The position numbers were made by a program, and so were the translations under genes. Positions 1 to 64,000 of a DNA stretch of 64,000 nt are shown in pieces. The DNA lies in assembly GCA_965649765.1 (NCBI GenBank), contig OZ287750.1:1550001-1614000 (forward strand), read 5' to 3'. Origin of the DNA: Bispira polyomma (taxonomy: Eukaryota). Numbering within the stretch: the stretch's first letter is position 1; every line of letters starts with the position of its first letter. Under the pieces are notes generated by a model. It was not told where the DNA came from and ran no database searches. It saw nothing but the letters and a program-made list of their open reading frames with translations.

Positions 1-704
1 TATGTGTGTCATCCTTTAAACAACCTGAGATATCATCAGTTACCATATATATTTTTTTCTAGTTTTGCACAACAAATTCAGTAATAACGTCTTTTAGATT
101 GCTGCCGTGTACTATCGAGAGAATGATAAAGAGGCATTATTTCATAAGATTGTCAACAAAATAGAAAACTGCATTGTATGCAAAAGATGTGTTTATTTTA
201 TCAGGAACAGAAAGACTTAATGAAATGTTGCCTGCGGCTCAATCGGCTCATGTGGTTTAATTTGTTCTATGAAAACTCTTTTGCATAAAATATGCTTAAG
301 ATGGTCATTTGAAGTGAAGAGAAGTTTTACTGGCACATGCCTAAACCTCTGGCCATTTGGACTGTCGCCACTTTAACGAAATGGGCATTTTAATGCTTGG
401 AGAATATTAATTTTAGGTGTTAGATCGCTGATACTAAACAGAGATGAGGAGCCTTGCTATTGGCATGTGTTGAAGTGTGCTGTTGTTATTTTTGGAATTG
501 ATGATTTTTTCTGCTCTTTTCTATATGTGCAAAGATGGCATACAGACGGGTATAATTACTACTTAAACATTTCCACGTCTGAAGATCAAAGTTAAAGTTA
601 GCTTTTTACACAGTTAAAACCTGAAAGATATTCTGTAGTCTCCCTACAAATTGCATGTGCATAAACTGTGTCGTTATTTGTCGAAGAACGACAGGGAAGG
701 TATA

Positions 705-1335
705 ATTTTTAGTCCTGTCCAAATCACATTGCTGTAGACATTGAATCAGCAGTGTGATATCCTGAAACCTTCCGTGCTTGGACAAGATCTCCGGAACATG
801 ATGTTACAAGAATGTCATGTGTGGGTACAGATATCACTTTGGGGGTGCAATGTCATGTGTGGGTACAGATATCACTTGTGGGGTGCAATGTCATGTGTGG
901 GTACAGATATCACTTTGTGGGTACAATGTCATGTGTGGGTACAGATATCACTTTGGGGGTCTGACCTCATTGTTTAACCTTTTGACCCTCAGAGTTATAA
1001 CCTCAAAGATCGTATTCAGACTCAGGAACTACTTATACATATTCCAACAGCGGTTATGAGGCGGTTACAGTTGTGATGGTCATGATGGTCTGACCTCATT
1101 GGGATCTTTGACCTTGGAATTATAACTTTGACCTTTTAATGTCTTGTTCAGACTTGATCTCAGTAACTATATGTTAAAAGGAGATCACACTTGACATAGA
1201 TATTAATGATATGTTGGTGAGACCTACCTCAGTCATAGTTGGACCTCATTTTGACATCTATGTTGTAGTAGTTTGTAATTACTAAATATGACCATGACCT
1301 GCAAACTCTTGTGGAGAAATATTTCTCAGGAACTG
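705..1335 (+). mobile_element. Degenerate HINE/Helentron-like non-autonomous element
   Basis: Begins ttttagtc; repeated tgacct(t)(t)gacc and ctcagga/taactact motifs also seen at 6770-7520. Boundaries approximate. Confidence 0.4.
811..960. repeat. 38-bp minisatellite, 4 copies
   Basis: Unit aatgtcatgtgtgggtacagatatcactttgggggtgc starts at 811, 849, 887 and 925. Confidence 0.95.
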
Positions 1336-1517
1336 CTAGTCAGGTGAAGAATTTAAAGAGTATAAATTATGTTCCGTTCTCCCAACTTTTATGTTATTGT
1401 AGTACTTTGTACTAAAAAAATGTGCCTCTTCTGATCTGTATTCTCTTCTGCTGGGATTGACAATTATTTAAACCAAGTCATGCTGTCTGATCATTTTTAC
1501 ATAATAGGCGTTGTTAT

Positions 1518-1675
1518 ACAGAATGAAACCGCTTTAAATAGAACTCTGTTGAGTTGATTTTCTCTTAAGTAAATTCCACATGATCCTTCTCTTTCAAAAT
1601 ATACCCTGTTAAGTGAAAGCACTGCTAAAAAGTCTAGTCTGTTCCCTTGAGGTTCCACTTAAAGGGGTTCAACTA
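1518..1675. mobile_element. Tigger/pogo-like MITE (cagtcaaacccctttaagtagaact family), degenerate
   Basis: tacagaatgaaaccgctttaaatagaactctg...ttccacttaaaggggttcaact; same family at 11730-11985, 60749-61090 and 62775-63299. Confidence 0.55.
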
Positions 1676-2087
1676 TTTTGGATACCAGTATTTAGTCATA
1701 GGGTTTACACTATCTAATTTCACTTATTTTCTGTTTTATCTCAAAGCTGTGGGTTTTTGCATCTCATTATTTGTGTAAAGTATAAACACATTTCCAACTT
1801 GTCAATCTGCTAAAAATTAATATAAAAATAAAAACCCTGGGGAACTGAATATTAATATTGGTGTGCAACCTCTAAAACTTAAAAAAAAAAAGTTCTTATA
1901 TTTATAGTTTCATGTGTTGCCATACTTACTATATTGTTTGTAGCTCGTATATTGACACCGTAAATTGGTAATAAATTAAAAGTCTTACTTAGATGAAGTA
2001 GTAAAATGTAAGAAGTGTGCCACTAATTGATTGATGGCTTTGCACTGAGTTGTCATCTTTGACTACAGAGTGCTCCACCAATAGGAG

Positions 2088-2727
2088 ATACAAAATGTGT
2101 GTGAGAAACTACACCACAATATATGGTGTACAGTGGTATGATCTAAAAACTAATACAAAATGTGTGTGAGAAAGTACACCACAATATATGGTGTACAGTG
2201 GTATGATCTAAAAACTAATACAAAATGTGTGTGAGAAACTACACCACAATATATGGTGTACAGTGGTATGACCTAAAAACTAATACAAAATGTGTGTGAG
2301 AAACTACACTATAATATCTGGTATACAATGGTATGATCCAAAAACTAATACAAAATGTGTGTGAGAAACTACACTACAATATATGGTGTACAGTGGTATG
2401 ATATAAAAACTAATGTATGTCCATCACTACAGTACAATATCTTGTGTACAATGGTATGATCTAAAAACTAATACAAAATGTTTGTCCATCACTACAATAT
2501 CTGGTATACAGTGGTATGATCTAAAAACTAATACAAAATGTGTGTCCATCACTACAATATCTGGTATACAATGATATGATCTAAAAACTAATACAAATAT
2601 GTGTCCATCACTACACTACAATATCTGGTATACAATGGTTTGATCTAAAAACTAATACAAAATATGTGTCCATCACTACACTACAATATCTTGTGTACAG
2701 TGGTATGATCTAAAAACTAATACAAAA
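2088..2727. repeat. ~60-65-bp minisatellite, ~10 copies
   Basis: Unit atacaaaatgtgtgtgagaaactacaccacaatatatggtgtacagtggtatgatctaaaaacta; period 65 in the first half. Confidence 0.95.
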
Positions 2728-4110
2728 TCATCAGTGAGGAAATCTTAGAAAAATTTGTAGTCCCACAAAAGGTTCCATGGAAAAGAGTTTAACTATTTAA
2801 GTAAGACAGTTAAAATTGACTCAGAACATTTCTTTTTCAAATTGACCACCATATATTAGGTGTGTGTAATTGTGATATACAAAAAGTTTGTGATGTCATT
2901 GACCTGATTACAGGTGCAAATACAGTTGTACATCTGCTGGTGAAGACTTTGTTGTGTACAACAAGAAGTGTTTCTTTAAAAATGCTAAACTGACCTCATA
3001 CATCCTTCTCTGCTGTTTGTATTGTGCAGTGAAGAAGTGTCACATTTCTTCTAATGATTGAGATCAATAAATGTTATGTGTGCTCACTCCTCAATTGGAC
3101 CAGGAAGGGGGAAAAACGGGGACATTAAACATGTCGAAATCAATGACCATGTTTTCACTACTATCTCCTTGTTGTGGCTGACATCACATGACTACTCTTA
3201 ATTTCAAATTCCACTTGTTTTACCAGCCGTCTTGAAGGGGTGCCACCTGAACCTTTGCCTTTGTTTGACAATTGTTTCTGAAACCTGTAAAAAACTAAAA
3301 ACTCTCCAAGATTATTGCACTGTTCATATTGATTTTTACAGTTACACCCAGATTATTGCTTTGTCAATAAGTTTTTTTTTTTTTTTTTGTTTTGTTTGTC
3401 TAAAATAAGAAAATACATGCTGAGTAGCAACAGCGTTTCATGAATTTTTTGGTTCTGTACCATGCTATTTCTTATTGAGTTATGTTAACTGTATAACCTT
3501 ATTAAGTTGATAACTGTCGCCCACATACACGTTTTACCAAGAAATCATCTCTTTTTTTTTTTTAAACTTGATGAATTAAGTATTGTTTCAAAGCCTCATA
3601 ACTTGTTTCAAAGGTGACTGGATGACTCAGCAGTCTTGGGTTGTGGTCAGATTCGTAAAAGGTTTGGATTGGAATGATTTAGATTTAGGTCCTTGTGTTT
3701 TTGAATCACCATCATGCATTTTGTCTATTTTTTTGTTACATTCATGCATAATCCACCCATTTTACACAACTGCTCTTGTCTTATTATATTAAACAAATGT
3801 TTGGATTTTCTAGTTGTACATAAACTAATTAACTCAAGCAAGAATTTAATCATTTTCATATAACTTTTTACACTGGTTTGGTTTTAAAGATTTTGAAGAA
3901 GATAACAATGGCCTATACTAAAACTGTTTACTTATTTGCTCAAAGGGATTTAAATTCCTTTCAGAAAAATGATTTGGATTTAAATCCTTTCAAAAGGAGT
4001 CAGTCAACATAGGAATCTTAGCTACTTTAGCTAATAAGTCAGAATGGTAAAAATTATTTCCCAATAAAAGTTTAAACTTGTAATGATTTTTAAATATAAA
4101 ATAGGTTACA

Positions 4111-4234
4111 TGTATAATGAAAATTGACAGAGTCTACTGTATAATGAAAATTAACAGATTCTACTGTATAATGAAAATTAACAGAGTCTACTGTATAATG
4201 AAAATTAACAGTCTACTATATAATGAAAATTAAC
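4111..4234. repeat. 27-bp minisatellite, ~4.5 copies
   Basis: Unit tgtataatgaaaattaacagagtctac. Confidence 0.9.
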
Positions 4235-4328
4235 GGTAATACATGTACCTGTGAAATTTTTAAAATTGCAAGTTAGTGAAATTTTCTGCATTCTCAAATC
4301 TCTATTGGGACAGTTTTAATTATGTTGA

Positions 4329-4600
4329 GGGGGCCGTGGTGGCCTAGTGGTTAGCAAGCATTGCGCTTCACAATCACTAGTCTCTCACCTCTGGGCGGTG
4401 TGAGTTTGACTCCCGTCAATGCCTATGTAGGAAAGGTGGTAGTTCCTTACTGTGGGCCGCTGGTTTTAGTGCAGAACCTTGATCAACTGTATGCAGTGTT
4501 TCCTCCAGCGTTTCCAAATACCCTCCCCAATATAACCTAAACAGGTACTAGAGTGGACGTTAAATATCCCAATTAAAAAAAAAATACAAAAAAAAAAAAA
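4329..4600 (+). mobile_element. tRNA-derived SINE, family A, A-rich tail
   Basis: A-box TGGCCTAGTGG, degenerate B-box gagtttgactcc; body near-identical to 31847-32100; possible imperfect TSD atta(t)gttgag. Confidence 0.9.
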
Positions 4601-5009
4601 CATTAGTTGAGCAGTTAAGTATCTGCCAAAAGTGATATTTAAAAAAGCTTTTTATTTAAATAATCAGAATTAAGTTTTCATAAATCTTTTCATAAGGCAA
4701 AAATAGTGAACAAATTTTTAAATGGTGTCAAAATGAATGCATCGTTATGGTCAAATCAGTGTCACTGTGAACATTCTGGCCAAATCTATGTCTACAAGCA
4801 GGAAATGGGTAATTCCGACTGTGATCTTGAGTTTTCAAGGCTCCGAATTAACTGAACATGTTAGGAGAGCAAGATTTTTGTTTGGGTAAATAATAAAAAG
4901 CTCATCAAAGGGAAAGGGCTTTGGTCTATAAAACGATTAAAGGAATGTCTTTTTGGGAGAGGTGGAGTATGAACAACTAAAATGGCCCTGTAGGTATTCA
5001 GAGATAAGC

Positions 5010-5088
5010 TACCACTGTGGCTCAGTGGGTAACTCAACTCCCTTTGGAACACTGTGCACCTGGGCTCAATCCCATCCTGGGGCAACTA
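5010..5088 (+). mobile_element. Isolated tRNA-like SINE head or tRNA pseudogene
   Basis: A-box TGGCTCAGTGG and B-box-like gggctcaatccc at tRNA spacing; shares ttggaacac with the minus-strand head at 39760-39813. Confidence 0.55.
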
Positions 5089-6027
5089 CATCAAGAGGAC
5101 AAACATTTAAATATTTTGTTAATTTTTTTTAATCATTTTAAATCTATTAAACACATTTTAAAAAGCTCTATGCAGTATGGATCTACCAGAAATGTTTATA
5201 GATGACACTAAAGACAATATTTGTTGAACTTATCACCGTGTTAAGTTGTTAACCTAATTACTACAAATTAGCTGACACAATAAGCCACAATATTTTACCT
5301 TCCTAAATCCAGTGATATTATTTAATCTCTTTAAAATTCTAGGGTTTTTTTTTAATTTTGAAAAGCAATATTCTATTATACCTATTTCCAAGTTTATTTT
5401 TTAAAAAGTGACGTCTTTTTATTAAAAAAGTTACTTTATGAACATTGTTAAGAAATATTTTTGACATTTTGTGTCATTTTATGACCACAGTGTGGTTGAA
5501 TGCTTGATATTAGAAGTTCTTTGCGTCTGTATAATCAATCCTAATTGAATTCATTTTCTACAAAAAGAAATTGATTTAAAATTAAATATCATGGCATCTG
5601 ATTGTCATATTATGTTGTGATATTAATCTAACAATGGTAACTCTGCGTGAGGGAGGTTTAATTCAAAGAATTTATCTCTGCAGCCATGGGGGGAATCTTG
5701 ATTTATTTGTAATTCTGTATTAAATGTCTAAATTACACTGAAATTAAATATCAAATGACAGAGTTCAGGAAGTGGGGCCTACTATGTTTTGTGTTTCCTT
5801 TCTTCCATCATTTTATGTTAATAACAGAGCTAATATTACACTGTATGACTCGGTCATATTAAAATCGCGACATTATAACTTATTTTTATCTAACACCCCT
5901 CCTACTCTCTTATAAGGTGACCTTATATGGTTTATAGTTCTGTACATTTGAGGCTATTTGTGCACAATCTTCTCTGGTCAGAGGTCAGAAGCTACTGCAA
6001 GTATCTCAATGGAAAGTAAAACCAACA

Positions 6028-6695
6028 CAGTAGAACCTCTATCAACCAAACTTCACTTATCCAAATATTCCATTTGATCAACTCCCCTCCACTGTCTCCT
6101 AGAGTTATGTTTCTTATTATTTTATGTACAGAATTGCCTTTTCTATTGGCTAAATTCGAGAATTCCCTGTACTTTTCTCTATTTTAAAACTTAGTTTCAA
6201 ATAAAGTAGTCTGTCATAAACACATATATGATTATACACGGTCTTACCTTCACAGACTCCCTCCCTGGTTACGACCTTTTTTCCATCCACCATAACATGA
6301 TTACTGAATAGCGACTCTTATTTTTTGCACCTTAGAATCCGCTAGTACGGAGATCATGCGCTAGTACAGAATTGATTAGATTAGATTAGATATATGATAT
6401 TTCTTTTTTTAATTTTAATTTTTTTTTCCAATATATACCAATTGATAGGTTGACATACTTTTAAATAAAATTTTAAAAGAACATTTTTATAACATATCTA
6501 CTTGTCCACCTGGAAACCTAGCTTTATTTAAAATATAGCAACATATATTCTGCACTTTTTTCCAATACTTGCATGTATTCCTACACAGAAATCTTCGTAT
6601 TCATGTATGTAATCCTTCCCTACTCTTTTGTGAACCTTCAATTATCAGAACTTAATCTCCTCCTGCATGTTGGTATAATAGAAGTTTGTTCTGCT
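6028..6695. mobile_element. Tigger-like MITE (cagtagaacctctattatcc family) interrupted by an L2 3' fragment
   Basis: Left end cagtagaacctctatc, degenerate right end ggtataatagaagtttg. Many relatives in the window (approx. 9460, 12015, 32558, 53810, 62397). Confidence 0.55.
6233..6389 (+). mobile_element. L2 LINE 3'-UTR fragment with (GATTA)n tail
   Basis: Similar to 30870-31024 and to the reverse complement of 38757-38942; 9-bp duplication atatatgat at 6224-6232 and 6390-6398. Confidence 0.75.
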
Positions 6696-6769
6696 ATGGG
6701 TCTGATATACCGATAATGTGTTTAGGAGCTGGGTTTATTTATTTAGTCGATTTAGTGTCTAATTAGTTA

Positions 6770-7520
6770 TCATTTTTACCCCCAAACATTAATGACTGTT
6801 AAGCTGGGTGCTTGTTTCCATTGTTCTGCATCTAAGATTATTCTTTGTCCACACTAGATGTTTAGAACTACACATTACGGGAATTTCATATCTGGAGGGT
6901 CCAATATTCACAAACGGTTGTAGGTATACAATGTCCTGGTCCTGGTCTGATTTCATATTGATCTTTGATCTGAACATAATAATAACCATGACTGTAACAT
7001 CAAATTTGATCCCATTAACCTCTTGCTGTTTTGTCACTGGAACCTGTACACCAAGGTATACCCACCTCAGTCTGAATCATCCCCTGGCGTTCTCTGTGGT
7101 GCTTGACCTTTTTTCTGTCTCTAGATATTGAAATTGGTTTGTTGTCTTGGTGCTGTTGCGCCTTAGAGTCCCCTTCGTAACGGGGAGAATAAGCGCTATA
7201 AAAGTACAATTACAATTGTATTGTGACGTTTGACCTTAAGGTTATGACATTGACCTTAGAATCTTGTGTGGACAATATCTCTATAACTACTGATCATGGT
7301 AAGTTTGGTACACATATTCATAATGGGGTAGTATGTCTTGTAGATTTGTGATATTATGGTGTACAACCTCATTTTAACCTTTAACCGACCTTGACCTAAA
7401 AATGTTGTTCATGTTGTATGTCAGTAACTAACTTTTTGTCACAGAAAGTTAATAGTTGGTACAAATAATATTTAGGAATTGTGGATGTGCAAAGATCCTG
7501 TTTTGACCTTTGACATCCAG
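6770..7520 (+). mobile_element. Degenerate HINE-like element hosting an L2 3' fragment
   Basis: tttttaccccc head; tgacc(t)ttgacc motifs and ~150-bp degenerate internal repeats. Confidence 0.4.
7040..7220 (+). mobile_element. L2 LINE 3' end
   Basis: LYTKVYPP remnant of the ORF2 C-terminus, stem-loop gcgccttagagtcccc...ggggagaataagcgc, (caatta)n-like tail. Confidence 0.7.
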
Positions 7521-9111
7521 TACATCCATTAAGTAATAGTTTAATGCACTATGTCTAACAATGTTTGACTTGAGCGACTATGCCAGTAGTACTGAGTTTA
7601 TATCATAGGATGCATCTGGAAGTTCTATAAACTTTTTCAAAAATAGCCTGTTAGATTGAATCAGTTGAAGTTTATTTTCTTACTGATAATGTCGCGCAAA
7701 TCTAAATTTATGTGTCTAAAGTTTTGACTTTTACCAAACCTTGCTGTATATGTCAGGATTCTAGGAACAGATCATAAGTGACAGTTTTCTCCAGTGCTTA
7801 CTTCAAATTTTTAGACATGGAAAAGTATTTGCAGTCATTTTGTGTCTTGACTCTTGAGTACATATAAATGTTGTCATTCAAGATGTGCTTATTCAGAACA
7901 GAAGTAAAAGTATTTTAAATTGACAAACTTGCTTCCAACAACCACAAAGAAATGCTTCATCTTGTAACTAAATCAAATGTTAAAGTGTTTGTGCTGATTA
8001 TTGTTTTTTTTATTTGTTAATTATTTACAGACCAATGTAAAGTAAAAAAAAAAACACCAGTCATTCTGAAATATTGTTGCACTAAGTAAATATCCAGCTA
8101 CAAAACAAAAAAACAACATACATGTAAATAAATAAAAAAAGAATAGAAGCTGCAGATGATTAAAGCCAAATTGTTGCCAGTTTATTACATTTGGTGTTGT
8201 CTTGATACAATAAGTATTGTAAACGAAGGACAAGTCTTAAATTGCCCTCTGGCCAAAGAATGTCGTCGCTTGTCGCATGTCAAAACCATAATCTTCATGT
8301 GAATTGCAAGTTGTAGCTGTGGGGCCCAGTGATTGTGTAGAAAGTTATGATGTGATCTATTTGGAAGGCTTAATTCCTTCATTCCACCTTAATTGAAGAA
8401 AGAGAAATGAAGAAAGCACTTAGGCCTATTGCAGAAAATGTCTCCCTCAAAAATAATTATAACGATACACGCTCCAAGTAGCCAAACACACACATGCGTC
8501 AGTAAAAGTGGCTCAACCATTTTAGTCTGTTTTTTCATCTTTTTCTACTACAAAAATATATCAAGGGTGGATCAGATTTTTGCTATTTTAACCCCCACCT
8601 TCTTGGGGGTGGGGGGGAAGAGTCCAGAAATTGACAGTTTTTATCTGACCATAAAAGTGGCAGTTAAAGATGTAGTTTTCCTCTGTGGGCTGGGTGATAA
8701 TAAGGGATACTGCCAAATGTAAATCTTTCTCCAAAAGCTATTCTTAAATGACAATACTGCTTTAACATTTGTCACGTTAATATCTTTTTACAACAGTGAT
8801 TCACTGATGTGCACATTATGCTATTAAAATAAGAGACAGGCCCCTGTTTTAGTCCTTGTCCTCTGGTTTTTTTTAGTGGCTACTTATCTTTTTTTTAAAC
8901 GTTGACCTGAGTTTGAGTTTTGTCGTAAATTCTGATTATTCATTTCAATTTATGAACGAATGGGCTTTGTGTCGTTTATCACTTGCAGTTACCCTTGTTA
9001 TACATTTTTAGTTGTTGATTTTAAGTAAACATGACTGTAACATATAAGGAGTTTTCAGACGGGGCAAATTCAACTTTTTCTCTGTCCAGTTCGCTGTAGA
9101 CAATTGTCTGC

Positions 9112-9970
9112 TTTTTGGACGTCTGAGCTGAAAGCCTCAGTGAGCTCAAGCCTTTTTGTGTGTTTTGACTCTTTATTCAGCCTCGTCTAGCTGTCTACAG
9201 ATTTCATAATTCTTGAGACGCTGTATATATATGGAGCAATATGTATTTTAAATTGCTTCGCAGAACAGCAGGGTTACAGAGAGAGGGGAATCATTTACTC
9301 CACTGCCAAAAACTAGTGTTAACGTTTTAAGCACTCGTTTTAGATACATAGTTTTACATTAAATTTACATTTTCTTTATTTTTGAGAAAAAAGTAGTGCC
9401 AGTTAATCTTATATTATGAGTGTAAGAATATTAAATAGAAGTGGAAATAAAATTGAGTGCAGTAAAACCTCTATTGTCCGCATTATTAGCCAAATATTCA
9501 GTTTTATGAACTCATTAAGTCTCATTGGTCGTTACCACTCTCCCAAGTTTATTTTGTTCTATTTGTTTTTTACTGAAATGTCTCCTCTATTTTAACTGAT
9601 GTTGTATTATTCAAACAAAATCTTACTCTCCCAACATATTTGCATAATAGAGGTTCAATAATGGATTAAAGGTGGTAGGGTTTTGTGACCTTTAGAATCG
9701 GTTGAAATCGGTCCACAAAAAATTTATAATTTTTCCTATCTTTCCTATACAAACAGCACTTTCTTTGACAATCTTCTTCTCCAGAACCACTGAAGGGGTC
9801 AGTGTGAAATCTTGCAAACATATACCTTATCACTCATTAGGAAGAGTTGATGGTTGAGATTTGTAGTTTTAGGTTTTAACCATACAGATCTGTTTCTGGT
9901 ATTATCACTAAATTAAAGCTTCACTTCAACTTTGTACACTCAAAGCACTTTATTATTACTTCAACTTTTG
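9112..9970 (+). mobile_element. Bivalve-type HINE/Helitron-N fragments with a nested Tigger-like MITE (approx. 9460-9660)
   Basis: Head hairpin ctgagctgaaagcctcagtgagct and core motif atcttcttctccagaaccactg, both remembered from oyster HINE-type elements. Confidence 0.45.
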
Positions 9971-10199
9971 GGATGTATCGTTTTTTTTTTCAAAACTGTT
10001 TTTTAGTTACTTTTGTGTTACATTTTCCATCCAAGTCGCCTGCCCGTCTCTTGTAAGTGCGGGATATGTACCGTTACTTTTCATAAGGAGGCTACTGATC
10101 ACTGAGTATAGTAATACTTTAGTATTTCAGGAACATACCAGAAGTTTGAGGACCTCCTTAGGATTGTCAGCTTGTTTTATAATTTAGTCTGTTATGCTG

Positions 10200-11472
10200 T
10201 CTCATGTGCCCTTACCCTCCTTGATTTGTCTGCTGCATTTGACACAATTGACCACAAGATACTTTCTGAATGCCTTAATCTATGGTTCGGGCTATCTGAC
10301 TCGGTTCTTCAATGGATTGAATCCTATCTCGAATGCCGTGATCAAATCATCAGGGTCAACGGATCTAAGTCATCTCCTTTTGATCTCCCTTTCGGTGTCC
10401 CTCAAGGTTCTGTCCTAGGGCCCCTTCTGTTTTCACTGTACACTACTCCCCTCGCAAGTATAATATCCTCACACCACAATATCAGCTATCACTTCTATGC
10501 AGATGACACACAGATCTACTGCTCCCTCACTCCCAAAAATTGTTCCCAGATCCTAGAACAGCTTTCTAGCTGCCTATCTTTGATTAAATCTTGGATGAGT
10601 AATTCAAAATTGAAACTCAACCCTGACAAAACAGAATACTTACTTATTGGCTCCAAACATCAAAGGGAAAAGGTTCTTGACTTCTTCCTTGCTACTCTCC
10701 TTGGTAACAGCACTGTTCCAGCTGACAGTGCGAAGAACCTAGGAGTTACTTTTGACTCTGACTTCTCCTTCAAAAAACATGTCTCGAATATTTGTCGTTC
10801 CTGCTATGGCAACATCCGTGACTTTCACAGGATTCGACGACATTTAACCCAAGAGAATGCCATTGCAGTGGCAAATGCCCTGGTATCAAGTCGACTAGAT
10901 TATTGTAACTCACTACTATATGGAATTGGAAAGGGCCAAATAAACAAACTACAGAAAATACAAAATAACCTGTGCAGAATAGTTAGCCATGTTGGTCCTC
11001 ACACTACTCCCCTGCTGAAACAATTACATTGGTTACCTATTGAGTTTCGTATCAAATTTAAGGTAATTGTCCTCATTTTTAAGACAGTTCATGTACATCA
11101 ACCTGCCTATTTATCATTTATGCTGTCTCTTAGCAATCTCACCAGAGGCAATCGTCTCTCCACCTTTGGTTTCCTACCAAAAAAACATGTGGGTTCAAAA
11201 TCATTCTTAGTTGCAGCACCTGCTGAGTGGAATAGCCTCCCTACCAGTCTTCGGACTGAGACAAGCATCATGGGTTTCAGAAAAAGACTCAAAACACATC
11301 TGTATCAGCTCGCTTTCCCACCCTAGCATCCATCTGATGGTCACGACTGAATCTCTGATCGCAAACCTTTTTCTGTCTACCGGACTATGCTCTTGCACAC
11401 TTACTAGGATATGCACCACAGAGGATGCCTGGTCATCGATTGTGGCGCTATAGAAGTAAAAACAATAACATT
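10200..11472 (+). mobile_element. 5'-truncated L2-clade LINE (RT domain, ORF2 C-terminus to stop at 11326, 3' UTR)
   Basis: Motifs LDLSAAFDTIDH, GVPQGSVLGPLLF, FYADDTQ, LKLNPDKTE, SRLDYCNS, LHWLP and AFPP*; frame unbroken for ~375 codons; 3' stem-loop at 11413-11448. Confidence 0.95.
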
Positions 11473-11591
11473 AATCTAAGAAGTTTTCTCTCTCGTAAGT
11501 CAGTCCACCGGTTCTAATGTTTCAATTTGTTGTAATTTCTTACAATCTCCATGACTACAAGGAGGCTGTTATTGTTTATTTTCCCCACCAG

Positions 11592-11707
11592 AACCAAGCA
11601 ATGATCGCAGGATGAGCAGTGTCATGATGCCCGCTGACTCCACAACTAGAGATAAGCGCAGACGCAGGAGGGAGGAGAAACGTGCAAAACGGCCAAAGAA
11701 GGAACGG
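11592..11707 (+). CDS. CAAP1: Probable CAAP1 N-terminal coding exon (PSNDRRMSSVMMPADSTTRDKRRRRREEKRAKRPKKER; candidate ATG at 11612)
   Basis: Pyrimidine tract plus AG acceptor (ttttccccaccag) and GTCAGT donor at 11708. Open, purine-rich frame ending in phase 0, compatible with the exon at 37385. The basic RDKRRRR motif resembles the remembered vertebrate CAAP1 N-terminus (REKRRKRS). Linkage across 25.7 kb is inferred. Confidence 0.7.
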
Positions 11708-11729
11708 GTCAGTACAAGTCTAGTACAAG

Positions 11730-11985
11730 TCCTTTAAGTAGAACTCTGTTAAGTACAAGTCCAGTACAAGTCCATTACAAGTACAGACCAACCCCTTTAA
11801 ATAGAACTCTGTTAAGTACAAACCCTTTAAGTAAAACTTTGTTTAGTCTATTTCCTTTTTATGTATAGAAACATTAGTAGCCCATTAAAAACCCACCTCT
11901 TTTTAAAATCTATCCTATTCAGTGGAAATTCTGCTTAAGTAGATTTATTTCAGCTTTTGAGCTTCGACTTGAAGGGGTTTAATGG
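11730..11985. mobile_element. Tigger-like MITE remnants with local duplications
   Basis: ccctttaagtagaactctgttaagt repeated; right end ttcgacttgaaggggttt. Confidence 0.55.
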
Positions 11986-12449
11986 TATTACAATGTAAGT
12001 GTACTACACTTAGTGTAGAATATCTCTTATCCAGAGAATGATAAATCTTTAGAAAATGAAAATGTGTTCATCAAATCAAATCTACAGATCAATGACGTTT
12101 AGACAATAGAGGTTCTGCTGTATGTGAGGCTTTTTTAAATGGGTCAACTTTGACCTTTCACTTCTCATTCAATGTCATAGTATAAATATTTATAACAGCC
12201 CTTCTATGTTGATACTATTGGGGCTAGATGTTTGGTATGTGAAAGCGACTTCCAGGAATTCATGGACTAGGAATCTTTTTGTGGTAGATGCAGGTGACCT
12301 TTGATGCCTCAAGATTAAATAGAGCTATGTATATGTGAAGGGTCATATGGATCTTGGGTATTATTAGTCCTAGTGCTGACTGCCTAGTGGTCTAGAATAT
12401 GACCATAACTTGCCTGTATATGAAGACTGAAATCTTTTAAGAGAATGGA

Positions 12450-13632
12450 TGGAAATCTATGCAGACTTGAAATGGCCGATCTGGCAAGATGTATTCATCG
12501 GTATACCACAGTTTGTAGATCCTGAATGGAAATAGGCCAGAATCAGAAAATCCTCTAAAAAACCTGCTAAAAACCTCCTTGGCCCATGGCCTGGCCCTCT
12601 ACATAACCTCCTTGGCCCATGGCCTGGCCCTCTACATAACCTTCTTGGTCCATGGCCTGGCCTTCTATATAACCTCCTTGGCCCATGGCCTGGCCCTTCT
12701 TGGCCCATGGCCTGGCCCTCCTTGGCCCATGGCCTGGCCCTCTACATAACCTCCTTGGCTCATGGCCTGGCCCTCTACATAACCTCCTTGGCCCATGGCC
12801 TGGCCCTTTTTGGCCCATGGCCTGGCCTCCTATATAACCTCTTTGGCCTGGCCCTCTACATAATCCCCTTGTTCCATGGCCTGGCCCTCCTTGGCCCATG
12901 GCCTGGCCCTCTACATAACCTCCTTGGCCCATGGCCTGGCCCTCCTTATCCCATGGCCTGGCCCTCTACATAGCCTCCTTGGTCCATAGCCTAGCCCTCC
13001 TTGGCCCATGGCCTGGCCCTCTGCATAGCCTCCTTGGTCCATGGCCTAGCCCTTTACATAACCTTCTTGGCCCATGGCCTAGCCCTTCACAAAGATTCGC
13101 TAAAATCAGATGACGTCAAGAAATGACTAGACTCTGTGATGTAAAAGGTGTCTACAAACAAATCTCAGAGGTAACTGGCACCTGTGCTGTCATTTATGGT
13201 AAGAATACTGTAAATGTCCCAAAATGACTTTTGTTCTATTACTGTGGTGGAGTCTGTGATATTGAACTTTTCCCATGTTGCGATCATGACAGGTATTTGA
13301 ATTTTCATTTCATTGAACTTTTTCCTGCTCTTCTTTTGTTTTCATTGAAAACCTCCATTATCTCCAAAATGGTGCGACACAGAGCGCTTTCGACCTTTCG
13401 AATCTTGATTTGGCGGCCAAATAAGATGTGCAGCTTCTTTTTAAAGTGCCACAACTTGTTCTATTTCCATACAAGTACTGTCTATCATTGACTAACACGG
13501 TCATCTAGTGATGTGGCCCCTATGGGCTACTCTATTCTGTTTTTTGTTGAATAAATCTGTTAACAAACTAACTAACCAATCAACAAACCAACAGACATGG
13601 CTGAAAACAGAACCTCCTTGGTGGACACAATA
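12450..13632 (-). mobile_element. HINE-like element (same family as 35685-36280) with an internal minisatellite and a nested insertion at ~13125-13540
   Basis: Ends with (aac/aaca)n followed by gaaaacagaacctccttggtgga; contains ttggcccatggcctagcccttcacaaag matching 36125-36165. Left boundary uncertain. Confidence 0.6.
12573..13087. repeat. GC-rich 33-bp minisatellite with 22-bp short variants
   Basis: Unit ccttggcccatggcctggccctctacataacct; explains the 11-aa repeat ORFs. Confidence 0.95.
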
Positions 13633-14492
13633 AATCTGTACCCAACTGAACTTCACCTATTATAAATGGAGAGTTAATATGACCTAAAAAGGCTGTTTCT
13701 ACCTTGAGAGGGGAAAATAAAATTCTTATTGTGAATTTAACCTTTTTTTAGTAAAACACAAAAAAAGATCAGCAGTAAATTAATTTATCATATAAAGAAA
13801 AAATTCCAGAGGAAATTACATAAAAATTTACAAAATGAGTGAAAATATTTCAAATAAGAACATAAAACCTCTTTGCTTAAAACAGTTGTAATGAAATGTG
13901 GGATGTTAATTAGTAAAAATATTAAACACACTGTGTTAAATTTCCTTTGATTTGCAAAAATCTGTTAATATACGAGGTAAAAACCAGTATGAAAATGTAG
14001 CAAAACATGCTGGTTTATTACATTCCTGGGAAAAAAGGGTCATTTCGCAGTTGTATTGGGTGGCTTTTATTTAATTAATGCAGGATAATTATTCATCCAT
14101 CATCAGAGGGAGGAAATTTTCTTCCTCCCATCCCTGGGGAGATGACAGAATGTTTGACCATGATCAACAATAGTCACAAATACATGGAGATGCTGGCCTT
14201 ATTGATTCTCTCTAGAAATGGCTACTACAAAACAACCACTGTCCACTTCCCCCTCCATTCAACTCATCAAATGGACATGTTCAAAAATATAATGATCTTT
14301 TCTGTAAAATAGCCACAGAAAAACCCTAGTGGCCTAGTTTTTTTAGATGATGTTGTAGGAGAGTTCAATTGATGAGGTTTAAAAACTGAATATCACTTGT
14401 AAAAATGGAAAAGTTGTCAAACATTTTGAAAGTAATTGTACCAGTTGTTTATTTTGAGTTTTCAAGAGATTAAAGGCCTTTGGTGTTTGAAC

Positions 14493-14604
14493 TTATTGAT
14501 TTATCTATAGTCAGGTTGGTGTATACCTTGTGTTGATCATTTGTAGTTATTGATTTCCCTATAGTGAGGTTGGTGTATACCTTGTGTTGATCATTTGTAG
14601 TTAT
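14493..14604. repeat. 54-bp tandem duplication
   Basis: ttattgattt..ctatagt.aggttggtgtataccttgtgttgatcatttgtag occurs twice. Confidence 0.9.
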
Positions 14605-17600
14605 GGTTATAGGACTGTATCTTAAGCATTAGAAATCCATAATACAATACAATTCAATGAACTGTATCTTAATGGCAATATGTAGGCAATGTCTTACATT
14701 GACCCTCCATTTGACCTTTGGGAGTTTTGACCTTGATGTTTAAAATCTGTGCCCTACATGTCAAAGCCCAGTTGTAAGAGGGAGAGCAGATTTGGTACTA
14801 CGATAGTACCCATATTATCCAAACTTCTATTACCCGACCTTTTATTTGATTTCATGTCCATTGTTTTGTACTAGAATGCCTTCTAGTTTTTGATGATGGC
14901 TGCATGTGAGTGATCTTTGTGATAGTTTAACGTATGGCCTAACAAATAGATGTAATTTTTAAAAGCTTTAAGAAGGTCATCTCCTTCACCAATCCTGTAT
15001 CAGATAAGTCCTACATGATTCAAAGAATCATTGCAGCATGTTGGGTTTGTGTCAAGTCTTGTATAACTTCAGTTTACCTGAACTGCTTCCTATCCTTGTC
15101 TATAATCAGTATTAGTTGAATAATCTGGATATGTATTAGATTGGTGTGAATGTCAAGGAAGTACATTACTGGGTCATAAATAGTCCTAGGGCAGGTATTT
15201 TAGAATTTGGACCGGACATTTGTTTAGATATAGAACAAATGGTTTCGATAAATGATATTTTATAAGACATTAGAAAAAATGCTGCTCAAATCCTTGCAGA
15301 TGATGTATACTGAAGCATTTGTTTTGACGAATGGACAGAATTTGGGTGAATTTTGTTGAGCAAGCTATTTACGTGTAATATGGTATTTGAATAAATAACA
15401 AAAAAGTATTTTGGTATCAAAAATGATAATGTGGCTTTGCATTAGGTTATTTCAAAGGAATATTGCAGTAAAAAATGTGAATTGGTGAAAAAATACTGTT
15501 TTTCAAACTTATGCATATTTTCTCATTAAACCACGTTAACGACTTTTGATAATTTGTAAGGATTTCTTTCGTGTTATCAGCCAGTAAAAAGACGTTTCCC
15601 CTCTTAGTCGTTTCAAGAGCGGTGACATTAACTCGCCATGGTAACAGTGCAATGCAATTAAAATGCCGCTGATAACTTGATTTCTTATCAGTTACTCTGA
15701 CTGCTACAATTATGGTGAGATTTTTGTGTGTTTTTATTTTCGAAGTCCCCAATTTGAAGCACTTCTCTTTACACTGTGGAATATAAATAACATACTTTCT
15801 AATCAGCTTCTTGACAGCCCCTGGCTGGAGCTGCAGAAATGGCATTTTCCATATTTGGTCGTCATTGAAATTGGATTTTGTTTTGACAATTTTATTGAGG
15901 GGGGGGGGGGGGGGTCATTTAAGTCTCTGTGTTGCCGCTGCATGGAAATTTCCAATATTATGATCCGCGGTGAAAATTTGATTATCGCATAGGGTCAGTC
16001 TTTTATGACTCTCAAATCCTGAGTGGCACCAGAAATGTTGAAGAATTTCTAATGGGCAGATCAATAGTTGGGGGGAGGGGGAGGAGGAACTAGTTCTCCG
16101 TCCCTCCCCTCTCTCTCTCTCTCTCCTCCCCCCAAAAACATTAAAAGCATTAATGCAATTTTATGGCCACTGGATTTTGATGATGTACACGCTGACATTT
16201 TAGTAAATCCTGAAAATATGCTCAGCTACTTTTATGCGCACACAAGTGGATGTTTTTTAGTGTCTGGTGCAAAAAAAAAAAAAAACCCTGAGTAAACGAG
16301 GGAGAGAGATGGAAGAGGAAAAGAGTTGAGGTTTGATTTTTTTTTGTTTAATGACATTTACTTACCTAACACGAGCTGGTACCCCCTTACTCTAAAACTT
16401 GTTTATTTGTTTTATTATTTACACTTTCCAGAGGTAACTGTAATCATCATATCCTATTATTACTGTGCCAGAGAAAGAAGAATAAAAAATAGCCAGAAAA
16501 AAAATCTGGAATTTTCCCTTGATTCTTTGTGGTGTAAACAATATTTATATTCTGTTATTACATATATTTACATTATAAATATATAATTTGGTATGTTATG
16601 AGTTGGTGTGAAAAAACAACCAATTTGGAAATGTTATTTTCTGCAAATGCAGAACCTGTATTGTGTAAATGTTTAAAAGTATAAACATGTTATCTCGTGT
16701 GACTTTTTTACCTGTCTTTTAAAATTGATCTTATTTTATAGTTAGCCTCATTTTTGTGGCAAATTCTATTTTAGAAAACATTCTACTGTCTGATTAAAAT
16801 CTTTCTCCCCCAATAAGTTCACATTATAGAAATCCTACTGTTCTAGTGATTTATCAACATATTATTTATGTGTTAAAAATACCTGGTAAAATAGTCATCT
16901 TTATTTTAATAACAAATCCTTAAGTGCTGAATGAAATGTCATTATTTCATTGTTTTTGGTTGTTGTTCAGAATTTCAGTGGAAATTCACACTTTTCACTG
17001 TTGAAGTGTCTTGAAGGTGATTATTAGTTAAATTTATCATTTCAATTGGGATTTAATTATTATTATTCAGGTTCATTAAAATTAAAGTAGCTTACACTGA
17101 TTTAATGGTAAAAAAAACAAACAACCACCCAAACCAACTTGTGCCGTCTTTGAAGTTTTAATACATTTTGTCTATTTTTAGTTCTGCCAACAATAATGTA
17201 AGTTTGGATCAATTTGGGTGTTTTAGACTCAAACATATTTTAATGACAGACTTTTTAATGTGTTTTAAGTAAAAAAAGTTCAGAAAAAAATTGCATTCTG
17301 AAATTAAAGCTGCATGAGGTAATGTGAGGTGGTAATTCTGTTTAAAAGCTGTCACTATTGCAGTATTAGTGACATTGTAATTTACTGTCCATCTGCCACA
17401 TATGTTAATTGTTTGGTGCCAAATCTGGCAGTGCGACCATATACATTTGTGGTATTCTAATGTGATCCTGTCAGCTTCAGATTTTAAAATTGTGACATGA
17501 TATAATATACATAGCACTAGCTAGATCTGCATTTTAATGATGGTCAATACCATGATAATCAAATGTTGAGTCAGCTAGCCTCACTTATTTCATTTATTTA

Positions 17601-20469
17601 TTTATTCTATTATTTTTGCACTAATGTACAATTCAGAAAATACAAAGAAACAAAAACATAGAACATTCAGAAATCAAATATTTACAAATTATGGAGGAAC
17701 ACAGACCTTTGTGTACAGACACAGACACCCAGAGTTCAGCTGTATTGGTCAAAAAGTAGTTTTCAAAGTGTTACGAGTATTTTTATGTGTAGATATTATT
17801 ATATACAGTATTTTACTGCTCTAATCCTATTCTTTTATAGAGTAACATAGGCCAGAATATAAACCAGCACACATACACACAAATATTACACATAAAACAA
17901 GAGCTCATATTCAAAACTTTTACAACATCCATCAAACAAATAGGCACCTAGCGCCGCTGTATAGTAATGACATATAATATGTGCTTTAGGATTTATTTAT
18001 CAATTAATATAGGGCTATGTAGATAGTAGTAAATAATTTCCAGCAGATGAGTCAGCTTTTGCTAGAGAAGTAGGGGGAGGCCAACAAGCCGATGTGTGTG
18101 CAGTGTGCTTATGCCATTTTGAAAGCCTTCTTCACTACTGGAATACCATTCAAATTTTATCTAGATAGCCCATTGCTTGATGTATGGTTATACTTCTTTA
18201 CATACATCCCCCCCCCCCCCATAACAGTCTATTCTCTTGAGCTCCCTGTTTTTCAAGCCTCAAGATGTTGCAATATAATGTAGAACTATCAAATTGACTG
18301 TATTTCAGCAGAGCTGGGTTGTTTTTTTCTTACTGAATAACTCAAAGTTTTACCACTTTACTGGGTGTAAATTATTATTACAGCTTGCATAACCCCCCTT
18401 TCCCCACCCCCGCTGGGTTTTTATATCTCTTCCTCACTTTTTTACATTTGTGATTTTTTTTATATTTTTTTATCTTTCTAGTTGCGGTAAATTTCCTGCT
18501 GAGCATAAACTGAAATTGAAATCATAAAAAAAGATTCTAAAATCATTAGACCTTTTTTGACCCTCTTTATTTTTTTTTGTTTTTCTTTGGTTTGTCATCC
18601 CCCTCCAGATAAACGTTGTCCAAATCCATTAAAAGGAATGAGACAGCATCTTATTGACCCTTCTCCCTCCCTAATGAACGGCACAACATTATATTGTACT
18701 TTATTTTACAGTCATTCTTATGATAATACACCTCAAACTCTCGGAGGTTTTTTTCTTACAGCGTAAAAGAAAATGAATTTTTATTGTGAAAACTGGAGGT
18801 TTGCTGACATTTTAGTGGGCTGAGAATAAAGTAGATTGTAGTCTATGAGCAGACGTGTCGGTTTTTGCAGTGGCTAGCTCACTAAACTCGGATACTAAGA
18901 GAGGGAAGGGGGGGGGGGGGGGTTGGGGGGGGGGGAGCAATTTTACCCCTGCATAAATCTTGGTCCTTTTTTTCTGTAATCTTGATGACAAATATTAAAT
19001 CAATGAGATGTAAAGATGTCCTTGAAAAAGGAAATAGCTTATGGTTTGCTTCTTACTGGTGTTATTTTTTTTGTTTTTCGGCTTTCTCTTATTTTTTACT
19101 GCAGGAAAAGGTTGTCTGGTGGCAAAGTTTGTTGAATACTATCTGAATTAAGTTCTGTCAAAACAGCTTCTTTAGGCCCACATAAAAAAAATAAAAAGCA
19201 AGATGTAATAATAATATGGATGAAATCTGTTTTTGTCTGAACAAGATAAAAACGTTTGTTAATTCAAATAACATGATGTTTATCCCATCTGATTATATAT
19301 ATATAAATTTGTGGAAGAAGATGTATACACATACATATTATACGGTAAGTATTCTAACATTTTCCCATAAATTTTTTTAGTGAAATCCTTTAATTAGATT
19401 TGTTTTATCTTTTTATTAGTTAATTTCAAGTCTGCTACAAACAGCAGAACTTGTTAAATGACAGTGAAATGCTATGTCCGTCAGCCAGCAGTCAACAGTA
19501 TAAAATATTTTTGTTTTGCTCCCTCCGCACCCAGGAATAAAATAGATGTGCTACACTCATTTTAACGTAAAGACAATATTTTTTTCATTTGTGATGTAAT
19601 CAGTTGTTGCAAAAACGTCATTTGTGATGTCATGAAAGTTCTAGGTGTGTCCCTCTGTAAAGTGGAGTTACTCTCCACATCACTGGCCAGGGATAAAGCC
19701 TGGGCCCCACTTCGGCGATTTCGAAATGAGATTATGATACGATGCTACAGACATGTGGGATCACTGGTGATCACCTTGTGATCGAGTTTATAACGAGTAA
19801 AAAAAGCCACAGTCCCTATATGTCAGGGTTAGTTTGGTGATCAGATGGTCTCTGGTACGACCCTTGCTTAATATGCTGCCAGGTTAATTGATAGGATATA
19901 AGATCTTCGGGCAAGAAGTGAACACGCCATAGTGTATTGATGACGACTCAGCCAATAGTCAATCTAGCCTATGGATGCCCTTCTGGCCATGACCCATTTC
20001 TGTCCTCTGACTAACTAGTTCGACAACCAGTACCTTAGAGGATACTATATCAACTTGGTGCTGTATAAATTCTTCTGTAGTAATAATACTGTAAACAATA
20101 CAGGTTGTGTGTTTTCTTCTAGTCCCTCTCTCTCAAAAGTCTCCGGTTTATACATGTATTTACAAATGAGATCTACTCCGCTCCATCAACTAGAGTTTGT
20201 AGTAGTAGCCAAACACAAACAACAAACAAGTTTGTTCGAGAATTATGGTCTTTATACATTCAGCAACATGAAAATATCAATATAAATGTAAATTAAATAA
20301 TTGAAACTGTCTCACAAGCCACCTAATTACATTTATCAGTTGAAAGTGGAGGGCAGCATGAGCAATAAGCCTGCGATGTCCAGAAAGGTTTTACCCATTG
20401 GGGTGGGAGGGAGAGGGGGGACCTAAGAGGTTGACATTGGGTGTGTGTGATACAGTCACTCCTCTTATA

Positions 20470-21852
20470 CCCTGGTCCCACCGGCCATCACGTCAGGAGT
20501 CGTTAGAAAATTAATTTTGCGTAGGGTTTGCATGGAGTATGCAGGAGTTAACGTAATATACATAAACATACATAACCTAGCGTGAGAGATGAGATGCAAG
20601 AAAGTTATAATTTTAAACGGTTTGAAATTTAGACACGCAAGCGATGCAAAAGTATGACGTACTGAAACGTGAATTTTTTCATGAGCATTACAACAATTCA
20701 CGTGAGTCAACGTGGATATGCGTCACAGTGTGTAAATGTGCGTCATTATGATGCAATACGTGCAAGTTGAAGGTAGCACATGTACATAAACGTGTATTGA
20801 CATAATTTTGCTACAGATTAAGTAGAATTATGTAGATATAACGTAATAAATGACGTGGTTTAGTGTAATTTAATGTACTTCAACGTAAAAAATGACGTCC
20901 TTTTACGTGTATTGGTGTACTTATACGTGCCATACGAGGGATAAATTAGTACTTTGACATGCACTTAAGCATCCCCTGCGAGACCTTACAGGTTTTGACG
21001 TACAAATACGTCAATTATGACGTCTGCTGACGCCTTTTACATGAAGTAAAGCAATATATTTGAGTTTTGCGTCAACTTTTGCAGCATCTATTTACACGGC
21101 TCTTGCATGACTTACATAAACTAACGTAAATCCAGTGAGACCAGGGGCGGTATTCACAAAGATGGATCAAGCTGAGCGAAAAATCAGCTCAAGATCAGCC
21201 CAGGATCAAGATCAGCTCAAAAAAAGGCTCAGCTGATCTTTGGATCAAATCAGTATTCACAAAGCAAAGATCAGCTGAGCCAAAAATTAGATCATTTTTT
21301 AACAACAAAAACACAAGTTCAAGTTTTTATATTAAACAGCTGTTATATGAATTAATTTCCATTTAAATTATATTTTGATGCATTAGGTTGATTATTGTAA
21401 GCAAAAGAATATTTTAAATATTTTTGGTTTAAATCCAAAACTTAAGCTCCGCCCACTTTTGATCCTGGGAAAAATACACAAAACATAGCCTCTTTTCACA
21501 ACAATTTAAACCAACATAGAACTGTACATAGCTACTCTTAAAATGACATATGTGAAGATAAAGTATCATAGATAAAGTATTAATGATTTATTTTATGAAA
21601 CCATTGTTAGTTTGTATATTACAAAGTTCCAAACTTTGATCCAAAACTTGATCCACCTAAATGGATGGATCAAAGTTAAGCCAAAAGATGAGCGAAAAAT
21701 CAGCTCAACTTTTTAGTGAATACCAAACTTGATCTGATCCAAAAATTTGAGCTGATTTTTGGCTCAGCTAATTTTTGGCTCAACTTGAGCTGATTTTTGG
21801 CTCAACTTGAGCTGATTTTTCGTTGATCCCTTTTGTGAATACGGACCCAGGG
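20470..21852. mobile_element. CMC/EnSpm-like MITE (~680 bp) whose right TIR is interrupted by a Harbinger-like MITE
   Basis: Left TIR ccctggtcccaccgg; right ccagtgagaccag|gg (reverse complement ccctggtctcactgg). Interior unusually rich in ACGT motifs and CpG. No matching TSD found. Confidence 0.65.
21145..21847. mobile_element. PIF/Harbinger-like MITE, 703 bp, CAG TSD
   Basis: TIRs gggcggtattcacaaa / tttgtgaatacggacc; CAG at 21142-21144 and 21848-21850; subterminal inverted aaaatcagctcaa / ttgagctgatttt repeats. Confidence 0.85.
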
Positions 21853-21894
21853 CTTTACCCGTCAAACTTCTCTTATACAGCTGGGGGTGGGGTG

Positions 21895-21993
21895 GGGGGG
21901 ACTTTAAGGATTTTAAAGGGGGGGGGGGGACTTTAAGGATTTTAGGTGTGTGTGTCGGAGGAGGGGAGGGGGGGGGGGTACTTTAAGGATTTT
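21895..21993. repeat. Three copies of polyG-actttaaggatttta
   Basis: Direct reading. Confidence 0.85.
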
Positions 21994-22843
21994 ATGTAGA
22001 CTAGATATATATGTGTTTAAACAAAAGTGACATTGTTTGTCAATGTGAGGTATACACTGACTGTTTACAGATGTACAAGTATTGTTATGTCATTTAAAAT
22101 TCAGTTTTTGCATGATTAAAAATGTAAAAGTGATAATTGTGCATATAACTGTAACTGTTACTATTTATCAGTCTCACATTCCTGCACTTTGTCTGTCTTT
22201 TTACCATATTGAGATTTTATAGTGTCAAGGGGGTCAAGTTTTGACATGTAAATGCAGTTTTACTGTGTGAACAAGCATACATATGTTTTTTGATAGTGAA
22301 CAACTGTTGTCCTATGAAATACCAAACAGGCTTGAAACAGCTTAAACTATCTGGTGACATCTTGTGCATTTTTACAGTGAGAAGGTTCAGTTTTGGCTGT
22401 ACAAATCTTTAGTTGTTATTAACAGAAACACAGGATTTCAGCCTTGTGTACAAAGTCATACCGCTGTGAGTAAGGGTTGCATGTGATGTTATCATGAAAG
22501 TGGCTCCTGTTTAAAACTCTAGCTATGGAGCTGATTAATTATGTGTGGTCCTGATACACGAACAGCTGAGCATTCTCCCCTTATTAGCCTTGGTGAAAAA
22601 CCATTGTACGAGTCCATGTCTGCATGTACAGTAGTTTTCTGTGTGTAAGTGAAAAAACACATTGTTTTTTGTTCTGAAACCCTTATGTGCCAACCATTGC
22701 CTGGTGATATCACAAATACACCATGTTTAATGCAAGTATTACGATTTATATACAATGTTAAAAGGAAATTAAATTCAAAAAGGCCTTAAAACATTATATA
22801 TATATCAAACTAGATTAGGAACTGAAACCTATCAAAGTGCCAT

Positions 22844-22888
22844 TGGCTGTCGCCTGATCGCCTCATAAAATTGCCTGCATGGAAACAT
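22844..22888. mobile_element. Solo end of the Harbinger-like MITE family seen at 58474-58915
   Basis: gtcgcctgatcgcctcataaaattgcctgcatggaaac matches 58872-58909. Confidence 0.75.
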
Positions 22889-23326
22889 CCTCAAAGGACT
22901 TTAAAGAAACTGTAAAATCTGTTAAACTAGAAGGATCAGAACTTAAGAGTACATATGTGTCTGCCAAGATACCACAGTGTGCTAAAAAGACGTCAATACA
23001 AAGTCTTGGCGCCATTCTAGCTGGATCTGCTGAGTCCAGTTAATGGATGCTTCCTTTCATCACTTAAAAAGGAAGTTGACTTTCAGAGTTCTACCAAAAA
23101 GGGATTCCATTTGAATCAAATTTTAACCCACTATTACAAAAGGTAATAGTTAATTATATTAATCATCTTTTAATGTCTGTATACTAAATAATCTTATAAG
23201 ATAATAACAGCCTGGGTGATAGTGAATGATTTTAGTTCGTAAAAGTTAAAGAAAACCAGATATATATGTATATGATGAGTTCTGTGTTAGCTTTGTTCAA
23301 GTGTTGGCAGAGGTGTACTAAAGTAA

Positions 23327-24114
23327 TAGCCGGTTCACACTTTGGCAGTATGGTAGGCGGTACCAGAAGGTATTGTAACTTCTTTCTACTTTTAAGTCAA
23401 CTCTATCATCTAGGGTGACATATACCCGCTGAAACTTCTCCAGATAAGACAGAAACAGACCATTACTGGCACGGAAGGGTCACAGTAGTGATACGGAAAG
23501 AGCCGGAAATAGTGGGACATGGTCGGAAACAGACTATTACTGGCACGGAGGGGTCACAGTAGTGATACGGAAAGAGCCAGAAATAGTGGGACATGGTCAG
23601 AAACAGACTATTACTGGAACGGAGGGGTTACAGTAGTGATACGGAAAGAGCCAGAAATAGTGGGACATGGTCGGAAACAGACCATTACTGGAACAGAGGG
23701 GTTACAGTAGTGATACGGAAAGAACCGGAAATAGTGGGACATGGTCGGAAACAGACCATTACTGGAACAGAGGGGTTACAGTAGTGATACGGAAAGAGCT
23801 GGAAATAGTGGGACATGGTCGGAAACAGACCATTACTACAACAGAGGGGTCACAGTAGTGATACGGAAAGAGCCAGAAATAGTGGGACATGGTCGGAAGC
23901 AGACCATTGCTAGGACATTTACAGAAGTGCTACGGAATACTCGGAAACATTTTCCCCGCCACCTTGGCGAGGCGGAAGTTTTGACCATACTCATTACACA
24001 ACCGACTGTAGAAGGTTCAGGAAGGAAAATGAAGTCAAGGAAAGTTTTTGATACAAGATGATTTTGAAAACGTCTCTTACCAGCTATCCATACCGTCCTA
24101 GTGTGAACGCCACA
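23327..24114. mobile_element. Harbinger-like MITE, TAA TSD, with an internal 74-bp tandem array
   Basis: Imperfect TIRs around gttcacact...gtatgg; TAA at 23324-23326 and 24115-24117. Confidence 0.65.
23451..23908. repeat. 74-bp minisatellite, ~6 copies
   Basis: Unit gaaacagaccattactggaacagaggggttacagtagtgatacggaaagagccagaaatagtgggacatggtcg; ORF starts are spaced 74 nt apart. Confidence 0.95.
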
Positions 24115-24559
24115 TAAACTGCAAACAGTTTCTGCAGTTATGAGTCATAAAAGTCCTTTGTGGATGGGAGATATATAGAGTGGGTTTTGTGTGCATAAAC
24201 ATGCATTAACTAATAAAGATAGAACTTAATGAAAAAGTAGGACCCACCCATAATTAACCCAGGATGCAAATTTGACTGCCAACAATTTATGTTATTTGGT
24301 ATTATATTGTCTATTATTGATAGATTATATAGAGTTATATTAGACTTTTGATGTTAATCTTTAAAAGCACATTACAAACCATTTGTTTGAATTAGTGGCA
24401 GATTTGAAGCTGTTTACACAAATATGGTGGTTGTACACTTGTTACTCAGTGCTTCCATTTAATGCTCATTGAATCCAATACAAAGACTCCATCCAGGTGC
24501 CGTATTGTTGACTACATAGTAGGATCAAGTACAAATTCATCTGACAAAATAGGTGATGT

Positions 24560-25150
24560 AGAAAGCCTTTGTTTCTGGAAATGACTTTAACCTTACCATT
24601 GCATTAATACAACCTTCAACACTGAATTCGAATGGGTTGAAGGTTTTAATATGTTTGCTATATAGAAAGACATGCTAGAGACTCTAGTAAGCCAGATGTT
24701 TATGAAGTTACTAACTGGATGAGACAAGACTTTCCTAGAACAGATCATAACCTCAAGGCCTTAGGTCATACAGAGGTCAAATTATGGGTATGCTTAATGT
24801 ATTCAAGTCAAGGTCACAATTCCGACTGTCAAGGTCTAGCTAAACTCAGACCATATAGTTCCATACTTTTTAGAGTTTTATTGCCCAATTATGTACCATG
24901 TATAATTTGCCTATAGTACTAGGTTTGTGAGGCATATTCCGACAATCCTTTGAAGTTCAATATGAACCCTCAAGGTCAGTGTCAAGACTGCCCCAAGGAA
25001 TATACATTTATCTTCCAACAATGGAATTATGAACATCTTATAAGTCATGATGACATGTTTTGCCTAGGATAGATAGTCTATAAGATCTTCCTATGAAACT
25101 TAGGTCAAGGCTTACATAAGTGCCCACAGAGCCATTAATCACTGTGTAGT
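24560..25150 (-). mobile_element. Degenerate HINE-like repeat
   Basis: Recurrent caaggtca / aggtcaa motifs, the reverse complement of tgaccttg; no clear ends. Confidence 0.3.
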
Positions 25151-25311
25151 AATGAAAGATAATGTGTATACACCAAAAGTGGTCAAATGGTTTTAGTATA
25201 AAATGTCCCATTTAAAAAATGCTCGCTCTACATTCTAAACTGTATAACAGTAACAGACTAGGAGACTTGAGCAATTGTGTGATCAGGATGTGGTGCCTTC
25301 AGCTGTACCAG

Positions 25312-25418
25312 GGGCCATATTCACGAAGGGACTTAGTCAGGTCTTAGGCTTACATCAGTATACTTTTGTGCTAGATTTAAACCTAACACCTGGCAAAGTC
25401 CTTTCGTGAATACGGGCC
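25312..25418. mobile_element. 107-bp Harbinger-like mini-MITE, CAG TSD
   Basis: TIRs gggccatattcacgaagggact / agtcctttcgtgaatacgggcc; CAG at 25309-25311 and 25419-25421. Confidence 0.85.
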
Positions 25419-25431
25419 CAGGGCATCAAGA

Positions 25432-25678
25432 ATTCTGAATATAAAGACCATCACCTACTGATTCTAAATTCATGTATGAAAAGACCATTATCTACAGTTT
25501 CTGAACTCTGTATATAAAGACCATTAGCTACTGATTCTAAATCCATGTATAAAAGACCATAAAGACCATTAGCTACAGGTTCTGAACCCTGTATATAAAG
25601 ACCATTATCTACAGGTTCTGAACCCTGTATATAAAGACCATCACCTAGTGGTACTAAACCCTGTACATAAAGACCTTA
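25432..25678. repeat. ~36-bp degenerate minisatellite
   Basis: Unit gtatataaagaccattatctacaggttctgaaccct. Confidence 0.85.
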
Positions 25679-26792
25679 AAACTGATACCTGAATCTGGAT
25701 ACGAGCAGGTTGTGTGGTGACTGGTTTGTGTCCAGTATTGTTTGACACTTCTGACTTCTCTGGTAACTCTGTCTAATGCTCTTTGTTCTGTAGACTTCTC
25801 ATGGGCCAAAGCTGATCTAGAAAATCATTTAAAAAAAGTTCCATTCACCAAGTAAGTCTCATAAAATACTTTACAGTAACAAAAACTCCAAATGTCTTTG
25901 CATAGCTTCAAGCTTGCTCTTTGAGAAGTTGAAAAAACCCTGGAAGGAATACATAAGTTGTCAGAGTCAATATAAAATACACATGCTAAAAATGACCTGG
26001 CATTAAAAATATCAATCATTAACAATTGGATTAACTCTTTTTATCAAAGAGAAGAACTCCAGTAAAACAGAAGTGATGTTGGCTGTTGGAGCAGGTGTGA
26101 TGTTTGTGGTGGTTCTAGTAAAATCCTACAAACCACAGAGACTGTAAAAGCAAAGTGTCGGATGACGGGGTCTTTCTTTGGGGGCATCACTCGTATTGTG
26201 GGAATGGACTCGAGCTCTTGATAAACTCAGTCTAGACTACTCAAACGAAAGGTAATACAGATGACCTGATGTGAACTAGAATACAAAATGTACTCTTACC
26301 TAGTTCTGTATTGTCATTGAAATCGTGATATATTTTTTAAAGTAGGAATCTATTGGAAGTAATTGGAGTTTGTAAAGATGTGACCATCGTTACAAATACA
26401 GACGTCTCCGTTTTAAGTTTTAGGTTTGAGTGGATCTTAAGGTGTCTGCCTTTCTCTCCAGCCTACAACCTCTCTAATTGACAGTGTCAACTGTTACTTG
26501 CCATGTGTTCAAAGTCTATTAGTGGACTAGATATCAAATGGCCAAAAACACAAAGATTTCCACTGTTCCTCTATTCCCTTGTTCTTGTGGTTGAAACTTT
26601 AAATTACCTGCTTTTATTTTGATAGGGAAATTATATTTCTCTTTTATATCACTCAGCCTTTTTACCTCGAGGTTTTTAACTGAAAATCGGCACCAAAGAG
26701 AAAGTTTCAAGTTCATATTCTTGATGGTATTATTATGAAGTTCCAGAATAGTAAAACTGACTTCTACAAGTGACACTTCTGAAGAATTTTTT

Positions 26793-27031
26793 TTTTTTTT
26801 TTATAATTTTTTTTATTTGTCACAGATGTATCCATAGTACAGTTACATTATAGCAATCAATAACTTTACTCACATGGCGAAGTACAGTAGAAGTGTACAT
26901 ACACTTATATGTAACATTGATATACACATGCATCTCCATATACACATATACATACACATACATACACATATAGGGACATATATATATATATAGGGACACA
27001 TATATATACATACATACATACATACACATAT

Positions 27032-27062
<31 letters not shown>

Positions 27063-29016
27063 CTCAGGGTATGAATTGGAATTTCTACAACATTTAAGTA
27101 AATAAATTTTTAAAAGGAATCCAGATTTTGTCAAATTTTTCTTTATCCTCTATCTCTTCATGGAGGTATATTTGCTCACTGTAATTTTGATTTAGTTTAA
27201 CTTTTAGGCCAGTAATATTTGGGATACATTTATTTACTGCACATTTGAAAATATATAGATTTGTAAGGGCAATCAAAGTATTAACTGGAATAAATGAGTT
27301 ATCTTTATTTAAGTAGCCTAATACAATATCTAATGGAGAGAATTTTATAGTTTTACCTATTCTCAAAAAAATCCAATTCGCCAAGGATTTCCACAAATCC
27401 GCAACATAATCGCATGATATAAACAAATGCATATACGTTTCATGCCCTGTCTGACAGATTCTACAATTATCACATGTATCAATAGACATTTTATAAAGAA
27501 GATCCCTTGAACCCAGTATTCTATGTATTAATTTATACTGAAACCAGACCAAGGAATTGTCTTGTACAATATTAAATATAAGATAGAAAACTCTCCTCCA
27601 TGTCACACTATCAATATGTACTTCTAGATCTCTATTCCATTTAAATTTATATTTACATTCCAACTGTTCCACATTTATTTTGTTATAAATAAATTTACAG
27701 CCCTGATTACATTTTAATATAAGGGACATGTGATGAGGGATATAAGGTCTTGAGAAAGAGTAGTTTTCATTTATCAGATGTCTTCCATCATTGGTGAATC
27801 TTTGTATAACAGATCTGATTTGAAAATATTCCAAGAAGTTTTTTATCCGAAAACCATAGATTTTTTCTATTTCTTCTCTTTTTAATAGTTGTAAATTTGG
27901 TTGGACAATATCTCCGATCACAGATATTCCTCTTTCATACCATTCTTTTTTAAAAAGACTAGAATTGCCTAGTTTTGTGTTATACCATAGGGGAGTGACA
28001 TAGATATCTGACAATGTTTTCAATTGAATAGAGTGGTAGACTGATGTCCATGCCTCAAAAATATCTCTCCAGAACTGGTTTGGTATCTTGTTATTAGCTT
28101 TGACGCCCCAGTAAGGACCAAAATCATACAATGCACGTATAGGGCCATAAGATTGTTCAAATAATTTGGCCCAAGGGCTTGTCGGTGACATTATTAATCT
28201 CCTTATCCAAGTACATTTTAACGATTGGATGAACTTGTCTAAATTTGGCATTTTTAAACCACCGTTTACCTTGCTTTGGACTAAAATTGCTCGTTTAATC
28301 TTTTCTGGTTTCCCATCCCACAGGTATTTATATAGTTTTTTGTTCACGTCTTCACAAAATTTGTTTTTTGGTAGTGGAACGGACACAAATAGGTGATTAA
28401 ATTGCGCCAATATCAGAGACTTAATAACTGTGTTAGGTCTCTTTTTTTCCAACTAGATATTGTTTCCTCTAATTTTGTAAGAGCTTTAGAATAATTTATG
28501 ATTGGCATATTTTGCAAATTTATATCAAAATCAATTCCTAGTAATGAAAATATAGCTGTACCCCATTTCAAAGTACTTGCACATTCAATTTTTTCCTTTG
28601 AAAACCTTTTTTTTCCAATCCACACCATTTTAGTTTTAGCCATATTCATTTTCAACCCTGATAAAGATCCATACACTTCCAAAATATTTAATATTTGGTG
28701 CAGGGAGCTCTCTGAACCATCCATAAAGATTGTAGTGTCATCAGCAAATTGTGAAATTTTAAACTCTACTGAACCAATTTTTATACCCTTTACATTTTCA
28801 TTGTTTTGAATCATTTTGCACAGCACTTGTGCACATAAGAGAAGGAGATACGGGGCAATAGGGTCTCCTTGCTTACACCCTCTCTCAATTGGGAAGAAAT
28901 CTGATAAGACTCCTACTTGTAACACTGTAGCTGTTATTCCAGTATTAAAAAGAGTTTTCCATTTTATAAAATCCTCACTAAAATGATAATGCCGTAGGAC
29001 ATTATATATAAATTTA
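26793..29016 (-). mobile_element. 5'-truncated Tx1/L1-clade LINE with poly(A) tail and 13-bp TSD
   Basis: RT motifs GCKQGDPIAPYL and ISQFADDTT; C-terminal CxxC...H....C motif (CRICQTGHETYMHLFISC). Frameshift near 28440; stop at 27094; microsatellite-rich 3' UTR. TSD tgaagaatttttt at 26780-26792 and 29017-29029. Confidence 0.93.
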
Positions 29017-29759
29017 TGAAGAATTTTTTACCTGAGTAATATTTGGACAAGTTAACGTTGATTATATTTAGAATCTAGATTGTACCAAGTTTTCTGTGAT
29101 AACACACTTTCCAAAGTTCCATATATTTGTAAGCAACTTGTGCATGTTTATCAAAAAGAAAAAAATGTTCCATTCATCAAATTTGTGATGTACTAGTAAG
29201 ATTAGCAAACAGACTTGAGCATTTTGACTTCATGAGGTGTGGAAATAATTCAGGAGAGAAGTAATAACAATTCAAGTTAATTTTTATAAATTTTAATATT
29301 CATTTTAACATTTTATCAGCAACAAATATTGCATTAAAAAATGTAAATTTAAAAAAAAAAAAAATATTTGTCGTACACCCTTCACAAATGTAACATAAAC
29401 CATATACATGTACCATATAAGGGATCAATACTTCAATATTGCACACCACCACATAAAGAATAACTTTATTCCATAAACTATGTTAAAATTAAATAAATGC
29501 CCTAAGTTAATATACTACCAAATGAACATGGAATTATATTCCTCTTTTCCATAAAGTACCGAAATATATTTAAAAAAAATAAATCATTAAAAATAAAAAA
29601 CATGTTTTCTAAAAGCAAATAGTATACATCAAATCAACATATATGCTGGATCACTACATGTATTGTGTCACAATAAAATGGTCTCTCTGAGATTTGATTG
29701 CAAATATGACGTTCCACCATAGATTTCAAATTGTATGACGTCACAATGCAAGATTCGTT

Positions 29760-31790
29760 GTGTGGCTGTGTTAATCATTTTGTAATTAAGCGGGACGCTT
29801 GTTTGTATACAGCAGAAAATTCACGCGGAAGGGCCGGCTGCCACATTTTCTATTGGCTATAGCTCAGCAACCACTGGGTGGATTGTCTTCAAATTTGGCA
29901 CATGCAGTAGCCCTGGGAAAAAATTTCAATATTGTGTCATCACATTTCGACCAATCAGAGAAGTCACATAACTATAAACATAAACTTTCACTTCTATGCT
30001 GATGATACCCAACTGTATATCCACCTTACACCTGACTCTGCCAAGGCAGCTTTCACTTCCTTACAGAACTGCCTTGTTGATGTACAACACTGGATGGCAG
30101 CAAATAAACTCAAGCTGAACCCTGAGAAGACTGAGTTTATTTTGTTTGGCTCCAAGTTGCAACGGGAAAAATTGTCCTGTTGTTTTCCACTTGACATTCT
30201 TGGCAGCAGGTTTTCTCCAGCTGACAAAGTACGAAACCTGGGTGTGGTGTTCGACTCTGAATTCTCCTTCTCTAACCATGTCGCAGCGGTGTGTAGATCA
30301 TGTTTTGTTGGCCTCCGTGATTTCAGGCGGATTCGACGCTATCTTTCCAAATCCACTGCGATCACTGTTGCCAATGCTTTGGTCAGCAGCAGGCTTGATT
30401 ACTGCAACTCTCTGTTCCGTTCCTTATCTCGTAGTGATCTCAGACGCCTTCAGAATATCCAACACTCGTTGGCACGTATTGTGACCAAAACTTCTAAATT
30501 TTCCCACATTACTCCTGTACTGAAGTCACTGCACTGGCTCCCAATAAAATATCGTGTTGCTTTCAAAACAGCAACTATAAGATATAAATTTCTAAATTCT
30601 GGATTACCCACTTATTTTAGCCCCCATCTATCCAAATATACATGCTCAGTCAGGACAAGGCGCAGTAACTCTGATAAATTATACCTTAACATTCCCACTT
30701 TCGACCCTCGCATCCACAAATCCAAAGTTCAGTTCAATCACTGCCTAGCTCATGATGGCCCCCTCATTTGGAACAGCCTACCTGATCATGTTCGCCTGGC
30801 TCAAACTTTCTCCTCTTTCAGGAGTAAACTGAAGGCCTATCTTTTTGAACAGGCTTTTCCACCTTAGCCGTCGCAACCATTTACGGTAGTCTCCCTGGTT
30901 ACGACTTCCATCCGCCCACTATTTTTGATTTTCGATTAACGTTTTGGGTTTGTTGTGCCTTAGAATTTGTTGTACAAAGATTAAGCGCTATAAAAGTACG
31001 ACTAGATTAGATTAGATTAGATTATAAACAGGTTTTTTAAAGGGGTGTGCTTGTCCGGATGATAACTTAAAAAGCACTTTACCTATTTTCATGACATTTG
31101 GCAAGTAGGCTCCTTATATAAATGTCTGGACAGCATTAACTTTTGGAAGTGATCCGATACACAAATAGCGGACTTATTAACGATTAATTAAACGTTAACA
31201 TTTTTCGAAACGATGAAAATGAAAAATCCTTAATATCTTGGAAACAGTGCGAGATAGAGCGATTTCGGCTGAATTTTGGGCTCTGAAGGTATATGCAGTC
31301 ATCAGCAACTTTTCCAAAAATTTTAAATGATTTCAAATTCAAAAAAGAAAAGTTTATTTGTTTGTTTTTTTTTAATTTTTTGTAAAATATTTTTTTTTTT
31401 TTTTTTTTAAATTTTTTTTTATTTTGTTTAACCTCTCAAAAAATCGCTCTCTCGCCATTTTTGGCGGCCAACTTGAATTTCTGCAAAAAAAAAAAAAACG
31501 AGTTTTTCTCTAAATCGGTAACAGATAGAGCAATTTCGACCAAATTTTGACAAAGGGTGTGGTCGGGGCATTAACAGGGCTTAAACTCATTAGAACTTAT
31601 GAGATCTGATCAAAACTGGGCATATCCTGGGCATAAACGGGCATTAACATGGCATGAACAGGGGATGCAAATATATGCAAATATACATTTTTCCCCCATT
31701 CTCTCCCGACAAGCCAAGTTCTAATAATCAGGAGTAAACTGGTATAAATGTGGCGAGAACTTAGACAGTGTGACTGCCACATTACGTTGA
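29760..31790. mobile_element. Putative non-autonomous (HINE-like) element hosting the L2 copy
   Basis: Motifs ttcaaatttggcacat and repeated gagatagagc(g/a)atttcg(g/a)c, with a relative at ~13360-13400. Boundaries uncertain. Confidence 0.35.
29940..31024 (+). mobile_element. 5'-truncated L2-clade LINE with (GATTA)n tail
   Basis: Motifs FYADDTQLY, LKLNPEKTE, SRLDYCNS, LHWLP and AFPP* (stop 30867); stem-loop at 30955-30988; tail agattagattagattagatta. Confidence 0.95.
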
Positions 31791-31846
31791 TAGCCCCTTA
31801 ACAGAGTTCTACTTAGAGAGGGGATGTATGATCTTGGATATATATA

Positions 31847-32100
31847 GGGGCCGCAGTGGCCTAGTGGTTAGCAAGCATTGCGCTTCACAATCACTGGTCT
31901 CTCACCTCTGGGCGGCGTGAGTTCGAATCCCGTCGATGCCTATGTGGGAAAGGTGGTAGTTCCTTACTGTGGGCCGCTGCTTTCAGTGCAGAACCTTGAT
32001 CAACTGTATGCAGTGTTTCCTCCAGCGTTTCCAACTACCCGTCCCGATATAACCTAAACAGGTACTAGAGAGACGTTAAATATCCCAATTCAAATTCAAA
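31847..32100 (+). mobile_element. tRNA-derived SINE, family A, full length, (TTCAAA)n tail, 18-bp TSD
   Basis: A-box TGGCCTAGTGG, B-box AGTTCGAATCC; TSD tgatcttggatatatata at 31829-31846 and 32101-32118. Confidence 0.93.
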
Positions 32101-32557
32101 TGATCTTGGATATATATATGACATAAATAAATTCAAGTGAAAAATTAAATCTTTCTAATGACAAATATGGACAAGTTTGTAACTCTGAGATTTTGTTGAA
32201 GCTAATATTACCACGTATTACCTCCGTACATTAAAATGACAGTTAAAACTCTCCTACAGTCACAGACTATGTTTTTGGACTTCTCAGATTGTTTACTTGA
32301 TTCTGGGGGCTGTGTTTTACAAAATGCCTCACATCAATAAGGCACGTTAATAATATCAAATACAAGACAATATATTGTACACTAAAACACCAGTTGGTAA
32401 AATTACGACAATTAAAGACAAAGTTGGTGTTTTTTTGCTCCTTCATTACAGCATAGCTAGCTATGTCAATTGCCAAAACAATAATTCTATATCTTAACAA
32501 GTAAATAGATTTAAACTAAACTGTAAGAGTTAAAAATTACACAAAACAATACTTGTA

Positions 32558-32762
32558 CAGAAGTAACTCCATTATCCAAAATTCTGTTTATCTGAATATT
32601 CAACTCTGCGAATTCATTTTGTCTCTCTAAATTGGTGCCTTTCTTTTATTGTGTACAGAAATAAACTTTAAAGACATATTTTTTTTTTTGTATTTTAAGA
32701 ACTATTATCTGAACAATTAAAGTATTATCTCCCAGCAAGTTCAGATAACAGAGGTTCTACTG
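32558..32762. mobile_element. Tigger-like MITE, TA TSD
   Basis: ta|cagaagtaactccattatcc...ataacagaggttctactg|ta. Confidence 0.7.
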
Positions 32763-33852
32763 TAGTTAAACAAATTTTTAAAATAGTAACTCTAAACTCC
32801 TACCTGAGGTGCAGTCACAGACCGATTATATTGGAGATAAAACATACAAAAAGCCACCACCAAAATAAAAATGGCCCAAAAAAGTGGACCCCACAGAAAA
32901 TTGTAGTATTAATAATCCACCACATTGTATAAGTTGTTGGCTCTATGATAGGGGGCTGATGTTGCTATTTTTTGCCATTGATTTAGTTTTAAAAACAATG
33001 GCGCAAGTGGTCACATATAGAGAGATAGAAGGGGGGGGGGGGGGGCGTTGGTGGTTTTATCAATATTTTTGCAAGAAGTGAAGTGTTCCCCTGAGACAGA
33101 GGCTTGCAAAGCTTTTTTGTGTGTGCAGCAAAACAAAAAATATGGCTACTCTAATGCTACTGCAAGACTCTCCCTTACAATGGCTTCAAAATCAGCGATT
33201 CTTCTTTACTAATGAATCCATCAAGGTTTTATCATTACATATGAGGGGCCAGGAGAGATTTACATGGGAAATGAGGGTAATATTTTAACTGCTTTCTACA
33301 GCTCTATGATGTGTAAGTGTGTGCTGTGCTGTGTATAGCTTCTCTGTGGAGCTCCAAAAAGCCACTAGTGCTCTGACATATGCCTAACAACAGAACAGTT
33401 TAAGGTGGCCTCAGCTTGTAACAGGGGTTAGTGATGGGGTTTTATGGGAGACGAAACAGACACAAAATGCATCCAAAAAGTGCTACTCTGGTTGTGTGCG
33501 TTTCATTAATCTAATGACATTGAATGTATTATTATGTTTAAATATCGTGGTAGACCTTCATTTTACAGAGAGCACGGCTCGATGGTTCTTTTTAATAGCA
33601 CAAAAATTGGGGGATGGATTTAAAAAAGACAAAAGCAAAACACAAGGAAAAAAAATGGCATCAGATAAATTTGGAATAAATATGATTGGTGGGTTTTTTT
33701 CTTCAAATTTAATGTCATTTTTTTTCATAATAATTTGTGGAAACTAGTCGTGTAATTAAACCACAATATATGTGCAGGAAAACCTCTATTATCGGATCTG
33801 TGATGATCTGAATTGTTAATTTTATATGAACAAACTTCTACTGTCCAGAGAA

Positions 33853-34082
33853 GGACCTCAGTGGGACAGTCTTAACACACTCACCTCCCACCTCTAAGGT
33901 CACGGTTCTAAACTCGGCTGGGGCTTAAAAGTCGGAAAGTTGGTAGTTACATACCGATAATCGCTGGTTTCTAGTATAAAATTTTGACCAACTGGTATAC
34001 ACTGGTTTCCTCCAGCACTGAAACTGTACATAGTAATATGACCTATACAATGTGTTGGAGGCGCCATTAAACCAAAAATCCA
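33853..34082 (+). mobile_element. tRNA-derived SINE, family B (core related to family A), degenerate
   Basis: ggaaagttggtagtt...ttgaccaactggtatacactggtttcctcc...atatgacctatacaatgtgttg...ttaaac. Confidence 0.75.
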
Positions 34083-35684
34083 TCAATCCACTGTGCAGAA
34101 TGTACATGTTCCTGCTGTTTTATATATTAAAGTGACTCCTATTTTATAAACAAACTCACCCATCTTGTGTTGGATTACACAGCTCCCGCTCTATATGTAT
34201 TGTATATTATGTTTCTTAAATAAAAAACCAAAACTGTACAAAAACGAAGCAATGCAATAGTTTCTCAAAAATCCTCATGATTTTATTATATTGTGTACAC
34301 AATAATTTATACATCTAAAAATCATTCCAGTGGGTTACTATTTTTATATCGCAGGCCAAAGTGCAATTCAGGCGAAATCAAGTTTTACTCTTGCCTAGAT
34401 GAGATTGAAATTTTGTGATTAAAACTTTTAAGTCAATAAATGGCTGTATGACATATACAGGATATTGTTAATAGTAGCCCCTCACTATAAGATGTGTTAA
34501 CCCAAGCTCCCCTATTTCATTGTGGCCCCTTATGCTTTAAGTAGGAGCTTAAGTTCAGATTGATGGGATTAAAGGCGTGATCTGCATCACATGACCTCTT
34601 CTCATCCTCCCGCTTTAATCACTCATCTCCTGCTAGCTTTTTTACTGTTCTTGCAGAACTAATTACCCCCTCAAAAAGTTTCTCCTGTCATATGAAAACT
34701 TTGTGCATGCACACACTTTTCAAAACACACAAGGCTTTTAAAAAGACGGGGCAGCTAGTTTGGATGGAGTAATCTTCCAAGTTCCTATTTTTCAGGTGCA
34801 TTCCCCTAGTATAAAAAGTTTTTCCAAGTTCCTTCTCAAGGAAAATGGGTGTTATATATAAAATAAATACTTTGGTTTCAAGGCTGCCACCCTTAAAGTC
34901 ATGTAAGGATTTTTAATATTTAAGGTGATATATCGGCTGTGACTTATTTCAAACCTCGTCACATGGTACATTAAGATTTAATTAATTAAAACCCATCTAC
35001 GTACATCAGAAATAGAAAGAAATCTGCTCAGCCAACATCATTTTTAAAGAACAAAGTATCAGTCACATGCAGTTTCAGTGTAAATAAAGTGATTTCAAGC
35101 AGTTTTTTTTTTGTGGCCAAAGTTTTTATAGTCTGAGTAAGTTTTGTGCAGTGTTTTTTCAAGATGCGGATATTTACCTTTTCTGATATTCCACCTCCAG
35201 TCTTTATCATAAAACAACACACACAAAACCTGATTAAAAATAGCACTTATTTCAAATTTTTGTACCTTATTATCAAAAATTGAGAGTAAAAACTGTGTAT
35301 TGGTTTGGAGGCGTGCGTAGGAACATGACTGAATAAACTGAAGTACCGGTTGGTTTATTACAATAAGGTCACATCCCGCAGTTTTGTAAATAATTTTCTG
35401 TGTCATTTGAAATAACATGTAATTTTAAAACTTATTCAGCTAGTAAAATTAAATTCCACAAACCATTTTGCATACTAAATTTAATATACTTAATTTGAAA
35501 CCAATTTGAGAGCTATTTGAGTATGAATGGAAATGTAATTCCAGTCAATGCTGGTATGAAATCAGTAAATAAAACATTGTTATTTGCTTTGTGCCAATAA
35601 AAGCAAAAACTATTACTTTACGGACCAAAATTTAAGTGGCGTGTTCAATTTCTTCTACTCAGTCATAGCAATCAAGTTAATACC

Positions 35685-36280
35685 TAAACCTGAGCCCTTA
35701 GTTGAGCACAAACCTCTGACATGGGGTGCAAAATCGAAAAGACTCTGGAAAAGTAGATGAACAACTGATTTGACCAAACCACCCATTTCCCTATTAGTTT
35801 TTTTTGGGTGTATAAGATAAAACTCTGAATAAATCTTACAGAATGTACTAGGTATATAAGATAAAACTCTCAGTAAATCTTACAGTATGTACTAGGTATA
35901 TAAGATAAAACTCTCAATAAATCTTACAGAATGTACTAGGTATATAAGATAAAACTCTCAATAAATCTTACAGAATGTACTAGGTATATAAGATAAATCT
36001 CTCAATAAATCTTACAGAATGTACTAGGTGTATAAGATAAAACTCGCAGTAAATCTTACAGAATGTACTAGGCACCTACTTTAGGTATTTTAACTCAATC
36101 TGCACCAACATTTAATGCTTTCTTCCTTGGGCCCATGCCCTAGCCCTACAGAAGGTTTGGTCAAAATCGGTTCAGTAGTTATTTGCATAATCTTGCTGAC
36201 AAACAAACGAACCAACAGACAAAATAACAAACAAACAAACAAACAAGGAAGAAAACATAACTTCCTCAGTGGAGGTAATC
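35685..36280 (-). mobile_element. HINE-like element, apparently full length, with an internal 44-bp array
   Basis: (aaca)n followed by gaaaacataacttcctcagtggaggtaa at one end; gagcacaaacctctgacatgg at the other (subterminal inverted repeat). Confidence 0.7.
35808..36072. repeat. 44-bp minisatellite, 6 copies
   Basis: Unit ggtatataagataaaactctcaataaatcttacagaatgtacta. Confidence 0.95.
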
Positions 36281-37384
36281 AAACGTTCAAATAATTTTAT
36301 CTCAATGGTGAAGTTTTTATAAATAACCAATTAATAAACCTAATCTTTATGGCATGGTTTTTCTAGTTCAGGTTCACCCAGTTCATATTTTACAAGAGCC
36401 ACAAATTTCTTTCATATACAAAGTATGTTAAAGTTTCTTCCACACTATATATAGAAAATTGCAAGATTTTTTCCAAGTATTCAATTTTCTGAACCACATT
36501 TTACACACTCAAGTCCATATGATCAGATTTAATATTTATTTTTTATACGATGTCAAATGTAACTTGGCTTTTGCCAAAATGTTCAGACATTGGACGTGTC
36601 TGTATTAAATTGAATATTTTAGTGGAGTTAATCCAAAAAGAACTTGCTATTTTGATCCTGAAATGTTTTTACAAACCATCTGACCAGATATCATGTCTGG
36701 ATTAGTCCTAGGTTGGCAGTGGTTGACAACAGCTGGTAACATTTAGTTTGCAACAGCAATTTGTCAGGAACTAGTACTTATTTTTGGACCCATATGTTGG
36801 GAGAAACTGTTTCTAACCTTGTGATATATCTGTTGAAAATGTTGATGTTCATCTAACTTGATCTGAGCAGAAAAAGGAAGTTATGCTGAAGAAACTGTTA
36901 TTTTGGGCACTTGTTTAATATGGTCATGTCAACGCCTCACGATTCTTTTCACTCCTGTGTTTTTTGGACACTATCACAGGATACTAAATCTGAGCTTACA
37001 ATCACTTCTCTGTGTGACATCTGAGGAGCACAGTTCAAATCTTACTGACTCTATCATTAAAGACAATATGGCTGGTACATTGTAATCATCTTTCCTGACC
37101 AACATCGCCATCTTCAACTTCTGTGGGTATCACAGCCAACATAATCATTTAAATACTCATTTAAGCCAACATCATAATTTACATGTTTATGATGACCAAA
37201 TTTTTTTATCAGATGTTAATTCAAGGCAAAACCAATTTAACAGTAAATGGAAAGTGGGCGACTTTTCCTGATTGTAACATATTAGTGGTATAAAATTGTA
37301 AATATTTTGTAATGTATTTAATAAAGCAGGTGTTTAAAGTCACCTTAAAACCCAACTAATTTTAAATCTTGTATCTATTTGTAG

Positions 37385-37564
37385 AAAAAGTCCGGCCGGT
37401 TTGCCATGCTGGAGGAAGCCAGTGAACACGAGAGTGACCTTGACCTGGATAAAGAGGTCAAACCCATCGGTGGCTATTGCATGGATCGTGAAGACATGGT
37501 CGAGCAGATGTTTCGTAGTATTAGTGGCAAGAAGCTGCGCGCCATGTTACCAAACATCCTCAAG
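37385..37564 (+). CDS. CAAP1: CAAP1 coding exon (KKSGRFAMLEEASEHESDLDLDKEVKPIGGYCMDREDMVEQMFRSISGKKLRAMLPNILK)
   Basis: Acceptor tttgtag, donor AAG|gtaggg; 180 nt, phase 0/0. The peptide matches the remembered CAAP1 core (LDLTVSLKPVSFYISDKKEMLQQCF..IGEKKLQKMLPDVLK). Confidence 0.9.
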
Positions 37565-38633
37565 GTAGGGTCACCTCTGGATGGAAAGTCTCCAAATATC
37601 AAACTTAGACTCAACAGCAACTCTCTAATGTCTAGGGTTCCCCTGTGTGTTTGAGACCTTAAATTAAGATGGGTAAACTGCACAGGTAACTGGTAACATC
37701 AACTTTATTCTACTTTACTGGTCAACCTTCAATTAAGTTGACCCTAAACTATTAAGGTTGCCTTAGCTTAAAAGTTCTTTAAATAATGTAGTTAACATAG
37801 AATAAATTGAATATTTCAAATTTTGAACTTTTTATCTACGTGTACATGTCACAAATTTTGATTGCAACTGCTGGTGAACCTGAAATTCTTCATTGTTAGT
37901 AGCCAATTCTTCCCTATTCTTTCCTAATCCCTATTCTCCATCCCTCTAGGGCTACGAAGATTGGAATTTCTTGTAGACATTCGCCATCTTTTTTTTCCCA
38001 TCAAAAATTTCCTATGGTTGGAAGCAGCTTCTTTGAAGTGGCAGCTTCCTCATACATACATTCGCCTTTGTGACGACATTCCTTGTCAATCTTCTCCGGT
38101 AAGCCTTTGTCAAACATTCATAAATTTTGATGACGAATGTTAGCGAACCTAAAATTCTTTCTGTTTGGTAGTCAATTCCTTGTGATTCTTCCTTATTCTC
38201 CATCGTTCGCTTATCTGGGATTGTAATGTATTGGTGGATAGTCACCGGCTTCATATAAAAAAATAATTTTTCTGCCCTTTTCACGAAAAATGATGAAGAA
38301 TCAAAATGCTCCAACATTCCCCTCTAACACACTTGCAGACCCCTCTCCATAGTGGGACATATCTCCCTATCGCTGGCAAAACGTTAACATCAAATGTGAC
38401 TGTGTATTTTAAAAAAAACAGAAACCTCTATTGCAATGAGTGGGTCACAACTAAGGGTGTAACAATATTTTGAAAACTCAATATATTCCAATATAATTTT
38501 GCAATATGTAAGTGAAACATTCAGTTATATGTTTTATTTTTGTCATTTGGCAACTAACCCTTTACTGTAAAGAGATTGTAAGGTGTAGATATAACCGAGA
38601 AGTAGAGAGTAATGCTGTGAGTTATCACTTTAG

Positions 38634-38718
38634 GCCATACCTCTGGATGAGCTGAAGAAGCTGTGTGTGGAACAGGTGGAAATCATGTCCAGGAAGCGCA
38701 TCACGGGCATACTCAGCG
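38634..38718 (+). CDS. CAAP1: CAAP1 coding exon (AIPLDELKKLCVEQVEIMSRKRITGILS-G)
   Basis: Acceptor cactttag, donor G|gtaaga; 85 nt, phase 0/1. Continues the CAAP1 domain in frame (remembered human: SIEEIKKLCQEQLELLSEKKILKILEG). Too short for the ORF track. Confidence 0.9.
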
Positions 38719-38756
38719 GTAAGAACTGTGTATTTTGTAGTAAAAAAGAGGGCTGT

Positions 38757-38942
38757 CTATAATCTAATCTAATCAATTCAGTAATCGTGCTTAATTACCA
38801 TACTAGAGGATTCTAAGGAGCAACAATCAAAATCATTGTTCAGTGGTCGTGTTGTGGTGGACAGACAAAAGGGTCTTTACCAGAGCGGGAGTCGGTGGTA
38901 GTAAGACCGTGTCAGGTGGTATACGCTTTTTGATAGAGATAT
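38757..38942 (-). mobile_element. L2 3' end with (GATTA)n tail
   Basis: Reverse complement reads YLYQKAY.., then cacggtcttac as at 6237, ending gattagattagatta. Confidence 0.75.
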
Positions 38943-39004
38943 AGGGGGCTGTTCTTGACCTAACAAAATATAGAGGAAGGTTAATTTTATTATGATATTA
39001 TATT

Positions 39005-39097
39005 TTACGATTGGATCAATGATTCTGCTGTTGCGCTTTAGAAGATGCCTAGCATCAATAAAGTGCATTAAAAATTCATAATAATGATAATAATAAT
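39005..39097 (+). mobile_element. Very short L2 3' terminus with (AAT)n tail
   Basis: Stem-loop tgcgctttagaagatgcctagcatcaataaagtgca followed by taataatgataataata. Confidence 0.65.
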
Positions 39098-39099
39098 AT

Positions 39100-39392
39100 G
39101 ATAGATTTTTAATACACCTAATTGATGCAAGGGACTGTCTAAAGCGCAACATCATCAACAAAATTGTTAAAATCATAGTCCGTTTCCAATGCAAATTTAT
39201 GATTGGTTGTACTAATGTGAACGAGTAAGATCTCTATGGAGGGTAAGCAAGGGTGAAGAGATGGGTCTTAAGGTTGCTTCTGAAACCAGAGAGGGTTTTA
39301 TGAGATCTTCTGTTGGCTGGTAAATTGTTCATTAGCTTTGGTGCTGCAACAGAGAAGGCATAGGATCCAATCCGTTGACTGGTTCTAGTATT
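39100..39392 (-). mobile_element. L2 3' fragment (ORF2 C-terminus plus 3' UTR)
   Basis: Reverse complement translates RTSQRIGSYAFSVAAPKLMNNLPANRRSHKTLSGFRSNLKTHLFTLAYPP* (stop 39234-39236). UTR relative at 55716-55790. Confidence 0.85.
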
Positions 39393-39739
39393 GGAGTTAA
39401 ATTACTTTAATAAACTGCCCTTTTTCAATAGTAAATCACCAGATATAGTCTTTTTTTTAAGTTAATGCGAAACTTAACTCTCAGTAATGCTTGGAGAATA
39501 TTTCTATTTTTATCCAAATATGGTCAAAGTCATGGAGATGATTTATTTATACTCACTTCTTGACTGCACACAGCCAACCAGCATTACCCAGCATCAGTTA
39601 ACTACTAATATCCCCCTAACTACAGAGAGAGAGGCTTTGGGTGACACTATTTATAACAACATCCCCAAGGATCTTTACCCTGCCACACTGGCGATAGGAC
39701 ACAATGGCCAACGTTATAAGTGGTCATACAATCTACTAT

Positions 39740-39820
39740 GTATCTGCCTGCTCATCCTCGGATTGAACCCAGTTCCTCTGTGTTCCCAAGTGGTTGTCTT
39801 ATCCACTATGCCATAGTGTG
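39740..39820 (-). mobile_element. tRNA-like SINE head terminating the 39-bp array
   Basis: Minus strand: A-box TGGCATAGTGG (39803-39813), 33 nt, then B-box GGTTCAATCC (39760-39769). Confidence 0.7.
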
Positions 39821-41176
39821 AGGGAGGTAGGTGTATCTTATCCACTATGCCATAGTGTGAGGGAGGTAGGTGTATCTCATCCACTATGCCATAGTGTGAG
39901 GGAGGTAGGTGTATCTCATCCACTATGCCATAGTGTGAGGGAGGTAGGTGTATCTCATCCACTATGCCATAGTGTGAGGGAGGTAGGTGTATCTCATCCA
40001 CTATGCCATAGTGTGAGGGAGGTAGGTGTATCTCATCCACTATGCCATAGTGTGAGGGAGGTAGGTGTATCTCATCCACTATGCCATAGTGTGAGGGAGG
40101 TAGGTGTATCTCATCCACTATGCCATAGTGTGAGGGAGATAGGTGTATCTTATCCACTATGCCATAGTGTGAGGGAGGTAGGTGTATCTCATCCACTATG
40201 CCATAGTGTGAGGGAGGTAGGTGTATCTCATCCACTATGCCATAGTGTGAGGGAGGTAGGTGTATCTCATCCACTATGCCATAGTGTGAGGGAGGTAGGT
40301 GTATCTCATCCACTATGCCATAGTGTGAGGGAGGTAGGTGTATCTCATCCACTATGCCATAGTGTGAGGGAGGTAGGTGTATCTCATCCACTATGCCATA
40401 GTGTGAGGGAGGTAGGTGTATCTCATCCACTATGCCATAGTGTGAGGGAGATAGGTGTATCTTATCCACTATGCCATAGTGTGAGGGAGGTAGGTGTATC
40501 TTATCCACTATGCCATAGTGTGAGGGAGGTAGGTGTATCTTATCCACTATGCCATAGTGTGAGGGAGGTAGGTGTATCTTATCCACTATGCCATAGTGTG
40601 AGGGAGGTAGGTGTATCTCATCCACTATGCCATAGTGTGAGGGAGGTAGGTGTATCTCATCCACTATGCCATAGTGTGAGGGAGGTAGGTGTATCTCATC
40701 CACTATGCCATAGTGTGAGGGAGGTAGGTGTATCTCATCCACTATGCCATAGTGTGAGGGAGGTAGGTGTATCTCATCCACTATGCCATAGTGTGAGGGA
40801 GGTAGGTGTATCTCATCCACTATGCCATAGTGTGAGGGAGGTAGGTGTATCTTATCCACTATGCCATAGTGTGAGGGAGGGAGGTGTATCTCATCCACTA
40901 TGCCATAGTGTCAGGGAGGTAGGTGTATCTCATCCACTATGCCATAGTGTCAGGGAGGTAGGTGTATCAGGGAGGTTGGTGTATCTCATCCACTATGGCA
41001 TAGTGTCAGGGAGGTAGGTGTATCAGGGAGGTAGGTGTATCTCATCCACTATGGCATAGTGTCAGGGAGGTAGGTGTATCTCATCCACTATGCCATAGTG
41101 TCAGGGAAGTAGGTGTATCAGGGAAGTAGGTGTATCTCATCCACTATGAAATAGTGTCAGGGAGGTAGGTGTATCA
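39797..41176. repeat. 39-bp minisatellite, ~35 highly homogeneous copies, each with a palindrome and a minus-strand A-box
   Basis: Unit tccactatgccatagtgtgagggaggtaggtgtatctca contains CACTATG-C-CATAGTG; explains the 13-aa repeat ORFs. Confidence 0.97.
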
Positions 41177-41260
41177 CTGACTTACTTAGTGGTGAGAATT
41201 AGATAACACACATCCAACAGACAGCTATTCATTGTGTGATCAATGACAAATATTTTGTCT

Positions 41261-41415
41261 GAAGAATAAGGAATCTAACATTCGCCACTGTATCTGAAAT
41301 TCGATCCCTATAAAATTGAGACAAATCAATTAAAACTGACCAAAAAATAGCTGGAATTTAGGTAAGGCAAAAAAGTCGCAAAAGTCTCCATTTCAGCAAA
41401 TATTACCCACAATTC
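41261..41415. mobile_element. Partial copy of the MITE at 42816-43001
   Basis: Shared aatcta..attcgccact, caaatcaattaaaactg and atttcagcaaatattacccacaatt. Confidence 0.75.
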
Positions 41416-42815
41416 TACCAAAAACACAACATTTTCTAGGTGGCATATTTGCGATGCAAAGGGCAAAGTTTTATAATCACAATGGATTCTTTTTTAGTCC
41501 ATTTCACAGACATTGAATAAAAACTGGTAAAATTTTACAGGCAGTCATTGATGTATCTGGTTTTCACAGCCCAGTAATATCAGTTTATTCAGAAATAGTA
41601 AACCCTTCCAAGGACAGGTGAAAAAAAACGATGGGAGAAAAAACATTGGTTAGATTATGTTTTACAAACATTTACAAAGTAAACATTTCCTATTTGACCA
41701 GCTTTTGTGATATAAATTAATGCAGATATCTTTAGTTGTGTTTATGTGCAATTGTTGGTCTATTGATAAGACTGTTTGATTGTGAGGTCTATATATAGAT
41801 ATCTAGTAAGGGACAGTGCATGCTTGAATTTAACATGGAAGAAAACATTTCAAAAATGATTTGGTTTTTGAGGAATTTCTTTATATATTATTCAAATGCT
41901 ATAACTTGGGAGTTGTGTTTACTGTTCACCTGTATATTCCTATTAAGGCAAAAGTAGGGAGTAATTTATGAAAGTATTTCATTTTTTCTTTGTGTTTTTA
42001 CAATATCTCCTCGAGACCATTTCTGTGGCTGTCATATATGAATAATAAAGAACATGTGGATTTTATTGCTTTATTTTATGACGAGACACTTTTTTTCAGT
42101 CATTTTTTCCCTACTTTACTGAAAAGATTTAAGACTCACAAGTTAAGATTGCTAACTCTATTCTTATGGCCGGAGAGAGACTGGTATTTGTTGTAATTTT
42201 AATAAACCAGCTGGAATTTTCTCACCTGAAAAGCTTATTGATTTTGCGAATCTCGTTTTTCCCCCTTTTGTTATAAGCAAAGTCCAGGAATTTATTGAAG
42301 TGCATGTCTAAATTACATATTGAGAAAAGGACAGCTTTTCAGTAAAAATAATCGATTTGAGTTTGATAAATAAGGGGCTTAGGAATTGTAGGGCGGCTGT
42401 TTTTGTTTTCTATGTGGTTGATTTGTTGTTTTTATCGTGTTGTTAAATCTTCATCCTGAACAAGGTATAGACTTTTGATTGACGTCTTTTGTCTCCTAGC
42501 AACAAACTCCGCACAGATGAGTTTCAAATAAAGTGGTATTGAAATTTTAATGTGGCTTTTCTCCATTGGTTATAGAGGATGAAATTAAAAATTTATATTT
42601 TTAGTAACGGATCAGGGTAAAATAAAATCAAAAATAGGTATAGGGCTCCAGGCTTGTTTTGTGGTGTGTGTATATGAGGTCACAATACAGATAAATACAC
42701 TCAAATTATGATGATTTGCTCCCCATGATGGTGTATACACATGCTTTTTAAAAACTGCAATGAGATGCGTGTTAAGTAACTTCTCCTGAACTAAGTTATC
42801 TACATTTCTCAAGCT

Positions 42816-43001
42816 AGAGTAGGTAATCTAAAATTCGCCACTTTATCTCAAATTTGCCACCCCTAAAATTTAAACCAAATCAATTAAAACTGGCAAAAAA
42901 TCCCTCGAATTTGGGTAAGTAAGCTAAAATCTCAATTTCAGCAAATATTACCCACAATTTCGAATTTCAGACACATTGGCGAATTTTAGATTCCTTTCTC
43001 T
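42816..43001. mobile_element. MITE with ~40-bp TIRs, superfamily unassigned
   Basis: agagtaggtaatctaaaattcgcca ... tggcgaattttagattcctttctct. Confidence 0.8.
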
Positions 43002-44254
43002 TCATAGACAATGTCACATCAAAAATTGTTTAGAAACAAAAAATTTAAGCCAAAAATATATGTTTAGTTTTTAATAGAAGTGTTTTTTTTTCAGCTGTTT
43101 TAAGTATATAAAACAGCCGAGAAATAGAAAATAAAAAAAAAAAAAAAATAAATAAAATGAGATTCAAATATTTAAGCTTGAGTTTTAAAGTCAGTTATAT
43201 TATGACTTGGCTGTTGTGTTTTTGTGCATGGGTTGCATTTTCTGTTCAATTAATTTAGAAGCAAGTTGCCCGGCTTTGAGCTGCTTTCAAGCCGTGGTCC
43301 GGCCCTACATCCCTTTTAAGGACACTGATCTCCCCCAAAACACCCCCCCCCCTTCTGCCCCCACCCCCTCCCTTGTTTGAAAAGCAGCATTAAGCTTCCA
43401 CGTGGCCAGCCTTTGTCATACACGGAAAGCTTGAACCCAGTTCACCCCACCTTTTGTGTCCCACCGCTGGACCGCATCTATTCACTCAAATCTCACTCAT
43501 CTTTGATTTCTGCGACTTCATTGAAAATTCCTACAATTTTTGGATTCATCCCCGATTTTCTGATCTAATTAGGCTTAAGTTCTCGGTGGGCTTTTTAGGG
43601 TCATTTTGTTGTTTGTTTTTATCAGGGTATTCTCACTGAAATAAAAAACAAAAACTCATTTCTATGGGTACGTCCTTGGTATATCAGCCGGTTACTCAGT
43701 CAGCCAGTTCACATTAACTTATTATTAGACTGCTGATTGTGAATTAGGCATTCAGTTGTGTACAGGGCTGCACTGCTTGTGTGGTTGGGGGATTTTAGTT
43801 TTTGGCTTGATATATAAAAAAGCCAATGAATATTTACAGTCAATGACAGTTGCACGCCATTATAACACTGTATACATGTAACATGGGCCCTCTCTTTATA
43901 AGTATAACATTCCAAATGCATATTGATCCGTTGAAGCAGTAAAAAAATGTTAATGTTCAAAAGTACTCTGAGCTCCCATATTTTCTAGTTGGGTATGATT
44001 AGTTGAATGGAATAAAACAATTTGCCTTTGATATATTTGAAGGTAGAGGGACTCCTTATAATCAGAGTACAGCAGATTGAGAGGGGGGCGGGCAGTGGAC
44101 ACCCGTTTGTAAATCTCAGCCTTAAACGTATGACAAATGATCGTCAAATAATCTTATTTCTGTTTTATAATAAAAGGTATAATAAATCTCAATTATTATA
44201 TCAGTCAAACTGTGCAACAAACTGGCAAAATATCTGGGAGTAAATCTGATGTAT

Positions 44255-44421
44255 CCCACCTTCAGGGTCCTGGTTCGAATCTCGACCGGGGCTTTAAGTA
44301 GGAAAGTTGGCAGTTAACTTGGCAGTGTAGAATCTTGACCAACTGGTATACACTGGTTTTCCCGTGTGATATGACCTCATACAATGTGTTGAAAACAACG
44401 TCAACCCCAAAATAAACAAAA
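44255..44421 (+). mobile_element. SINE family B, 5'-truncated and internally deleted
   Basis: B-box ggttcgaatct; core ttgaccaactggtatacactggttt identical to the copy at 33853. Confidence 0.75.
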
Positions 44422-44613
44422 GGAATGTCAGCTGGAGTAATAGTCTTTAAGACTGGTTTTCTATGCGAACATATTCTAACTCCTGCTGATGTCCACAATG
44501 TTTCTAATAAATACTGGATTATCTTTGTACAAATGGACACTTGTATTCTATTTACAATTGAGCTTTCTTATTTTCCAGTAGTTCTGTACATTTACTGTTA
44601 CAAACTTATTTTA

Positions 44614-45770
44614 TAGTGGTTAAAGGTGACTGCTTCACAATCCCTGGCCTCTCACCAATGTGTGTGTTGTGGGGGCCAAAGTGGCCTCGTGGTTAGAAGT
44701 GACTGCGTCACAATCACTGGCCTCTCACCAGTGTGTGTGTTGTGGGGGCCATAGTGACCTAGTGGTTAGAGGTGACTGCCTCACAATCACTGGCCTCTCA
44801 CCAGTGTGTGTGTTGTGTGGGCCATAGTGGCCTAGTGGTTACAAGTGTTAGCTTCACAATCACTGGCCTCTCACCAGTGTGTGTGTTGTGGGGGCCATAG
44901 TGGCCTAGTGGTTAGAAGTGACTGCTTCACAATCACTGGCCTCTCACCAATGTGTGTGTTGTGGGGGCCATAGTGGCCTAGTGGTTAGAGGTGACTGCTT
45001 CACAATCCCTGGCCTCTCCCCAATGTGTGTGTTGTGTGGACCATAGTGGCCTACTGGTTAGAAGTGTTAGCTTCACAATCACTGGCCTCTCCCCAATGTG
45101 TGTGTTGTGGGGGCCAAAGTGGCCTAGTGGCTAGAAGTGCCAGCTTCACAATCCCTGGCCTCTCACCAATATGTGTGTTGTGGTGGCCATAGTGGCCTAG
45201 TGGTTACAAGTGTTAGCTTCACAATCCCTGGCCTCTCACCAATGTGTGTGTTGTGGGGGCCATAGTGGCCTAGTGGCTAGAGGTGACTGCTTCACAATCA
45301 CTGGCCTCTCACCAGTGTGTGTGTTGTGGGGGCCATAGTGGCCTAGTGGTTACAAGTGTTAGCTTCACAATCAATGGCCTCTCACCAATGTGTGTGTTGT
45401 GGGGGCCATAGTGTCCTAGTGGTTAGAGGTGACTGCTTCACAATCACTGGTCTCTCACCAATGTGTGTCTTGTGGGGGCCATAGTGGCCTACTGGTTAGA
45501 AGTGCCAGCTTCACAATCACTGACCTCTCACCAATGTGTGTGTTGTGGGGGCCATAGTGGCCTAGTGGTTAGAGGTGACTGCTTCACAATCACTGGTCTC
45601 TCACCAATGTGTGTGTTGTGGGGGCCATAGTGGCCTAGTGGTTAGAGGTGACTGCTTCATAATCAATGGCCTCTCACCAATGTGTGTGTTGTGGGGGCAT
45701 AGTGGCCTAGTGGTTAGAAGTGACTGCTCCACAATCACTGGTCTCTCACCAATGTGGGTTCAAACCCTGT
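44614..45770 (+). repeat. 73-bp SINE-head-derived satellite, ~16 copies, ending in a complete A+B head
   Basis: Unit gggggccatagtggcctagtggttagaggtgactgcttcacaatcactggcctctcaccaatgtgtgtgttgt, homologous to the SINE A 5' end; B-box ggttcaaacc only at 45757-45766. Confidence 0.95.
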
Positions 45771-48700
45771 TAGTTCAGGGAGTTGACTGCCAAAGTTTGT
45801 CCTGGCTAAGCATTCCTTAGGCGTCAGTAGGTGTACAACTACTTAAAGGGAGTTCACTGTGTACTTTGAGTGATTGAAGTCTTGTCTGCTATAGAAATGT
45901 TTCAATTATCATGATGTTAAGTCATGATTCTGTTAGATTGAGTCCGATTAGAGTTTATTTATTGATCAGAAACTCGGATTCATAACAGTATTTATAAACA
46001 TGAACATATTGTTTGGTCTCTCAGAAGTTAATGTCTTTGTTATCCTTTTTGTAAGTTCTAATATACATATGAAACACAGATGACTAGGGGATAGTTTAAA
46101 AAGTCTGGGATTAGGAAATTAAAGGGCAAATTAATGCGGGCTCAGTTGCTTGGCATGACAGAATTCATCACATGGACTTACATGTAGTCCTGATATTGAA
46201 CCCCCCCCCACACACCCCCTCTTTGTGATAGATACACATTGTATGTTAAAGATTCTTTTGCAAACCAGTTCATTTGTAAAGGGAAAAAACCCAACAATTT
46301 GTGGATAAAAAAAGATGTCAAAAAACCATCCCCAAGCTGTGGTTGAAGTGAAAGTTTTGAAATGAGATGTCATGGAACTGTGAGGGTTTATAACATTGTC
46401 TCAGGTGGATATCAAAGCCAGATCTAATGCAATTAATGACAGGTGGAGCCAGGTGGAAATTTTAACACCTGAGCTCCAAATAATATGACAACAAAAAACA
46501 AACCAAAAACCCGGCAGTAGTAAAGCACTCATTAAAAACATTCATAAATGATTATGAAATGGGTTACTCCCCCCCACCCCACCCCTCCTCCATGACTGTC
46601 TTATTTTTTTGAAGATTCTAAATCAATAGGGCCGGATGAAATTCATAGATTGTAATGATGGGTTTCTTGTTGAATTATAATGATTGCGTTGAATTATTGT
46701 TACTACTTTTTTTTGTGTGTGTGGAGGGGGGGGGGGGTGCAGTGTGTGTGTGCTCGGACTGTAGTGTCCCCTTCAGGTTTTTTCTGCCCCCCCCCCCATA
46801 TTGATATTGACTCTCTATCATGGGGAATCATTTCTCTCTGTCAATATTGAGGGAGGACGAGGGCTCCGCAAATACAACCCACCACACAGTTGAAATTTTC
46901 ACTTTAATGTATTCCTGAGCAAAGCTATTCATTCTGGATGAAATGCCAAATAAGTACATAGTAACGATTGATTTTCACAAATACACACATACACACATAT
47001 AGGCGGCACAGCGGATTTAGTAGCAAAACGACTGCGGTGTCCGTTTGACCTTTAGGTCGTGTAATGTTTGAATATTATCATAAATTCAACTGGAACACAC
47101 CAAAAAACGGGGTTAATCTATGTGGCATTTACATGATAGTTCTGTGTTAACCATGAGAAGACTGGGGTGGTTCAACTTTAGGGGTTCTATATTGATTTCT
47201 TTAAGCTTGTCGGGGGGTGGGGGGGGTGCAGAGATATATTATTATGGAGCCTAAAAACTTTGAGAGAAAAAAGCGGAGAGACCAAAACAAAAAACAGGAA
47301 AAGGAAAAAAACCCAAACAACTCTGGATAAATTGCATGATTTCAAATCTCAAAATGGCCCTCCTTGTTATGAATATATATGGCATAATTATGACCCCTCG
47401 GAGCATTTTTCATTTAAAATTCATATTGGCTCGTAAGGAATGGGTGCGGGTGGCAAGGCCAATATCCATCAAAAGCTGGTATTGAGCCCTGTAAAAAAGC
47501 TGGGGGTCATAATGGGACTTTTTAGATGAGCGCTGGCCATACATCAACCACCCAAACCCTTTTAATCTCTGGACCTTACAAAGTGCCTCTTTTTAAATTG
47601 CCCAAACACAACTCCTCCCCCCCCCCCTTCCAAAATGGCCTCCCAGTCAAAATGTCTTCATCTGGGGGTTTTTATCCTCTCCTTTTTATTTCTCAGTTTT
47701 AATGAATTGCATATTTTGTATTATCTATTCACTAGAGGGAATTTTGTAATATTATCTTTTTTGTAAAAATTTCCTTTTAGAGAGGGAACATTCTTTTTGT
47801 AGTAATGTTATATCAATGTAAAAACTAGTGTCTGCAAATTTTTGAAAAAACAACTGGCCAAGAGTGTTGTTTAATTAATTTTAATATCTGTCAGTTTTGA
47901 TGAATCGTTCGTTCCAAGGGTGAAGTAGTCTCGCTTTTATTCAACTACAACATGACTTAATTAAAACTTAGTGAAACATAACATGTCATCTTCATTGATC
48001 AAACAAGGGAACGAATCCACTCCCAGAAAATAGATTACTTTATCCATTTAACAATTAATCACAAAAGTTTGATGGCTGTAATTAATTTAAAAGGAAGCCA
48101 GTTAGTTTTAATAAGCTGTGGTAGGGTGATTCTGTTATATGTTGAAAAAGAAAATTGTTTAGAAAAAAACTCACCATAATTGAGCATGCTTTGTTTTAGG
48201 TTTTCAAATATAAAATAAGTTGATATATTTTTTTCCTAGGACTGAATGGGTTTTTGTCCACACTGAGTAATGTTGCCTCTGAAAGCTACCCTTGAATTTG
48301 TCGAGTGAAGGTTCAACATAAAATGATAAATTATGTTTAGAAAACACTTACCAGTTAAAGGCTGCAAGGGGCCTTAATTAATGTTCAGAGAATAATAAAA
48401 AAAATAGTAGTAAACATAACGATAATAAATCAAAAATAAGGATTATCCAATAAAATCGTAACAAATAAAACCTAACATGTTAGGGATGTGAGCTTTTTGT
48501 TTGGATAATAGAAGGTTCAGAAAATAGAAGAGCTATTTTAAATACAAAACCAATAGGAAATCTCTGAATTTGGGAAAGTCAAACTGAGTTTATCAAGAGT
48601 ATATATTTTGATAACAGAAAGTTTGTATAATAGAAGTATCAACTATATGATTGAAATAATATGTACATTATGGGGACTTTATTTTCATCTTAACAATTCA

Positions 48701-51700
48701 ACAACAATTTTATAGAATCCGTTCTATACAACGAAAACAAGAGAAAGAAATAGAAAACAATAAAGATGGCGGTTTTAACTCCATCCTCCCCCTAAAAACA
48801 CTGGCGTTGTTACATACATATACATATATACTACATGGATTGCTATAACAGACTCTTTTCTTCTACAATAACTATCCCCCAAATCTCTCTCTTTCAGCTG
48901 ATTATAAAGGCACAAAATCCCCCTGTTTTTAAATCATTAAGAATTGCCACAGGGCCGTTAGAAGCCATTTCCTAAAATTATGCCATAGAAATGAAAGATT
49001 TGGATCCATTATTGATTTTTCCATAAAAACAGGGGGCAGAATTGGGGAGGATGGTAAAATTTTAATAAACAATCCCCCTGAAGGGGCGTCTGTTGTTTCC
49101 ACTGAAATGACCACTGGAAAAATATTTCACTGGTCTTTCCTAATTATCCCCAGCCCTTTCATAATGTTGGGTTGCCATGACGATTGGCTTTAAGCTCCTT
49201 TTCATAATTCAATATGATGAAATTGCCTTGCTTTCCGTATAGATTAAAGGTCTAGTTCAATTATAGAAATGTGTGACTGGTGGAAAGAAAAAAATAACGA
49301 ACGCAAAAAAAATGAAGTGGAAATAGATTGAAAAACATCTTCTTTTTTTTATGATTATGATTGAACATACATATACAGTATATATTCCTCGAGAATTTTA
49401 GAACACAGAAAAATGTATATATCAGAAAATATGTATCATCACATGATTGAAAAGCTCTAAATCAACAAAAGCTTTTTAAATGAATAAAAATTGTTCTTGT
49501 TTTTATTTTATGTTTAGGTAAAGTAGTGAGAAAAAACCCCCCAATTTGCCATTAGTTTGATGGGGTATTTTATTGTTTTTACTGAGGGGGCTTTAGTTTG
49601 ATGAGGAGGTAGGTTGGGGTGGGGTAGGGGGGGGGAGGTTTATATAAAGATGAAAAGTGGAGCTTGCTGTATATATGTTGTGGTCTGGGCAGCCGGGGGG
49701 GGGGGGGGGAGTAAAGTAAGGGGAGGACAGGGGAGGGTAAGGCGAAGTGGTGATAGGTTTTAGGAGAGCCTGGGTAAGCACGTTTGTCACTGCTTTAAAA
49801 CCCATTGAATAAAGCATAACTGGACAAAATATCAGCATTGTAATCCCTGTAGCTCATTAAAAGCCCCATTTTGTACGGCTTGGCTGGCCATATATCTTAA
49901 TTCCAGTATTGATTTCTTGTGGTGCTTTAGTTTCTCTGGCCGGGGTTGTAATTCAGAAAAGATGAAAGGAGTACATTGGGCATGTTTTGATGAAATTTAC
50001 TGTGGGGGTATGTTTGAGAAGGGTAGAGAGTATTAGAAGGGGGGGGTGGAGACTACTCCCCCCAAGTTAATGTCTTGTATTGATTTTAATGGTATTTTCT
50101 GGAGATTGCTTGCTGTTTTGTTTTCCGTTATGCATATTTGATAAGCTCTCAATGATATTTCCACCTTCAAACAGACAGATATGCTTTCTAATGAATTTTA
50201 TGTTTTACTTTGGCAGTGGTGAGGAAAATATTGAGAAGAAGAGGGGTTTTAGTGGGGATGGGGGGGTAGTATAGTGGGGGGGGGATAGCAGGCAAGGTAG
50301 CAGGCAAGGCGGTCGGGTTACATGTTACACTCACACTACGGGTGTCATATATGGGGACACTATGATGAATGGTGTCAGATAGGCGTGGTCGCTTGTACCT
50401 AGTCACCCCTTCGGGCCTGCTACTGCTACCTTGAGTACATGTTAGTGTGTGTGTGTGGCTGGGTGTGTGTGTATGGCTGGGTGTGTGTGTGGCTGGGTGT
50501 GTATGGCTGGGTGACTGACTTGTATTCCCTCCCCATTTTCACCAGTTGAATGTTGTGTTATTTTAACATTACCACTGGTTTTAAAGGGTCTTTGTTTCAT
50601 ATACTGTTTATTTATTTTTATGTTTTTTTTTTGAGGTTGGGGGGGTTTGGGGGGGGAGGTGACAGGTCCATAATCTTTCACACTTTGAGTAGTTAGTGTG
50701 TGTAATTTGTGACTCTAGTCCAAGGATATAAGAAGCCCTTGACGCCACTACTCAGATCATTTGTCAGGATTGTAGCTGACATTCTGAGTTTTAATAATGA
50801 TTACAAGCGGCTTATATGAGCCGACTGGACGCAGAAGATTGCTCATTCTGAGGTTGTTTTGTTTGAAAAAAAAATTTAAAAATTCAAATAACAAATTTTT
50901 AAAAAAAAGTAGAAAGAAGCTGCTTTAGTGGAGACTACTTGCATCTCAGTTCATTGTTCGTCAACAAGCATTGCTTTCATGTTTGTTTTTTTCTTTTTTT
51001 GACTTGCATCTGGCACTACAATTTTTTATAAATCATCATCGCTGCATGTCACAAAACCAAACATTCACAAAAATAGAAATTGTTTAAAGTCATATTTTTC
51101 TTGTATTGTTTTTTTTAATTGTTTTGGAAAAACCTTTTGACTTAAAAAAATGACATATAATTTACTTAAATCATGTGATTCAAGCAGTATTTGTAAAGCT
51201 GTTCATGTATATAAAAAACTTTGGTAAAGTTTAAGATTGATGCTGAGGAAAAAAAAAGATCTCCAAGTGATCCAAGTGATTCACTTTGGCCACCCCATTT
51301 TTTCTTACACTCGTTTCTTCTAAAAAAAAATTAAGGATTTTTTTAGGGAGAGGGGGGGGGACACAAAGCAAGAAGTCGTGAATCTCCTGGTAAATACCGG
51401 ATAAGGACAATTTGATGAAAATGAACTCACCTGGTTTTTTATTGTGGGTGTGTTTTTTGTTTTGCCGACACAAAGACGACCCTATAAAACTGGTGGCATG
51501 TTTTACAATTATTTGGAGGGGGAAACCCCGCTTGATTAAGATGAATTTAAGTGATAATGAGTGTGCGGTGCTGAGGGGTTTTACAGGGATGCTGTATGAT
51601 AGACTTAACTGTACTCAATCCTCCCTCTACCAACTCTTTGGAATGACTTACTGGACTAGAACTCATCGCTTTTCATGTGGCCAGCATTTTAAAGCGTTTG

Positions 51701-53099
51701 ATCTGATTGTCCTGGTAATCCCCCTGTAACACAACAAAACGGCTTTAACAGCACAACAACCATTAAGCTGGTTTTTTAAAATGTGTAGGATGGGACTCTG
51801 TGAAAACTGTAATGACAGCCCCAATTTGGCAGCACAAATCTTCATAAAAAAACATGTTTTTCACTTGGGCCCTGTGTATTTTGACACGGGATGAAAGTAC
51901 ACGGGGTGAGAAGGATTAGGGTGGCTAATTTACTCAACTTACCATTTCAAGGCCTCATAATTCGCCTCATAATTCACCGTCCTTTTTGGTTTTAGACAAA
52001 AAAAAAACGAAAATGTTTTTTTATTGTTTTGTAAAAAATGAAGATATTTAGCTTTATGGGAATGTATACCGCTTTAAAGTGTGATTTGAATATTGAATTC
52101 AAAGAAACTAGAATGGTTTGAAGGTCATGTCATGTTTTATTGATGAGTAGCTTAAATTAAAACAGCAAAGTGGAAAGTTACTCCGTAATGAGACTTAAAT
52201 AACGGCGGCTTTTGTTTGTTGTACTTAGTTTTTGTGTAAAAATAAACAACCTCAGTGTTCTACCTTTGTGGCCCTGATTGAACAATGTGCTATCCAGTGA
52301 GTGTTTAGTCCCAATAAAACGCTTCCTCGTTCTAGTTTGAATGAAGTTCAAACAATAAACCTTAATGTATATGTATTGATATAAATAGCAGCATCGGTAT
52401 GTTGACTAAGTATTGGGAATATGGTTTTTATTTGATTTTGGATTTAGGATATTTGGTCATGTTGTGGGGGCCTTGCTGTAACAAGGGGGAAACTATATAA
52501 GGTCCATTACAATATTAATGAATTTAAAGCCAGGATAAATTGTGAGTGTAATTGCTGGAGTCATGTAAATACTGCTTAAAAGAGTTAGCATGTGCCCTTG
52601 AAGGCGAGAGCCCCTTTCTCGTCAACTCAGAAAGTAGTGCAGGTAACTGAGCCGTTTAATTGACATTTCCTGGCTGGGGCCTGAGAAATAATTAATGCAA
52701 ATACTTATTTTTAAGAATATTGTAATTATTTGCAGAAAAAAAAGAAGGAAAAGAAATCAGCATGCGAGAATGTTTCAGAGAACAGACATACAGTGTATTT
52801 TGTTTTTCCTGGGAAATAGTAAGACTTAAATGTCACATTTATTTACTGCGAAATACGGACACACAGTTTGTAAAATATTCATCGCCCTGGAAGCATTTAT
52901 TCGCATACATATGTGACCTTGACCTGGTACCTATTTGACCTAAAAGATCCTTCTGTGGAGTTCGGCCATTTGTTGTATTTGTTACCTATTAAAGATACAA
53001 CCCTTTTAATAGCTTTCTTTTGTGAATGTATGGTTGCTGAACTTTATATACATGAAGCATCTGAGGTCATAGAATAATCCATTAAAATTTTTAAGAATA

Positions 53100-53190
53100 T
53101 GAATCTGGGTTGGATATGGATCCACAAATTGTTTTCATTATTTGGCACTGGTTGGTAGAGGTATGAGCTCTATGGATCGGCCCTTGTACT
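53100..53190 (+). mobile_element. Terminal fragment of the HINE-like family at 35685-36280
   Basis: ttggtagaggtatgagctctatggatcggcccttgtactt resembles the reverse complement of 35685-35722. Confidence 0.45.
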
Positions 53191-54919
53191 TTTAAAATAC
53201 ATTTCATTGTCAAAATACCCATATAGCAAAATAAAAGCTGTTTGAACTATTAGGATGGATAAAGAAAACCATTAAAATGCCCTGCTAACAGTCGAGCTGT
53301 TTGATATTCTTGGCTTAATATTATTCTGACCGAAGCTCGGCAATCCATCATTTACGTATTACACCTGATCATTAAAATTTTTGCAAAACAAAAAAAAAAA
53401 TGATACTCATCACAAAATAATTAATGTAGTTTTAAGAATATAAGAAATAGTCAATGAGCCTTTCAAAGTGACTGGCTTTCACTGCTTCTAGTTTGGAATA
53501 ATTAAATGACAAAATAACGATCTGATTGCATGCAAGGGGGTAGTTCTGGATAAAAATACCTTGTATGCGAGTTATTTGAAATGCCATTTCAAATCCTTGG
53601 TATCAATAAATAATCAAATTACACTTGTTCCCAGTATGTAATAATGCTTGTACTGAGAGGCATATTCTGCGCTCAATGTGCAGTATAGGGAAGTGAAGAT
53701 ATTGTAATTTAGCATATAGCAAGACGGCCTATGAAGCTCCTTTCTAGGGAATTAGTATGTTATTAGAGTTGAGGTATTGAGTAAAGAATGATTTCAAATT
53801 CACCACATCCCAGAACCTCTATTTTCTGAACATGTCGGATAATAAGAGGGTAAATAAATACTAAAAAATAGAAGAAGAAGCATGTTAGTTTAAAACCATC
53901 TGAAAATGTCAAATTGGGGGGAGTCAAAGATTGGATTGGAAGTTTGATATAAGAGTTTGGACAATAGAAGTTGTACTGTATAGAACCTTTGTTACCTGTT
54001 ACAATGTCTTAACGATCAAATAATGATTGTTGGTTTTATACTTTACGACAATAAGGCCAAGTGTAAATAGGTCCGATTTGTTGTCTTATTTATCTTTATG
54101 ATAAATATCTCTATTTATCGACACAGTAACTTGATTTATTGAGACACCCACAATCTCGATAATATAATATTGACAGTAGCTGCATAAAACAACTTTTCAT
54201 GATTTTTATAAAAACCAGCGTGTACTACTTTGGCCAATTTATGGAATATTTTCAAATCCTTCTTTCCAAAGCAACCTTTCTTATATCGCAAACTTTCACA
54301 GAAATCCTTGAAACCTCCTTAACATACCACACACAGGTATTAAGTGTTTAAACACAAATATCCATAGAGGGGCAGGTGGGGATGGGGGAGGTTTATTACA
54401 ATCTTTGATTGTGTTATAAATCTATACATATATATAGCAAAAACAGACAAGAGTTGTTTTTTTAAAAAGACTATGGCGCATAGTGTGACTGACACCCATC
54501 AGTTTGGCCAGGTCGATTGCTTCAAACCAATCCATGGAGGTCTTACATATTTCAACATGGTGACTGTGACTAATAATATAAATTTGACACAAAAATATGT
54601 AACACAACCTCCCATCAGTGAAGAATGCTTTAGTGCAGATATCTTCCATTTCTCATGCTTGGGGTTTCATTGAGACGATTTACCCCAAAGTGTGTAAAGT
54701 TTTCACCCCATTATAAGAGAAGCCAGGTGGTGGGGCTGCCTTTCATGTGACACAAGTCAAAAAGGTGGGACCCTGCCCCCCCCCCCCCCCCCCTTAATGG
54801 CAATGGTGGACCCCCCTCCCCCTCCCACAAGGCAAAGGTGAAGAGTCCCCTTCTCATACATGCAGCATCCATTGTGTGTCACTGTGTCAACACATCTACA
54901 GGAAGCTGGTGTGTGTGTG

Positions 54920-55031
54920 TGTGTGAGGAGGGCTGACTTCTGGCCGGGCATGCGAGACACTGCAACTGGCATGCCTTTGTGTGAAGGGGGGGCTGACTTC
55001 TGGCCGGGCATGCGAGACACTGGCATGCCTT
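54920..55031. repeat. 60-bp-period GC-rich direct duplication
   Basis: gggctgacttctggccgggcatgcgagacactg occurs twice. Confidence 0.9.
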
Positions 55032-55715
55032 AACTAGACATCTGCTGGAATGAACTAAAGGACTTTAGTCTTAAGTTAGTCTGAAGCTTAATGTTGATGT
55101 GTCTGAAGTATGGTAAGGACTGTCTTACTGGTAGTCCAAGTGTTCTGTGTAAAGTTAGCACTAAACAAAGATCTTTTGTTTAGTTTATTTGATTCATATA
55201 ATCGTATATACAATTACAAGCATCATTGTAATACAGTTTAATAACAAACTAAACATTACATTCAAATAAAAATTACGATTAAATTAAAATGAAAAAACAA
55301 CAAAATAACTGTTCAGTGTGTAGACTCAGAATTAATAATCAGTTTTATCTGATCTCTATTAAACATTACATCATTCATTGGCTCTTTTAGATTTAACATA
55401 TCAGCTTAATGTCACTGGGGGATTTAAGATTAAAATCTTAACATTTGACGATAAAATCAAAGACCAAAATCTTTAGCTAAAGAATAAGTAAAGACCAAGA
55501 GGATTTTGTGAATACGGCTCTTGTGACACTGGAGCTCTTCTATGTGTGTACAATACAGTAGGAGTCTGTGTAACTAGGATAGAAGTGGAATTCTTCTAGA
55601 ACTAGAATTAATTCTCTGCTCCTACATTCACACATACTCATTTTACAGTAGGTCTAAGTAGAAGTTTTTGTTAAGTAGAACCAAATGGGGTGGATATGAT
55701 AGATCTTTCACCTCC

Positions 55716-55790
55716 CTAATTGATGCCAGGCATCTTCTTAAGCGCAGCATCATCGACAAAGTTGTAAAAATCATAGATATATCCGACTTT
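55716..55790 (-). mobile_element. L2 3'-UTR fragment
   Basis: ctaattgatgc...aagcgcagcatcatcgacaaagttgtaaaaatcatag matches 39118-39178. Confidence 0.65.
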
Positions 55791-56772
55791 CCACTTATAG
55801 GAGAGTCTATGTTATGTATTTGTAATTAAGCTGTCATGTTTGTTCTGAACAAATAGATAAATTTCACAATTTTTACAATAGTCAAACTGGCAGTGGTCTT
55901 GTATTTCTATTTCACTACCTTTTTAAAAATGTCCATGTTTTTAACAGAACTCAGTTGAAACAAGACATGAATATTTCATTAATGGGACCTGAACTTTTTA
56001 AACCTTTCTCCCCCCTAAAACACTGAGTAGGTCCGTTGGGGATATTGTGGGGAAACAAGTAGAATAATGTGATAATGTACAAATAAGGAGGGTTGAGGTA
56101 CAAAAAACAACAAACTGCAGATAAAAGTAAAGGACGTGAAAAGAAGCTGGTTTTTGTCTTAAAAAGCTAATAAACTTAAGTGAATAAAGAAACAAAAATT
56201 CTGTTAAAGTCGCGTTTTTAGATCCCTTTATGTTATTTGGCTAAATTCAATTTGTCAGCAATTTAACGCAGCCAGTTTTGAGTTAGTTGTACAAACAGCG
56301 GGATTTATGACTTCTAGTATTTTTAATCATTCACTGTTTTTATTGTTTTTGTCATATGTTGACATTTTAAGTGCATATAAAGTGTGGGTACTGACTTTAT
56401 ATAAAATTCGTAATGATTTGTCACAAAGTGTTCCTGTTTGGAAAACACATTTACTGCCATTAGTTTCAGCTGAACTGAATCAATGGTAATAGAAAGCTTA
56501 GTACAGGTGAAGCCTGACATCAGGATTCTTAAAAATAGCCACCTTTTTCAAAATTCACCACTAATTTAAACTTTATTGAATTCTAGGCACAAATGCTTGA
56601 TATATTCCTTTTAATGTTTCTATATTTTACAATACAAAGCTCGTTTTATATCACATTATCACTTGATTTGGGTGCATGTAACATCAGAACCTCTATTATC
56701 TGAACATCTTAGAAGAGAGCAAGATCTTGTTCAGATTACAGAAGGTTCATCAAATTTGAGAGAATGGAAATA

Positions 56773-57203
56773 CTGTAATGTCTCTAATAAGCGCCTCTGG
56801 GGCTTTGCGTGTTTTCAAACAGAGGGCTGTTATTAAAGTATCAGTTTAAAGTGACTTCTAAGCTCTCTGGTGGGCTGGAGGGTATTGTATTTGTTTTACA
56901 TTGTATGTTATTTTGGTTCATACACATGTCACTATAATAAAAAAAATTTAATTGAATTGTTAAAACAAATCATAGTAGTATGTTTTAAACAGTTGAACTG
57001 TCTACAGAATGTCACTGATTCTTCACTATTAGGTCAATGCATGCTGACCTGCATTATCATACAATTATCTAATAGTACATGTCAGTATTTTAATACATGT
57101 GTATTTTCAATATTTTAGAGTATTACCTGTCGTAATATTGGTATTTACTGATCTAACGAAAAATTGCTTTAAAATGGGGCTATCATTATTATAGAAAATA
57201 CGG
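56773..57203. mobile_element. Tc1/pogo-like MITE, TA TSD, degenerate
   Basis: ta|ctgtaatgtctctaataa ... ttattatagaaaatacgg|ta. Confidence 0.5.
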
Positions 57204-58435
57204 TATATACTATTAATTCAAATTTTTGGAAAATAGAAGTTTGGATGCTAGAGGTGGTACACCTGCCGATTTACAGAAACAGGGCATATTTGAGCTGGTT
57301 TACGCTATTGGTGGGTATTGACAAGTGGGGTGCAGTGAACTCAAATTACTGAAGTATTTATTACAATAGCAGTTGTGGGGGGGGGGGGGGGGGATGTAGT
57401 GGCTAATCACCATATCACTGATGTCTCTAATTAATACATATTGTGAATTGATACAAACCAGCAGACATCATGATCACCCAGCCCACCCTATTGAAAGCAA
57501 CATTAAAAGAGACAAACCCATTTTGTATATGAATAATAAATGCTCTGTAATAGACCTCTGGCTTAATGATTGCACTCTAATAGTTCAGAGTGAAAATGTC
57601 TTCAAAAACTTATTGTTTTATACAAATCCTTTGTTGGTGTGATGGTTTTTTTTTTTCACTCATTATGGTGTATAATTAAGAATGGGAATCTAATTTCACC
57701 CTGATCTGATCATAAATACTGGTTATAATTGTGATACACATTACCAGTCAAATATCGTTCTGGAAAGGGCACTCAATTATTTCTAATTATTGATCCTTTC
57801 TTTTTGGATTTTTATTTGTTTTAAAATTGATTCAAACAGAAAAAGGGAACCCACCTCAATAAATATGTCTTTCTACTGGTAGAGTGGATCTGGCTTTATG
57901 CATTTTTAGCCCCTGGACTTTGGGGAGTATGTAAATGATTCCTCTTCAGAGCTTTTAACCAGAAGTCCTGGCCCCACTGTACACCATTGTATAGAATTGA
58001 AAACACTGGCTATAACCACTGTGGTATATGGCCGTACAGCCGGCTGGTGTCTGAATTGAATTGCATGTGGTGGAAACTTAGCATATGAGCCCTCTTCTCA
58101 ATTATTGAATATTGAACTCCCTTGGCTACTCTTACAAAATTGAAATGGGTAGTATTGAGCACTAATGTTGTGTAGAAGGGGAGGGTATGGGGGGGGGACA
58201 TTATACATAGAGATACCAAGCCGAAAAATATTTAATCAAGTTATGGCGCTTTTTGTTGTCTGTAGAAAACTGAGCACATTTATAAAGCCCTCCAGATGAT
58301 GCTCAAAATGCTGAAAAAAAAAACAAATAAAAATACCCTGAAATATATATTTGTTTCTTTTTTCTTTTTTCTGGACAATAGAATGGGCTTTTTTCATTGG
58401 TGGAATTTCTAATTATCACCTGTCTGCTTCAAAGC

Positions 58436-58467
<32 letters not shown>

Positions 58468-58473
58468 GTTTAA

Positions 58474-58915
58474 GTGAACGTTTCCATGCAGGCAACTTTC
58501 TGAGGTAACCAGCCGACGTATAACAGGCAATTTTCAATTTTTATGTTTCTATACAATATTTGAGAAAATCGATACCTGTATTTAAACCTGAATATCTCAG
58601 CCATTTCTCAACCGATTTTGATGCAACAAAAAGCACAATATACCTGATAAAATAAGCTTTCATACTATATTTTCATTAAATTTATAACTTCAGTAATTTT
58701 TGAGTTATTTAAAAAAACGGCAATGTTTACAAGGCGACGGGCAATGCCAGGCGATTTTTTTTCGCTCCTAGTACCGAACAAATCGCCTGGCATTGCCTGT
58801 CGCCTATCGGCGTTGCTCACATGGAAACACTTGGTTATAAATCAATGAAACTGATAGAATCGCCGTCGGCCGTCGCCTGATCACCTCAGAAAGTTGCCTG
58901 CATGGAAACGCACAC
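58474..58915. mobile_element. Harbinger-like MITE, ~45-bp TIRs, TAA TSD
   Basis: taa|gtgaacgtttccatgcaggcaactttctgaggt ... acctcagaaagttgcctgcatggaaacgcacac|taa; internal inverted repeat gcaatgccaggcgattt / aaatcgcctggcattgc. Confidence 0.88.
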
Positions 58916-60748
58916 TAACACTTTGGGTTTTTTAATTTGTTTTCCCTCCTTCTGAAGACCCGCCCATTGTTGTGAAGTCAGTTGAAAACGTCTTGTTACA
59001 TCAATTTTGCAGCTCCATTGTTGGTGGTGAATTAGGTGAGAACGTTAAGGCTAGTCTGGGTGGGGACGTTAAGGGTAGCCTGGGTGAGAACGTTAAGGCT
59101 AGTCTGGGTGGGGTGTGTTTTTTTAGAGGCAGCCAGCTTTAAATTAGTCTGAGTCTTTTTGACATGTAGAATTGCTAAAATGACGAAGTCATAACCCAAA
59201 CCCTGAAAGCACACTGGGTTTTGTATATAACATACAGAACAAAAGTCTGCGTGGATTGAAGGTGGATTAGTTTTGATCGCTGACTAAAGTAACAACTCCC
59301 CCACCCCCCATATATACGAGAGTCTGTAGCGGGGTACTGTAATGCTTAGGGCTTCAACGGGTCATGTATACCTCATTAAATTCAACACAATATTGCTTTC
59401 CCAGGAAGTGAAGAAAAGCCCCCCCCCCCCCCCCCACCTCCTCTCCCTGTCTCACCCCAGTAACCCCCCCCCTCCCCCCCCCCCCCAAAAAAAAAAAACA
59501 AAAAAAAACCACAAATAAAAGATAAGGAAAAAAAAAATTTCCGAGACAAGCAACTAAGTATCAAATATGGCTAGAATCCCTCACAAGCCCCATTCATCAC
59601 CCCGTTTTATTGTTTCCACAATCTTGGCTAAAACTGTAGAAAGCGTGTGTCCCTTTGTAAAAACTCCCCTCTCAAAACCTAAAGCCCATTTATCATAGGG
59701 CTATTTCAAAGGACATTGTCAAAACTATGGCCTTTTCACTCTCCAGTTGCCCTTAAAAAAAATTTCACCCCCACACCCCTTCCCTTTTTGTAAATTCAAG
59801 TCACTTTTCAATAATCCTGGATTTTCATTTTGATTCTCATTTTGTTGGCATGGTAATGTTCTACAGCCGACCGACGTCTTTGAAAATGCAATTTGAGCTG
59901 GCCACTGACAAGCCATCAAATTCTTAGGTTCAGATGCTATTCAAAATGAAGTTGTTTGGCTGGTTTTTTTTATGCATACTATAAGACTTTGCTTTTGCCG
60001 CCCCGGCCTAAATTTTATTCTATTATGACAAAAGCAGAAGAGAAAGGAGCCCGAATGTGTTATACAGGGCATTTACAAGTAAGGGAAAAAAGGAGTAGTA
60101 GGGAAAAAAAAGAATAAATAAATAAATCCTGAGTGACGGAGAAAAAAGTTAGCGGTGACACATGCATAAATTGCAAGTACTCTTATTTCACAACAAATTT
60201 CAATCTTTTTCTTGTTGGCCGATTGTATTAAGAAAGGCATAAATAACGTGATTATGGTGTATAATGAGAGGGGTATGGCGTGTAATTTCTCTGCTTGTGT
60301 CTTAAGGAGAGAAAAGATTAAATGAGCTCGGATGTAAAAGGCGAGAGAGAGACTGGGCCTGTGAGTGGCCTGGCACTTCATTACAATGGACTGTGTCTCT
60401 AACTCTGATGGTAGGGGGACCACACCCTACTGCCATTAGCATGTAGAGACTACCTAGAACTGGCCACTGTGTGTGTGTGTGTGAGAGTGGCCAAAATAAA
60501 AAGTATTGACGTCCACTGCTTTTCTTTCTTGCAATTCATTTTAATATCTAAGCTTCAGAATTTTGAGAGGTCCGGTCCGTCCAGTTTTTTTTTTTTTTTT
60601 ATGTCACTTAAGTTTTTTTTACACTGCTGCCCTGAAGAGGACATAGTTAGTGTATGGGTGTAAGAGTTTCACTGGGAATTCATAATATTAGCTTATCAGT
60701 TGGGACCAGTCAAAATTTATTCCCTATTCCCTAGTGAAAACTTGTATA

Positions 60749-61090
60749 CAGTCAAACCCCTTTAAGTAGAACTCTGATAAGTGGAATTACCTGTATTAAG
60801 TAGAAGTTATTTTAAGGTCCAAGTGTCCCTATATTTCCAATTAAAATTTACCGTTTAGCAGACAACTTATTTGTTTATCATAACATTTAATAAAAACTTG
60901 TATACAGTCAAATCTCTTTATGTAGAACTCTGATAAGTGGAATTACCTGTTAAGTAGAAGTTATTTTAGGCCACATTGCTATGTTTTTAATTTTAAAATT
61001 TACCCGGTTAAGTAGAATTTATTAAAACAAATTTGTTTAGTAGAACAAATTTCTATGGTCCTTTCAGATTCGACTTCACATGGTCTACTG
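60749..61090. mobile_element. Tigger-like MITE with a duplicated left half
   Basis: ta|cagtcaaa... at 60749 and 60905; right end tctactg|ta. Confidence 0.7.
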
Positions 61091-62396
61091 TATTTTTGTT
61101 TGGCTTATAAGTTGGGACTGAATTATTATTTCCCCATTATAAACTCGTATTGATATATGTTTACTACACAATGAGTCAATGAGTGAAAATAAATTCCACT
61201 GAACTTCATTCTCTCAAAAGTAAAATTTTTTTTTAAATTTAGTGACATTTTTTTATGTTCACCTACACTCTAGTCAACAACAGACAATGACCACCATAAT
61301 AATGATGTCGTTTAAGTGGCATGTTATCGCAAAATAATCAGTACTGTCTAAATTGTAGCTCTGGTATGAAAAGATGGCCGGAAAAAAACCAAATGATGAT
61401 AGTAATAAACAAGAATCGTCTTTTAAAAAAGAAACAGGCGCACTGTGTGAAATACACTTACATTGATATAGCCACTGTGTATACTTAGACAAATCTAACA
61501 CCCTTTCAGCTTGGACAGGTCGATTGGTTTCAACCAATCCATAATAGCCTTACATATATTTAAAAGATGGTGGCACTTTTTCAGAATGAAAAGAATATCA
61601 GGCTGTGACTGATAAAAATATGAGGAGGTCAAAGCCAACCTTTACTTGTGTGTGTACTTGGTCACCTGTTTATAATAATGGTCGCTATGACGACATTCAG
61701 TGACTCCCCCCCCCCCCCCCCCTTCCCTAGAAGTAGAATAAGGACGAGGGGTGAGAGAAATAAATAAAATTGCAGTTTCATCAATGGTGGCATTTTCTGT
61801 GGAATTGGTTGCGTAAGAGAGAGAGTATGAATTTGAATGCAAATGGCATTTTGTCCCTGTTGCCCGAGTTGTGATTTAATTTTAATGTTGATTCTCTCCT
61901 TTTTGGTTGGACCTTTTTACTCACAGCTGCTTGTGAAGGTTGTGGGTCCCACTTATAATAACTCCTGGCCAAATTACATTTGCACACACATCACTTTCTG
62001 CCCCAATATTATAAAGCAAGGCTGTTGTCTTTTGTGTGTGTGCGTCTCTTTTTATGAAGCTTTTTCTTTTGTAATTTTTTTTTTTGTGTGTTTTGTTTGG
62101 TCCTTTTATTATTTCACTTTAGTGCTTGTTTAGAGGGTTTAATGATTTAATTAGCGACTTTACAAAAAGGGGGAGATATGACTGTCACCAGTAAGGTGGT
62201 CGTTTTTGTCTACAATGGGGCAGGTTTTTTTCAGTTGTTATCAAACGAGAAAGTTAATAAATACTGCATTTAATACAACTCTATTGACAAAGTTATTTTC
62301 CCCCCTTATGTCCAAACAAACTTGTATAGGTCACACACAAAAGCCTTTTCCTGAAATTCAGGCCTTTTAAGTGGAAATCATGCTTGAGTAGAGGTA

Positions 62397-62572
62397 AAGT
62401 ATCCAAACTTCTATCATCAAAATATTCAATTTTATCAACACAGTTTCACTCTCCCAAATTTTAATATTCTTATTGATTTATATACTAAAATACCTCTTCT
62501 CTTTTATGAACATCCTATTATCCATACAAAATCTTACTTTCCCAGCGTGTACGGATAATAGAGGTTCCACTG
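62397..62572. mobile_element. Tigger-like MITE
   Basis: Right TIR cggataatagaggttccactg|ta; interior matches the copies at 6028 and 9460. Confidence 0.65.
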
Positions 62573-62876
62573 TATTATTCCTGCAGGGGCTATATTCAAA
62601 AACAGTATTAGGATAGAACTCTTGGAATTTTCTTGGTCTCACCCAATGAAATTTTTTGACGCAATATTTTCAACCAATCAAATTCCTCGAGACAAAAATT
62701 GAAGACTAAGAATCCAGCCCTGGGTTCTTGTTACTGTTCCACCCGATTAATTTCATGGCAGTAAAATGACTATACAGTCAAACCCCTTTAATAAAAATAT
62801 AGTAAGTAGAGTTAGAGTTACCTGTTAATTAGAAGTTGTTTTAAGGTCACATTGCTATATTTCTAATTATAAGGAG

Positions 62877-63245
62877 GTGTAGGTATAACACATGACCTGA
62901 GTATGACCTTGATTACTCCTCATGAAGTATAGGTATAACACATGACCTAGTTTGACCTTGATTACTCCTCATGAAGTATAGGTCTGACACATGACCTAAG
63001 TTTGACCTTGATTACTCCTCATAAGGTATAGGTATAACACATGACCTGAGTTTGACCCTGATTACTCCTCATGAGGTGTTGGTATAACACATGACCTGAG
63101 TTCGACCTTGATTACTCCTGATGAGATTTTGGTATAACACATGACCTGAGTTTGACATTGATTACTCCTCATGAAGTGTAGGTGTAATACATGACCTGAG
63201 TTTGACCTTTGTTACTCCTCATGAAGTGTAGGTATAACACATGAC
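62877..63245. repeat. 49-50-bp minisatellite, ~7.5 copies, inside a Tigger-like MITE (62775-63299)
   Basis: Unit gtataggtataacacatgacctgagtttgaccttgattactcctcatgaa. Confidence 0.93.
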
Positions 63246-63624
63246 AGTGTCACCTGAGGTTTTTTTTAGGTTTTTTTGTATTCGACTTCCAACTGTCTAC
63301 AATAGCTAAAACAAATTAAACAATCTAAAGTAAACTTACTGTTATATGCCACTCAGCAGAGTCCACTTTGGTCTTGTGTAGCTGCTTCTACACCAACACA
63401 CTGTATAACTTTGTAATATACTGTCTATCTACCAAATCACCCATGATTCACTTTTTCAAAACTCCCGGTTTTACATCTGATAAGATGGCTGTCATAAAAC
63501 ATTCTGGCAATCTGCACAGCTTTCCGACGACCTTAACCTTATACAGCCAAAGAAAGAGTTTCCTTTGTGAAGATCGAGTTCTACGTATCTCGTGGATCAT
63601 CACAAATTCAACAAAAGTAAAATC

Positions 63625-63942
63625 AATAGCAATTACAAATAGGAACATAACAAATATAAGTGGCATAGCAATTAAATAGCAATTACAAATAGGAACATAA
63701 CAAATATGAGTGGCATAGCAATTAAATAACAATTACAAATGGGAACATAACAAATATAAGTGGCATAGCAATTAAATAGCAATTACAAATAGGAACATAA
63801 CAAATATAAGTGGCATAGCAATTAAATAACAATTACAAATGGGAACATAACAAATATAAGTGGCATAGCAATTAAATAACAATTACAAATGGGAACATAA
63901 CAAATATAAGTGGCATAGCAATTAAATAGCAATTACAAATGG
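63625..63942. repeat. 50-bp minisatellite, ~6.4 copies
   Basis: Unit aattacaaataggaacataacaaatataagtggcatagcaattaaatagc starts every 50 nt from 63631. Confidence 0.95.
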
Positions 63943-64000
63943 CAAAGTGATCATTTATGTACATTTTCTGCAGTATCACCCAAATGTTTAAATGATAGTT

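Follow-up and report, generated by a model that had tools for sequence, protein, structure and literature searches.

The two minisatellites described here are runs of a linker plus the 5' part of a SINE, each ending in one head that has both an A-box and a B-box. We believe, with a probability of roughly 80%, that each arose by local duplication across the 5' junction of a SINE and then by neutral expansion. Both lie in the 64-kb stretch of DNA that we analyzed as a whole (the window), and the positions of all features are given in Table 1. This architecture is already published for human Alu (in parts of PMC3389668) and for gecko SINEs (in parts of PMC10702118), and the arrays are further examples of it. 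They are likely to be ordinary repeat expansions and not Pol III start ladders. Neutral expansion had been the default of the initial annotation, and we keep it because of the anatomy of the units, A-boxes that are not protected from change, and other duplications of the same head.

Table 1. Repeats, SINE copies and exons in the 64-kb window.
Feature	Position	Strand	Details
Second full copy, SINE family of array 2 head	4331..4578	plus	93% identical to the copy at 31847
Decayed relative of array 1 head	5002..5091	plus	
CAAP1-like gene, probable first coding exon (weak)	11627..11707	plus	donor and phase fit
Full-length reference SINE, head family of array 2	31828..32118	plus	19-bp target-site duplication, 31828-31846 and 32100-32118
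CAAP1-like exon, 180 bp	37385..37564	plus	Pfam PF15335, E 0.0024, under the curated cut-off
CAAP1-like exon, 85 bp	38634..38718	plus	no later exon found ahead of the arrays; GT donor at 38719
Terminal decayed tRNA-derived head, array 1	39738..39820	minus	box A 39813-39803, box B 39768-39760
39-bp minisatellite (array 1)	39797..41175	minus	34 full units and, at the outer end, three 17-bp flank-only pieces
5'-truncated SINE, third family	44247..44425	plus	box B at 44273, no box A; relative at 33883-34016
73-bp minisatellite (array 2)	44613..45757	plus	50-bp first unit and 15 units (14 of 73 bp, the last of 72 bp)
Terminal decayed SINE head, array 2	45694..45776	plus	box A 45703-45713, box B 45758-45766
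Sequence behind array 2 head	45777..45960	plus	single-copy depth at 80% likeness

TRF on the window reported 39797-41119 with a period of 39, 34.1 copies and 94% matches, and 44614-45756 with a period of 73, 15.7 copies and 90% matches. Together with a box scan, this agrees with the earlier description of a 39-bp array on the minus strand and a 73-bp array on the plus strand, each leading into one A+B head, with 34 units in the first and 15 plus a cut one in the second. The two had also been called unrelated in sequence, divergent and 3.4 kb apart, and they are: the consensus units align best over the 11-nt A-box alone (10/11 identical), the arrays point away from each other, and the distance between them is 3,437 bp. 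Mean pairwise identity is 0.97 among the 39-bp units, where the outer units are more diverged and a distal block of them shares a variant pattern, and 0.91 among the 73-bp units, four of the 15 having a three-base variant in common. We saw no higher-order repeat in the 73-bp array, since identity is flat at 0.90-0.92 over lags 1-7. Long open frames of 398 and 416 aa span the 39-bp array, but a period divisible by three produces them and we did not count them as genes.

On sequence comparison, each unit is a short linker joined to the 5' part of a decayed tRNA-derived SINE. The 39-bp unit has about 15 bp of upstream flank and about 24 bp of SINE head including box A, with the start of the head set from comparison with the copy at 5002-5091. 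The 73-bp unit has a linker of about 8 bp and about 65 bp of SINE head, which runs from the 5' end up to just short of box B. The linker of array 1 also stands before the outermost unit, where it is identical to the linker of later units, while the first unit of array 2 is cut inside box A and sits directly on AT-rich flank. Both arrays have at least four head-to-tail units, a unit shorter than the SINE and a longer terminal unit that runs through box B, and can thus be classed as SINE-derived minisatellites.

Intact A-boxes (TRGCNNARYGG) are present in 31 of the 34 39-bp units and in 10 of the 15 73-bp units, so the claim that the arrays are built of A-box units is right for most of their length but not for all of it, as the three 17-bp pieces have no A-box. 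There is one B-box match per array, at the head end (39768 on the minus strand, 45758 on the plus strand), and none inside either array, which is the downstream-only placement that had been described. Both B-boxes keep their consensus match. Each locus had been said to end in a single complete tRNA-like head, and of this we can keep the single A+B head but not its completeness: ARAGORN found 0 tRNA genes in the window, tRNA accounted for 0 of its 20 Rfam matches (up to E=5), and neither terminal head gives a cloverleaf fold. One A-box and one B-box per terminal head, at the tRNA-like spacing of 34 bp (array 1) or 44 bp (array 2), is what type 2 Pol III promoters such as tRNA genes and extra-TFIIIC sites have, as described in parts of PMC11724288. 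Unlike the tRNA genes of that source, these loci lack a tRNA fold, their stems are decayed, and nearly all of their upstream A-boxes are out of range.

The heads have relatives elsewhere in the window. That of array 1 is 77% identical to the copy at 5013-5072 over 60 bp, and the likeness to the 5002-5091 copy extends about 20 bp beyond box B; this is the one other match in the window for the 39-bp unit plus head. The head of array 2 and the full copy at 31855 are 85% identical over 52 bp. This head belongs to a very high-copy family, with 5,434-5,574 contigs per run aligning to this region and a summed depth over the head of 4e5-1e6, against 49 on single-copy DNA (run X1). The likeness to this family reaches 45776, and the alignment of the locus to the 31847 copy breaks down past the head. 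By alignment and depth, the sequence behind the head is probably not the body of the high-copy family; it may be decayed or belong to a rarer family. None of the three SINE copies at 31828, 4331 and 5002 has an array upstream. Neither array locus gave a target-site duplication above shuffles, while the control SINE copy gave 15/15 (0/60 shuffles); we rejected a decayed candidate for the array 1 element (9/12 matches) because 46/60 shuffles equalled it. We could not assign a named superfamily: in a comparison aimed at the conserved central domains of the bivalve SINE superfamilies (Meta, V, MD, CORE, Deu), three exact 12-15 nt motifs had no match in 8 supplementary files of PMC11481361, among which the consensus file may not be included. 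A SINE-head pattern had 0 matches in metagenomes, and a shorter pattern had 12, of which 11 were chance-like and one resembled a lone SINE remnant with no array.

We propose that the seed would have been a local duplication spanning the 5' junction of a SINE, with a piece that included box A and stopped before box B. This first duplication would have happened at the DNA level, by slippage on short microhomology or, as has been suggested for Alu, by nick repair at the insertion junction, and later growth would have come from slippage, unequal crossing-over or unequal exchange, or gene conversion. The arrays would have no Pol III role. A series of A-boxes followed by an A+B head would then need no separate mechanism because box B falls outside the duplicated piece. 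Polarity toward the B-box would be automatic, and therefore a polarity test cannot discriminate between the readings. The divergent orientation would come from two unrelated insertions, each in its own orientation.

In favor of local duplication and neutral expansion are units made of SINE head and linker, heads with dispersed relatives that have no arrays, flank-only 17-bp pieces, and the same linker ahead of the first array 1 unit. The window holds 17 minisatellite arrays, and the 15 others are unrelated to SINE heads, so the genome makes arrays readily. Some observations fit this account less well. Two A-box-only arrays among 17, against 0.044 expected from uniform placement, is an excess of about 45-fold (P ~0.001, for a window chosen after the fact), which chance explains poorly without post-hoc selection or a bias toward 5' junctions; such a bias in the seeding of arrays may be real. 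The two ends of array 1 share just 2 bp of exact microhomology, and a single simple duplication does not give the 50-bp cut head of array 2. Both B-boxes are consensus-like, and one upstream A-box, the second of array 1, is inside the natural range at 73 bp from box B.

Other copies of the array 2 head have been duplicated as well. We found eight distinct go-back joints of this family in contigs of the same organism, with different lengths and linkers, and the differing linkers suggest locus-specific origins at these other loci. Three of the duplications hold box B and five hold box A only, compared with about 47% box-A-only joints expected from geometry (P 0.30), for a query that was the head family and to which duplications of the SINE body are invisible. 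The initial annotation had considered a recurrent mechanism that specifically amplifies SINE heads. It is recurrent, judging from these joints and from 136 human loci where a full Alu has tandem repeats of a partial one at its 5' end (Ahmed and Liang 2012, PMC3389668, in part), but specificity for the head or for box A did not emerge.

Several of the joints lead from head position ~55-65 back to the head 5' end through short, differing linkers. Such joints bear on an alternative seed for array 2, also followed by neutral expansion at the DNA level, in which a reverse transcriptase ends one SINE RNA, adds linker bases, jumps to a second head and stops early, leaving a cut head joined through a linker to a full one. 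Template jumping is a property of non-LTR reverse transcriptases. The opening of array 2, with its head cut inside box A and lying on AT-rich flank, is what such a jump would leave, although a later deletion would also explain the cut unit and the contig joints could be SINEs inserted in SINEs. No target-site duplication was found to bracket either locus, and the linker of array 1 precedes the outermost unit and is duplicated alone, as genomic flank would be. We consider a seed from retrotransposition improbable. In favor of local duplication and neutral expansion, the commonest loose ends at the head 5' end (713 contigs, two rows, run X1) enter unrelated, poorly agreeing AT-rich flank.

The arrays had also been suggested to act as Pol III start ladders or boundary elements, with box B anchoring TFIIIC and the A-boxes serving as alternative starts or as a copy-number-tuned boundary inside CAAP1. 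The material for this is present: B-boxes that match the consensus, mostly intact A-boxes, no T4 terminator inside either array, a pair of A-box-only arrays that exceeds the uniform null, and the existence of TFIIIC sites without Pol III (PMC11724288, in part). However, the A-boxes are not protected from change. Variable columns make up 3/11 in box A versus 22/62 outside it (Fisher P 0.74), and 2/11 versus 5/28 (P 1.0), in a comparison with few variable sites and little power. The gaps from A-box to B-box are 34, 73, 112... bp by rung in array 1 and 44, 116, 189... bp in array 2, so that rung 2 of array 1 is the only upstream A-box within the 31-93 bp that separate box A from box B in yeast tRNA genes (PMC11724288, in part). 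All told, 2/34 and 1/15 A-boxes are inside this range, and 32/34 and 14/15 are more than 93 bp from the sole B-box.

According to the same source, in the parts used here, binding of TFIIIC is governed by box B, with nanomolar affinity for box B and micromolar affinity for box A, and in yeast tRNA-His a nearby pseudo-A-box yields less than 10% longer transcript and is no substitute for the real A-box (PMC11724288). That pseudo-A-box is a weaker match to the consensus than the A-boxes of these arrays. Longer A-B spacings are known, such as the ~200 bp of yeast U6, and would bring a few more rungs into reach. Additional A-boxes bring no further B-box, since there is one per locus as in any SINE copy, and the heads are decayed. 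We therefore set aside use by Pol III as very unlikely. We would be similarly surprised by a combined version, in which a head-specific hotspot at SINE 5' junctions (a reverse-transcriptase jump or a junction nick) seeds A-box minisatellites and the nearest extra A-boxes (rung 2 of array 1, at 73 bp) provide alternative starts for Pol III or prolong TFIIIC residence, with repeat number tuning a Pol III/TFIIIC site in a CAAP1-like gene. If a functional reading were true, this would be a copy-number-tuned Pol III promoter, of which we found no description in the literature searched.

Palindromes that overlap box A could form hairpins that stall replication, making SINE 5' ends preferred seeds for arrays that are neutral but non-randomly placed. 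The 39-bp unit does have a perfect inverted repeat with 7-bp arms over box A, which 4.5% of 200 random windows reach, and only 1.5% of 200 random windows, not GC-matched, fold as well as the 73-bp unit. Against this, the fold energy of the 39-bp unit is unremarkable (14.5%), the two-unit fold of the 73-bp repeat has a z of -1.84, and the z of -5.66 for the 39-bp dimer is inflated because the dimer contains the palindrome twice. The best-folding tenth holds just 5/17 arrays, with a median percentile of 0.29. We give hairpins hardly any weight for these two arrays, and with unusually good folds in 5/17 arrays we rejected a hairpin-driven origin as a general rule.

The copy numbers are as assembled. 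The chance that the arrays are assembly artefacts is negligible, as the units share variant patterns (the three-base variant in 4/15 and the distal 39-bp block) and contigs of both samples agree from 45742 onward with zero differences.

Both arrays are probably within one long intron of a CAAP1-like gene. Among the 150 homologues listed of 164, the 180-bp exon is matched by 149, one of them named CAAP1-like, the 85-bp exon by 60 (best E 7e-8), and the weak first exon by 17 (best E 0.066). The named CAAP1 homologues among the matches listed are hemichordate proteins with 54-59% identity. A shared CAAP1 intron had been taken as given. A single intron is probable, reasoned from three exons that end at the donor at 38719 and from a profile search of the window, in which the segments that come next in CAAP1 homologues had no match and a control profile recovered its known exon at E 1.8e-14.

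Like the arrays here, the Alu loci have a 5' SINE piece tandemly repeated beside a longer copy, and for their origin a nick or recombination at the endonuclease site by the 5' end has been proposed (PMC3389668, in part). The Alu units differ in being 7SL-derived with a mean of 88.6 bp, and the wider unexplained class has mostly two units, whereas ours are tRNA-derived units of 39 and 73 bp in 34 and 15 copies, with old bodies and no detectable target-site duplication. The parts of the Alu paper used here do not discuss boxes A or B. Squamate SINE-derived satellites (sSat) also share features with our arrays: their units are shorter than the SINE, one longer terminal unit continues along the SINE, the unit differs among short loci, and sSat3Gja2 of Gekko japonicus joins a SINE 5' part to ~30 nt whose origin is unknown (Vassetzky et al. 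2023, PMC10702118, in part). As far as that text goes, sSat units are 70-290 nt, the major sSats are multi-locus families with a subtelomeric bias, and the dominant snake unit has box B and not box A. In contrast, our arrays are probably intronic, each unit is at one locus of the window, and one unit is just 39 bp.

In a bivalve survey, introns were reported to hold tandem arrays made from SINEs, with as many as 15 units, and unequal recombination was proposed. These resemble ours in being SINE-derived, invertebrate and intronic (probably so here), but there each unit retains 150 bp or more of SINE, with target-site duplications between the units or truncation at both ends. Shorter arrays would have escaped that survey, as its authors note, and our head-only units are below the cut-off. 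Local duplication of a SINE followed by expansion is also the model for minisatellite origin of Haber and Louis (1998) and, for Alu minisatellites, of Jurka and Gentles (2006), as relayed in parts of PMC3389668 and PMC6947457. The form of it that relies on short flanking repeats differs from what we see, as there is no exact 5-10 bp flanking repeat here (2 bp in array 1, and a cut outer end in array 2).

These arrays add two invertebrate cases in which minisatellites were seeded by the 5' end of a SINE. The human study, in the parts used here, left the mechanism of the first duplication unexplained (PMC3389668), and a genome in which one head has thousands of copies and has been duplicated independently several times is a test bed for how seeds form: a linker that matches the flank would mean DNA slippage, and a linker unlike the flank would mean a reverse-transcriptase jump. 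Length-polymorphic markers are another possible use of the arrays. Between them, about 190 bp ahead of array 2, lies a SINE that belongs to a third family.

Both arrays are real, and they are further examples of SINE-derived minisatellites, a type that is already known. Each ends in a single head, the 5' part of a tRNA-derived SINE with box A and box B. Split by hand, array 1 (39-bp units, minus strand) spans 41173 down to 39797 and comprises 34 full units and three 17-bp pieces of flank sequence alone, and array 2 (73-bp units, plus strand) is a 50-bp cut unit, with its head truncated within box A, followed by 15 units. The spacer between them is 3,437 bp. There is exactly one B-box match per array, at the inner, head-side end (39768 minus, 45758 plus), and a motif scan found none inside either repeat tract, just as the initial annotation had described. 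It was also right that the two units are unrelated in sequence beyond the A-box, where they agree at 10 of 11 bases. The overall architecture stood as well, with two corrections. Not every unit has an intact A-box, since the strict motif TRGCNNARYGG is present in 31/34 units of array 1 and 10/15 of array 2, and the heads do not fold like a tRNA: no cloverleaf was found in the predicted folds of the terminal heads, ARAGORN reported no tRNA genes in the window, and there was no tRNA among 20 Rfam matches up to E=5. Two adjacent outer 39-bp units (41078-41001, minus) have a flipped central base in the 15-bp palindrome lying over box A; a local inversion via template switching would produce this, and so, just as well, would a simple substitution.

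A full SINE copy at 31847, flanked by a 19-bp target-site duplication, shares 85% identity over 52 bp with the head of the 73-bp unit, and a second similar copy lies at 4331. These two copies set the 5' end of the SINE, so the 73-bp unit consists of about 8 bp of linker (its short non-head part) and about 65 bp of head, stopping just short of box B. The 39-bp unit has about 15 bp of flank and 24 bp of head. Its head matches only one other copy, a decayed one at 5002-5091 (77% over 60 bp), and the likeness runs beyond box B. Neither terminal element showed a target-site duplication better than shuffled sequence (control copy, 15/15). We obtained no SINE family name from 8 supplementary files of PMC11481361, which perhaps do not include the consensus file.

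Similar arrays have been described elsewhere. Ahmed and Liang (PMC3389668) reported 136 human cases of a partial Alu tandemly repeated at the 5' end of a complete Alu, for which they proposed nicking at the insertion junction as the cause. In SINE-derived satellites a longer terminal unit is the common form, and one gecko satellite variant joins the 5' part of a SINE to some 30 nt whose origin is unknown (Vassetzky et al., PMC10702118). Bivalves have SINE arrays in introns, with short units stated as missed (PMC11481361), and reviews give further cases (PMC9659126, PMC6947457). What these arrays add is a testable question, namely what gives rise to the initial duplication at the 5' end of a SINE.

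We put the probability at roughly 80% that a local duplication arose across the 5' junction of an old SINE copy and that the resulting dimer grew via slippage and unequal exchange. Such a history of growth by duplication is in keeping with variants that recur in non-adjacent 73-bp units and with the greater divergence of the outer block in the 39-bp array. The first duplication step and the neutrality of the arrays we infer.

To look at the head family elsewhere, we aligned contigs from three DNA sequencing runs, which cover two samples of one study and are possibly the assembly source, to 45685-47400; 5,434-5,574 contigs per run matched. The head family of array 2 is very abundant: summed depth over the head was 4e5-1e6, against 49 on single-copy DNA in X1, one of these runs, although summed contig depth does not equal copy number. 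The commonest loose ends at the head 5' end (713 contigs in X1 among the matches listed) enter unrelated AT-rich flank, so an array-free head is the norm. Sequence beyond 45776 has single-copy depth, and thus the SINE copy of array 2 is old or has a rarer body. A joint at 46590-46787 skips 196 bp in contigs of all three runs, with a side of only 21 letters, and may reflect either a deletion allele or a related repeat at another site.

Recurrent duplication of SINE 5' heads, as previously proposed, is supported by at least eight distinct go-back joints within the family at other loci among those listed (see table), a count that leaves out one 40-letter internal insertion and to which body or tail duplications are invisible because the query matches the family by its head alone. 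Their lengths and linkers vary and their X1 depth is 1-2.5 times that of single-copy DNA, suggesting low-copy events that arose independently; a contig joint may also be a nested insertion. Box A alone is contained in five of the joints, box B alone in two and both boxes in one; 5/8 does not exceed the 47% that the geometry of the window unit sizes predicts (P 0.30).

The window has 17 arrays with units of at least 22 bp and 5 recognisable A-box heads. Under uniform placement 0.044 A-only arrays are expected, giving P ~0.001 for the two observed in a window selected because it shows them. This excess counts against a plain neutral-duplication reading. Chance would produce such a pair in about one window per thousand, and the data agree equally well with a real bias towards SINE 5' junctions. 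Minisatellite density is high across the window, with 15 more arrays (units 22-74 bp) unrelated to SINE heads.

The truncated start of array 2 is not the product of one simple duplication. A later deletion would yield it, and so would a seed formed during retrotransposition by a reverse-transcriptase jump, which we consider an unlikely origin.

We think it quite improbable that the arrays serve as a Pol III or TFIIIC element, and we found no open-licence literature on such arrays as A-box ladders or on tests for Pol III starts. When the duplicated piece holds box A and ends before box B, A-boxes followed by a single A+B head necessarily result, so the polarity test first suggested cannot separate function from neutrality. 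Box A columns vary as often as the others (3/11 vs 22/62, P 0.74, in the 73-bp unit; 2/11 vs 5/28, P 1.0, in the 39-bp unit), in comparisons of low power. The A-box to box B gaps are 34, 73, 112... bp in array 1 and 44, 116, 189... bp in array 2, which leaves only 2/34 and 1/15 A-boxes within the 31-93 bp of yeast tRNA genes (PMC11724288). The flank-only pieces also multiplied without an A-box, so the expansion process does not require it. According to the same source, box B is bound with nanomolar and box A with micromolar affinity; a pseudo-A-box adjoining the real one gave <10% longer transcript and did not substitute for it. That pseudo-box matches less well than the A-boxes here, so the second A-box from box B in array 1, at 73 bp, could still be a Pol III element.

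Hairpin-driven seeding would draw on the short palindromes found over box A in each unit, but just 5/17 window arrays fall in the best-folding tenth, so folding is no general property of them. We regard this origin as very improbable. The arrays are almost certainly not an artefact.

Coordinates of arrays, contig joints, exons and retrotransposon fragments (positions within the window)
Feature	Position	Strand	Detail
Array 1	39797-41119	-	Tandem Repeats Finder, period 39 bp, 34.1 copies in the assembly sequence
Array 2	44614-45756	+	Tandem Repeats Finder, period 73 bp, 15.7 copies in the assembly sequence
Go-back joints, set 1	45738>45703, 45745>45701, 45755>45694, 45757>45702		contigs
Go-back joints, set 2	45760>45702, 45762>45733, 45768>45701, 45768>45716		contigs
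Array unrelated to heads	2088		65 bp x10
Array unrelated to heads	12572		33/22-bp GC-rich mosaic
Array unrelated to heads	23452		74 bp x6
Probable first exon, CAAP1-like gene	11627-11707
CAAP1-like exon	37385-37564		149 of the 150 homologues listed; Pfam PF15335 E 0.0024
CAAP1-like exon	38634-38718		60 of the 150 homologues listed
Non-LTR retrotransposon ORF2 fragment	29911-30867	+	Pfam RVT_1 E 2e-9
Non-LTR retrotransposon ORF2 fragment, C-terminal-end-like	39234-39401	-

Judging from the exon and profile matches, both arrays are probably within a single long intron of a CAAP1-like gene; one homologue among the 150 listed carries that name. The homologues extend past the last exon found with two conserved segments, and profiles of these had no match in the window while a control profile regained a known exon (E 1.8e-14), so the next exon is probably beyond the window. 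If the weakly supported first exon is genuine, intron 1 measures about 25.7 kb (11708-37384) and intron 3 >25 kb.

The LINE represented by the ORF2 fragments is a possible partner of the SINEs. In the spacer, two repeat copies (41255-41414 and 42816-43011; 78% over 153 bp, inverted terminal match) resemble a small element of the MITE type. At 39026-39154, about 300 bp downstream of the last CAAP1-like exon, two converging LINE-like 3' tails form a 58-bp inverted repeat (79% complementary), and a related tail lies at 55694-55776. In mammals, tail-to-tail LINE2 pairs are a source of microRNAs. A MIR8706 Rfam match at 39026-39154 is far below threshold, and the RNA is predicted to form a long hairpin (z -6.4 vs 200 shuffles).
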